DNA of 62,884 nt, the filler included, from Porpidia crustulata (Eukaryota), in the NCBI GenBank assembly GCA_964255105.1. It is 7 parts of 7 records of this genome, joined end to end, with 100 filler letters (N's around TTAATTAATTAA, not from the genome) between each part and the next. Parts side by side here need not be neighbours in the genome. Positions count along the whole stretch, not along the records: positions 53,998 to 62,884 come from CAXUWE010001034.1; 6 more parts are not named here. The stretch is one strand, 5' to 3'. The position numbers were made by a program, and so were the translations under genes. Below are positions 1 through 62,884 of this stretch, one piece after another (positions within the stretch are counted from its first letter, which is position 1; every line of letters begins with the position of its first letter). The notes under the pieces were generated by a model. The model did not search any database, was not told the origin of the DNA, and saw nothing but the letters and a program-made list of their open reading frames with translations.

Positions 1-379
1 GACATTGGGTTGTGGATGGGACGATTGGGAAAGGAATACTTCGCGGGAAATTTCTTCCATTGTCGGATGTGCGAATTGGAGGGGGATTGAGAGATGAAAT
101 GGTTATTAGTGAATTGGTAGGAAGGACCTGTTTATATGAATGGTGATGCTATTAGGCAACAGAGACCGATTTGGCGAGGTTGAAGCAAGGGGTTGAGGTA
201 GAGCCCAATATTGAAAACGCACATCGCTGTTTTGCAATGATTTCATGCTGGATTATCGGCCCTTTGAACAGGACACAGTCAGCCCATTTGCAAAATAAAA
301 TTCCAGCTGTTGATACGAGTAAAGCACCTGCAAGAGGTATCATATTTGCTTGACCAAGTATCCATTCCATTTAAACCCT

Positions 380-1480
380 TTACGTATCAGCCTTTACCTT
401 CGCAATCTTCTCCTTCACCCTCTCCATCTTCTCCTCTTTGCTGGACTTTCCTTGCTTGAACTTCTTGCTCTCCTTCTTGTACTCATCCTTTGATTTCTTC
501 TCTCCCTCCTCATCATCTTTCTTAAATGGGTCTTCCCGAATAGCTTTATGCGCCTCCTGGTACAGCTCCTCCAGTCCGTCAGCCTCAATATCATCGTCAA
601 TATAGCCTTGGAATTGTGACTTGTAACGTTCCTCGTCGTCATCGGCAAGCGTCTCCATATATTCCGCAATGTGACCACCGAATATGTATTTGCGGAGAGT
701 TTCGGCGTCAAGCTCCTTGGTCTCAATATCGTAGCCGGGAAAGCGGTTTTCGGAGTGAGGGATAAGAATACCTCCGTCCGAAGCTCCTTTCATAGCACCA
801 AAGATTCGAGCTCCAGTCGAGGTTCGGGAAAGTCCAACGTCCAAGAAGCACTTGAATGGACGACGCTCTTCTCCATCAACTTCCGCAGCTTCTGTAAGCT
901 TGTATTCTCCATCCGCCTCCTCAACTCCCGTGAAATCCTTGTCCAGTCCCAGCTTCACCAAGGCCCGACGAGCAATAAGTAGTCCAGTGGAGTAGGCAGC
1001 CGCCCAGTTGGTGAGGCCATGCTTGATGCCGTAGCGCTTGAGCTCATGAGCGTAGGCACAGCAGAAAACTTTGTCGCCGGTGATTTCGGATGTGACGATT
1101 TGGATGATGATATCTCGGTTGGTAAAGCGAACGACGAGTCGGTATTTGGGGGCATTGTATTTGTTCTTGGCTTGGGTAATCAGACGCTTGCGAGCGTAGT
1201 AATCGGTTTTACCTGCGCGACGACGCTTGTATTTGGTTTGATAGCGACTGTGACGTTTCAGTAAATGTTCGGATATCGTTGAGAAAACGCTTCTGATTCT
1301 ACTTACCTATAGTATGCACTATTTTTAACCAACTTGGTGAAAGGCTAGCATCACAACGGCCAGAATCAGCAATTTGCGCTTCAGATATCAACCGAAGCTT
1401 CTTGCATGGACTCAATGGATCTCAGATTCCCAGAGGACTGGACCTAGGTGCTGGTGGCGTAGATCAAATTGACTCACCAT
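380..1480 (-). CDS. RPL5: 60S ribosomal protein L5 (uL18); exons 1480-1478, 1344-1307, 1247-380
   Basis: Spliced translation [44 protein letters not shown]...GLTNWAAAY...[11 protein letters not shown]...[11 protein letters not shown] is the characteristic uL18 sequence. It has an ATG-only first coding exon and GTGAGT/GTAAGT donors. Confidence 0.97.
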
Positions 1481-4400
1481 CTTATGTTACAGCGCCTTGC
1501 TGTTGTCCTGGATATCGTGTGGTAATCGTTGGTGTCGTGGGATTTGAAATGTTTGTGGGCGAGATTCTCGCTTACCCGATTGGTTTCGAAAGTGAATAGA
1601 TGTGACTTGGGTTGGCGACGACTTTATCTGACATATCTAAAACCCAAGGTTGCTGTAGGTATTTACTTTGTATATCCTGATGTCAGTAGATACAGCTTTG
1701 GCTTAAAGGACCATCTGTATGAGTCTATCCCAAGGCATCGGCACGGTAGACATACAGAAATGGGCATTCACTCGAGGATACAACTTTATTCTACATCTTC
1801 CCTAAGTCTCTCTTTCTATGTCAAGCTATTCTGAGGTCCTAAGTGCTGTTGCGAGCTCGCTTTAGCCAGATCAAGGACAGCTAGCATCGTAAGACATCAT
1901 TCCCAGAAATGATGCTTGACTAACACGGATCCCTTGATTTTGTTGCTCATCAAGCTTTGCCGTGTCAATTGTCGCTTCTCACTCCGAGACAATTGCGATT
2001 GGCAGTACATCTATGTATACTTTCCATGTTCCACGAAGCCTCCGGGCCTCCGGGCTATTCATAGCAGACCTTTTCACTATGCTGATCTCTATTTTCGTCT
2101 CGAACTTCTGGCTTCGGCGTAGTAGCTAACAATATTCAGGTTAATCTTTCAACTATGACTTGAGCTCGTTTCTTCCCTAGAGTACTGAATTTATCGAGAA
2201 GCGAGGCTTCTCTACCTTATCGATGATAAAATACAACACCCCCTGGTGTACCTACCGACCGTTCCTCCACAGTATTCTCTGCAGGGTTCTTGCTATTCTG
2301 TTTTTCACAGTACATGTAGAGGGGCCCGAAGCAGCAGGCGAAGAGATCCAGTGGATTGGGTGACGGTGAATAGCAAAGTTTGACCAATCTAACTTTTCAA
2401 GTCGTCCTGTGCATTACCAATATACCAAACAAACAGTATAGTGCCATGTCATTTGTTCCGTGCTGCTCAACAGCATGCACCCTTCCGTGCTGCAGAATTG
2501 ATATCATATCGAAGCTGCTCGAAGCTTTGATGTTGTCGCCTTGACCCCTCCATATTGTTGTTTGCTTGTGCAATTGCATGCACATCATCATGTCTGCAAC
2601 AGAAAGGCCCAATTAGCATGCTCCAATAAGCTCCGGGCCTGTTTGCTGATAATCCCAATGAGCGAGGTGTCGCAGGCTCCTTATTGCCTCATGAGTTACA
2701 AAGTAGATTCCACATTTTTATATGCCTTTCTTGGACCTTGGTAGCAGCCACGATGTCTTTGCCACTTGTACTTGCGTTATCAGGAAACCTTGGAAGATCG
2801 AATAACCTAACCACTATGAACTGTTTCGCAGTCCTAACGACTGATGAAATAATATTGTTGCGCTTTCTTGCAATGGTAGATGAAAAGAAGCAGCGGAGCT
2901 TCATTCGGAAACCACACATCAAGAGCCAAACGCATATTAAAATAATTTGAAGGCATTCGAGTACCTAGCTTGCAGCGATTTTTGTTCAATAGCTGGAACG
3001 GTCATCTTACCTCCCACCATAGTATCTACTAGCCATCGAGAAGTCTCACACTGGGTCAGTATGCCTGGAAATGCCTTGTTGATAAGTAGGGTCGACGGCG
3101 TTCTGACTACTTTTACTGGCTCACTTCAAAGCTCTTTATAGTACCAAAGTTGGGGTTTAAGTTGGGGGCTGGCAACTGTTGCTCATCTCGTTAAACGGTT
3201 AGAGGCATCTTCGACGTCGCAGTTATATACCATAATAAAAGAACTTTCGGATGTTTGTTGGCACTAGGACGGATGAAGGTAGGACAGCTCATCGTATCAG
3301 GTTATCTGTTGCGGCGTAGAGTATGGAGCCGCCATCTAAATCTGAAAACGTTCTATCTGCGGGATCTAGAAGCGCACCATCCTTCTTCCAGGCCTGCATA
3401 TCGACGGTGGAGGGCAGTCGTAATAACCTAGCCTGCCGGGGATATGGCCTAAACGGCACAGCAGGTGAGCAGTAATGATACCCCTCGCTGCGCCGTACCC
3501 AATCAAATAGCACAATAGACCATCAAATCCACATTTTACCGACAACGCGGACGAGATCTGTACCTAGCGAGGCTGACGAGGTAACACCAGTGACAAGCTC
3601 CAGCTCCAACTCGAAGTTCCATGGTGTCAGACTGCGTTCAGGGCTAGAGTGGAGGGAGAGCGTTCGAAGTTTGATTGCTTGGGGTCACACGACTCAGCGA
3701 GCTGCGACATTGTCATCCCACCTTAAATCTCGTATGTTGTAGCCACGATGTCTGAATGACGGACATCCCATTACGTCTCTGCACTCCAATACTGACACGC
3801 CCATTGGTATAATGCTCCGACTCAAGGAGGATGGCCGAACTTCCCGTATTGACCAAAGCTCCACAACGGACGGCGGACAGGATGATCTGTGAACGACACC
3901 ATGGCCAATCAGAGTAATATCGCACATGGCCGACTTATAGTAGGTGCTAGCGATGGGGCGACCGGCGGTGACAAGTAAAGCGTTCCATGTCACCATGTGC
4001 TTTCTCGGCAGGAAAGCCTAAGATAAGCATGGGCGGACTGCAAAGTCTGCCTACCATTCCCATTATTGGTGCCCTCTGGCACAATGTGCCAACGCAATCT
4101 TGATCAATCGATCGCTACCTAGTGAGTGGGTGATTGTGATCTGCTCGTTCGACTGGCTGCAGAGCTTCCTGAGTTCTAGACGAGAAAAGCAAACAGTTGG
4201 AATCCGCTGAAGCCATGAGGCAGACCTGACCTGCCATATTCAAACTTAGTGGAAAAGTCTTGGTTGCAACCACTGCATCATGCACCATACGTACTCCGTC
4301 TCCTTATCCCGGCCCGCCGCCCGGGTCTTTCATGCTTGCACTTGCTCACCTTAGTGATTCGACCGATCCATTAGGGTTGCGAGTTGAGACTCAGGCGTTC

Positions 4401-4766
4401 TCCTGTTGGTACTGACTAGTACCAATCTGGACAGAGGTACGCTGAACCGAGATCTCAACTCCTCGTATAAAGTGACCCGTGGCTTCTACAAATTCAATAC
4501 AGTTGCCGTCATTCGAATCTCAAGTGCGATCTGGAGGAAGAGTTTGTACCTTGGTTCACAAGGTGGCGATTCCACCTTTGAATTCACTCACTCACCCACT
4601 CAACGCAATCCCTTATCTTCCTGGCAGTCATCTCGGGTGATAAGGCTCGTAAGTCTGGGGGTACTCTCGGGCTTATTATTACGCCCCACCTCCCTCTTAA
4701 TTCCCAACTTTCATCTTTTATTGCTTGAATTTTGAGAAACATCTGTTCCCTCGGGACTACGGCGAG

Positions 4767-6584
4767 ATGGAGAGCAAAGAACAGTACAATGTCACTCCAG
4801 CAGGAAAATATAGCAATGAATCTCCTCCTTACGACGACATGGCCAGGGTGGTCGACGAGAAGGGGGTCCGAATGGGTGAGGCAGCGGACATGTACGGTGA
4901 TCTGGCCACCGCTGAAGAATATGGTTATGTGACTCGTGGGTAAGTCAAGATGCGAGTCTTCTGGATGATGGCAGACTGGTTGGCTAATCCCGTGCCTCAG
5001 TCTTAAATCTCGTCACATTCAATTCATCGCACTGGGTGGTACCATCGGTACTGGTCTGTTTCTGGGCATCGGTCGGGCTTTCACGCAAGCAGGACCTCTC
5101 AGTCTCTTGCTCGGCTACACTTTCACTGGTGTGGCTGTTTACGCTATGGTATGGTCTCTCGCGCGCTCGTTCTAAATGATTGACTAATCCGCCATTCTCA
5201 GATGCAATCACTTGGAGAAATGGCTACATGGTTACCTCTCCCTGGTGCCATCCCGCAATTCTGTGCACGCTATTGCGATGGAGCTATGGGTTTTGCCGTC
5301 GGATGGAACAATTGGTATCAATCTGCGATCACTCTCTGCGCTGAGATCTCTGCTGCCTCGGTTGTCATCCAGTACTGGAACGGGGCAAAGGGCATTAACG
5401 TCGCAGCATGGATCTCCATTATCATTGTGATTGTTGTCTGTCTTAACATTTTCGCTGTTCAGATCTATGGGGAAGCCGAGTTCTGTTTCGCCAGTATCAA
5501 GATCCTCACCATTGTTGGTCTCCTGATCTTTGCATTTATTATCGATCTCGGCGGAGGACCTACTCACGACCGTCTTGGATTCCGCTACTGGAAACACCCC
5601 GGCGCAATGAAGGAGTACATCGCGACTGGTTCTGAAGGTCGCTTCCTCGGTCTGTTCTCAACCCTGATCAACGCTGCCTTTGCCTATGGTGGTGTGGAGA
5701 TGGTTGCTGTTGCAGCTGGTGAGGCCGAGAATCCAAGGCACAACATCCCCAAGGCCGTCCGCCGTGTATTCTGGCGCATCCTGTTCTTTTACGTCCTAGG
5801 TACATTGGCAATTGGGGTGCTTATCCCTTACAACGAGCCAAACTTGCTTCACGCAATCAAGGAGCACTCTGCCGGTGCCGCTGCTTCGCCATGGGTCATC
5901 GCCGTCTACCGAGCCGGTGTGCCGGCATTGCCGTCAATCATCAACGCCGTCATCTTGACTTCAGCCACCTCGTCCGCGAACGCCTTCCTTTACACTGGAT
6001 CCCGCTACATGTACGCCCTTGCCCAGAACGGCCAGGCCCCGAAAGTTCTCCTCAAGTGCTCCAAGGCCGGTGTCCCCTACTACTGTGTCCTCATCACCGC
6101 CTCCGTCTCCCTCCTCACCTACCTCTCCGCTGGCTCTTCTGGTGCTTCCACTGCCTTCACCTGGTTCCAAAACCTCGTGACGATCGCCAATCTCTTCACC
6201 TGGATGTCTATCTGCATTGCTTACATCCAATTTAACAAGGCTCTCAAAGCTCAGGGAGTTGATCGCAATACCCTTATTTTCAGATCTCCCTTCCAGCCCT
6301 ACCTGGCTTGGATCGCCTTTGCCTTCTTCGCCATGGTTACCTTCTTTAATGGTTTCGATATCTTCAAACCCTTCAGCGTCAACGACTTCATCACGGATTA
6401 CATCGGCGTCCCGATCTACTTCGGGCTGTACGCGTTCTGGAAAATCTTCAAGAAAACCAAGTGGGTGAGCCCTGCCGAGGCGGATATCACGACAGGCAAG
6501 GCGGCACTGGATGCGGCAGATGCGCATTGGCCCGAGCGGCACCCACGGAACGTCTTCGAGAAGATATGGTTTTGGATTGCATAG
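4767..6584 (+). CDS. Amino-acid permease, APC/YAT family (proline/general permease-like); exons 4767-4939, 5001-5148, 5202-6584
   Basis: LKSRHIQFIALGGTIGTGLF N-terminal signature, GEAEF, AAGEAENP and AVRRVFWRI motifs, many hydrophobic segments, canonical introns. Confidence 0.93.
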
Positions 6585-6992
6585 GCGGAGAGCGAGCTCG
6601 CTTACTGAGCCCGGGAGTTTGTTTTCTTTACTTGTACAGAATGGGGGGAAATTCCAGGAAGAGCGGAATATTATGGCTTACTTATCCCATAGCTTGGGCG
6701 CTGTCGAGAGCCTCGTGTATCTACATCGAGGCCGAAAATTGATTAATCTCATCCTGCTTATGACCTTGCGGTGAAATTGTTGTTTGTCTGCAGAGCGTAA
6801 ATACTGTTGTCTCGTACAAACTTCACGCCGAATGTAATTAGAGGTTGTCGATCCCCATTCCCCTATGTTCCGTACCTTCTTACCCTCAACCTATATGCTC
6901 AGTCTCATTTTCATGAATTTCCACCTTCACCGCGGCTCATTTCCAGAATCTTCCTTCCTGCACCTTAATACACTGCAACGCCCTCCAGCAAT

Positions 6993-7018
6993 AGACTCTC
7001 AACCCAGACTCTCAACCC
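6993..7018 (+). repeat. Perfect 13-bp tandem duplication (AGACTCTCAACCC x2)
   Basis: Copies at 6993-7005 and 7006-7018, read directly. Confidence 0.85.
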
Positions 7019-7285
7019 GTTGTTCGATATCTCAACGCTATAAACAGCGTCAAATTGCCGTAACAATGCGTGACTTCGGTCCCATAATCGTAGACTACTT
7101 GAGGCATCCGGAACTGTCTCTTTCCCCAAGTCCAAGCATTATCCCAGTAGTATACAAACGTATAATGATCACTGTAATGGTCTGAATGGGCTTTCACATC
7201 GGTCCATGACCCACTGGGAATCTCCGTGACCACTTCCTGACCAACAATTCTCAATTTCTTCGTAGGAAAGATTGTGACTGGATGA

Positions 7286-7343
7286 TCTGGCTTTAGGGAG
7301 ATCAGAAGCAACCAGACGCGCTAACCAGTTGCGCCACGGAAGC
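7286..7343 (-). pseudogene. tRNA-like 5' half (acceptor 5' strand, D-arm, anticodon stem); no recognisable T-arm or B-box
   Basis: Minus strand reads GCTTCCG-TG-GCGC-AACTGGTTA-GCGC-G-TCTGG...CCAGA, giving an A-box TGGCGCAACTGG, a 4-bp D-stem and a TCTGG/CCAGA stem. No GTTCRA was found downstream. Isotype not assignable. Confidence 0.55.
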
Positions 7344-7668
7344 TGCTGTTCATGCAGAAGAGGCGGCTATGATAATGTATGTAAATTGTGGATTTTGTCG
7401 ACCTACGGAAGATAATAAACCACTACGCAGACTTCCCTGATATGGAGTGTGTGGTGCATACCAGCAGGGTTGATAAGGTTCAAAAGCGAACACTTGCTGT
7501 TGAACCCCCGAGGCGAAGATCAACTCTGGAGGGGTTCCTGAGTGCGGGGAATACAGAAGTCTTAAATGCATGTATATACTCCATGCTAAATCTCATGCTA
7601 TTAACGATGTTTCCTTCTACTTATCCATAGAGTCATTCTACTATCTCATACTCTTCCATCTCGAAAAG

Positions 7669-8862
7669 ATGGCTTCGTCTTCGCCCTCGCCACCAATTCT
7701 GCTCTCGCCATGGGAAAAACTTACTTTAGCGGCAGTCTGTCTTCGTGCTGGTGATTCTTCAACGAGCTGTTGTCACTCACTCGATGCTAATACAAAAAGT
7801 GCACGCCGGATTCTGGGCTGCTGTTCTTGGACCGTTCCGTGGCAAGGCCGGAGCCTTCAGCTACAAGACCCATGTTATTGTGAGAATAAAATTATGGCTA
7901 TTTAGAGAAAAGGGAATGGAGACTCAACCGCTTGATAGCTCGCGATGATCAGGGCTCTCTTGGGTCATGGCTCAGTCCGCCAGCTTCAGTATTGATCTCC
8001 AAAAGTGTGAGAGTTGCGCCTGGAACCACTGACCCCAGGGCCTCAGATACATCGCACCTCCCATTACCAAAGTATACGAAGATTGTGCAAAAGCACACGG
8101 CTTCTCTCAAGACTCTGTGACCTTAGCAGACGGCACAAAGGCGTACTGGATCGGTAGCTCCAGCGCTTCGAAAATCGTCATCTGGTGTCATGGTTCGCCC
8201 TCCTTTTCCTCCCTCAATCCTCCGAACTCCCTAGCCTACCTACCCAATCGAAAAGCAACTAACTCCCGCCCCCAAAATCCCCAGGTGGCGGCTATAACCT
8301 CCCTGCCTCCCCCGGCCACTTCGACTTCACAGCCCTCATCAACTCCACCACCGGCCCCGACGTCGCCGTCCTCTTCCTCGCCTACACCCTCGCACCACAC
8401 GCCTGCTACCCGCGCCAACTGATTCAAGGCGTTGAGCTCCTACGCCACGTGCTCACCGACCTGGACCGTAAGCCCGCGCACATCATGATCGGCGGCGACT
8501 CCGCCGGGGCGAACCTCACCCTCGGCATCCTATCGCACCTGTCCCACCCGCACCCGGCCATCGCGCCGTTGGAGCTCCGTGCGCCGCTGCGGGGGATCGT
8601 GCTGCTGGCGCCGTGGACGAGTTTCGACCCGGGGGCGTGGGCGAGCGTGGAGAAGAACAGGTACAAGGATTGCGTGACGCCGGTGTCGTCGAACTTGTGG
8701 AGCGAGAACTTCCTGGGGGGCGCGCCGAGGGACGAGTACAACGAGCCGATCACGGCGGATGCGGAGTGGTGGCAGGGAATAAAGGCGGAGGAGGTGTTGG
8801 TGGTTTGTGGGGGGGATGAGCTTTTGGTGGATTCGATCAAGGTGTTTGCTGGGAAGATGAAG
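7669..8862 (+). CDS. Alpha/beta hydrolase, HSL-like/Say1-Mug180 steryl acetyl hydrolase-like; multi-exon, 3' end truncated by the contig end
   Basis: Spliced IVIWCHG|GGY oxyanion motif (HGGG), YTLAP and GGDSAGANL nucleophile elbow. The last visible donor is GTAAGT at 8863. Confidence 0.85.
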
Positions 8863-8910
8863 GTAAGTGATTATCTACTTGGAATCACATCCTTTTGCAC
8901 ACCAAACACC

Positions 8911-9010
8911 NNNNNNNNNNNNNNNNNNNNNNNNNNNNNNNNNNNNNNNNNNNNTTAATTAATTAANNNNNNNNNNNNNNNNNNNNNNNNNNNNNNNNNN
9001 NNNNNNNNNN
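8911..9010. other. Artificial contig spacer (N44-TTAATTAATTAA-N44)
   Basis: Identical 100-nt linker with stops in all six frames at every junction. Confidence 0.99.
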
Positions 9011-9181
9011 GTGGGGAGGTAGTGAGGCTGTGAAGAAAAGGGAGTGTATAGGTAGGGTGAGGTGAGAGCAGTAGGACGTGAAAAGGCAAAATACAAATGA
9101 CAGAGAAGACATACCACGAGCTTCCTTAGGCTGAGGCACCTCAGCGGGCGCAACAGTAGTGATTGGAGTAGCCGGTTGCAT
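9011..9181 (-). CDS. 5' fragment of an unidentified gene (MQPATPITTVAPAEVPQPKEAR...), truncated by the contig end
   Basis: AAAATG start at 9181, GTATGT donor at 9114 and a pyrimidine-rich intron ending in CACAG. Too short to identify. Confidence 0.45.
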
Positions 9182-10465
9182 TTTGGCTTTTTGACCGAAG
9201 ATTTGTATTTCGGAATTCGATTTCAAAGTGAGGATTTTGTCAGAGTGAGTTTGGAATTTTCTAAGTTGTATCGAGCGTCAGTCAGTAGGTGTAGATAAAC
9301 GCGAGAGACGATGATAGTACGGTACAGAAGATATACCCCAGCCTGCTGAAGCTCAGGTCATGTGCGTGGATGGGCGACTTACCTTGTGAGTTTACTTTTT
9401 GCTGTGCAGGATTTGATGAAAAGTTGGAGGATTGGCGTTTGTAGAAGAAAAATGTTGAGCGCTGGAAACGGTGGAATTTAAGGTGGGCGCTGCAACAAAG
9501 GAAGGCTATTATGCTAGCGTCGCCTTTGATACAATGCTCACTTTCGCGTGCCCTTTACGTTGTATGGCGGTATCAGTGAAGATTGTGGGTTTGATATTCT
9601 GGTCTTGACGTGATTGGAGGATTGGGATGGGAGTTCTTTGTTCGAGTAGTTAGGGCTTAGTGTTGTTGATTTGGATGAAAGCAGTTGAATTGTGACTGAG
9701 GATGGGAGGCGAGTTGAGGTGATACTGGCGAGGGTAGTGACGTAGACGGGCTTGAATGAGATGGGAGATTTTTTGTGTGAATGAAGTGCAGCAAGAAATA
9801 CCTATGGAGGTAGATAAGGTAAATTTAAAATAGGTAGGAAAATCGGAAATTGGTGGTTCTGACAGTATACGTTTACATACAGACATTTACAGAGAACACC
9901 TGGGGCTTTAAATTTGAGATATGTGGTAATGGAATGGGATAAGGCATAGTAAATGCATTAGTCAATTTTTAAGAACTCGTTGATTGTAGGAGACTAGGAG
10001 AAATTGAATTCTACTTGACCACAACAGAAATACGATAGAACACACGAGTTGCTCAACTTGAGACGACCTCTTTCAACTGTGGGCCGTGACATTTACTTCC
10101 ACGTATGAGAGATCGCAGACCTGGAACATGACGAATTTAGCAGTGACAGCAACGCCTATTGGGCTCAGAGGCTCGCCAATCTAACATATCAGTCAAGTTT
10201 TGCAGTGAGGCGCCAGACTTTGCTCGAGATTGTAGCCCACCTGTCATAGGTAAAAGGACGTTGTATGACTGTAAAGAATGATAACGAATGAGAGGTCGTG
10301 GACAGGTACTGAGTGACGTTCAAAGAATTTTATACCGCCCGATCCGGCTAGCGTGCATTTGGGCTTACTGTTGTGCTCTTAGTATTGTTCCCACATTCAA
10401 CAAAGAATCGAGACGCCGAATTATTCAAAAGCTCGTACACTACGCTTACCATATAATTACCATCA

Positions 10466-13400
10466 TCAAGTGTAAACCTCCTCGGTAAATGCGTTCAAGC
10501 TGATGCCCTCTTTCGCAATGTCCTCTTTGAACAAGAACTTGAGCGGCATCTCCACCAACGTTCCCTTGATCGTGCTCAACAAATCCTTGAGTTCACGGAC
10601 ACCTTGTTCGCCGGGGGGAAAGTTCTCCTCGACTACATGACCCCACTGGTACTTTGCTGGCTTCTTCTTCTTCGTCTTCCCTTCTGCTTCTTCATCGGCT
10701 TCGTGGAAGTATTGCTCATAAAACGTTCCGTAGTCTTTCCACGTAAGTACATTGTCATGGGGTACGGGATGGAAGATTCTTCCAAAAGCTTCGGTATTGG
10801 TTCGTGCTCTAGAGTTCCAGAAATTGAGGAAATTCTCCGAGAGCGGATCCGCTACCGCTTGGTCTTCTGCAGAGTTGGAGTCATACATGTTGGGTACACC
10901 AACGGGTTCGTAGTTCTGATCCGGACGTTCCATGTCTTGAGCCGGGACCAGGCCAAGATGCTTCCGGCATAATTGTCTCCGAAGAGTGGCTGCAAATTTA
11001 GCTGCTCGATAAGGCTGCCCATTCATAAAGGAATCAACGCCCGCAGGGTCCTCTACGATAATCGCAATCTCAGAATCATGATCTCCGAGTTGGGAGCGAT
11101 CGTTGAGATTAGCAGAGCCACAAAGGACCACTCGATCATCCGCAATCAAGACCTACGATGGTCAGTCGAATGCAATATCTTCAGACTGCAATACTTGCCT
11201 TCGAATGAACGTAAAGCTCTTCGCTAACAAAAGCTTTGATTTCCGGCATGTCCCCAGTCTGCCATGGGACTTGACGAATATCAGTCCCTCCAAGCATATA
11301 GCACTCACTCACAGTATCCCATCGGCCACTTCCAAGTCCTTGTCGTTGATCCATACCAGTGGTACCTTGTTGGAATTGCTGGTATTTCTGACTTGCCAAT
11401 GGGTTATTACTATCGTCGCCACCACCATCTCCAGGAAAGACTGTCGGGAGTTCTACAGCATTGTCGTGCTCGCGCCTTGCATCCTCATAATCAACACCAC
11501 TCCTCTGTTCCGCGTCATGCATCGAGGCGCTATTGTTAATGCGATCGTAATTCCTCAAATTGTAGAAACGAATGTACTCTTCGGGATTGTAGCCTTCCTT
11601 TGCGATCATCTCCATGATACTGTAGCCGCCACGGTTGATGGAATTGTACTGAAATTCCATAATCGCCCGAGTTCCTAAACTGGAATCGTCCTTGAGATCC
11701 CCAGCAAACGCTGGAATAGCCGGCATTATGATGATGACCTTGTACTTTTGGCCGTTTCTGGCGGCACGAACAATTCTCTCGACGATGGCGGCACCGATTT
11801 TATTCTTGACTGGCTTTTGTGCATCAGACGTTGCTGTGATAAAGAACTGATTCTCTATGTAAACAAAGTGCTGACTATTTTGGATGATGCTGATGTATGC
11901 ATTCGCAATAGAGTGTTCGGTTTTGACACCGTGAGACCATTTAGTACAGCTTCTGACAATCTGGCAAGGTATGCCGGCATCTTGGAAGCTACCATGCAAT
12001 TGGCTCGTGTGGTCATTCCCGCTAAGGTACTGGTCTTGTACATATCGCATACCATCCTCAACACGTCCTCGTATAGTACCAGCTACCCCAGTTAAATTAG
12101 CTGCTTCGTTCTCTAGCTGTTGACGATGGTGGTGGTGGCCTCCAGGGACTGCACCGGAAGATTGAGAACCCCGTGCAGAGGTGTTCTCTTCAAACGGATC
12201 AACGCTACGATCAGAAATTGGTGGTGGAGGGAAATATGGGGCTTGGTTTGGAGGAGCATTCGTAGCAAAGGATTGTGATGGATAAGATTGATTGGGACGA
12301 CCTGATGGAGGCCCTGGAATATTAGACGACTGTTGATATGGCGGGCTCTGGCCTTGACCGTACCCGGGCACTTGTGCAGGATGTTGATGGGGAGGGATTG
12401 AACCTGCCTCGTTCTGCCTGAACGTAATTCTCGAGTATCTGGCGTCCTTTCGTACGGTATACTTCTCATCGTAGATGAAATTCCATCTCTCGGTAAAATG
12501 TGCTCTCAGATCTTCAACGACGGGGCCATGAAGACTAATAGAAACATCAGACCAGCCCATTCGTGAACTATCTTTACGATCCAATTTGTTGTCTTCCCAA
12601 TGTGCGACATCCTGAAAATCCATGATTCTCGCATTGTTAAAGTCTTGTCCAGGAAATACAATATCATCGAGATTGCTGGGATGAGCATCTGCGAGCGGAT
12701 GCTGATTTGAGTCCCATCGTCCGTAACAAAGGTCAAGTCCCCCCATAAAGGCAATGCTTCCATCGATGAGGCATAATTTCTCATGATGCGCCCAGTACAG
12801 TATGATGTCCTCGTTCACGCCATAGAGGGCTTTGATAGCATCCTGGGGAAGACTGGCAACAGTCTTTGCGTTTAGAGACATATTCCGCAATGAGGATATG
12901 AAAGATGACTCAAAGGTTTGCGCGTCAGGGAGGTGGTCTGGATGACGAAACACTGCTATATTTGGATGAAGAGCTTCCAGTGCGTGCTTGGTATGGACCG
13001 ACGAAACTGTCATCGTGGTAATCAGTGGATTCTCCGCTTCAAGATGTTCAAGAGATGCAAATGTTGCAGCGACACCCAAATGACTCAAAGCCTTGGTAAA
13101 AGGGTCTAGGTCATGGGGAAGAAGGGAGTGAACATATTTTGGTAATGTAGGAGTAAGGTACTTACGCGTAAGAGCTTGTTCGACTTCTTTGTAAACTATG
13201 ATATTGACTTTGACTCCACGTTGAGCGGCTGCTTGTAACATACGATCAATTCGATATTGCTCGTTCCTTGAAGGAGGTCTTCGTAGGTAGAGCTCAGGAG
13301 AAAGCCACCCTACCTGATTAGATCTAGATTTCGATCTTTTGCAAAGAATACTTACAGTCAAGGATCCAGATTGATTCTCGTGCTTGTTCCAAGGCTCTCG

Positions 13401-13896
13401 AAACAGCCCACATATAACCACAGCCATCCACATACCATTTCACATCATTCCCAGTTCTTTGCGCTGCAAAACTGCCATAGCGATGCTGGTTCTCATCATG
13501 CATACCATCGCTGCATAAGGCTCCGGCATGAGTATGACTATGCGTGTCTACTCCTTGTCCAGCGAGTGACTGCTTAATTTCTGATCCAAGGTCATGAACG
13601 ACACCATGTAACTTGTCAAAGATAGAGGAAACAAGGCTAGTAGGTTGTTGGGTGCTATTACTTGACTGATTTGGGGGTAGCGGTTGAGCAGAGCTTTGCC
13701 CATACAACTGAGGCTGGGACTCAGAGGAGCTTGAAGTTGGCTTTTGGTATCTTCCCTTTAGCTTTCGGAAAGTATCTCCAACTATTCCTCGCTCGCCACC
13801 TTCATATTCTCTAACTTCATCGTCTCGCGCATCTGTTGGCGGGCTTGCTTGATGGAAGTCGCCGTACGCCAGCGGATCTTCCCTTTGTCCCGCCAT
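10466..13896 (-). CDS. Phospholipase D, fungal type with no PX/PH region visible; exons 13896-13356, 13309-13166, 13006-11199, 11152-10466
   Basis: Two HKD motifs (HHEKLCLID; HSK|VLIADD followed by GSANLNDRS), plus ILDWWLSPE, GGLDLCYGRWD and FVYIENQFF. Confidence 0.95.
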
Positions 13897-14390
13897 GATC
13901 TACGATACAAAGAGAAGTTAAATAATGTTTTATCACTGGCACAAGCCTGCCTTTATAATATTTCTACTTCTCAGATCTAAATAGTTCAGCTGCTGACATG
14001 CATAAGTCACGAAGCCACCCGCCCTGCCCGTCTTATTGGCCAGCATTGCTTCCAGCGAGCCCTCTCTTCCAAGCTAACAAATACCACGCCCCCAAGCCGA
14101 ACTGAACGTCGGCTCACCTTAGGGACTGAAAGCTTGAGATAGCCAAGCTCGAAGACAAGGGGGTTAAATACAACGAAGAAATATCTATAATGACAGGGAT
14201 CTAAAGGAGGTTAGTAGCGGCCTTGGCAGACGACGTTCGATCATTTTCAATGACGTATGAGGGGCATTTCTCCAACCCCCCCTTTCCCCCACAAGTCCAG
14301 ACTCTAATGAACAATCGCGTAGAATTTTTACTTAATATCTCCGCGAATCCGATTGATGATGGCTACACCATCAATATCGTATAAAGAGCA

Positions 14391-15084
14391 ATGGCATCCC
14401 TCACCTTTCGATCCATTCTAAGAACTTCCCCTCATATACTACGTTCCAATTACCATCACATACCCGTTAGAGTAGCAGCAACCCACATCGCCAGAATGTC
14501 GAACATCTCTACCCTGGACGTCAGTTATTTAATCTTCTCAGAAAGTCCCACAACTAATATGCAAGCAGAGTTCCCTCGCACCCCGCCTTCCCATTCAGTC
14601 CGCAACTCTCTTCGAGGCAAAGGCAGCCAAGAAGCTCACCTTCGAACAAATCGCCAAAGAGCTCGGACGGGAGGAAGTAGCTGTTGCTGCCATATTTTAC
14701 GGCCAGGCACAGACCAACGCACAAGATATTGAAAAGCTATCGTCGATTCTTGGACTGGAAAATGGCAAACTAGAGTCCCAACTCGCAGGATTCCCATTCC
14801 GTGGCCACACCATGGATATGCCACCAAAAGAGCCGTTGATATACAGATTGTACGAGATTGTACAGAACTACGGATATGCGTATAAGGCTATCTTGAATGA
14901 GAAATTCGGAGATGGCATTATGAGCGCCATCGCGTTCTCTACTAAGGTCGAGAAGGAGACAGACAAGGATGGGAACAACTGGGCTGTCATCACCCTCAGG
15001 GGAAAGTGGTAAGTTTGGTGAAAATAGACCCAGTGAATGACTTTAAGCTGACAGAAGTAAAGGTTACCTTTTACGCGTTTCTAG
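14391..15084 (+). CDS. CYN1: Cyanate hydratase (cyanase); exons 14391 (or 14496)-14519, 14569-15008, 15063-15084
   Basis: [39 protein letters not shown]...LRGKWLPF is the cyanase signature. N-terminal HTH-like [25 protein letters not shown]. Confidence 0.96.
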
Positions 15085-15678
15085 TTCTCTGCGTTTTGAC
15101 TCTACACGTCTAGTAGACCAAGCAAACAGCAAATGATATTAAGGGCACAATTTCGGGCCATGAAGAAATTTGATCATCATGAAAATTGTAATAGTTTCCT
15201 GTGATATACGTCAACACAACGATCTGAACGGAAGATTTTTATCAATGGCATGAAGTGCATGCGTGCCCAACGCAATAATTCACATTCGCTTCGACTTTGC
15301 TCAGCTTCACCACAGAATATCTTGTGATAATTATTTCCCTTTGCGTTGAAACCTTTGTTTATCTTTGGTGCATCACTTTCAAACCCTGCATATCACGCGT
15401 TCTTTCTTATTGAATAATACACTTGTCGCGTTGAACAATTCCTTTGTACACTTCACCCTCAATATCTATACGAAGCATGGACCTCATGTCAACTCTTCTT
15501 CGGAACCTGTACACGCAATTCGCTTTATCTGCACAGACACAAAAAATCGGAGGCAATATCTTCAACGACTGCAACCCAAGTTGATGTAAATTGTACCCTG
15601 CTTCCATACCCCAAGTAGGTTATCCATTTAAACGCTACCAAGCAAAGCCAGCCCTCCTGCTAAGATCAGCTCAGAAGA

Positions 15679-16125
15679 ATGGGCCAAAAACCATCCAAGC
15701 GACTCTCTAACAGCTCCACCACACCCCTCAACCCCAACACTAATTTCGATAGCCCAGAAGACAGCATCACCCGACCAGCACCACCGCCCATCATCTACCG
15801 CCTATCCGAGCTCTTTGACCCGGTTGAACTTATTCGAGAAGAAAGCCGAGCATTTACGCACATCCCGCCCAGTTTTCCCGCTGCAAGCTACGAGCCAAGA
15901 CGGCCAATCGTCCAGTCACCATCGGGGCAAATGCTAGATGCAGAAGGATATGCGGGACATCATAATCGGCCGCTGTCGCTGCGGGAAAGGCAGGAGGAGA
16001 TCTTGAGGAGGACTATGGCGGCGCTCGAGAGGACAGAGGAGGAAGCGGAGGCGCCTAGTGAGCAGGCGAAGAAGAAGAGGGATCGTGGTGGTTGTTTCGC
16101 TTGTTTGAACTCTAGGAGTGTATGA
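15679..16125 (+). CDS. Hypothetical 148-aa protein with putative N-myristoylation motif and a basic/Cys C-terminus
   Basis: Single ORF starting MGQKPSK and ending KKKRDRGGCFACLNSRSV, with internal RPLSLRERQEEI. No family recognised. Confidence 0.6.
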   Translation: MGQKPSKRLSNSSTTPLNPNTNFDSPEDSITRPAPPPIIYRLSELFDPVELIREESRAFTHIPPSFPAASYEPRRPIVQSPSGQMLDAEGYAGHHNRPLSLRERQEEILRRTMAALERTEEEAEAPSEQAKKKRDRGGCFACLNSRSV

Positions 16126-16763
16126 ACGGCTGTTGTCGATGTTGCTAGGTATTGAGAGAGAGGCGCAGGATGGGAGGGTATTGAAGTTGCTGGAATAGTC
16201 CAGGAGTTTCATTGTCAAAATGTTGTTCGGGAAAGTCTAGTAGGTACGGTCACCGAGTTCTTTCTATCGAAACTCTTCTCCATTTCTCAAAAAGTTAACC
16301 ATTACATATCTTTTATGTCAACCTCTCCAGAGTAAAGCTTTCTGATTTGTCTACTTCTTCGTATTCGAAACCTGTAAGTCTGTGATACATAAACAGATTC
16401 ATCAGTCGTTCTTAAAGAAGATAGCAACACTAAAGCGATGCAACCCCGTAAGTGAGAGGGTTCCATAAAGAAAGATATAGCGGCCAAGTAAATCTAAGGA
16501 AGGTAAATCAATTCAATTATTTCCCATCTCGGAAGTCAGGCCCCGGTGAAGATACCAACACTCTCCACCTTCAAGAATCTTTCATTCACCATTTTCCATA
16601 TCTCACTTCCGATAATTTCCTAAACATCACTTCCTGTCGTACCCAGCTCAACTTCAACATCGACAACTCGAAGCATTGAGGAATATTGTCTCTTAATTTT
16701 GATGTCTTTACATATCCAATAGTTTCCACACGCTGTTCCAGCAACCTCAGAGAATCTAGCAAC

Positions 16764-17904
16764 ATGTCTTGGGATTTGACACCACCAGCCCGTGCCCGCG
16801 GCCCAATACCAGCAGCTCTCCGCGGTCCTGCCATCACTGCAAGAGACCAAGCCCTCATTGCCGAACATCGAGCCCACCAGTCTTCATCGTCTGCTCGCCC
16901 TGGGCCATGTTCGTCTGCTCCTTACAGCAAAGCATTTCCTTGTCCTTTTCCAAACTGTAGCCGTACATTCAGTGAGGCCAAGGGTCTAAAGACGCACAAG
17001 TTTGCCGAACATGACTACTGCAAGATTTGCGACCTCGACTTCGAAGATGACGACGCGCTGCATGCCCACAAGATGCACAGTGAGAAGCACATTACGTGTC
17101 CCTTGTGCAGTATCGATTTTCAGAGCGAATCTGGTCGTGATCGTCACTTCAAGCAGGTACGATTCAAGCCTTCCAAGCTCTCCCATTCCAACTGACATTT
17201 TATCAGATGCACATCATGCAACAAAACATCAAGTGCAGAGGTTGCCAAGAAGTTTTCCCTCGCGGCGGCGGGCTGATGATGCATCTTGAGACAAACGCCT
17301 GCAAAGCCAGTGGTTTCAACAACCCCACGCTCCAGCAGAACCGAGCCATGATGGAAATCCATATGGACGGCATGACGAAGCTGATGACCGAAGATCCCGA
17401 GGCCGTGGTTCCTTCCATTGGAATGTCCACTGCTGGAGAGTCCGCCGACGGCGGGGTGTTGCTTGAAGATTTGCTCAACGACGAAGAAGAACAGCAAACC
17501 CAATTGGACTCGGTCCATCCAACCCTGGCCATGGAACCTCGTCGATACCACTACGATTCCGATGACGAATCCATCACGACCGAGACTATGGGTGGTGCTC
17601 CGTCCGAGAGCAACGCTGCTTCGTCGGTGTGGCCATTGCTCCCTAGAGAAAAGAAAGCCAAGGGCCCTGCAAACCTCACGAGCAAAATGGCAGCGATGGA
17701 CGTCAAAGATTCAGCATGGCAGACAAAGAAAAATCTGTTCCCCCGCACCACATTCACACCAGCGACAGAATTCCGTCCCGCAATCCCCCCAAGCACCCAA
17801 GATACCGCCAGCACAACCTCAGGCGTCCGCAATAACTTCCCAGCCCTCGACCTCCAAGTCCACCCCCTCGACAACCTCTACCACTGCCCCTTCCCCAACT
17901 GCTC
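16764..17904 (+). CDS. C2H2 zinc-finger protein; exons 16764-17156, 17207-17904; truncated by the contig end
   Basis: Successive fingers CPFPNC..HKFAEH, CKIC..HKMHSEKH, CPLC..HFKQMH and CRGC..HLE, plus a further CPFPNC before the GTAAGT donor at 17905. Confidence 0.85.
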
Positions 17905-17915
17905 GTAAGTAAAAC

Positions 17916-18015
17916 NNNNNNNNNNNNNNNNNNNNNNNNNNNNNNNNNNNNNNNNNNNNTTAATTAATTAANNNNNNNNNNNNNNNNNNNNNNNNNNNNN
18001 NNNNNNNNNNNNNNN
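17916..18015. other. Artificial contig spacer
   Basis: N44-TTAATTAATTAA-N44. Confidence 0.99.
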
Positions 18016-18070
18016 CTACGACAACAACAACAGCAACATCCACGACAACAACCACAACCACAACCACGAT
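18016..18070 (+). repeat. Low-complexity (CAA)n/(CAACCA)n tract at the contig start, possibly Gln/Pro-rich coding sequence
   Basis: acaacaacaacagcaac...acaaccacaaccacaaccac. Confidence 0.6.
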
Positions 18071-19155
18071 CACACCATAGCAACCCCTCCCAACCCCTTG
18101 CACAAACCCCAATTCATGAGCCGATCCAGGACACGGGAAAACAAGAGAATATGGCGTCATATCGGGCGTTTATGATGTTTCCATCCAAATGGAAACGGGA
18201 GATGCCGCGGAAAGCCATACACACATCCACGTTCTTCATCGTGCATGCATATACAGTCTACTTCTTGCTCGGATAATTAGCATGTGGGGGTAAAGATGAT
18301 GGGAGAACGGGGTGGTTCCGCGGAAACGGGAGGACGTGCTTGTCGTTCTGTGCTAGAAGTCGGTATATATACAGTGGGTTAGTCAAAATCGGAGCGTTTT
18401 GCATTTCGTGCATCTTGTGCTGGGTGGGGGGAAGGGATGAGTACATAGGCGTGCGAGCGAATGAATGTGTTTCTGCAAACACCACCCATTGTTGGATTTA
18501 GATAATTTGGTTTATTTTTTATTTTTCTGAAAAATCCCAGCATGTGTGATGTTGCCCGTCCATTTTGGACCAAAATCAAGACCAATATCAATGCCATATG
18601 GTGCAATCGCATGCCGCAGGGGTGCCTACGGGACGGGTACCTTTCCATTTCCCGATCGGGACATTGTACATATCGCTAGCTATGCTAGGGCCCACACGGG
18701 GTCTGCGGGGCATGCATCATGCATCTCCGGCTCTTTTTCACGACGATGCAGAAGATTTTTAGAATTCGCGATCAAAGGCTCGGAGAAACGCGACCGGAGT
18801 TCTTCTCCGGAAGACGACAAAAAAAGATCCAGATACTTCGTTCGTTGGGTGATGGTGGTAGCCATATATCTAAGTCTATCCATAACAAACCGATATAGAA
18901 CGCGAGGGATTTTCCCGTGCTTCTCCCCAAGATGGGCCCAGATGTATCCAAAACCTACCAAGCCCATGCGAGGGCGATCGCCGCAACTCCAAGGTCTTCC
19001 ACCACACCTCCTACAGAGTGGCGCCAAAACACCAATCGCTAAGATGACAGACCCCCCCCCGGCGGTAAATGTACTCATCATTATAACCCAGAATCGTAAA
19101 GATGGCGTACGTGGAAAAACAAGATGCGCGCTTCCAAATAATCGAGAACATGTCG

Positions 19156-21120
19156 TTACATCCCCAAATCGACGGCCCACGACATCAATGTCTGGCACCT
19201 CTTCTGCTGATCCGGCTCGACAGTCTGCATCGTCGTGCCGTTGCCCACGCCTCCAAATTTCTCCTCATTGCGGATGAGTAGTCTCTTCATGTCCCCACCA
19301 CCCGAATCCCACTCCTGCCACTCGGGGGTTCCGGGTAGCCGGTATGTATTCGGATCGTAGGATCTGATGAAGCTGAGCCAGTACCCTTGCATGAGCGGCA
19401 CCATGTTTCTGTTGTTGGTTTTGAGGCTAGGCACGCCGGCGGCCGGGTTGGCCCAAATGGCAGCTAACTCGGCGACGTGAGGAGTACCGAAGCCCTCCTT
19501 CTCCGCACCGGGGTCGGACACATTGTAGCGGAAGTTGTAGTTGCCTTTGATGTTACGCTGGAAGTAGATGCTGTTTAGGTGGAGCCCGGGGCAGATGTAG
19601 CGGAGCTCACCGTACGCGGCAGCGGCAGCGCGCCAATATTTTTCGGCGGGGGGAAACTGGATGGTCGGGAGATACATTTGATGGAGGGTGGTGGCCTGGG
19701 AGGAATTTAGATTAGGGAAATTGGAGTGGATGAAGTCGGTGAATTGGGTTGTATTGGCAGTGCGGCCTTTGGGAGTGAAGACGGTGCCTTCGTCGTTGGC
19801 GTCACCGTAGATTGCGGGAACATGGACGAAGGCTCCCGCTTCAAAGGAGCTGATGGTGTAGTCAGTAATGAAGTCATGGTCGAGGGTTGGATTGTATGGA
19901 AATAGGGGATTTAGAGCTCCCATAGGGAATCTGGTGTTGATGTTGAATTTTTGAAGAGTTCCGATGGGAAGGGCGCGAAGGCAGGCGAGGGTGTCTTTCT
20001 TGCCTGTATCCTTCTCTGTGCAATTAGTTCTCTTGATGAGATCGTCGTATTGGTATTGCGACTCTGATACTGTGCGTAATGCTCCAAACGATTGTGATTC
20101 GGCGGCGGTGGCATGAAACAGGCCATCGTCTCTGCCGCCATATGCTGCTAATTGCAATGTGACGGATGCAGCGCCTGCGCTGGAACCACCCATTACTACA
20201 TGTTTTGGATCTCCTCCAAACTAGCAAGCCGTCAGCGTGATCAAGGTTCAAATGCGTCAAGTCGCTTACCATGCTGATATATTTCTGAATCCACTGCAAC
20301 GCCTGCCTCTGATCTTTCAATCCATTGTTTAGACTACCATTTGCCTGCACTTCAGAGCTCGCTAGAAATCCGTAAGGGCCAACACGGTATCCCAACGTCA
20401 CAACCACAATGTTCATCCCTGACGCTGCCACAAGAACTCCTCCATTCAGATTGGGGTTTGAATTGGTGTTGAATCCGCCCCCTTGGATGTAAATGTAGAC
20501 GGGCAAATTGGAATCCGAAGTTGCGTTTGCAGGAGCATAGACGTCAAGGAAGAGGCAATCCTCGCTGTGCCCAGCTGGGATGGAGTCACTGGTAGCCACA
20601 GTCTCACGGGTACCCAGGCATTGAGGTCCATGCTGTATAACAATGTTAGTCGAGCACTGTTTGCAAACATAGCTACAGAACATACCTGATCCGCTTGAAG
20701 AATGGTATCGGTCCTTGGCGGAGCCTGCGGTGCTGAAAATCGCAGGTCTCCCACAGGCGGTGCAGCATACCGTATTCCCAGCCACTGATCAATACCTCCG
20801 CTGACTGTCTGTCCTTGGTACCTCGAGTATCCAAGGTCAACTAATCCTGGCGCTGTACTTTTATGATGTGACCCCAATGCCAATCCCAACCCGAGACCCA
20901 AAGAAAGCGCCAGAACGACTGCTATCGCGGCGATGCATATTACAATCGCCAATCGAGGTCGTTTCCGTATCCTCTGACGCAATGAGAGCCGAAAGTGTGA
21001 AGTGGGTAGTCCGTCGTGGAACTTGAGTAGACCACCGGTGCTGGACGCTGAACCCCCTTCGAAAGTCCTCTGTTCGTACTTGCCCTCGAACATTTTGGTT
21101 GCGGAGGGCCTCCGACGCAT
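19156..21120 (-). CDS. Type-B carboxylesterase/lipase with an N-terminal membrane anchor; exons 21120-20686, 20632-20270, 20220-19156
   Basis: WLGIRYAAPPVGDLRF, SEDCLFLDVY, QGGGF oxyanion hole, NNGLKDQRQALQWIQ, FGGDP, GSSAG nucleophile and GTPHVAE His. Hydrophobic LAIVICIAAIAVVLALSLGLGLGL follows a basic patch. Confidence 0.92.
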
Positions 21121-22353
21121 TTAACGAGTGTAGCAGGCCGTCTAGACCAGAGAACGTCGAAGCTATCTGTTGAGCTGACAATTTATAGTGTATATAACAC
21201 TGCTGAAAAAGATATATGCCTAAGATGAGGTTGTGGGTTATATCGATATCGAGAAGGATATATCAAGCTTAAGGACTCCCACCGCAGCCCCTCCACCATT
21301 CACACCTCCCCGAAGACAGACTTGTACGTGACTAACCAGTAGTTCGTGATGCAATAAATGAAATGGAGAAACGGAAAAGAAAATAAAGAGAAAAATGGGC
21401 TGGAAGAGTGCTTTGTTGCAACCACTTCATTGGGTGGGTGTCGGCGAAAAGATGGCGCGATCGGTGGACTGAAAAGGGTGGCCTCAACCTCCGCGTAGCT
21501 TGCCTTATCCTAAACACCACTTAGAATGGACAATAGACGCACGCTGCGCCAAGCAATCTCCACTGATTAAGTAAGGTGAGCAGCACAATTTCACCCCAAA
21601 ACGCTTAGGCTGTAACAAAGTGCACAAAACTGGCTGCGGGAAATCTTCCGAATGTGCCTTAGCGTCAAGACCCTGCCGTGACAGAAAGGATCCGTTGAAG
21701 CGCTAGCCCAAAAGTGGGATGAGTTAGGGCTTGTGCTGACAGCCCGTTACCCTCACACGCCGTAATCCTCAGACTGGTGGACTGACGGAAAATATTTGAT
21801 GGGGTGGCGGAGTTGGTTAGGCGTACTGATTCTGAATTCTGAAGCATCTACGCCGCAACTTCCATACAATTACAATTGAAGTTACTTTCATATGTGCATT
21901 TAGGGCTTCGTGAAAAAACCTCATCAAAGCGCATTGTTTCGTTTATGTTTTTTGATCTTTGCTGTTAAGTCCCATCAATCCGTGGTACTTACTATGTGAG
22001 TAGAGAACGACCGAGCTAGATATCTACCGTCGACTTACGGACCGCAGTAAAGAACGGACGGACATATTTTATTTTCCCCCTTCTAAGACCAAGATTTGTG
22101 TTGGAGGCTTTTCGATTTCAGGCTTCCCATATCTCCTTTAGCCTTCAGCTGTGTTACCAGATCCTTGCACGTTTCCCTTCAGCCTCAGATAATGTTGATC
22201 TTAGGGCGCAGCGAAATGTTTCAAAATGAAGATGGCCTGGCTCCCTCGCGGCGTATAACACTCTGTGCCATAGATTTAATCACTAGTCAAATGATACCCA
22301 TTTACAAAGCTCATCCCATTGCCATGTGTACTAGTCTCGAGTCAGCTGGACCT

Positions 22354-23160
22354 TCAGGTAGAAGACTCCCTACATGTTCCCGGCATGGAAGCTCTTTCAC
22401 CTTCGCCCGATTGTGATGCTAGCATTATTATTCCAAAAAACGATCGGTCTTGCAAGTGCTTCCTCAGCCTTAATGATCTAAGGTATTTTATTTTTGCCTT
22501 CTGATGCAAGTCATAGAAATCAGCATAGATTGTTCTCCTAGAGTGTTTTCCTCCGCCATTCTGGCGATTGTCCACATGAACGTGCGTACTACCGTAGTGT
22601 TGATAGTTGAATCTTGATATGGAGCTACTGCTATTCGTCTTAGCTTTCTGTGATGTCCGGACAACGGCTCTCGAGCCCCGAACGTTGTAGATGAATCGAA
22701 ATTATCTCGTTCGGTCCAAAGGAGCATATTGGTGTATCCCCAGGGATATTTTGTTGGATTCTCGAGATGAGTAGTGACCAAACGATGGTAGTCAACGGTG
22801 AGGCGTTGATTAGGCTCGCATCGCGTACAACGCTCGGATCACAAACGTCGTAGATTTGTGGGATAGAAGCGACCGAGCCGATGATATCTTACGGAATAAC
22901 ATGAATGGTTCAAAAGACTTTGTTTGATTTGATAATTAATGGGGAGTCTTGATGAGCATTTCATGATTGATTTATTGCCTTTGGTAAGATAGCTCTTCCA
23001 GACTAACAACATCTAATTTTGACATGTTCAAGCTAGCAATGGTACGCAGCAAGCGGCGAAAGGAAGAGATGCCGCGGCGCAATATTCAGTGACCGGAAAC
23101 CAGGATAGCGATGGTAGATTCAAGAATAGTAGGGCTATCGAGATTGCAAGGTATAAACAC
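22354..23160 (-). pseudogene. Possible frameshifted remnant of a secreted-protein gene
   Basis: Signal-peptide-like CLYLAISIALLFLNLPSLS lacks an ATG. Protein-like fragments in shifting frames follow (ORFs 22488-22781 and 22354-22575). Inference only. Confidence 0.3.
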
Positions 23161-24178
23161 TTTGCGTTGGAAAGGAGGAGACAAGGAAATCAATAGGTGA
23201 GGAGGGGATATTAAAGCTGCAGGCTTTCAATGTGAAAAGCCATCAAGTCTTTCGTAGGTGGGTGCAGTATATCTGATAATGTAGGTGAATGGTAGAAGCC
23301 GATGAAGGTGATTATGAAGATGAGAGAAGGCTTGGAGGAGTTGACTCAGGGTAGGAGATTGCGTAAACAGGTATTTTTCGCTCTAGGTAGGTAGACGGAT
23401 TAGAAGACAATTTCGAAACTATCCTTTACTTGTAATCGTGTTTGCTCCAGCATACGTATTGGGACCATGGAAGGGTCAACGAGATGTCGCCAGATAGGTC
23501 ATTGCTAATGGGAAGACGCGTAGATGCTTCTCTGCAGACTTCGAGACGCCTCATCAGACAGTCTGTGAGTTCAGTGTCAGTAAGATACCCTCGAGCCTCG
23601 AAGACCATTATCTTGTCAACGAATGACGGACACAGTAAAATAAGGTATGACAGTGGAGTGAAGACTGGTAGGAACTTTGCAGAAGTGGAGAAGTTTCTAT
23701 AATTACTTTCACGTCCTACGCCGTACCAAGCCTAGTGTGACACATAGATCTGCTGATTAGATTTCTATGCGAAATGCTGTCATCTATCATGCGGTGTATT
23801 GATTCGCTCAGTACATCTTTCCAGTGTCATCTTGTTCATAAATCATTGATGTCTTGTGATCCTTAATTGAGCGCTTGTGTATAAATATCATGAAACCTTG
23901 TGTTCGCGACCTCTTGCGCCTGCCGAATGGCGGGCGGGGTTGGTTTCGTCCTATTCATCCTTGAGGATTCACGGTTAAGTCCTTTGTTTCCACTACCTAT
24001 CTTTATCATTACCCTCTTACTCAAACTTATATCTTACAGCTCGCATAACTCATCCTGCTCTTTCACTTGCTGGCTTCTTGATGGCTGTTGCTAGAATCTG
24101 AGGAACTGCGTTATTATCAAATTTTCGACCCCAGGCGTGGTCGCTCTCTAGAATCATCGGCCATTCGTATCAGACGCC

Positions 24179-26865
24179 ATGGTTGTAACATCTGAAGCCA
24201 TGGAACCGGCTTTTGGGGAGGAGAAGGAGCAATCCTCCGAGTCTGATGACAACAGATCGAGGAAAATACCAAAATGGCATAGATTTTTTGGTAGCCATCA
24301 ATCCAGACTCTCCAGCTCCGGCGTATCTTCGGATGAGGTCGGCAAAATCATAAAGAGGCCTGAGAAATGGAGTCTGGGAGTTCTGAACGACCAGGAGACA
24401 GAAGAAGTGCCAGGTACGTGATTCGACTATGAACAAGCCTGTGTTCGTAGTCTATCCAACTCTAGTTGACTATCGGTCGCTCTCATGCCACTATCGTACC
24501 GCCTGTGTATGGTGACATCCAAGACTAAAGATCTGCGCTAACCTGGCTGGGATCTCAGGTTCTGTTATACTCATGTCCAATACGAATCGCAACGAGCCAT
24601 TAGGTCTGCGGATTGCACCAGCTAGAACCTCCGCTTCCTCCTTACCTTCGCCCTTTCCACCAGGCACCCGACCGCCAACCATAAGACGCACATCAGGTCG
24701 CTCGGTGCAGGAAAAGAAGAAAACGGCAGACGGAGCGATGATCCTAGATCCTCAACCTGATGACTCGATGAATGACCCCCTCAATTGGCCCTCCTGGAGG
24801 CGAGATGTTGCCCTGCTGTCACTTGGCTTTTATTGTATGCTTGGAGGCGGCATGACGCCTGTATTAGCTGCTGGGTTTTCGAATGTTGCTTCTACGTATC
24901 AAGTTTCCATCCCACAAGTTGCGCTCACCACTGGATTTTACATGATGGGCCTCGGCCTGGGTTCTGTCGTTGCGTCACCAACTGCGATTTTGTTTGGGAA
25001 ACGCCCGGTATATCTTGTGTGTATCCTCTTGTTTATCCTTAGCTCGATCTGGTGTGCCTTGTCGCCCAACTATCCTTCCTTAGTGGTTGCCAGAATCTTC
25101 ATGGGCATGGCAGTGAGTCCCTGCGAGTGTCTCCCGTCTGCGACTATCGCAGAAATCTTTTTCTTGCATGAGCGCGCATACCGCTTAGGAGTGTACACAC
25201 TACTTCTCTTGAGTGGGAAAAATTTGATACCCCTGATCAGTGCAGCGATTATCCAAGGTCTTGACTGGCAATGGGTCTTCTGGTAATCATCATCTAATCT
25301 AAATATCGTGCTATACTAACGAAAGCAGGATTGTTGCCATAGTCGTTGGTTTTTGTTTTGTTCTAATGTATCTTTTCGTGCCCGAGACATTTTGGGACAG
25401 GACCCCACGTCCCCATATGAAGAGTAAGAATGCCGCCCGAACGTCACTATCTGCTATATTCCATCATCCACCGCACGAGAAGACTGGTGTAGATCCCACA
25501 GGTGTGGATGGGGCTTCAGATATGAGGAAATTGGCAATTGGAAATGCTCAATCTGCGACGGGCGTGGGTCATCCAACCATTGCAGAAAGGCGTCAAAGAA
25601 AGGAATCTCACCACGTTGGGTTCGCCGATAATACAATGGCTACACAGGAGGAACAATCAACAGACAGTGCGACTAGGTCTGGGAACAGAGAGGAGTCTCA
25701 TACTGATAAGTTGGGCCCTGAGGATTTACCTTTTGATGGGAGTGTTACAAGCCTGGCGACTGCGCGAGACGCAAACCATCCCGAGGGATCACATCGTGCC
25801 GCCGAGGTTGAAAATCCTGCAAGCATGCAAATACCTTGCACACCGAAATCGCCAGCGAGTCACTCTTTTGCCGACCATGTGTTACCCAAAGGCGAGGGCC
25901 CAGTAACGCCAGGTCTTCGTAATTTCAATTCGCCTTTCTATCTTAGCAAAGAAGCACTAGGGACTGATTATATGACCAACAAGCATGAGCCCCTTCAACA
26001 GGACTTGACACGCCTACAATCTGCCGCTTCGGATCCGACCACCCCCACTCAGAGCGAGAAATCCACATTGCCAGCACACCTACATTATACAACGCATCTC
26101 CGAACCGTCCCTGCGAAATCTTTTGCCGAAACTTTGAAACCTTGGAACGGCAGGCTTCGCAACGAAAACTGGTTCTTAGTTGCCTTGCGTCCGTTCATAC
26201 TCTTCGCATACCCCTCCATCCTATGGAGTGCCCTCGTATACTCCCTCAGTATCGGCTGGCTCATCGTCCTCTCCGAATCCGTCTCCACCATCTACCGCAC
26301 GCGCGAAACCTACAGCTTCTCCGCCCTCGGCGCCGGCCTCGTCTACATCTCCCCTTTCATCGGCGGCATCCTCGGCACCGCCGTCGCCGGCAAAGTCAGC
26401 GACCTGATCGTCCGTTACATGAGCCGGCGCAACGGCGGCGTCTACGAGCCCGAGTTCCGCCTCGTCATGGCCGTCCCCATCACCCTGACCACCTGCATCG
26501 GCCTCATGGGCTACGGCTGGAGCGCGGCGGAAAAAGACCGCTGGATCGTTCCCACCGTCTTCTTCGGCCTCATCAGCTTCGGCTGCTCGCTCGGCAGCAC
26601 CACGGCTATCACATTCGCCGTCGATAGCTACCGGCAGTACGCGGGCGAGGCGCTCGTGACGCTGAATTTCGCAAAGAACATCTTCCACGGTCTGGTGTTT
26701 TCGCTGTTTTTTAACCGTTGGCTTGAGGCGGACGGCGCGAAGAGGGTGTTTTTGGCCATCGGAGGCATTCAGTTTGCGTGTTTGGTGACGACGGTGCCGA
26801 TGTATGTGTATGGGAAGAGGGCAAGGATGTGGACGGTGAGGCGGAATTTCATGGAGAAGTTTTAG
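24179..26865 (+). CDS. MFS transporter (Hol1-like) with a long central hydrophilic loop; exons 24179-24413, 24559-25282, 25329-26865
   Basis: WSLGVLND.ETEEVPG|SV, PQPDDSMNDPLNWP, ILFGKRPVY, EIFFLHERAYRLG, VPETFWDR, YEPEFRL and YVYGKRARMW, with two bundles of TM segments. Confidence 0.92.
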
Positions 26866-26917
26866 ATGGGATTTTCCATGGATGGTGTTGGGGGGCCCGG
26901 GGGGGTTCGGTCTATAT

Positions 26918-27017
26918 NNNNNNNNNNNNNNNNNNNNNNNNNNNNNNNNNNNNNNNNNNNNTTAATTAATTAANNNNNNNNNNNNNNNNNNNNNNNNNNN
27001 NNNNNNNNNNNNNNNNN
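26918..27017. other. Artificial contig spacer
   Basis: N44-TTAATTAATTAA-N44. Confidence 0.99.
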
Positions 27018-27068
27018 CAAAAAACCCACGCAAAAGAAAAAACCCCCGGGAAAAAAATATGGACATAC

Positions 27069-29864
27069 CTTATCCGGATGCACGCGCCCGATCCCCCGCA
27101 TATACACGACCTTCACTTTCCCGGCCACGATCAGTTCCCCCATGCCCACCTTCTTCCACCCGCTGCCCTCCCACAGCACCGTCTCCAGACTCGCCAGCAG
27201 CGCCCGCAGGTTCCCTTCTTTGCCGCCTTTCCATCTGGCCACTCTCTCGCTCACTTGGTCCGAAAGCGCGAATTTCTCGTCGTCGAGACGGTCGGCTGCC
27301 GCGTTGGCGGCGCGCAGGCGTGTGACTGCTTCTGTGGAGTCGATTGCTGCTGACGATGTGTGGTTGTGGCGGTTGGAAAGATCGTCGAGCGCGGAGGCTT
27401 TGGGGGTGGGTTTTGCTGGAGGCTTTTTGGAAGCGGGTGGTCGGGGCGTAGACGTGGGTTTCGAGGGACTGCCGGCAACTTTTTCGCAGCGGTTGCGACC
27501 GGCTATGCTTGTTGCGCCGCCGACGTTGGCTTCGACGCAACTTTTCCACACGGTGGCAGCTTCGGGCCAGCGTTCGAGTTGCTCGAGGGCTTCGGCGTGA
27601 CGAGTCATGGCTTTGCCCCAAAAAGCGTTCATATCTTTTGTGCCTTCATCACCGAGATCGAGTGTTTCGGAGATGCCACGGGAGGGCCCAATGAGGTTTA
27701 GAGCCGTAGTAGCGTCGGCAATGGATGATTTGGGATCGCCTGTTTTTAGATGAGCGATGGCTCGATTTGTGAGGATTACAACGATCAGTGGGTGATTGTG
27801 AGATAAAAAGGAGAGTGCGGTAGTGTAGTGGTTCGTAGCGGCGGCGTAGTCGCCCCGTTTGAAGGCGGCTGTTCCCGAGCGGCGGCTTGTCGTTGAGTTG
27901 CGAAGAGCTAAATCGGAGACGGGGGGAATGATACGTTTCAGAGGAGGATCTCGAGTTGGAGAGGTAGCTTTGGATGCTATTCGAGGTTGTATTGATGGAG
28001 CCAATGTTGGACGTGGGGTCGGAGGCGCGAGCTTGGGAGATGCTTGCGATGAGTTAGATAGGAGATCCGGCTCTGGCGAGGGAGGCTTTGGTGTGACCTT
28101 TTTCCGCCTTGCTGGACTAATGTAGGCTCGAGAGCTTTGCTCTTCGGCAGCCTGCCGAGTGAGTTTTGTGATTGGTTCAGGAGCCCTCGAGTTCTGCAAG
28201 AATCTCGGGCTGGGAAGATCCTTGTCTCGAGGCTTCACTCTCACCGCAGGAGATGGCTCCCTTGAGGAGTCAGTGCTCCAAGCCGGCACGTCTTGTCTTG
28301 CTCGTCCCGTAGGCCTACGTGGTACCGGACGAGCATCCTGTGACTCCAACATCAGAGCCTCGTCTGTCACAATTGGGGCTTCGGCTATGGGTATTGTCCG
28401 ATGTTGCGGGTTTACTATTGCCTTTTGCTGATCGTTGACCTCTCTATCTGATAATAGGCCTGACGTTTTCCGACCAGTCGATTCGACGGAGGCGTCCCTC
28501 ATCCATTTCGGCTGGGTGGAGTCACTGTCAGAGTTGAGCTCAGACACCGCTTGATTCAGTTTCTTAGTACCAGTCTTCCACAAAGAGTTGGCAGTCTTAA
28601 AAAAATGACTGCCAAGTTCTGCAGCTATCTTTGCTGGATCTTTGTCGCCACTTGCCGGAGATCGACTGTCCTGACGAAGTTTTGCAGCATCTGTCTGGCT
28701 TTGCCCTCGCATCCAAGCTGGAACGGGGGCTTCTGTATTTGGCTCGCCACTACGTCTACGGCTTTCCCTTGGCGGCTCTGTCGTCGATTCGTGGCTTTGA
28801 CTGATTTGTTTACGCTGTGTTCGGGTCTTTTGCTGTGACTCCTTGTGAGCTTGGCTTAGCAACCAACCAACGGCAGCCTGAACATCTGTGCCGGACTCGG
28901 TGCTCCTTAGGGCTTCTCTTGATTTTTCCGGGGGAAACCCCATGTCCATCAATTCCGCAAGTGCATGATATTTAGAGCTTGAGGTGTCGGAACCTCTTTG
29001 TTTTTGAGATGCCTCGGGAGATGACTGCTTCTGGGCAAATTCTGACACTGGTCGTGCGAGAAGCCCAAGTACATCGTCGTCATCAGGGACCACGGTTTCG
29101 CTTTTTTGAAGAGGTCTTAAATCAGGACCCGCCCCAAGTCCGAAGTCATCGTTGTTATTGTCCTCTGTTGGAATTCCGTAGGTCCCATTCGAGCCTTCTA
29201 ATGTTCCATTTCCTAGAATGTCTTTGTTGATGCGGAGTAAATCGTCGTCTCTCGTATGTCTGGTAGGCGCTGACAAATGACTGGAGCTATCAACAGGCGC
29301 AGAAGCATTAAAAGCTGATAGTAGATCTACTTCATTGTCGACGGGTCTTGTAGGTGGCGAGATTGGAGAGGCTCGATCTATATTGGCAAAGGGTTTATTG
29401 ATCGCTCTGGATAACTTGTGTCCTCCATACTCATTTGTTGCGGCATATGAAGGTGGAGATGTAACGCGCCCAGACGTTGATAACCCATTATCCAACTTGT
29501 CCCAGATATCTCCATCCACACCAAAGCTTGCATTTTCAGGTCGCTTTTGATTTCCAGGCTCTTGTTTCCGTTGTTCTTGCAGCAAACGTTGCTGATCTTG
29601 AAGAGAGATTTTTTTGGTCATTTGCGCTGCATTGAAGCTGACCAGGTTGGCGAAGCTATCACTAGCTTGCGCAGAGTTATTGCGGTGATAAGCTAGGTCA
29701 CCTCCAGGTTTGGAGGTGCTCGTCAAGGGAGCTACAGGTGTAGATACTCCTGAGGAGAAGGGCGTGGGTCTGAGAACAGAGTACGAAGAGCCGAGTGGGG
29801 GAGGTTTCTGGGCTGTAGCTGCTTGGCTGGAATCCGTCCACTCTAGACCCGAAAGATCGTCCAT
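27069..29864 (-). CDS. SWA2: Auxilin-like clathrin-uncoating factor (UBA + TPR + J domain); last exon(s) lost at the contig end
   Basis: UBA (LAELMDMGFPPEKSREAL..DVQAAVGWLL), TPR (GTAAFKRGDYAAATNHYTTAL..NRAIAHLKTG) and J-like end (WKGGKEGNLRALLASL..VHPDK), followed by a GTATGT donor. Confidence 0.9.
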
Positions 29865-31070
29865 TTGAGTGGGAGTTTTGCGGTAGGCATGGAATAGTAT
29901 GAGCTTGCATGACCTCGGCTTTCAGGGCATATGAAATGGATGTGTTTCAGAAGGCCCGCGACATACGGTATGAATCAGCCCCCGTGCAGTCAGAATTCCA
30001 TAGTTCCGTTACTCTGATCGTATGGCTTTTTGCCTAGGGAAATGCCGTTGAGCCTCATGTTCCCAAGCCAAGCCACAGCCGCCACAACTCTAATTAATTA
30101 CACCCCGAGGATAATGCAGAGTCCCTCGTCTTCGCAGCTAAACTCCATGATAAGATAAAGGAAACTATGATAAGCTTCGGATCAAATCATTCTTCCTGTG
30201 ATGGTCTTTGCTATTAGAGACTCCATGCTCTCTAGGTTGATATGAAAACTCACGGCCTAGGCGGACCTTTCGAAGATTTCAGAGCTTGTAGGGAGGTTCA
30301 AGGACCCCGACCAAGAGAAAAATGAACGCGCCCGGCCCCCTCAACCATCAAGAAATAACTATAGACAAGGGATGATTGCCGGAAGGGTACGGGTTCGCGG
30401 AGTGCGCAACAAATCAGTCCGTCCCTTGGCTTTTTGGCTAAGCAGAACCCTAATTCCAAATTCCAAAAAGAGCTATTACTACCCGCTTGCCGCGGGAGTA
30501 AGGGTATCCTTGAGATCCCTTCGGCGAATTTCCTCAAATGTCCCATCAGGGGCTGTCAATGACCGCCCAGTACGTCAAATTCACCATCAGGAGATGTTAC
30601 AGTGTCAAAGGATGCAGAGCGCCTGGCGCCACATGGCAACCTTAGCAGAATAACAGTCAAATTCATGTTGCTACCTGTGGTGTGCGAATGTCCGCAATAT
30701 ATGTTCTCCTTTAGATCAGCCGAACAAGTAAATCTCTTGAGGACATAGGGAATAGCTCCACTAGAGCAATATGTAGTAGGTGAATGTAGGTTGTTGCTGT
30801 TCCCCTGCAGCATGCATATCCACAGTTGGCCTTTTCTTTCTCAATTAGTCTTGATAAATATATGCCTCGTTGCCTAAAAATTGGTGGTTGTATATTCGAA
30901 GGCGAAGAGTAGTTGTTGACAACGTTTGGCTGCGGATTTGAGCGCTTCAAAGATGCCGGATCTAGACCTTCGCAACGATGGCCTTTCTCCACGGCTTGCC
31001 CCGTCTTATCTGCTTTAAGGTCGCGGGCAAAACGGGGATTGATCTCCCCGTGCCGTCGAAGCTTTCAGCA

Positions 31071-31124
31071 TGGCGTGGTTGGCGTGGTTGGCGTGGTTGG
31101 CGTGGTTCGGCGTGGTTTGGCGTG
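31071..31124 (+). repeat. 9-bp tandem repeat (TGGCGTGGT) x4 perfect plus about 2 degenerate copies
   Basis: tggcgtggttggcgtggttggcgtggttggcgtggttcggcgtggtttggcgtg. Confidence 0.9.
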
Positions 31125-31495
31125 ATGGGAACAATCCCTCTGCCTCGGACTGGGGATTAGCAGTTGAAACTACATCCCTGTAGCTTTGGCCCTCTGTAAA
31201 GTACCTTGCATAAACTCATTTCAGGGCGTCTGGATGTCGGCCGCCCCTCTTTGGGCGTTGACGCTTTGAGGATGAGGAAACTCCAACCCAAGGATTTCTT
31301 TCGCTCGAATCGGACATCACATGATCCAGTGAAGTCTCTTTCACAGCACCCACATTACCTATTCACAGCGATGACAGTAAATCATTAATCCATGCCGTAT
31401 CACCATTCTTCGGACCTTCAGAATTCGCATCGTGAAGTTGTTCTGACCATATTTCGTTGATCCTCGGCTACGACTGGTCGCTTGACTTTTTGACC

Positions 31496-33117
31496 ATGGG
31501 TTTGTTCAGACGCAACAATTCAAGCAAGGTATTTGAGACCACTTCGAACGGCAAAAACAAATCGAGCAACTCGCTGAAGTCTCCAACGATTCAAAAATCT
31601 GTCAATGGTTTCGCTTTCAATTCACCATCAATGCCGGACATTACCCTTCCAAGCCCTCCTGATCCGAGTCTCGATCCAGCTGCATACCTGCGAAGCATTT
31701 ACGCAGTGAGAGCGCGTTCGAGAATCATATTCGAACAAGCAAGGAGAAACCGATTGGCCCACTTTGACGTTGATGCTACCAAATTTGGAGAAACTACAAA
31801 CTATGTGGTTTCGATCATCAAGGTATGGAACCTCGGCGTTTGCACCATGCATGCAGCAACTTTGCTGATCAAAGTCCATGTTCCACAGCGAGATTACGCT
31901 CCAGACTTCCACCAAATTCCACCCCACGGACGTTGGCAACATTTCGAGGCTGGGGGAAGACCCAGAGTGGATCAACTACTTGCATCGTGGCCGTCATCGG
32001 TCGACAGCCAAGAACGGACTCGCCGTTTAATTGACCTTTTCCTAGTGTCTGTTCTCCTCGATGCCGGTGCAGGGACACGATGGTCTTACAAATCCAAGGA
32101 ATCAGGGAAAATTTACCGCCGCAGTGAGGGTCTGGCCGTCGCTAGCCTGGAGATGTTCAAGGCCGGATATTTCAGCAGTGAATCGCTAGAACCTTGTCAG
32201 GTTGATAGTGTAGGATTGAAACGATTGAGTGTACAACAACTAGCGAGAGGGCTACAGGTATCCGAGATCAATCCCATCTCCGGTCTAGAAGGTAGAGCTG
32301 GGCTTCTGTCCAGGCTGGGGGATGCAATGACAAATGCTACCCTATTCGGTAAAGATGGGAGACCGGGCAATATGCTTGACTATCTTCTCTCTCATCCGTC
32401 AACCCAAGCCGCATCTGTCCCAATAGTGACACTTCCGACTCTTTGGTCCGTTCTCATCAATGGCCTTGCAAGTATTTGGCCGGAATCTCGGACTCAAATC
32501 AACGGTGTTTCGCTCGGAGATGCCTGGCCCTGTTCGTCTATGCCTGACTCGCCTCCCGCACAAGTATGGGAGAATATTGTCCCATTCCACAAACTAACCC
32601 AATGGCTTTGCTATTCTCTCATGGTCCCCATGACTAAACTTCTGCAAATCCAATTCGCTGGGGCTGAGCTTCTTACAGGGCTACCAGAATATAGAAATGG
32701 AGGCTTGTTGATAGATACTGGACTGTTGACGCTGAAGAGTAAAGATTCGGAAAGAGGGCTTGCGAACTTCCGGGAAAATGCCCTGCAAAAAGGACAGCCG
32801 AGTATGGAAGTTGTACCCTTGTTCTCGACAGAAGACGACGTGATTGTCGAGTGGCGCGCCGTCACTGTTGGCTTTTTGGACGAGTTACTCGTTGAGGTCA
32901 ATCGTGCTCTTGGTCTACAGGGATCTGATCGATTAACTCTAGCCCAGATGCTAGAAGCGGGGACTTGGAAAGTAAGTCAACTCATGAAAACACGTATGAT
33001 ACGGAGGTGAGATCGATTGCTGACATGGCCTAGGGTGGACGAGAATTGGCAGAGGTCTCAAGGCCAAACACCAAAGAACCACCCATAATGATCATGTCTG
33101 ATGGCACAGTATTTTGA
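31496..33117 (+). CDS. URC4: Urg3/Urc4-family (DUF1688) protein; exons 31496-31822, 31889-32971, 33034-33117
   Basis: IPPHGRWQHF, DLFLVSVLLDAGAG, RSEGLAVASL, PFHKLTQWLCYSL, LTGLPEYRNGGL, LEAGTWK|GGRE and C-terminal SDGTVF*. Confidence 0.9.
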
Positions 33118-33818
33118 GGTTTTGATATGTTTAGTTTCATGATACCAATTTCTTAGGGACGGGATAGGGCAGCACCTGGATGGACTTCTACCTGCTAGGC
33201 TCATGGTTTCATTTCTGTAGGCATTGATCAAAGGGAGGATTGATATCGGAAAGGATGACCATTTCGGTCGCAAGACAAGGCAGTGCCTTGACTATTCTCT
33301 AGCAGCTGGGCTCCTACACAGAGTTGTAGTATGGAGCATGAAGATATTCCCTGTCTGCGGCAAAGGCTGAAAATATGCGAACTATTTCACAGCTGTTCGT
33401 CAGCTACAGGTGCTCACTCAAGATCTCTAGTCTTGCATGCGTTTCGCTCGAAGAAATCTCGCTGTCTCCTTCAGAAATGTAACGAAAACAGAGACCACAG
33501 GTAGGTCTTGATTTCTCCCAATTTATTCTGCAAAATAACAGTATCCACTTTTGAATCTTCCCCCTTGTCTCTCTTGTTCTACCCGCAGAGCCTCTTACGT
33601 AGCGTGACAGGGGTGTTCATCTCCCACGGCCTGCCTCCGCTAGACGAACCTGCGTATAAGACATATCTCATGACATCCAAATCTCAGCAATTTTAATTGG
33701 ATGTATAACCTAGAATGAAGGTATAAGATTCGACTATGCGACCAGATCTGATGTATTCTAAAGCTCCTCAGCTTGACGCAAACTGGTAACCGTCCAACAA
33801 GCGAGCAACTTTGCGACC

Positions 33819-34969
33819 ATGGACAGCTCGAAATTCAAGGAAAAGAAGAAAAAGGTTCTGTTAATGGGCAAGAGTGGCTCCGGCAAATCTTCAATGCGAA
33901 ACATCATATTCAGCAACTATGTCGCAAAAGATGTTCGGCGGCTGGGAGCAACAATTGATGTCGAGTTCAGTCGGATCAAATTCCTAGGTAACCTGCTTCT
34001 CAACTTATGGGACTGTGGTGGGTGAGTTGCCATTGCCTACTGCCGTGAGATTTTATATACATTAATGCCTATCGCTGGAAAAGGCAGGATGCTTTCACAG
34101 AAAACTACCTTACGAACCAGAAATCATATATCTTCACAGATGTGGGCGTCCTCATCTATGTCTTCGATGTCGAATCCTTGGAATTTGATGGGAAAGGGGG
34201 CCGTAATGACCGAGATCTCGTTACGTATTCCGCGGTAATCAAAGCTTTGGAAGAACTCTCTCCACGTGCCCACGTGTTCAGTCTAGTGCATAAAATGGAT
34301 TTGGTTAAAGATGAACTTCGAGATCGGGTGCTCCAAGCCAAAGCCGCCGCCATACGAGCGAGAAGCGAAAGCTTTCAAAGTACAGTCCGCACTTATGGAA
34401 CCAGCATATGGGACCAGACGCTGTATAAAGCATGGGGAAACATAGTGCACAGCCTAGTACCGAATCTCGATGTCATTGAGGGCTATCTTGAACATCTCGC
34501 AGACATGACAGAAGCCGAAGAGGTGGTACTGTTTGAGCGGACGACTTTTCTGACAGTGACTTCAGTCACGTCCAAGGTCGGGGAACGGAATACGTACAGC
34601 GACCGATATGAGCGGCTATCTAATGTTATCAAGACGTTCAAGAATTCTCTTTCGTGAGTTATTCTCTGTTGAATGTTCTCTATCTTTGCATCTAACTAAT
34701 TGCGCCCAAATCTCTACAGGAGCTTCTCCAATTCTCCAGTATCTTCCCATCAGTTCATCGAGTTTACGATCAAGACACCTCGCTTTAATCTCATCATCGC
34801 TCGGCTCACAACCAACACTTACGTTCTCATCGTTCTTCCGCCTGGAGAAGCTGAGCTGGAATGCACCAGATTGAACGTTCTTGCGGCTAAAGACGAATTC
34901 TCCAAATTGGACGGTATTGCCGAATTCAGATATCGCGAAGATCAAGATGGGATGAACGGAAATGGTTAG
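33819..34969 (+). CDS. GTR1: Rag-family GTPase Gtr1/RagA; exons 33819-34021, 34084-34653, 34720-34969
   Basis: [61 protein letters not shown] and LFERTTFL. Confidence 0.96.
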
Positions 34970-35391
34970 AGAACTGTGCATTACTTGAGAGGAGCATTCG
35001 TTGATGCTTGAGGGTTAACACATGATGTCCTCGTATACCACAGCGTTGGAGTTGAGGTCATCTGAGCAATTTTCTTTGGATTCGGCGTGCAAATTGTAAA
35101 AAGTACAAAGAGTAGGCTTGGGCGTGTGAACTATGGGCCTCGGGAGTTTCATGTTCATCATTGATACTAAGAACCCTGATTACCTCGATTGTTTGTAGGA
35201 CTGGGCGATTGCGGACAATATGAATCTGTCCAGCGCCATGCCTAATTGGGAGGAGGGCCCTCGGCCCGACGTGGGTTGGTGGGGTAAGTCCGGTCTGGTA
35301 AATCTCCATTCGCACTCTAGATACACTCAAGACTGCTCTTCGACAGTATGCTACCATATCATGATATATACCTATCAGTCCATCCGTTAAT

Positions 35392-35911
35392 ATGTATCCC
35401 CAATCTCAAGGCTCGAACATCGATCTCGAGGCCCTCAGTGGCATCTGTGGGTAAATACCCCCTTAATCAACTCTCAATGACCACCCCACTGACAACATCC
35501 TCTCCATATCAGATCCATCTCCATCGCCTGCTGGATCGTAGTCTTCTCCCCACAGATCCTCGAGAACTTCCGCCGCTCTTCTGCAGATGGCCTTTCTGTA
35601 TTTTTCATCATGGTCTGGCTCTCCGGCGACGTCTGTAACATCCTTGGCGCCGTCCTGCAAGGCGTTCTACCAACAATGACCATCCTGGCTGTCTACTACG
35701 CCTTTGCAGACACCGTTCTCCTATCCCAATGCTTTTACTATCGGGGCTTCAGATTCTCGTACGCGCCCACTAAAAGATCTTCTTTAGTGAACGAAGACGG
35801 CGACGAAGCGACAGATGAATCCCCCCTCATCTACCGTGAACTCACCCCTCCCACGCAACCTACAGACGTCTCAAGACGAAAATCCACTTCCTCATCCCAT
35901 TCACAAAGATC
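35392..35911 (+). CDS. PQ-loop vacuolar cationic amino-acid transporter (Ypq/PQLC2-like); exons 35392-35450, 35513->35911; truncated
   Basis: EALSGICG|SISIACWIVVFSPQILENFRRSSADGLS...WLSGDVCNILGAVLQGVLPTM. Confidence 0.88.
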
Positions 35912-36011
35912 NNNNNNNNNNNNNNNNNNNNNNNNNNNNNNNNNNNNNNNNNNNNTTAATTAATTAANNNNNNNNNNNNNNNNNNNNNNNNNNNNNNNNN
36001 NNNNNNNNNNN
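35912..36011. other. Artificial contig spacer
   Basis: N44-TTAATTAATTAA-N44. Confidence 0.99.
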
Positions 36012-38434
36012 TGAAAAAGTTACAAATTGTAGTTGTGTTATGTACATATTGGCTGATAAAAGAATTGTACCTTTTAGCAACGTTGCTAGCCTGTCGTTCA
36101 TTGTCTTATAATATGATGGCTTGAGCATTTCGCAAGCTGTCTCAAAATTCATCCAAATTAAGCTTGCGGACACAGCTCTTTATTACAAAAGGGACAGCGG
36201 TATTTCAAAATACAGATTCCAAGCATGCATACGCGAGAAATAGAATATGAAGATACAAACCGACTAATGGTTGGAGACCGCTGTAAGTACTAAGCGCCCC
36301 TTTTTATATCAGGCACAGATTTATGCTGCCTTCGTCGACGTCAAGGTTAATCTTTTTTCTAGAAGATGGGCCTCAGAAGGTTCTCGATTTCTCAGCTTTC
36401 GGACACAGTTTGAAAATGTGGAGCTTCGATCAAGCGGCCCGCCAGTGACGACACAGTCTTGGATCCTATACTTCAAGTTGAAAGTTAAATTACATATCAT
36501 CCTAGATAGGATGTAATATTTGACACTCATACGCCAAAGACGGCTTTGGCGAAAAGGCCAATGACCGCCAAGTCAGGTGTCCGCCGCCATGATTGGATAC
36601 ATTGATTTCATTCGTCGTTATTCAGGGATCTCTGTGCACCGCCACTTTTCCGGCTCGGGCGTATAAAATGGAGGCGGCAGGTCGAGCCACCTTGAAAGGT
36701 AGACGAACAGAGATCTCTCAATCAGCCTACTACTCCCATTAACATTCGCGCAACAATCAGCCTGAGTTCGCCGTTCAGAGAGATTGGCTACCGAGTCTGG
36801 TCTTTCTCGGCTATGGCCATTCTGTTTGGTCTCAACGAAATTGAAGTCTTTCAGATTCAACCCCGTCATATCGTCGACTCCATTTTCGAGATCAGAGATC
36901 GCCTGAAGAAATATGCTAAATCTCTCGGTGCTAGATATATGACAGAAAGCCTGACTGATCTAACGTAGGTCTTCTACAAGAGGCGCTTGCTTGCTGAGAA
37001 TTCGTCTCTCTAACAAAGAAAATTGTTTTCGAAGAAACCAAATCGACCAGATAACTTGACAAGCACAGCACATTCTCGAGACTATCTGCGCAAAATCAGT
37101 TGTGACTAAGAGAATCACTTGACGCTACGTATAAATAGAACAGAAAGGATAAGGTAGGAGAGAGAGGGACCATATTAATAAAATGCTAGTGCAACTGCAG
37201 CCTAGCTATCTTCATCAAAGGTGTGCCGTACGACGTCTATCGGACTATCAACGTCGCTGTAGGCCCAATAGAAAGTGGGAGATATTATCATAACAGATTG
37301 ATAAGCAGAAGTCACTGTTGATTTATATCCCAATTCTCTTTGCAAAACCAACATAGGCCTTTTGTGAAGTCCGAATAACAGACCCTGAAGCATTCGAGTA
37401 CCCTTTCATGGTAGATGATCCATTATGTAAATATTGTGCTCCATAGTAGGCCTTCAAGTGGCACAAGCCTTCCGATAGAACACAAAAGGATGACAGCGAG
37501 TCATAGTTCAGAGAAAGCCAGCGTTGAAGAGCGCAGGTACGTAATGTTTTCCGGATCATTATAGGGCCCAATGGAACTATTTTTATGATGTTTGATTTCC
37601 CCCTGATGAAGTCGACAAGGATCTCAAGCGACATGTATCGAGCATTGATTCGTATCTCGAAATAGCTTCAGGAGGAGCAAGCCAAAAGGTGCATGAATAT
37701 TGAACATGACAGACGGTGAAATTCAAAACCTTTGTAACTGTACATTATCTTCAGCTAACGCTCCATCATATCTAGGGCTTTGGTCGATCGTCGTGTGATA
37801 GGTCGCCTTGCTTTCTGCGTGTACAGAGCGCAGAAACCCCATTTGAATTGTGAATAGATGAAGAAATGAGGACACAGAACAGACAAAAGAAAATACTTGT
37901 CTCATTTTAATTCAAGAGTTCTATTCGATGTAGATGAAAAAGCTTCACAGGTTGAGAACTCGAGGAAATAACAATCGAAACCTCGAATATCATAATGAAC
38001 ATTGTATTGAAGATTAATTGCTCGTAATAGATTAGCTTCGTACTGGTACTGTTATGTTAACATTATTCGGGTGCTCAGCCTTTCCAAGACAGCACTCTGG
38101 ATATGCGGTCATTGAGGTGTCCCGGGTTTACCATTCGTCGCAGTTGGGTCAACACGTCTTGTCAGGTGCTGAGAACGACAAGCTCGACAATTTCCAAGGT
38201 CTTGTGAGACGGTAAAGTACAATCGGGACTGGCGCTCAGGGTGCAGTATCATTTCAATACCGGATTTCTTAGCGTCAGTATTTTATCGTGACGTCACGTC
38301 ACAGCTATTGAAGTTGACAAACATTGCATCACTGCTCCGTATCGTACTTGGTTCTTGCAACGCCCCCAAAACATTCCTCAACAATTATTCAAGCTACTAC
38401 CGGAAGACGAAGAAATTCATTCTAATAAGGAAAA

Positions 38435-39126
38435 ATGTCTTTCCTCAAAACACTGCCTCGTGCCTCCTTACCTCTAGCTCGTTCTCGAGTGTTCTCAACG
38501 TCACCTTACGCACATAAATCAGCTATTGACACAGCCAAAGATGCTCTCGCTGAGGCTGACCGCAAGATCGCTGATGCTGCTGTGCAGGGTATTGAGAAAG
38601 GCGGTAGGTTTTCTAGATAATTGGCGCGGAATTAATTTACTATTCGATTCCCCAGTACTGATACTTCCTGTCAGAGGCCGCAAGTCAAACCATTAAGGAA
38701 ACCGTCGGCATCAACGCCTCAAAGGTTGAGGGAGCTGCATCTGAGGCAACTGGGAAAGCTAGTGGATCTGCCTCTCAGTTGGGTGCCGAGGCAAAGGCAA
38801 AGGGATCGGAAATGATGGGAAAAACCAAAGGAACCACATCCGAAGCAACGGGACGTGCAAGTGGAACTGTCTCCGAAATGGCTGGGGAAGCAAAGGCTAA
38901 AGCGTCAGAGACGATGGGACGAGCGAAAGGAAACGCGTCTGAGGCCACGGGACAGACCAGTGGATCTGCTTCTGAGATGGCTGGCGAGGCCAAGGCCAAG
39001 GGGTCTGAAATGATGGGGCAAGCAACAGGGAAAACATCGGAAGTGATGGGTCAAGCGAAGGGCAAAACCTCCGAGGCTATGGGACAAGCAAAGGGAAAGG
39101 CTGAGGAGGTTCAAAAGAAAATGTAA
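38435..39126 (+). CDS. LEA-like (group 3, 11-mer repeat) protein with a putative mitochondrial presequence; exons 38435-38603, 38675-39126
   Basis: MSFLKTLPRASLPLARSRVFSTSPYAHK presequence-like start, then DRKIADAAVQGIEKG and about 12 amphipathic 11-mers (e.g. ASEMAGEAKAK, TSEAMGQAKGK). Confidence 0.85.
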
Positions 39127-40901
39127 ATTAGCGCTAGTGTAAGGTTATCGGGCTGGAGGCTACATACTGGAGCAGAAAAGCAAGGCGTTGGCATAGCATA
39201 CGGATTGTCTTGTGCATAGTACTAAAACTTACTCTGAGAATTTTGCGCCTGATCTAATTTAGTGTGCTACAAGCCTCAGTGTAGGGCCAACATACCAAGG
39301 AGTGGCTTTTCGAGATCAAGTGCAAAGTATGCTAGATGAACATCAAGTATACGATTAGATGTTCGAGTGATACTAAGTTGGGATGAGAAACCACCGAATT
39401 AGTGGGAGCATAGGACCTGCCAAACCTTTTCAGTGAACATTCCGGGGTATTCGGATAAGAGATGATGATAGTCCGATGTGGGTCTGGAGAGTAGTGTGTC
39501 AAGTGACTGGACATAGCCGTTGCCACCATACGGGAAGGAACTAATCCTTAAAGGCCTGTCGTATCGAAGCTTCTGGAGCTTACAACGGGATATTTTCTGC
39601 AGCACGGTAGCTAACGGTCCTCGAAGCCGAACTAAGGAGTTCTTATTGCCCTGGATGAGGTTGAAGTACCCTCCTTCGTGATGCAAAATGCCGTACTCCG
39701 AGATCCATGTTCCGGAGGCAAGACGGAAGCGAAGAAACTTTACATGAGGTGACTGCTTCGTGAACGTTCTTCCAATTCTAGATCTACTCTCCCTGCACAG
39801 CGGAGGAAGAGAAGTCTAAAAGAGCGTGTGACATGGAATGGCAATCAAAGAGAACAGAGCTATCTCGAAGTGACAACAGCACAATAGGGGGGACCTCGAG
39901 TATACCACCCGCTATGTTTCGCAGAGCTTAAGCTACTACCCAAGGAGCTTGATTGGCTGCCGAGGCGCTTACTCCAGGGCTTGCTAGCAAATAAGCCCTC
40001 ATAAGCAAACAGCCCGTGTGAAAATTTTGATCTTACAGCAAAGCCTTTTCAAAGAAATGTATGATGCCTCAACAGTCAGTAAAGCGCCTGCAGGGACTTG
40101 CGTAGCACAGGTTCTGTAGTTTCTACAACAGCAAACTTCTCAAAAACCAGATCTGACATCTACGCGCTATTTTCAATGCTTTAGCCTGATTAGAACATGC
40201 TTTCCTTCGAGTATGTCAAGAGAAGTTTGCTGCATCATATTTTGTTTCCCCTCCGTTCGAACCGCTATTCTTTTGACTCATGCCGTGGTCGGTCAGCGCA
40301 AAACCACGGAACTGAAGGGTGTTGTGGGACGGTACTCGAGCGTTGTGAACGTTTGCTAAAAACAAAACTCGTCTCATAATGATCTTTACAGGAACAGGAT
40401 CGTTTTAACCAAGTCGTCGCACAGGATGCAAGTCCGCCCGGTGGCCTGATGTCGAAGGAGCACTAGTCCCTGGATACAGCCCTATGATCGATTGGCGCTA
40501 GTCCAACCCCCTGACATCGAGACGGTTGTGCCGCCCCCCCTCCCAAATTTATCATGGAGGAACAACTCCGCCTGCGCCTGTGGGTGTGCCACCTGATCTC
40601 CTCATTCGCCCTTCTACACTCACGAGGCTTTGTGTCCCTCGGGTACCTCCGCAAACGAGGCTCAGGCGTACCCAGTCACCTTTCCGCTATGCCTGCATAA
40701 ATATAGTCCCGAGACGTGGACTGCAGAAAAGGCAATAAAGATCGGAGTCGTCATAGGCAGCGACTTCAGCGTACCTGACTCACTTATACTATGCGACTGA
40801 TCTGCCTCGTCTTCATGCATTAATCTACACCAATCTACATATATGGAGAATAGCCCAAAATACCAATTCAAGGTGCCATTCTTACACCTGAGTCTTTCAC
40901 A

Positions 40902-43900
40902 ATGGTAGGTTATATCTTCTGTCGCATTCGATGCCCTTTTATATGCTAATCGTGATAGGGTACCTCCGAGACCCTCGTTGCAGATGTCAATCGCTTCGGC
41001 TTGACGGAGATATATGCAGCTCGACCTGCCGATGTGGATATTGTTTTTGTCCACGGTCTGAACGGCGACCCCCATAATACTTGGACAAGCGAGAAGTCAA
41101 AGGTTTTCTGGCCGGCCCAGTTGTTACCACCTATACTAGAGGATCAGCACGCGCGAATACTCGTCTACGGCTATGATGCAGACATCACATCTTTTACGGA
41201 TGGAGTGTCAAGGGATGCAATACACAATCACGCGGAGCATCTTGTTGCGGAACTTGCTGCAAATCGAAGAGTACGTTGAATCGACACCTTCACTAGTCCT
41301 GGAGTACTGGGTAGAATCGAATGACACTGACGATATTGTGTAGATCAGAAAGGCTACCGAACGTCCTTTAATATTCGTAGCGCATTCACTGGGCGGGCTT
41401 GTTCTTAAGCGGGTAAGAACTTGGGCTTCAGTTCTGATGATCCACCGCTAATAATTTTAAAGGCTTTAATCTACTCTTCCGAAATTCGAGGTACAAAGAC
41501 CGAGCACTTGCGATCGATATTTGTCTCTACTTATGGCATTCTATTCCTCGGAACTCCGCACAAAGGCGCAGATGTCGCAAAATGGGGATCCCGTCTTGAA
41601 GGAATCTGTAGCGCTGTCCTTCCGCAGAACTTCACCGCTCCACAACTGGTAGAGGCATTGAAAACGAACAACGAAACTCTACAGAACATTGACCGCCAAT
41701 TTATCCAAATCATGAACAAGTACCACATCTACTTCTTTCATGAATCAAAGCCTACATTTATCAAAGGCTCGAAGGCCTCACGTTTTGTAAGGATTCGAAA
41801 CATACGCTTGAGGTTAACAGTGCTAATCTTGATGTAGATCGTAGACGAAGACTCTGCTTCACCGACTGTACAGGATGTCGAACGAGCTGGGATCCAAGCA
41901 GATCATTCTCACATGTGCAAGTTCGAGAGCGATACCTCCCCTGGCTTTGATCTCGTGGCAGAAGGAATCCAGCGCTACGCAGGAGATGCCCCTATCACTG
42001 TCAGGATGCGATGGGAATCAGAAAGAGAGGGACGAAATGTGCAAAAGAGAGCAGAGGCGGCAGAGCTGGCACCCATTCCTTCTGGTTTGTACACTTACTA
42101 TCGATTTGGAAGGGGCTAGACTAATAGGTATAGAAAGTGTGAAAGGAACGCCAAGAACCGCTTCACCTGATATCTCAGCTGGTACGTTAAAGGCGCTGCC
42201 TGCACCGGAAAACCCTTCAAAATTGCGGTCTTTATTTGAAACGGTTTATGAAGTGGAAGAAGTAGACGACAAGGTGGAAATCAAGCGTTGAATGCACTGC
42301 GTACGAGTTGTTAGAAATTGCATACATTCGAATTTATTAGCAAGTTGTGTACGATATGTTAGCAACTCGGACTTGCTGATTGGGCATTTTTCATGTAGGT
42401 AACTCAACAATCAATCTCCCAAAAGATTTCCCTTCACCTAGGAACCCATCAACCAAGGATGATGGTACAAATACTGAATCTCCCGTCAAGCACCCGGAGC
42501 CGTATTTCATAGTCCCTCCTGGTTTCCGTGCAAATACATACTTTGTTGGTATGGAAAAGGAGTTACAACAGATTGACCGACACCTTTTTGACAAGCGGCG
42601 GCATGACGGTACCGCCTGCGTCTTGATTCATGGGCAGCCTGGAGGTGGAAAATCGCATTTGGCCCGTCAGTATGTCAATAAGAATCGCAAGAAGTTCAGT
42701 GGCGGCATTTTCTGGGTAATTACGAAGCTGAAAGAAGAACGAGACGCAGCGTTTTGGAATATTTACACCAAAGTCGTGGCCCGAGATGCACCTGGACTGT
42801 ATCCAAGAGCCACAGGAGATCAGGCTATTGATGCGGTCAAAAGTTGGTTCGAAACACGACAGGAATGGCTAATAGTTTTTGACGGCATTGTTATAGAGAA
42901 AGATGAAGACGCAACGGACTTTACAAGATTTGTTCCAGACAGTCGCAATTCTAGCATCATATACGTGTCGAGAGCGAAGAATTTGGAGTCGAAGCAAAGG
43001 CTATTGAGACCTTACCCAATCAGAGTTTCACCTCTCAAGGAAGATGATGCGCGTAAGCTTCTATTCAAGGAACTACATATGAAGAAGCCGACAGAGGCGG
43101 ATGTCAAGAGCGCGACTGATTGGGTTAGAAAGGTTGGTGGATTACCACTAGCTATTGATGCCCTAAGTCATCGTTTAGCAGATACTCATGAGCCCCTTAC
43201 GAAGGTCAACATGAGGTCATTCTCCGCAGATTCGAAGATGGGGACAACCTATAACAGAATTCTAGACGACTTGCTTCTCCTAGGTCACAGAGAGGCATGG
43301 AATTTGATCCACATTCTATCATTTTTTGGACAACACATCCCCGTTGAGATGGTACACCTTGGTCTCAGATGGCTTCGCCATAGTAATATTGACGTACTGT
43401 CGAGCGAGAACGGGGGGAAACCTGATCTGAATATTACCTTCAAGATCTTAATGAGGTACGCCCTTATCGAAAGGAACGAACCAGACGACAAAGACTCGAT
43501 GTCATCAAGCCGGGACAGCTTGATAGAACCAGAGCCTATTGACATGTTAAAGATACACAGCGTGGTTCAGAAATTCTGTTGCGATTCCATAAACGGAGAG
43601 AGGCTACTTCCTTTGTGGCTCGGCTACGCTGCCGGCTTATTCATTTGCTCTTACGACCAGGCGGACATGCGGATAAAACAAAAACCGGAGCCGGGTCGCG
43701 TCTCTGACTATCGAGAGTACCAAATTCATGGCAAAAGACTTTGGGAGCATTCTCACAGCTATGAGACCAAATCGCAGCAGCTCGATAGTGTTCGCGTGAA
43801 ACTTGACCCCATCTTAGCCTCCATTGCAGCAGAGATCAACCTCAGAGAACCAGGATCATCTCAAGAAAGTATAGGGAAAGGGGTTTTCCAGATTTCAATC

Positions 43901-44904
43901 TTCGATAGAACGAGCAGCTCTTCCGAATCAGCAGAATCTGAGGCCCGGACGCCCGACCATCCACCTTACCCCATCCAGATGCCTGACGAGAATAATTGGG
44001 GCATGGACCATAGTAAATCTTCGATAGATTCTCCCGCGAGCTATGGCACGGCGTCTCCGCGGTATGAGCCCGGGGTCGTTGAGAACAGTCCTACTCCTCG
44101 ATATCCGATCTCCATACCAGACGCAGGGTATGACAGCGATCGGGAAGGTCTTCAGGCTCACCCTATGCAGAAAAATTGGTCAGATGCTACCGCCCGACCT
44201 CGCGCTCCAACCCTGGACAGCCAGGGCAGCGGCTGGCAGGTTGTACCTCCTGCAAGGAAAGCTAAAGGTCGTCGTGATCTTGGAAGCTTCAGACCAACTC
44301 CGGCAAGAGTCAAGATAGATAGGAAATCCGCCACGGGCTCGGTGTCTTGGACTACCCAAGGACCGATAAACACGCCGAAGCCGCCCGATGCTTTTGCGTC
44401 GTTGTCGGAAGTACAGCATCGCAGCCCGCCACCATCGCGAGATCGAGACAGCTTTTGGCGACGGCTGAGTCCAGGGCGCAAATCCAATCCAATCCCAACA
44501 TATGCTGGCGTTGCTGCTGGACTATTCCAACGACCGTCTTCGTCACAAACTATGGTGGATAACGATAGAACCCCATTGCCACTAGAACCGAATTTATCAT
44601 CCGCGTCCTCCTTCAGGGAACGTGGGAGATCTCCCGACGGTATAAGTAGGGTAGGGAATGTGCAGCAATCACCCTTAGCTTCCGACTACGCTCTCCCCAG
44701 CCACAAGATACACTCTACACCGGACGGTACAAGCCATTTCTCCTCCCCATCCTCAGGATACGCAACACCTCCCCTTGGCAACACTGTCCGACCTCCGTCT
44801 TCCGGCCTGCACTATGTCACCGGGCCCGGATCCGACATCTCCGAAGCATCGCAACCGCGATACATCAACGAATCCATCACCTACATCCCCCCACCCTCAA
44901 TCAT
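40902..44904 (+). CDS. Lipase (SesB/DUF676-like alpha/beta hydrolase)-NB-ARC NLR-like protein; exons 40902-40904, 40959-41270, 41344-41412, 41463-41786, 41838-42084, 42134-42181, 42399->44904 (truncated)
   Basis: DIVFVHGLNG, RILVYGYDA, FVAHSLGG, LFLGTPHKG, DHSHMCKF; Walker A GQPGGGKS, Walker B WLIVFDG, GGLPLAI and MHD-like KIHSVVQ. Confidence 0.88.
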
Positions 44905-45004
44905 NNNNNNNNNNNNNNNNNNNNNNNNNNNNNNNNNNNNNNNNNNNNTTAATTAATTAANNNNNNNNNNNNNNNNNNNNNNNNNNNNNNNNNNNNNNNN
45001 NNNN
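44905..45004. other. Artificial contig spacer
   Basis: N44-TTAATTAATTAA-N44. Confidence 0.99.
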
Positions 45005-45789
45005 CCAGAAGCCGACGCGGAGCGGTTGTTCTGGTGGAGTTAGGGGCTATTGATGTGAGGTGAGATGAGCAGGGGCAGTTACCCTTCTTCTTGTACCACA
45101 TGGAAGTGATCAATATCAGACTGTAATCATTAGTGTTGGTATTTCTGGAAGATTTCGAATGTCTTACGCTGGGGCAACGGCTGATTCAAAGCATCCAAGA
45201 AGTACTCTGAGCGTGATGAGTGATCCAAAGTTCTTGCACACGCAATTCAGGGTAACGCAAATTCCCCACAAGATCACTATTTTTTGCATGAGCTACGTCT
45301 CCCGCAACATAATATTGGAAACAGTACCATTCAGACCCAAGTACTTGGCGGTTGGTAATCTCTGCATCAAGTATCCTGTTGGTATTTCAAAGGCAAGGTA
45401 TGTGACATAAAAGACCAGCGCCAATAGAGCGAATTGGTCCGTGTTGATACGCGTGTCATTCAAAAGACCCATTACGGCGGCGTAATTGACTGCTCATATC
45501 AGTCGCTGTAGCCTTCAGAGGTGGTGGATGGCCCACTCAGTGTCTTGTCCATATATTGGAGGTTGTAACAGCACCACATAAGTCTATCGTGGGCATCAGC
45601 CCTGTCTAACTGACTGTATCATGGGGATCCAAACGGCACAATCATCCAGTCAATCTTCCGGACCAAGCTCTTCTCATCAATGGTCGTCATGAGATTGGTA
45701 TCCTCATGGTCAAGATACTCCAAGGCGGCGTCGACGTCCCCTCGATCGATCAAGGTCTCTCCCTTGCCTTCGATGTCTGGTCGGCCCAT
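45005..45789 (-). CDS. MFS allantoate/dipeptide permease (Dal5 family), multi-exon 5' part, truncated by the contig end; missed by the ORF track
   Basis: Spliced MGRPDIEG...EKSLVRKIDWMIVP|LMWCCYNLQYMDKTL|INYAAVMGL...FEIPTGYLMQRLPTAKYLG...LRVLLGCFESAVAP...ITSMWYKK. Confidence 0.88.
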
Positions 45790-45946
45790 ATTGATGATTG
45801 AAAGTAGACGCAGACGTGAGATGATGAGTGAATTGCTTCAAAGAAGCTTGAGAGGTGAAATGCAGCAATAAAAGACTTTGGGAGATAGACATTTCTCCAA
45901 CGTCCCAAGTACATTGACAAGGCTGCAGATCCTCTAGCTCCATTAA

Positions 45947-46009
45947 CTTATCCATGGATACTTTTTATATGGTTATCTGCGGAGATATGTTTCTTATCCA
46001 GACCTTATC
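45947..46009 (-). promoter_or_regulatory. Cluster of GATAA elements upstream of the Dal5-like permease (putative AreA/Nit2 sites)
   Basis: Four TTATC (GATAA on the minus strand) copies near 45948, 45973, 45994 and 46005, about 160-220 nt upstream of the ATG. Confidence 0.55.
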
Positions 46010-47517
46010 AAACGAATAATGAAACAAAAGAGAACACCTATAGATTGAGGCTGTCAGGGTCTCTTTCTCTGACGTCGCTGATAGATTTTCGAAAGTGGGT
46101 TTGCTTGACAACAACATATAGCGAAGCTGTGATTGGTGTGAACGTCTGATATCAGATAGAGGTGTGGCGTTTGGTTTCGTTGGCCGAAAGAGGCATCTCT
46201 GAAGCTTGGACCACCTATGCTCGACTGTTGCGTGCGTAGAAACGTTCCACGAAAAACATGGCGTACCTCGTGTGGGACGCGTGGGATGTTTGTTATGTGC
46301 CGTAGAAGGCACACTGTCGGTTGCGTGAGACACGTGAGATGAGTCCCTGATAAGCATTCGTAACGAAAGTCTGGGGACCAAGAGGGTTCCGGTTAGTCGT
46401 CTAGAAAGGTGCAAGGCCAACCTCTACCGGAAACTTCCTTTCTACGTTAGGAGATATCCGAAGCCATTGTGCTTAGATAGCCTTGGTAGAAACAAATCGT
46501 GCGGGACTCTAACGTTGCTAACAAAAGAATATGTTCTACAGATAGTTGTTAAGCATCGTGCTACAAACCAAGACACCAACATTTAAAAAAGCCTATCCAC
46601 CATACCCATAACCAAGATTTCTATTTCTGGCATCCTAAGAGCCAAAAATGTGTGCTGAAGCAGATACGTCTATGCTGCCAAGGGAGGGAAACTCGTTTCC
46701 GCCCTGGCGTGGTTCAGAACACGACCATTTATGACCATTCACCCATTCAGGAGCCGTGACATACAGTTCGCTTGGAATAACCGATCCTTCCTCCAGCGTC
46801 ACATCCATATTCCTCGTCACTCATGAGCCTCATGCGAGGGTAAAGACGGTTCTTCAGCAAGTAATTCTTGTGCTCATTCACCCAAGCGTCCATTTAGCGT
46901 TAGTAGGTTAGTAGGAGTGAGAATGTTGACGCGAAGTATCGCCAGTGTATACATGGTTTTGGTGGAAAGGGCAACTCCACACGATGTTGATAGTTTTTGC
47001 AATTCTCTGTCCAGCCGGGGTCGATGTGAAATGAGGCATGGCTTTTGTTAAAGATAGGAGGAAGTGATGGAAGGACTGTATGTCGACCGTACTTGCGTGG
47101 AAGTGAGAATAAGTATTGACTACGGTTTGAAAAGAATGCGGTAATGTGAAATGGCTTCAAGGTGGAAAGATGTCTAAAGTAGTGTTGACTCAGGGTCATG
47201 AATGATATCTTGACGGCAAAGGAGATGGGAGCTACTGTTTATCGATTGTGTTGCGGAGACGGCGGTAGATGGTCAGGTTCAATGTTTTACATTCCATGAT
47301 ATCGAGGTTACAAAGAATAAAGATAGATAGCAAGGTTAGGCCAAAAGGACATGGCCCACGACATAATGACGGCTGCGCCAGAATGTCCTATGGGATATAA
47401 AAGAAAATTCGTAAGTAAGAGAAAGCCTTTTATTGCTAAACATTATGACTCCGACCCAAGTTTCAAATATTAAAGGCTCCCATACTGTCCAAAACAAAAC
47501 CCAGAAGACAGTTTGGA

Positions 47518-48518
47518 TCATCTCATTTCGACGTCCTTCATTCTCTTCTCCTGACTCGGGCTCCTGACTTCCTTGTCTGCGGTTAATAGGAACGAAATGG
47601 AAAATGTTCCCTTGTCCGTGGCGCTAGGCGCAGAGATGGAGCTTCGAGGTGTGTTGATGGGGGTAAAGCCCTTGCCGTGTTCTTCCACCGCTGTAACAGA
47701 GCCAGTGGGAATAAAAGGCGCTTCAGGGCTTTGTGGGCTTGTGCACGGAGTCGGAGGTAGGTTTCTCTCAGACGCCTTTTGGGATTGGCGCCAAGCTGCT
47801 TCCAGCGTCGCCGGTGATAGATTACAACCATAGCTATGAGCAATCAAGGACCAAAATTGAACGCGATGAGCATCATAGATTCGGTTTAGCCTTGCTGTAT
47901 CAATGACCTGTCTCTCTTTGAATTGCTTGATGTCGTCGGTAATTAGGCGGAGTGCTTTGGTTTGCTGCATTGGCCCCTCAGGATTCGAATTGGGTTTTGG
48001 CAGGATAGGGACGTGATTCTGCGGAGAGGCAGATTGGCTGTTGCCAGCCGCTGCGTAAGTCTCAGGCGTACAAGGTAATGAAAATGCAGGTAGCTGTCTT
48101 TGCGAGTTTCCATGCATGCGGCGATCGTGCGGTGAGGCTGAAGGCCATTCGGTGGTACCGACAGGTGAGACGGATACCGTACGTCGGCGATTCTTATTAC
48201 CATACGAAAGTTGATGATAATGTAGCCGGCAAGCTAGTTCTGTCTTCTTCAGATGGACAGCGATATGCTTATACGGCATCTTCTGGTTGCGGGTCTCGAT
48301 GAGATACGTTTCCTTCAAGGTACTGTAAGCAAAGATTCTGCATGACAGAATGACGAGACAGTTACCTCTTGGTCAGACCATGCCCGTCCGCCGCCCGTTG
48401 ATGCCGATTTGCGATTTCGCTGGACTGGGCCTTGGAGTTTGGAAGCAACAAAGACCGGCGAGGGCTCCAACGCTGGTGACGGGTCTGTCATTGGTGACTG
48501 TGCGGGTGTGAAAGACAT
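47518..48518 (-). CDS. Myb/SANT-like DNA-binding protein; exons 48518-48366, 48312-47518
   Basis: GRAWSDQE|ETYLIETRNQKMPYKHIAVHLKKTELACRLHYHQL is a single Myb-like repeat. C-terminal FSISFLL motif. Confidence 0.85.
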
Positions 48519-51114
48519 CTGGGGCTCTGCTTGAATCTCTTGCCGATTTTAATAGAATTTATGATTTGGCTAGATAGAATGGAAGATTGGGGTTGGAATG
48601 TCGTGAGATACTGTCAACAGTAACTATCGACTGCGGACAAGGTATGTAGCTGGATTCGATAAAGAAGGTGCGTCAAGATGTTTTATGTGGAACTTAATTA
48701 CCAATATTAAAAGAACGAAGGTAGCCCAGCCAGTGGGTGTAAGAGAAAGTAAAAGAAACTGCTGAATAACCGAGAAACCAGCGGCGATTGTGAACGGGGA
48801 TGTAGTGGATAGTGGACGACTATCTTATACTTGAAGAACAAGAAACCGGCGTCTCGCTGCATGAGGTTGGCAATCGACCTGATGTTCTTGACGTTTCCAA
48901 ACCGACCTGGTCGCACACCGGGGCCGGCCACTGGATCTTAACCCAAACGTGGAATATTCGTACTTGCATGCCAATGAAAATAAGCCAGAAGCAGGGTCCG
49001 AGGCATATGGGCAAGCTGACAATTTACGACAGAGGCTTTGTTACTACACCTTTGGTGCTCTGACGGTTGCATGAAGATGAGGTGAAATATACGTGTGCAT
49101 GAACGGAAGTTTTGAGGGGCCGAGGAAAATTGCACCGCAGCCCCCAATAGGAATGGTCCACCAAATAACCATACCGTGGACGTATCACTGCAGGTTAGAA
49201 GACGTACGTCTAGCTTGATCGAAGCATCATCTCGGCGCAGTCATGTTGAATCAGGGGATGATTGTGTCTCGATACGATAGGTGAGAGGGGGAGATTGGAA
49301 GTTTGGAGCACTGAGATACAGACAACTTCCAACAAGCTAGAACATGAGACAGATGAGGGAGAAGAAGGCATGATCTTAGGTAACGCGGAATGACCGGACG
49401 ACTGATAAGAGAACAGGATATGCAAGATAGAGAAGCGATTCGTAGGCGGGCAGACAGGCAGCTTGACACAGACAGGCGAAAAGATGGTACAGTTTGATCT
49501 TTCGGGCAAATTCAAGCGCTTGCCGAGTTGAAACAATGAGGATCTCGTGAGTTGCGTGGGACGTTGCAGGCCCGTTTCAGGTGATGGATTAGGGCCAATG
49601 AAGGCTCGACGATCCGAGATACTCATGCGCCGGCCAGAACTGGGCGAGCGCAGAGCAGAGCGTAGAGCGAGCGATCCGAGTCGGTTGAATCAGATAATAG
49701 AGAAGGTGTATAGAGTATGCCATATTCATAATGAGTACGAGCGTCACATCCATATCGATCGTTGCAGCTCTCGACGTTCGGTACGGTCGTGACTGTTGTT
49801 GGTGTTGGATTCAGCCTGTGATGACGATTATTGCGCCATCTGAACATTTTCCGGCTTTCGGGGCGATTAGGTTACGCATTCCCCGCCCGGCACAACCTAG
49901 AAGGCTATCTATCTGCCTATCTCGAGGCACCTCCAGACCGATCAATTCTCACCCATTATGGATGGACCTCTACCTTCACCTACGCCTACGCAAAGCATGC
50001 ACCGGTACCAGACATTCCCTCTCTAAGACCTCTCTCTTTCCTTCAACTATGGGACAATGATAAATAATGATTTACCCATCAGTTTGATGTTGCATATTGT
50101 ACTTGGCATATTACCCATGAGTGATGAGAGTCATGGAAGAAAAGCCCGAATGGCGACGGGCATGATTAGCGCAGGCCGATGACTGTGAGAGGTTTAGCCT
50201 GCCGTTTGTGCCAATTCGTTCGAACCACTGGAACCTCGACCGGAGTATCGTTCAAGTACCATGGCTGAAAGCCCAACCATTGCAGACGTGCTTTCGACGA
50301 CATCAGCGTCGTGCGATCGTCCTTGACTGCAGACCTTCGACATTGCCCAGCATGGTTGATGATTAGCCGCAATTGACGAGAATCATCAGTGGCTTGCCTA
50401 TCACTGCCCCGTCCGTCTGCCCTGCTGATCTGTGACAGAAGCAATACTAGACAATGACATCGCACCGCCATACCGCCCATCCTAGAGTAGGAAGCCCACC
50501 TGCCCACACACCGGATGGATATGATGAATAATAATAATGCGCACATCACGTTCGTCCACTGGATCCAACCGTTCTTTTTCCCCCGCTGAGCGAACCCCGC
50601 ATTTCTCAGAGAGAAAGCGGTAGTCACACAGTCCCAATGGCTGGACATTTGAATGCTTGCAACAAATGCCTGGAAAGCCATATGTAGCCCGCCCCAGAGT
50701 AGGTACTGCGACAGTCATCGCGACTACCAGTGTTACTTGTTCCTCTTTCTCTTTCTGCTCGAGGGGTGTGCCATGTACCTGTGATCCCGCCCTGGATGCG
50801 GACATATGGGAGGGGCTGAAATTCTAATCTGCTCGATTCTTGACATTGTCGAAACCGTTGTCATATTGTTGTGTGTTGAACGCTGCCTTCACGGTGTTGA
50901 GTGTTTCCATGTGGACATGTCAACCAGCGACCAGTGGAGTTTAGAAGGTACTAAATGACATCGAAGGTCACTCACCACTACTACTGATCGACGATGTGAT
51001 CAATCTTCCCCCCCTCCATTTTTCACCATCAACCCGTTTAATACAAGGTTGCGCCTATGACGCCAAATCTCACTCAGCTCCCAGACTATGCTTCCGTTGC
51101 ATAGCGCCATCACC

Positions 51115-52001
51115 ATGTCGTGAGTGCCTAGATCTTCTTTTGTTCTGCCCTAAATCCGCCCGTCACCCAAACCGAATTCCTCATTTCACCTCCATCGGCA
51201 AACTCGTTACATCACAATGGTGGGCACTGCGCTCATGAGTCTAGCTCCTCGTCCTCCTCCAGGCGCCCTCCTAACCCAACATCCTCGGCGACCTCCGCTC
51301 CAATTCCTCCGCAGCCGCCCATATATCCTCAGATGCCGTTCAATCCACAACAAGAAGACTTTATGCTGGCCCCACAACCGCAGGCGGGTTCTCCACCGTC
51401 GCGGAAGAGGAAAGCTCCTGGTGCGGGAACCATGACAGGTTCCTTATCATCTCCGATGGTGGGACTTGGAGGTCCAGCAGGTGTAGGCGACCAAGGCGAA
51501 GCTTTTCTTGGCACAAGCGCGCCGGCACCGGCGCCCAAGAAGAGTAGGACAAATACACCGTGGACTCCGGCTGAGGAACAACGCCTGAAAGTAATGAGAG
51601 ACGCGGGGAGTAGTTGGGGAGAGATTGCTAAGGTAGGGGGAGTTTGCATTTAGTTGCCTAAACGGTGCTGATCTGCTTCTGGCGCTGCAGACTTTTCCCA
51701 ATCGAACCGAAGGTAGCGTAAAGAAACATTGGTATAAAGACATGCACTACGCCGACTTTGCTGAGGACGAGGTAAAAATTCATTGATTCATATGTCAAAC
51801 CCACCGTTGACTGTTTGATTCAGAGCGCGGCTTTACTGGCGGCTATCAAAGAATACGAAGCGAGTAAATGGAAGGTCATTGGACAAAAGGTGGGTAAGCC
51901 TGCCAAGGTCAGTAGTCTCGCAAAGCCTCTTTGCCCACCTAGACTAACGAGACGAGGCATGCGAACAATATGCAAAGGAACATTTTAGCAATAGGTTGTG
52001 A
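51115..52001 (+). CDS. Two-repeat Myb-like protein; exons 51115-51119, 51245-51632, 51691-51771, 51824-51907, 51957-52001 (first exon inferred)
   Basis: TPWTPAEEQRLKVMRDAGSSWGEIAK|TFPNRTEGSVKKHWYK...EDE|SAALLAAIKEYEASKWKVIGQKVGKPAK|ACEQYAKEHF. CACCATG start followed by a GTGAGT donor that is in phase with the TAG acceptor at 51244. Confidence 0.88.
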
Positions 52002-52751
52002 TTGGCCGGTCGTGTCATGTTCGATACCTTGTCTTGTCTATATTAGGTGGAACGTTTGCATTGCTGGAGGAACAGTACAGAGCATCGGTGTCGGTCGATT
52101 GGCTCTTTCCATGTTCCACTGCAGCATCGGCGTAAGAGCGCACTGCAAGCTATTATGATTCTCCTTTTCACTAGCAAGAATCTCGGAATAGCCTTGCACC
52201 TTCTATTGCGGACGTCAAATCGAAGATGAAAGCAGTAAATCTTTTCGAGGAGCAACTGATTAAGACCCTCCATCTAGGTAAATGGTTGGTAGCTCATGGC
52301 TGGTGGGACTAATTCATGATCGGGCCAACCCCATATGATAGCTAAGACTAGACTGAGGTATTGTAGACTTAAAGACTGACTCAGTGGCCAATATCTAGAG
52401 CAGTGCCCGGGCCTGGTTTGAGCTTCTAATAAACGAAAAACAGGTCATTCACGTCATCTGGTATCCATTCACTATCCATAGTAATAAGGGAACTTTGTCA
52501 AGTTGCAACAACTCTCAGAGCAAATACTTGATGCCAGTGAAGGACAGAATAATGGAGCCCTGCTCCCCGCTCGATACAGCATAAAGCTCATCTTCGACAA
52601 TTGAATTCACAAAAGATTTCGCAAACTCATCACTTCACCAGTACTTCGGTCGAGCAACGTGTCTGTGCTGTAACGTTCAATATCCGCTTACTGACAAGCT
52701 ATCTGCTTTGCGAATTCGAGAAAAGCACTAGAAATAGCGGCAACAGCCTCG

Positions 52752-53591
52752 ATGACTTTCGCAAATGTAACTAAGGATATGATGTCAAAGTATGAAATTC
52801 CATTCACAATTGCCTTGGACCATGCTAATACATGTTTCAGACTTTATAAATCCAAAGAGGGAACCGATATGGAACTTGTTTGTGGAGACCAGACGTTCAA
52901 GGTCCACAGCGTTTTTCTTTCGATGCGTTCCAAGTTCTTTGCGGCGGCTTGCAAAGGCGGCTTCAAGGTGGTGACCGTCATTCTCGAAGGTTTCGGAGCT
53001 ATACTAAAAGATATATAGGAAGCGGCAACCAGAAAGATTGAGCTTCCGGATGAAAATGCAGAAATGGTGTCGCGTTTGATAGAGTTTTTCTATCTGGGTG
53101 ATTATCCCTCCACAAAGCCTGATCTTACATCTGCACATGAGAAGTATGAGCCCTGGCTTGAAACTATTGCAGCAATGCATAGCTTGGGCGACAAATACGA
53201 CGTTCAAGGCCTCCAGCAGCTGTCAATGGAGAAGTTTCAGACTGTCTTCAGCGTCAAGAAATATCGACCAACAGAAATTCCCTGTCTTCTCTGCGCTATA
53301 CATACTGTGTATACCATGACTCAAAACGGAAACCAGATGTTGCGTGACATCGTACTTGCTGAAGCTCGTCAAAATTGGAGCAGCCTCACAGCGAGAGGCG
53401 ACTTTAAAGATTTCATGCTTCGCAATCCTAGTTTCACCGTTGATGTGGTCGACAAGCTGATGTGGCAGCCAAGTACCATTATATGCCGAAGAGGCAGTGC
53501 CGTCGACAAGTGGAAGCCGGACCATATGAAATGCAGCTGCGAATGGGACGAAAAAATTCAAAGACGATGCCATGAGGGAAGGAGAGTATAG
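52752..53591 (+). CDS. BTB/POZ-domain protein; exons 52752-52789, 52841-52967, 53019-53591
   Basis: TDMELVCGDQTFKVHSVFLSMRSKFFAAACKGGFK|EA..RKIELPDE...RLIEFFYLGDY...LGDKYDVQGL. Confidence 0.88.
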
Positions 53592-53897
53592 GGAGGGTAA
53601 GGAAGTAATGTTGTGGAGATGCATAAAAAACGAAAGATCTGAAATCAAAGTGTTCGTGCGGAGAATTTACGTGCTGATGCAGATCAATCATTTATGTCTC
53701 TCAAAGACTAAAAAATTACCAGGGCTTTCGCGAGGGGATGCGCGTTTGCCAAATCGCATCTTAAGGTCTACAAGCACAACACACAAGAGAAATGGAAGCC
53801 GTCCATCTCATAGACGCGGATCGTATACATCAAAAGATCCCACGCTCCCACTTGCCTTCCCATGCCATGAACGCCTCGATTAGGAATGAACAAGAAC

Positions 53898-53997
53898 NNN
53901 NNNNNNNNNNNNNNNNNNNNNNNNNNNNNNNNNNNNNNNNNTTAATTAATTAANNNNNNNNNNNNNNNNNNNNNNNNNNNNNNNNNNNNNNNNNNNN
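53898..53997. other. Artificial contig spacer
   Basis: N44-TTAATTAATTAA-N44. Confidence 0.99.
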
Positions 53998-54348
53998 GGC
54001 AAGGGGTGGAAAGGGGAGCTAGTGAGGTTGGTTGGGAGTGGAAGCGTGCTAAGGAGAGGGAGATGGTGAGCTTGAGAACTAGCGGGATTGCTAGACTACA
54101 ATTGGGTGATCGGGATAAGATAGATATGACGTCATCGCCGGACTCCGGTAAGTTGTCGCCGACTCGCCGATGTCGGATTTTGCTCTCCCAGGGTTCAATG
54201 CTCTGTATCGATTTGACTGGGAAGGATCAGGCGAATAGAAGCTCCTCGAGTGAAGTTTCTCAGACAGAGCATCCGGTCGAGCTGTCGGTTATTCCACTTA
54301 GCCATGATAGGATATCCAACAAGTCAGTGATCCTATCTGTCCCAGGGG

Positions 54349-56016
54349 TTATCCTTCAGTGAGGCTCAACTCTTGCCCTGGAGCCGTAGAAAAGACTCCT
54401 GCTTGATCCACTTTACCACCCTCAGGTCCTCTTACGTTCTTGTCTTCAGCCGGTGCCTTAAATGACTCGAAATACTGGAAAGGATCTGGTCAGTATGTTC
54501 GCTCCAGACTCGGGATTGCATAGTAGGACAAACCCTTTTTCTGAAATTATTGAGATCATTGGCCGTGGTACCCTTGACATCCTCCTTACTCTGCCTGAAA
54601 AGACGGCTTTTGTCTATTGCATCGTCAGGTAACCTTTGATAGGTGAGAAGTCTTCTCGACCCTAATACGCTGCCTAATCAATAAATGGTCCTCCACAGGC
54701 GAGGATTGGATCTTACATTTATTGAAAGCTTGCACACATACACTGATCACCTCCAAACAAGGATGCATGGGAACGGCTAGCTCAATCTGTTCATCATTGG
54801 CAGTTGGCATCCAGAATGAAAGTCTTCCGCCGTCCACAAGCGATATTGCTGCAAATTCAAGAATGTCGTCTAGCATGGCTACAAAACTGTAGGGGCGTTT
54901 GGGAGGGAGGTAGCCGTCTCGGCTGTTCTGATCAGTGGGATAGCTCGTGGGAAAGGCGGCTTTTACTTACAGATGTGCAGCTTCGCCATCGATATGGAGG
55001 ACTTCCTTGCCACCACCGTCTTTAGTTCCAAGTACCCGTAGGCCTTCTCGCACGCCATAGGGTGGGTCGCAGATGATACCATCAAGTAGTTTAACCATTC
55101 GCAGCGGGCTGTGCGTTAGATCGCATATGAAGCCATCCAGATATCTATCTAGCAATCCATATTGCCGAAAATTTGTGATAATATTAACACCTTCTTTGCC
55201 TCTCAGCATCCGCGCATCAATGTCTGAGCCCATCGATAAAGCGCCAAAATGCGAGCAAGCGATCGGAAAGCTTCCTGTTCCTACAAACGGGTCATAGAAA
55301 AGCTTTCCGGGTGCGGCGAGTGTGATATTCGCCGCAAGTAGAGCAAGCTCGGAGTCCATAGACGTAGTGCTCAAGTACTTCCTGCTCTTGAGACTATAAT
55401 CGTACGCTGCATCCCTTTGGCCATCCGCAATCCACCTTCCAAAATGCACCTGCCGCGGCGGGACCTTGGCCCCCCACTCCGAATCCTCAAAGACACGAAA
55501 GACCTGTTCAGAATTATGCATTTGAATAATGCCATTGAATCCAAGATAACGAAAAGAGTCGATGATCTCTTTCCGTTCGCTCATGCTCCGCTTTCCCTGG
55601 AAAGTGTCAAAATCGACCCGGAACGAGGATGAGCTGTAGTGGGCCCACTGCGAAGCCATGCGTCGATGAACATCTGCGTGGAGCTCTTCGTAGTTCGAGC
55701 CGCTGCCCCATAGCTCGTATATTCCTTTACTTAAGATACTCCGAGCTATGAGGGTCCTGGCAGACGCTTCGTCACGGAGTCGGACGATGCAGTAGGGTGA
55801 CTGGCAAGAAGGGGTCAGATACTCAACGCTTCGTCGATGAATGCATGGGGAAAGGTCCGCAATCGAGTGGGAAAAGTTCTATCTACAACTGAGAAAACCT
55901 ACATACTCGCTGTAAACTAGGAATTCGACGTTGATTTCGGCAAGAGTAGCCAACGACTGTATCTCAGGTCTTCGAAACGTTTCATGCGTCTGCACATATC
56001 GAATAAGGTATTCCAT
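54349..56016 (-). CDS. TRM11: tRNA (guanine-10-N2)-methyltransferase catalytic subunit; exons 56016-55903, 55800-54971, 54922-54717, 54661-54534, 54474-54349
   Basis: MEYLIRYVQTHETFRRPEI, RKYLSTTSMDSELAL, YDPFVGTGS, GSDID, ICDPPYGVREG, GRLSFWMP and WSRRLLTY. Confidence 0.93.
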
Positions 56017-56284
56017 ACTTGTTTTATCCTAGGCAGTTTCTATCGTGTGCAAATGGGTACCTGTTGATGAAGATCAGAGATGGAGGATCTGGGCCACGGG
56101 GAGCCGAACGCTACGAATAATAATAAGCGAATTTAATTAAAGCCTGAAGAGGCGCAATAGTTATAGAAGCGTATAGTCTTGTTGTAGAACGCCATAGTAC
56201 CTTCAAACACTTCTCAGCGAGCCCACTATGTACATATGTTTCCCATCCTGTAGCCCAAAGCATAAAATACATTTGAAGTAACCC

Positions 56285-57315
56285 TCAAGGGAGTCCTCTC
56301 CCAGAATTGACCGCATTAGCAAGCTGACTAGTGTCGGGCCGGTTTTCTAAGCGCCTGGATTAGCATTTTTCAGACAACAAAGCGGTTACAACTGATGAGC
56401 AACTTACCAGCATAACGCTCATAGCTATCTAGGTACAGGTCGTCCGTACTGGTGGTAGCTTTGACGCCTTCGTTTCTTTCAATGGCATCCACCCAGCTCG
56501 CCCACCGACTCCCATTTTCTGGCTGCGGCCATCCGCGATAAGGAGTCAGAACCCTGGACATTCGAATAATCCATGGTGCAAACTGAATATCCACAAAAGA
56601 TATGTCGGTACCCAAGAAAAAAGGACCTTGCGGGTGTGCAGCATCTACAAGTTTCGCAATCTCGGCCCGCAGTTCAGTAGCAAGATTGATTTGCTGGTCT
56701 ACTTCCTGTGCCTGCAAGTATCGATAAAAAGCAGGAGTAATATTGCGATTGACCTGCAAATCATGTAAGTCCTTGCGAAGGGAAATCTGAGTGATGATAC
56801 ATACGTGGTCAGACCAAAGACGAGAATGGGCTCGGCCTTTGGGATCTCCAGGGAGCAGGGGAGTACCAATGTTCAAGTCCTCAAGCTTTCCATTCAATTA
56901 GCCGACTTCAATCCATGACGGCGAATTCATGCTCACATATTCCATTAGAACGGTACTCTCGTAGCATCCCCAATCACCATGTCGAAGTGCTGGGACGAGA
57001 CCACGCGGATTGACTTCCAGTAGTGAATCTGGTTTCTTGTATGGATCAACCTCAACGTACTGATAGTTAAGGCCCTTGACTTCCATGGAGATCCACACTC
57101 GTTGCACGAACGGGCTAGATAAGTAATATTATTAGCTCTGACCTTTGACCATCGACATTTGATGACCCTCAGGATGGGACCATGTGATCCTACCAAAAGC
57201 ATCCTCCGTAAAGTTTCAACTCATGCTCCTTCGAATGCTTTTTGACCGTGTTGAGAGCCGCCCCGGTAGCCTTCTTATGGTATGATTTCTGCTCCGTTTT
57301 TGATTTGTCAGCCAT
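56285..57315 (-). CDS. Glutathione transferase, Cys-active-site (omega-like); exons 57315-57194, 57114-56937, 56885-56805, 56753-56408, 56346-56285
   Basis: LKLYGGCFC|PFVQRVWI, EVNPRGLVPAL, YESTVLMEY and GPFFLGTDISFVDIQFAPW. Confidence 0.92.
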
Positions 57316-57556
57316 GATCCAGCGATACTTAAAATTAAGGGGTGAATTTTGCGATTCACGAGTCGATGATGTATAGGTTATTACTTGAGCGCATAGAGAA
57401 GACTCGAATCATAAGAAAAATCTAAGCCGTTAAGAATGAAGTTCTTCGTAAATGTTACCGCACTCTATCGCAGCGATGACGCGCGATGTGCATGCGTGCA
57501 TGCGTAGTCGGTTGCTGGTTGAAAACTCGCTTGCATTGACAACGGCCGCTAAAGAA

Positions 57557-58709
57557 TTACATGCTCACCTGTGTTTTCTTCTTGACTTTCTCCTCTTTGA
57601 GGAAATGTCGATAGATACTGTTCTTCTTTACTCTATCACTTTCTTCAAGGCTATGCTTATGTGGTCCTGCTGCACCATCGCCTTTGCCATTGCCACCATT
57701 ACCGTTTACTCGTTGAATCGTATAATATCGATTTCCATCACTGCCTGGCTTGTTCAATCGTAATATACCATCATTGGCTAGTTCCGTAGGCCCGAGTACG
57801 TCAAAAGGTCGCTGTAGCTGCGGAGTTGACATCAAGCTGCCGGGCTGTCCAGGCGCAAAAAAATTGTTGCTGTCAGACTCATCTATCCCCGAATTGCCGA
57901 AGTCAGAGCCCATCACTGCCCTAGCCCCAGGAAAGTATTCTGTAATCTTAATCTTGACATCGCAAAGATCTCGCTCTCTGGCTTGACGTTTCCGTTTCTT
58001 CTTACTAGGATCTTCCGACTTTGGTGTTCCAGGTGGGCGTCCTTTCAGCCTACAGTCCCAGTAATGCGACACAAACGGTTTGCGCTTGTATTTTTGCGTC
58101 GAACGGTGGGAATATATGTTGTCGACATGCGGGAAGTACGTCAGAAATCTACAATAAAGCTGTTAACCACCAGGAACAATGAACCGGAACATTTAGAGTT
58201 TTAATGACTTACTCATCTTCGGTCAATGTGATAATATCATCAACATCGAAGAGTCGTCTTCTCCATTCTTCAAGGTTCGGCGGGTTCGGGATCACCTTCA
58301 GGTTGTTGAAATGTCCTTCGGTGGTTCCTCCATCCTGTACTGCAACAGGTCGAAGATCAATTTCGCCTTGCAAACGTCCCAAGGCTTCATGATGAGTCTG
58401 GGGTTGGCTAGGTACTTGGGGATGTGGTGTGAGCACACCAAATTGGCCCGGTCGATTGAATGCATTGTTGAGCTGGTCAACTCGAGGTACTCTTGACTGT
58501 AGGTCTTCGAATCGAGGTTGGGGGGGCCCTTGGTCGTAAGGATTGCGGTGCAGCTGCTGAACATGACTCTGAGTATCAAGCTGGGTATGAAATTGAAAAG
58601 AATCAAGCTCGAGCTGGGAGACTAAGGCTTGGTGGCCCGAATGTGGCTGTGTATGAAAGATGGCATCGTTAAGGTGCTGTGGATGCGTATGAAAGCTGTT
58701 GACTTCCAT
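57557..58709 (-). CDS. Conserved-looking hypothetical protein with a putative WRKY/GCM1 (FAR1/Aft1)-like Zn-binding DNA-binding domain; exons 58709-58213, 58148-57557; may splice at 57569 into the GST
   Basis: EEWRRRLFDVD...YFPHVDNIYSHRST...HYWDCRLKGR-(basic KKKRKR)-LCDVKIKITEY...YYTIQRV...HKHSLEESDRVKKNS. His/Gln-rich N-terminus. Fold assignment is inference. Confidence 0.8.
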
Positions 58710-59350
58710 CGCAACTTCCCCGGGTGCGATCGTCAACTAATCACGTCCATCGACAAGAACTGAGAAAAAGCGGCGAGACGTTAAAGAAGCGAGGTGCAAA
58801 GGGTATGTTTTAGCGGCTTGGCATTCTGTTCTGTATCGGCTATGATTGCTATAGAGATTAGAGTACACTTTTATCAGAGTCGTAACTCTCTCCCACATGT
58901 ATTGCAAAACAGGGGGATTGCAAGGTACGTTCGAAGACAATATGTCGAGCATTATCCAAACAACACTGTTGCAGTCCATCTCGTACTCATGCTTCAGACT
59001 GATTTGCCAAAATGAGAAAGAACAGCTTCAACGTTATTTCTATTCCCATGTCGCACTTTGACTAGAGCAAGACACCAGAGTTCAGTATCTACATACGCCG
59101 TCAGTCATACCTTGTATGATAAGCCAACAGTGCGCCCGATTTTAAGAGTATATTGCGATTTCCCTGATTGTTTAATCGCAGCGTTGTATTCGTCATGTAG
59201 TTAAGAAGTTTGTGAAGTCCAAATGCCATCATTCAGCCTACGATAGCGCAATAGGAGATTTGCGTCTCTTTTTCTTCTTGCTGTCTTTTGGACACCAATT
59301 TCATTATCCAATTTATCTTTCCAGTATAGTTTCCCTTGTTGAGTAGAGCA

Positions 59351-60070
59351 ATGAACAGAGAAAACCCAAAGCTGCCTCTGTCCTTTTCACACGCTTCTAC
59401 AAATCAAAGTTCCGCCAGGCCTTCGCTAGGCCTATCAGAGGTTTCCCTACCAAATCAGCATGGAGAGTTGCTCGTCGTTTCCCCATATAGTTCGCAAAAT
59501 CATCTTCTCAAACTTCAATCAATTGGGAAACCACAGCAGCTTCTGGCCAAGGCGCTATCAGTAATGGAACCACTACGAGAGGACTATGCCACTGCTCCGT
59601 ATGTCGATGCTTTCAATTGGAATGTGGTCGCCAACGCGCTCAAGTCTTTAGTCGACCTTGAGACCTATGCTTGGAAGCAGCAGTCTTTCTACATTGTTGT
59701 ATTCAGGTCTCAATTGTCTCCGACGACTGACGGCTCGCATCTTGGGGCGCTCGATATGAGGTCTCATGCTGAAGCTATGGAGAGTGGGGGCCTCCTGAAG
59801 TACTGGTTTGGGAATCCAGATGTTAATGGAAGGAACTTAGCCACCTGTGAGTTTTTTGGACAGACCCATTTAACTCAGCTTAAGCAGCTGACTAGCTTAG
59901 GTATATGGCGAGATTATGAAGACGCTAAGCGTGGTAGCCTTGGCCATAGCCATAAGGAAGCCATAAGAGCGACAATTCATTTATACAGCGAGTGGAAGCT
60001 GGAGCGACTACTACTCACGATCGGCGACAACGTTACGAATTGGGCCATTCGTTGGTGGGACCAGAAGTAA
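59351..60070 (+). CDS. UPF0643-like conserved fungal protein; exons 59351-59846, 59901-60070
   Basis: LVVSPY..HLL, DYATAPY..AFNW, FYIVVFRS, HAEAMESGGLLKYWFG.PD.NGRNLATC|IWR. A 54-nt in-frame GTGAGT..TAG intron is present. Confidence 0.75.
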   Translation: MNRENPKLPLSFSHASTNQSSARPSLGLSEVSLPNQHGELLVVSPYSSQNHLLKLQSIGKPQQLLAKALSVMEPLREDYATAPYVDAFNWNVVANALKSLVDLETYAWKQQSFYIVVFRSQLSPTTDGSHLGALDMRSHAEAMESGGLLKYWFGNPDVNGRNLATCEFFGQTHLTQLKQLTSLGIWRDYEDAKRGSLGHSHKEAIRATIHLYSEWKLERLLLTIGDNVTNWAIRWWDQK

Positions 60071-60927
60071 GATAGAAGAACCTTCACTAGCCTGGCGCTT
60101 CCATCCGTGAGATAGTTTTTCCAGCGTATCCTCAAGGACCCTCTCGATTGAAAGTCAACATGGAATAAGGTCAATCGGTGGTTCCTTTTTACGATTAATA
60201 GAGGCTATTTCTGAGCTAGATTCCGTGTTCATTAGATATAGATCCACGGAGGCCTAGACACAAGATATCCAAGCTCCTAAAACTAGATTAACATTCTTCG
60301 AGCACATCTATCGCAGCTAATCCATTCATGATATCATTTCAGGGGTAAGGATCTCAGCCAGGGAAATCTCCATTCGTGAAGTAACATTAATCTGACCGAA
60401 TCGAGGAGTTTTATGGAAGGGTCTCTGTCGTTATCAATCAGATATCAGAGTTTGAGCTTGCTATTCAACATTCTATCTGGATCTCCATTCATCTTTCTGT
60501 TCACCCCGGTTCAGTGCTCTCTACGCAGCCTTGAGAGTAGATTCAAGATGCAGCGATCCATCCACTTTAGCGGTCGATTTGCCAATATCCGAATATAGTG
60601 GTTGGTGCAAGATGGCTACAATATGATTGTCAACTTTAAGTTATAATGCTCATAAACCCTACAAGGTGAGCTCTGGGAGATTATCGATAAGGGCTAAACT
60701 AGCGTAGCTTTACTAAGCGAAACGGGCATTTTCTATGGTAAACCCGCCGAAATCTCGGTGAACTACGCCCCACCTATTTCCTTCCTCATAAATCTCATCG
60801 GTAAACCACGCTCTTAGAGTTTTCTTCCGCGTACATCCTAAATCTTCTCTTTTCATAGCTACTTCGATTCGACATTGAAAACATCACGCTCGGTTTCTCA
60901 TTCGAATCATCCTCGACTACTGCAATC

Positions 60928-62571
<1,644 letters not shown>

Positions 62572-62884
62572 ATTCCCACCTCTCTTTCCTCTTCATCAGC
62601 GCCAGATACCCATTCAACACGAGTCACGACGAGATGCCACCCCCCAAAAGCATGTGTCCTTCAACGGCCATTTCCTGTAATTAAAGCATTACCGAGGGAG
62701 TCATCTCAACAAATGACATGGCATTCTAGAATCTAGAGCGAGCGTTCGGCGTTAATCCAGTCCCTGACACTTCAACCATTGTCAGAAAGATATCCCTCTG
62801 CTTGTTAGATAGTTTCATAGTAAAATTCAAAAGTCGCATTATATATTCTAAATCCCACGCCACCATAAGCACACTGAAATACAT

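Follow-up and report, generated by a model that had tools for sequence, protein, structure and literature searches.

The window analysed here, a stretch of 62,884 nt from Porpidia crustulata, carries on its minus strand, from 58709 to 56285, an open reading frame (ORF) for a putative DNA-binding protein followed by a glutathione transferase (GST) frame. Are these two genes or one, and how many proteins are made from them? Filamentous ascomycetes at large have relatives, among them lichen fungi and pathogens of plants (Sclerotinia, Venturia, Diplocarpon) and of humans (Aspergillus fumigatus, Blastomyces). The family has no described function, domain libraries contain no entry for its N-terminal domain, and genome annotations disagree on whether the locus is one gene or two. 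We consider it likely that the interval is a single conserved Pezizomycotina gene with two protein outputs, a 612-aa fusion and a free 262-aa GST.

Re-reading the minus strand confirmed the end of the upstream ORF and the positions given in the original prediction for the donor, and for the GCTGAC and CAG acceptor at the start of the GST (Table 1). The upstream ORF encodes 362 aa ending in KKKTQVSM, and the 262-aa GST frame, Omega-like, is interrupted by introns of 79, 51, 51 and 61 nt. Both splice sites of the proposed fusion intron are in phase 0, and once its 280 nt are removed in silico the translation stays open over 612 aa, with ...KKTQ/KSYHKKATG...GGCFCPF around the join (the slash marks the junction). 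When the intron is retained, the frame closes after VSM. The intron had also been described as AT-rich, a feature that is weak at best, with a GC content of 0.44 in the intron versus 0.47–0.49 in the flanking exons. Met1 of the fused protein is conserved across alignments A1–A4, and the spliced-junction motif of intron 1 is matched in only two of 80 related loci (L058 and L070).

Table 1. Features of the fused locus in P. crustulata, in coordinates of the window.
Feature	Position	Strand	Remarks
Upstream ORF	58709 (ATG) to 57559-57557 (TAA)	-	362 aa
Exon 1 of fused gene	58213..58709	-	Start codon; His/Gln-rich N-terminal region, poorly conserved
Exon 1, first conserved part of N-terminal domain	from about 58298	-	
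Intron 1	58149..58212	-	64 nt, GTAAGT..TAG, phase 2
Exon 2	57569..58148	-	Conserved N-terminal domain core; C-terminal helix with KKKTQ end
Candidate zinc ligands C198 and C228	58054-58052 and 57964-57962 (exon 2)	-	Invariant in alignment
Candidate zinc ligands H329 and H331	57661-57659 and 57655-57653 (exon 2)	-	Invariant in alignment
Fusion intron	57289..57568	-	280 nt, donor CAG/GTGAGC, acceptor CAG/AAA, phase 0
61-nt block within fusion intron	57473..57533	-	Contains CGTCAT (57481-57476); candidate regulatory element
GST frame	57315-57313 (ATG) to 56287-56285 (stop)	-	262 aa
Nine codons MADKSKTEQ	57289..57315	-	Free GST only; ATG 57315-57313, A at -3
GCTGAC	57312-57307	-	Fits branch site 19 nt ahead of fusion acceptor
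CAG of fusion acceptor	57291-57289	-	
First GST exon, common to both products	57194..57288	-	KSYHKKATG...GGCF and two bases of the CPF Cys codon
GST exon, thioredoxin-like N-domain	56937..57114	-	CPF active-site motif; GST_N_3, E = 4e-17
GST exon 3	56805..56885	-	
GST exon 4, helical C-domain	56408..56753	-	GST_C_2, E = 1.2e-8
Last GST exon	56285..56346	-	Stop codon TGA 56287-56285

Judged by its conservation in sequence, the fusion arrangement did not arise by chance. All 56 metagenome loci with at least 1000 nt of downstream flank have the GST there, in the same orientation. Among 39 distinct spacers, taken from metagenome loci and the P. crustulata locus, AG stands directly ahead of the K[ST]YH codon in 38, and 37 contain, within nine codons after the KK.. 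stretch, a phase-0 donor GT matching GTRAGT at five or more of six positions. The sequence past the donor is not conserved between relatives.

The same join is found in annotated proteins. Exon 2 has 673 relatives, and among the best 120 the majority are 580–750 aa long with GST Pfam domains. Their sources include Lecanoromycetes, Leotiomycetes, Eurotiomycetes and Dothideomycetes; with a Sordariomycete example, at least five Pezizomycotina classes are represented. The spliced 612-aa model can be aligned over its whole length with 19 fused models, nine of which join exactly at ..KK.Q/K[TS]YHKKA with zero extra residues. Annotated orthologues occur in Lobaria immixta (MMC22_009109, 605 aa), Pseudocyphellaria aurata (MMC07_009439, 646 aa), Sclerotinia sclerotiorum (SS1G_06623, 621 aa), Cenococcum geophilum (K441DRAFT_655222, 637 aa) and A. 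fumigatus A1163 (EDP50541, 706 aa). They share the two parts, their order and the junction with the P. crustulata model, and exon 2 identity is 61–78%; in some of the models, however, the junction is read through or a different acceptor is used. The orthologues are automatically named 'hypothetical protein', 'glutathione transferase' or 'GST N-terminal domain-containing protein'. The fusion is therefore not new as a gene model, being already annotated in many fungi under hypothetical or 'GST N-terminal domain-containing' names. A literature search, with most subscription journals outside its coverage, found no description of the fusion or of the nested start, and the accessible text of two GST surveys (PMC4401685, PMC10449922) does not mention the long GST form. 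The only paper match was a table row for SS1G_06623, which in the accessible part records no significant expression change.

Together with this conservation, intronless mRNA-like contigs in relatives support in-frame fusion by splicing. One of them (L058, 2148 bp) holds an intronless 620-aa fused ORF with flanks, and is the only one of 80 loci in which all six junctions are spliced. Cenococcum geophilum has an intronless fused form of 637 aa on a 2405-bp contig (P0106); its genomic locus (L020) is about 2680 nt long. The cDNA origin of such short contigs is deduced from their intronless ORFs and their size, not from run records. At another locus (L072), a genomic ORF runs uninterrupted across the fusion junction, and the A. 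fumigatus A1163 model is a straight read-through of its linker. Some loci have only about 60–105 nt between the N-terminal part and the GST, too short for a gene boundary. For P. crustulata itself, we infer from these sequences that six-intron splicing and both forms would be as in its relatives. The one sequencing run found for P. crustulata is of DNA; it gave two contigs, both colinear with the genome and with no joints.

The free GST that the original prediction drew from the ATG within the fusion intron is likewise supported by conservation and by spliced mRNA-like contigs in relatives, and the internal start codon probably also yields the free enzyme. Of the 34 distinct long spacers, 30 carry an ATG in frame 4–12 codons ahead of the acceptor, and ATGs no more than 45 nt upstream are distributed 33/0/6 by frame. 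The base at -3 is A in 27 of the 30 internal ATGs; residue 2 of the free form is Ser, Ala or Thr in all 30, and residue 3 is Asp in 25. In four Dothideomycete-like loci, the codons that belong to the free form only differ 7/4/37 times by codon position, with 30 synonymous versus 7 non-synonymous codon differences, and no AG is conserved just upstream of the internal ATG. In the group of P. crustulata, conservation begins at this ATG, with differences of 23/162 in the codons versus 70/162 just upstream. The in-frame ATG is absent from four of 34 long and four of five short spacers, which means that not every relative would have the free form. Moreover, GCTGAC fits the branch-site consensus and could account for part of the conservation beside the ATG.

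Regarding transcripts, many fully spliced GSTs of 255–285 aa are found on contigs of 0.9–1.5 kb, and spliced free-GST contigs of about 1 kb start with the free-form-only codons. Cenococcum geophilum has a free 266-aa form, intronless, on nine contigs, none longer than 1407 bp. One protein (P0159) reaches a best identity of only 58–68% to the loci compared here, and was linked to the family through its 90% cluster, which contains a fused Venturia model. The short contigs show a short mRNA in relatives but leave its 5′ end unmapped, so they may be partial assemblies of intron-retaining transcripts. Within the intron, a 61-nt block with divergent flanks is near-identical between P. crustulata and three close relatives; it is a candidate regulatory element for the internal start. 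As a structured RNA or snoRNA the block was rejected, with no Rfam match at E ≤ 1 and a folding z-score of +0.51.

Several other readings of the locus were weighed against these data. If the two frames were independent neighbouring genes, the fused database models would be prediction artefacts and the GT..AG pair a product of chance. The consecutive locus tags in the Ciborinia, Sarea, Pycnora, Loekoesia and Pleopsidium annotations agree with this, as does a stop of the upstream frame 9 nt into the intron. However, donor and acceptor fall at the same codon boundary in 37–38 of 39 spacers, the tail past the donor is not conserved, and the intronless fused contigs, the continuous genomic ORF and the very short spacers already contradict two genes in relatives; we regard this reading as highly improbable. 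A single gene might alternatively have three functional products, with a regulated 362-aa upstream-only protein arising by intron retention or early polyadenylation, as the original prediction proposed. The frame does close after VSM, and many database entries contain upstream-only models of 377–460 aa. Nevertheless, these models are gene predictions, no transcript of this kind was seen, and between relatives the read-through tails vary both in length (3 to over 100 residues) and in sequence, which fits a non-coding intron and not a selected C-terminus. The third product is thus not supported, and we consider it quite unlikely.

The fused protein could also be the only one made in P. crustulata, with the ATG and its nine codons kept because they surround the branch site and 3′ splice site, or because they are coding in a fused isoform whose acceptor lies further upstream. 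GCTGAC is suitably placed for a branch site, the nine-codon region is included in some annotated fused models (Pseudocyphellaria, Xylona, A. fumigatus), and the internal ATG is missing in some lineages. A branch site, however, needs neither an ATG, nor an A at -3, nor the correct frame, and synonymous differences prevail. Moreover, no AG is conserved just upstream of the ATG in the four Dothideomycete-like loci, and the spliced contigs of about 1 kb begin with the nine-codon region. This alternative is unlikely, though somewhat less so than the third product. A single gene with a fused and a free product remains the preferred reading.

The N-terminal domain comprises ~220 conserved residues (about 138–360), predicted as a four-stranded sheet with helices, and is an uncharacterised, putative DNA-binding domain. 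The model with full domain borders has a pLDDT of 76.3 and a pTM of 0.70, and its antiparallel core is built from strands 50–57, 63–70, 103–109 and 175–182, with pLDDT above 90 in these strand blocks. C70 is the last residue of strand 63–70 and C100 lies three residues ahead of strand 103–109; both are invariant in 77 sequences. The 29-residue basic insert between them, RLKGRPPGTPKSEDPSKKKRKRQARERDL, holds KKKRKR. Strand 4 reads RYYTIQRV, without Trp, and the invariant H197 and H199 (HxH) follow strand 175–182 by 15–17 residues, behind a low-confidence Gly-rich loop. An earlier model of exon 2 alone (pLDDT 58.7) gave only generic β-sheet matches in fold searches and was replaced by the full-border model.

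The original prediction had labelled this domain WRKY-GCM1-like and DNA-binding, and the label is plausible as a fold resemblance but finds no counterpart in sequence. In the structure comparison, WRKY33, AtWRKY1, AFT2, AtWRKY4, FLYWCH and GCM are within the best 50 of 48161 chains. WRKY33 (75 residues aligned) and AtWRKY1 (60 of 61, RMSD 2.5) both score Z = 3.8, and AFT2, FLYWCH and GCM score 3.4, 3.2 and 3.0; all are below 4, under the specific level of the tool and in a range where unrelated four-stranded sheets also score. The predicted model, with its invariant Cys, Cys and HxH, resembles the WRKY-GCM1 fold only weakly. Foldseek gave no PDB match at E ≤ 0.001 for either model. Pfam WRKY, FAR1, AFT, GCM and FLYWCH gave none at E ≤ 10 in 73 family members, where GST families alone recur beside scattered weak matches, and a PDB sequence search with an N-domain-only profile gave 0 matches at E ≤ 10. 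A profile search of 1.84 billion representatives retrieved 761 proteins at E ≤ 0.001; the 150 matches listed consist entirely of orthologues and fragments, with no distant relative among them. By language-model features, the nearest named clusters are ALS2CR8/CARF (PF15299), at 0.91 and 0.90 in one comparison and 0.86, 0.83 and 0.82 in another, values in the 'lead only' range of the tool. The likeness is confined to these features, whereas the PF15299 profile has no match at E ≤ 10 in the P. crustulata protein and 72 relatives.

The GST part is, by sequence, a Cys-type (Omega-like) glutathione transferase. Pfam assigns its N-domain (56937-57113) to GST_N_3 and GST_N_2 (E = 8.4e-16) and its C-domain (56409-56753) to GST_C_2. 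The active-site region reads GGCFCPFVQRVW, where the Cys belongs to a CPF-type motif that opens helix 1, and F43, C44, P45 and F46 are invariant across 58 free GSTs. From what is known of Omega, Lambda and DHAR GSTs, we take this cysteine to be the predicted catalytic residue. The closest solved chain is 6srb_A ('Uncharacterized protein', 261 aa; E = 1.6e-66), which shares the N-terminal extension YH..A.G, followed by TDR1 (4ags) and human GSTO1 (1eem), whose chains match at E values of about 1.5e-21 to 4e-21. The thioredoxin-like N-domain, helical C-domain and CPF motif with cysteine are those of Omega-class and other Cys-type GSTs; in contrast to stand-alone Omega enzymes, this GST would also form the C-terminal part of a 612-aa protein.

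Based on these features, the locus may work as follows. A long mRNA would start upstream of 58709, lose six introns including the 280-nt one, and encode a 612-aa protein in the order disordered His/Gln-rich N-terminus, conserved domain, helix and GST. A short mRNA would start within the 280-nt intron and use the ATG at 57315 for the free GST; the fusion acceptor would then sit nine codons into the older first coding exon of the GST. The N-domain would act in the nucleus as a WRKY-GCM1-type module that binds zinc and nucleic acid, and the GST joined to it would be a catalytic or a sensor module. The KKKRKR insert predicts nuclear localisation of the long form. GSTs are usually dimers, so the long and short isoforms could pair. 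In its most far-reaching form, which we hold to be speculative and unlikely, the locus is an unrecognised Pezizomycotina transcription regulator, a divergent WRKY-GCM1-type zinc finger covalently tied to a glutathione- or thiol-sensing cysteine-GST. Here an intronic promoter would supply free GST that pairs through the GST dimer interface and tunes the long form, a one-locus redox switch.

If the N-domain binds DNA, the fusion would couple thiol chemistry directly to gene control, as a transcription factor that carries its own glutathione-dependent enzyme. With a start codon nested in the gene, read counts per 'gene' in expression studies would mix two different proteins. Clean genetics is possible at this locus: a change of the internal ATG would remove the free enzyme only, and a change of the donor would remove the fusion only.

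Finally, we compared the protein with known systems. According to the accessible text of Babu et al. (2006; PMC1702500), strand 4 of the WRKY-GCM1 superfamily ends with two conserved His, and its insert-containing family (yeast Rcs1/Aft1 and Aft2, Candida Rbf1, plant FAR1) is marked by a positively charged insert of 20–70 residues between two Cys and a conserved Trp in strand 4. The predicted N-domain is similar in its four-stranded core, its two Cys and the basic insert between them. It also has a later invariant HxH, which lies about 15 residues past strand 4 instead of at its end. However, it has no sequence-profile match, strand 4 is without Trp, and an N-terminal helix-strand-helix and a C-terminal helix are added. 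The superfamily offers a precedent for a domain joined to an enzyme as a possible sensor, since the same text describes a WRKY-GCM1 domain fused to an isochorismatase domain in filamentous fungi; the word 'glutathione' is absent from this paper (PMC1702500).

Among the PDB matches to the GST part are also SspA chains. Regulators with a GST or glutaredoxin fold include yeast Ure2, which controls Gln3, bacterial SspA, which binds RNA polymerase, and yeast Grx3/4, which act on Aft1/2. By analogy, the P. crustulata protein would similarly couple a glutathione-binding fold to transcription control, here putative. Ure2, SspA and Grx3/4 are separate proteins, whereas the coupling in the fusion would be covalent.

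The locus under study (58709-56285, minus strand) comprises an upstream frame, whose conserved N-terminal part is termed here the N-domain, and a downstream glutathione transferase (GST) gene. In-silico splicing of the window, with excision of the 280 nt between them, gives an open frame of 612 aa that reads ...KKTQ/KSYHKKATG across the junction (slash). The ORFs, donor, GCTGAC, acceptor, phases and 612-aa frame were re-derived, and all coordinates of the original prediction proved accurate. Its description of this intron as AT-rich was overstated, the GC content being 0.44 compared with 0.47-0.49 in the adjoining exons. The downstream gene matches the Pfam families GST_N_3 (E 4e-17) and GST_C_2 (E 1.2e-8), and neither upstream exon has a Pfam family match at E <= 1. 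The next gene downstream carries an RMKL-like methyltransferase domain (UPF0020, E 1.5e-8) and is a putative Trm11-type tRNA guanine methyltransferase. Upstream of the fusion gene, an open frame on the opposite strand has no Pfam match at E <= 0.001.

Features of the fusion locus and its neighbours in the window
Feature	Position	Strand	Remarks
246-aa open frame	59330-60070	plus	upstream of the fusion gene
Upstream frame	ATG 58709 to TAA 57559-57557	minus	362 aa, one intron; ends ...KKKTQVSM
Upstream-frame intron	58212-58149	minus	64 nt
Fusion intron	57568-57289	minus	280 nt
Fusion donor CAG/GTGAGC	starts 57568	minus	phase 0
Conserved block	57533-57473	minus	61 nt
CGTCAT	57476-57481		inside the conserved block
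GST gene	ATG 57315 to stop 56287-56285	minus	262 aa; introns of 79, 51, 51 and 61 nt
GCTGAC	57312-57307	minus	
Fusion acceptor CAG	57291-57289	minus	phase 0
Downstream neighbour gene	54967-55878, probably on to about 56030	minus	methyltransferase domain

To compare the junction at the DNA level, we used 80 related loci from one scan of metagenome contigs. The GST lies downstream on the same strand in all 56 loci having at least 1000 nt beyond the N-domain. Both anchor motifs, the KK.. stretch of the N-domain and the K[ST]YH codon of the GST, were found around 39 distinct spacers, the window counted. AG immediately precedes the K[ST]YH codon in 38 of these, and 37 carry a phase-0 GT within a 9-codon search range after the KK.. 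stretch that fits GTRAGT at 5 or more of 6 positions. The residues after the unspliced donor always begin with Val (GTN) and then diverge in sequence, their number ranging between 3 and over 100, which is the pattern of an intron and not of a protein tail. Spacer lengths modulo 3 are 0, 1 or 2; thus, read-through cannot preserve the frame. In certain loci only about 60-105 nt separate the N-domain from the GST, and in one, L072 (3380-3560), the junction is intronless in genomic DNA. Another, L058, is a 2148-bp contig with short flanks and a 620-aa fused ORF in which all six junctions are spliced, the sole such locus of the 80; we read it as an mRNA-derived contig.

The original prediction had asked whether such a fusion is annotated in other fungi, and it is, many times: the fusion gene model is the usual one elsewhere, and the fusion as such is already on record. 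When longer proteins were searched with exon 2, 673 matched; of the best 120, the majority have 580-750 aa and GST domains. Among these 120, the closest belong to two members of the Peltigerales, Pseudocyphellaria aurata (78%) and Lobaria immixta (76%), so that the window most likely belongs to a lichen-forming fungus related to them. Fused models occur in Lecanoromycetes, Leotiomycetes, Eurotiomycetes (Aspergillus, Blastomyces, dermatophytes), Dothideomycetes, Xylona and Geoglossum; one Sordariomycete also has one. The exact junction ..KK.Q/K[TS]YHKKA, with zero added residues, is found in 9 of 19 fused models aligned, and the others have a few added residues from differently placed acceptors or read-through. 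The linker is read straight through in the A. fumigatus A1163 model. Conservation along the fused protein is high at about residues 138-240 and 300-360 and over the entire GST. Blastomyces dermatitidis ATCC 26199 has two models, P0143 (682 aa) and P0147 (542 aa, 'variant'); the latter keeps the N-domain and junction, continues past the second GST exon into an intron and terminates early, which suggests more isoform variety inside the GST part. Taken together, the spacer, adjacency, L058, L072 and A1163 results rule out that the fusion stems from a GT..AG pair arising by chance or from faulty annotation.

The original prediction proposed three products, and the relatives bear out two of them, the fusion by splicing and a free GST from the ATG inside the fusion intron, nine codons before the acceptor. 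Of 34 distinct spacers classed as long (at least 150 nt), 30 have an in-frame ATG 4-12 codons upstream of the acceptor, and ATGs in the 45 nt upstream of the acceptor number 33, 0 and 6 by frame. In these 30, base -3 is A in 27, residue 2 is always Ser, Ala or Thr, and residue 3 is Asp in 25. Across the 12 codons MTDTNQGGDP[QS]K of four Dothideomycete-like loci, there are 7, 4 and 37 differences at codon positions 1, 2 and 3, and the codon differences are synonymous in 30 cases and non-synonymous in 7; at the sequence level, this is a coding signature inside the intron of the long form. In the group of the window, L001, L003 and L004, conservation starts at the ATG, with 23/162 differences in the nine codons versus 70/162 just upstream.

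Searches with the GST also recovered many fully spliced 255-285-aa proteins that start with the internal codons, on contigs of 0.9-1.5 kb from sources calling ORFs without splicing. Eight such contigs (877-1091 bp) cluster with a fused 703-aa Curvularia model and three (987-1095 bp) with a fused 709-aa Venturia model, which ties the short forms to fusion-type loci. Cenococcum geophilum is the clearest case for both forms. Its fused form (637 aa, junction KKKTQ/KTYHKK) is on a 2405-bp contig. Its free form (266 aa, MTDANQNNQSEK/KTYHKK) occurs on nine contigs no longer than 1407 bp and on a tenth of 1492 bp. The corresponding genomic locus, L020, is 97-99% identical and covers about 2680 nt between start and stop. 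These intronless contigs suggest that at least one species of this architecture produces both mRNAs, the cDNA origin of the short contigs being judged solely from their intronless ORFs and sizes.

The in-frame ATG is absent from 4 of 34 long and 4 of 5 short spacers, which indicates that some lineages make only the fusion. A short intron of the ordinary kind is found in L033, L038, L039, L050 and L061, whose spacers measure 85-104 nt, and in other loci where the gap is about 60-95 nt. Lineages with a short ATG-less intron, and L072, apparently make the fused protein only, so the free form would have been lost or never present there. The final 25 nt of the spacer in L029 and L030 hold a start-like sequence, ATGGCTGAT..., one base out of the GST frame; either an internal start that was lost recently or a fault in the assembly could account for it.

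The third proposed product, a 362-aa protein from the upstream frame, did not hold up: comparison of the relatives' read-through sequences gives no support for a selected protein, as the tail that it would carry is not conserved. The database entries for the upstream part alone are predicted models with the GST as neighbour, under consecutive locus tags in Ciborinia, Sarea, Pycnora, Loekoesia and Pleopsidium.

Within the fusion intron, the window, L001, L003 and L004 share one 61-nt block with almost no differences, and the other intron sequence diverges. The block contains GCATGCAC repeated in tandem and then CGCGTCATCGC; no Rfam family matches it, and its fold is not unusual in an RNA folding test. 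Of 26 distinct long spacers, 17 have the hexamer CGTCAT found inside this block, in every case in sense orientation (maximum 12 in 50 shuffles), usually once per spacer and about one third to one half of the way in; one further long spacer has an antisense copy only. As a lead only, the hexamer and block may be part of an internal promoter.

The GST has a CPF cysteine motif, invariant in 58 free forms. Its closest solved chain is 6srb_A (E 1.6e-66), followed by TDR1 and human GSTO1. Since 6srb_A is a free 261-aa protein with the same N-terminal YH..A.G extension, the free GST is probably the ancestral form. The upstream gene would then have begun splicing into the first coding exon of the GST, a few codons past its start, in the order of events that we infer.

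The N-domain has no Pfam family match at E <= 10 (window and 72 relatives) and no match to PDB sequences at E <= 10. A profile search gave 761 representative clusters at E <= 0.001, and the 150 matches listed are all orthologues or fragments. A structure model was built from a Lobaria fragment with full domain borders and 76 relatives (pLDDT 76.3, pTM 0.70). The predicted order is helix, strand, helix, three strands, helix, strand and two helices. C70 lies at the end of strand 2 of a four-strand core and C100 just ahead of strand 3, the 29 residues between them are Lys/Arg-rich (KKKRKR), and an invariant HxH follows a Gly-rich loop beyond strand 4. Such a four-stranded core defines the WRKY-GCM1 fold, and its 'insert-containing' family (Aft1/2, Rbf1, FAR1) has a positively charged 20-70-residue insert between the Cys, according to Babu et al. 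(2006; PMC1702500). The modelled N-domain has exactly this core and likewise a basic insert. Among the best 50 of 48161 chains in a structure search are WRKY33, AtWRKY1 (60/61 residues, rmsd 2.5), DNA-bound AFT2, AtWRKY4, a FLYWCH domain, a GCM domain and another WRKY, and Foldseek gave WRKY domains at E 0.6-1.4. However, Z never exceeded 3.9, within the range of unrelated sheets, strand 4 has no Trp, the HxH is displaced and there is no profile match. By language-model features, the nearest named clusters are animal ALS2CR8/CARF (PF15299), a family named for the calcium-responsive transcription factor, and GCM and FAR1 clusters are weaker; the ALS2CR8/CARF lead has no profile match. We rate the chance that the N-domain is a WRKY-GCM1-like zinc finger as slightly better than even, and DNA binding would follow from this fold assignment and the basic insert.

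No paper on the family, N-domain or nested start was found in the literature searched, which leaves most subscription journals outside. The sole locus-tag match (SS1G_06623) is an uncommented table row. The regulatory reading of the locus in the original prediction, a DNA-binding protein carrying a glutathione-sensing module, is directly testable. The word glutathione is absent from the 2006 survey of WRKY-GCM1 domains (PMC1702500), which reports a fusion of the domain to isochorismatase in filamentous fungi. The kinds to which we assign the locus are each known: it has a Cys-GST, a putative WRKY-GCM1-like finger joined to an enzyme and, through its internal start, long and short isoforms.
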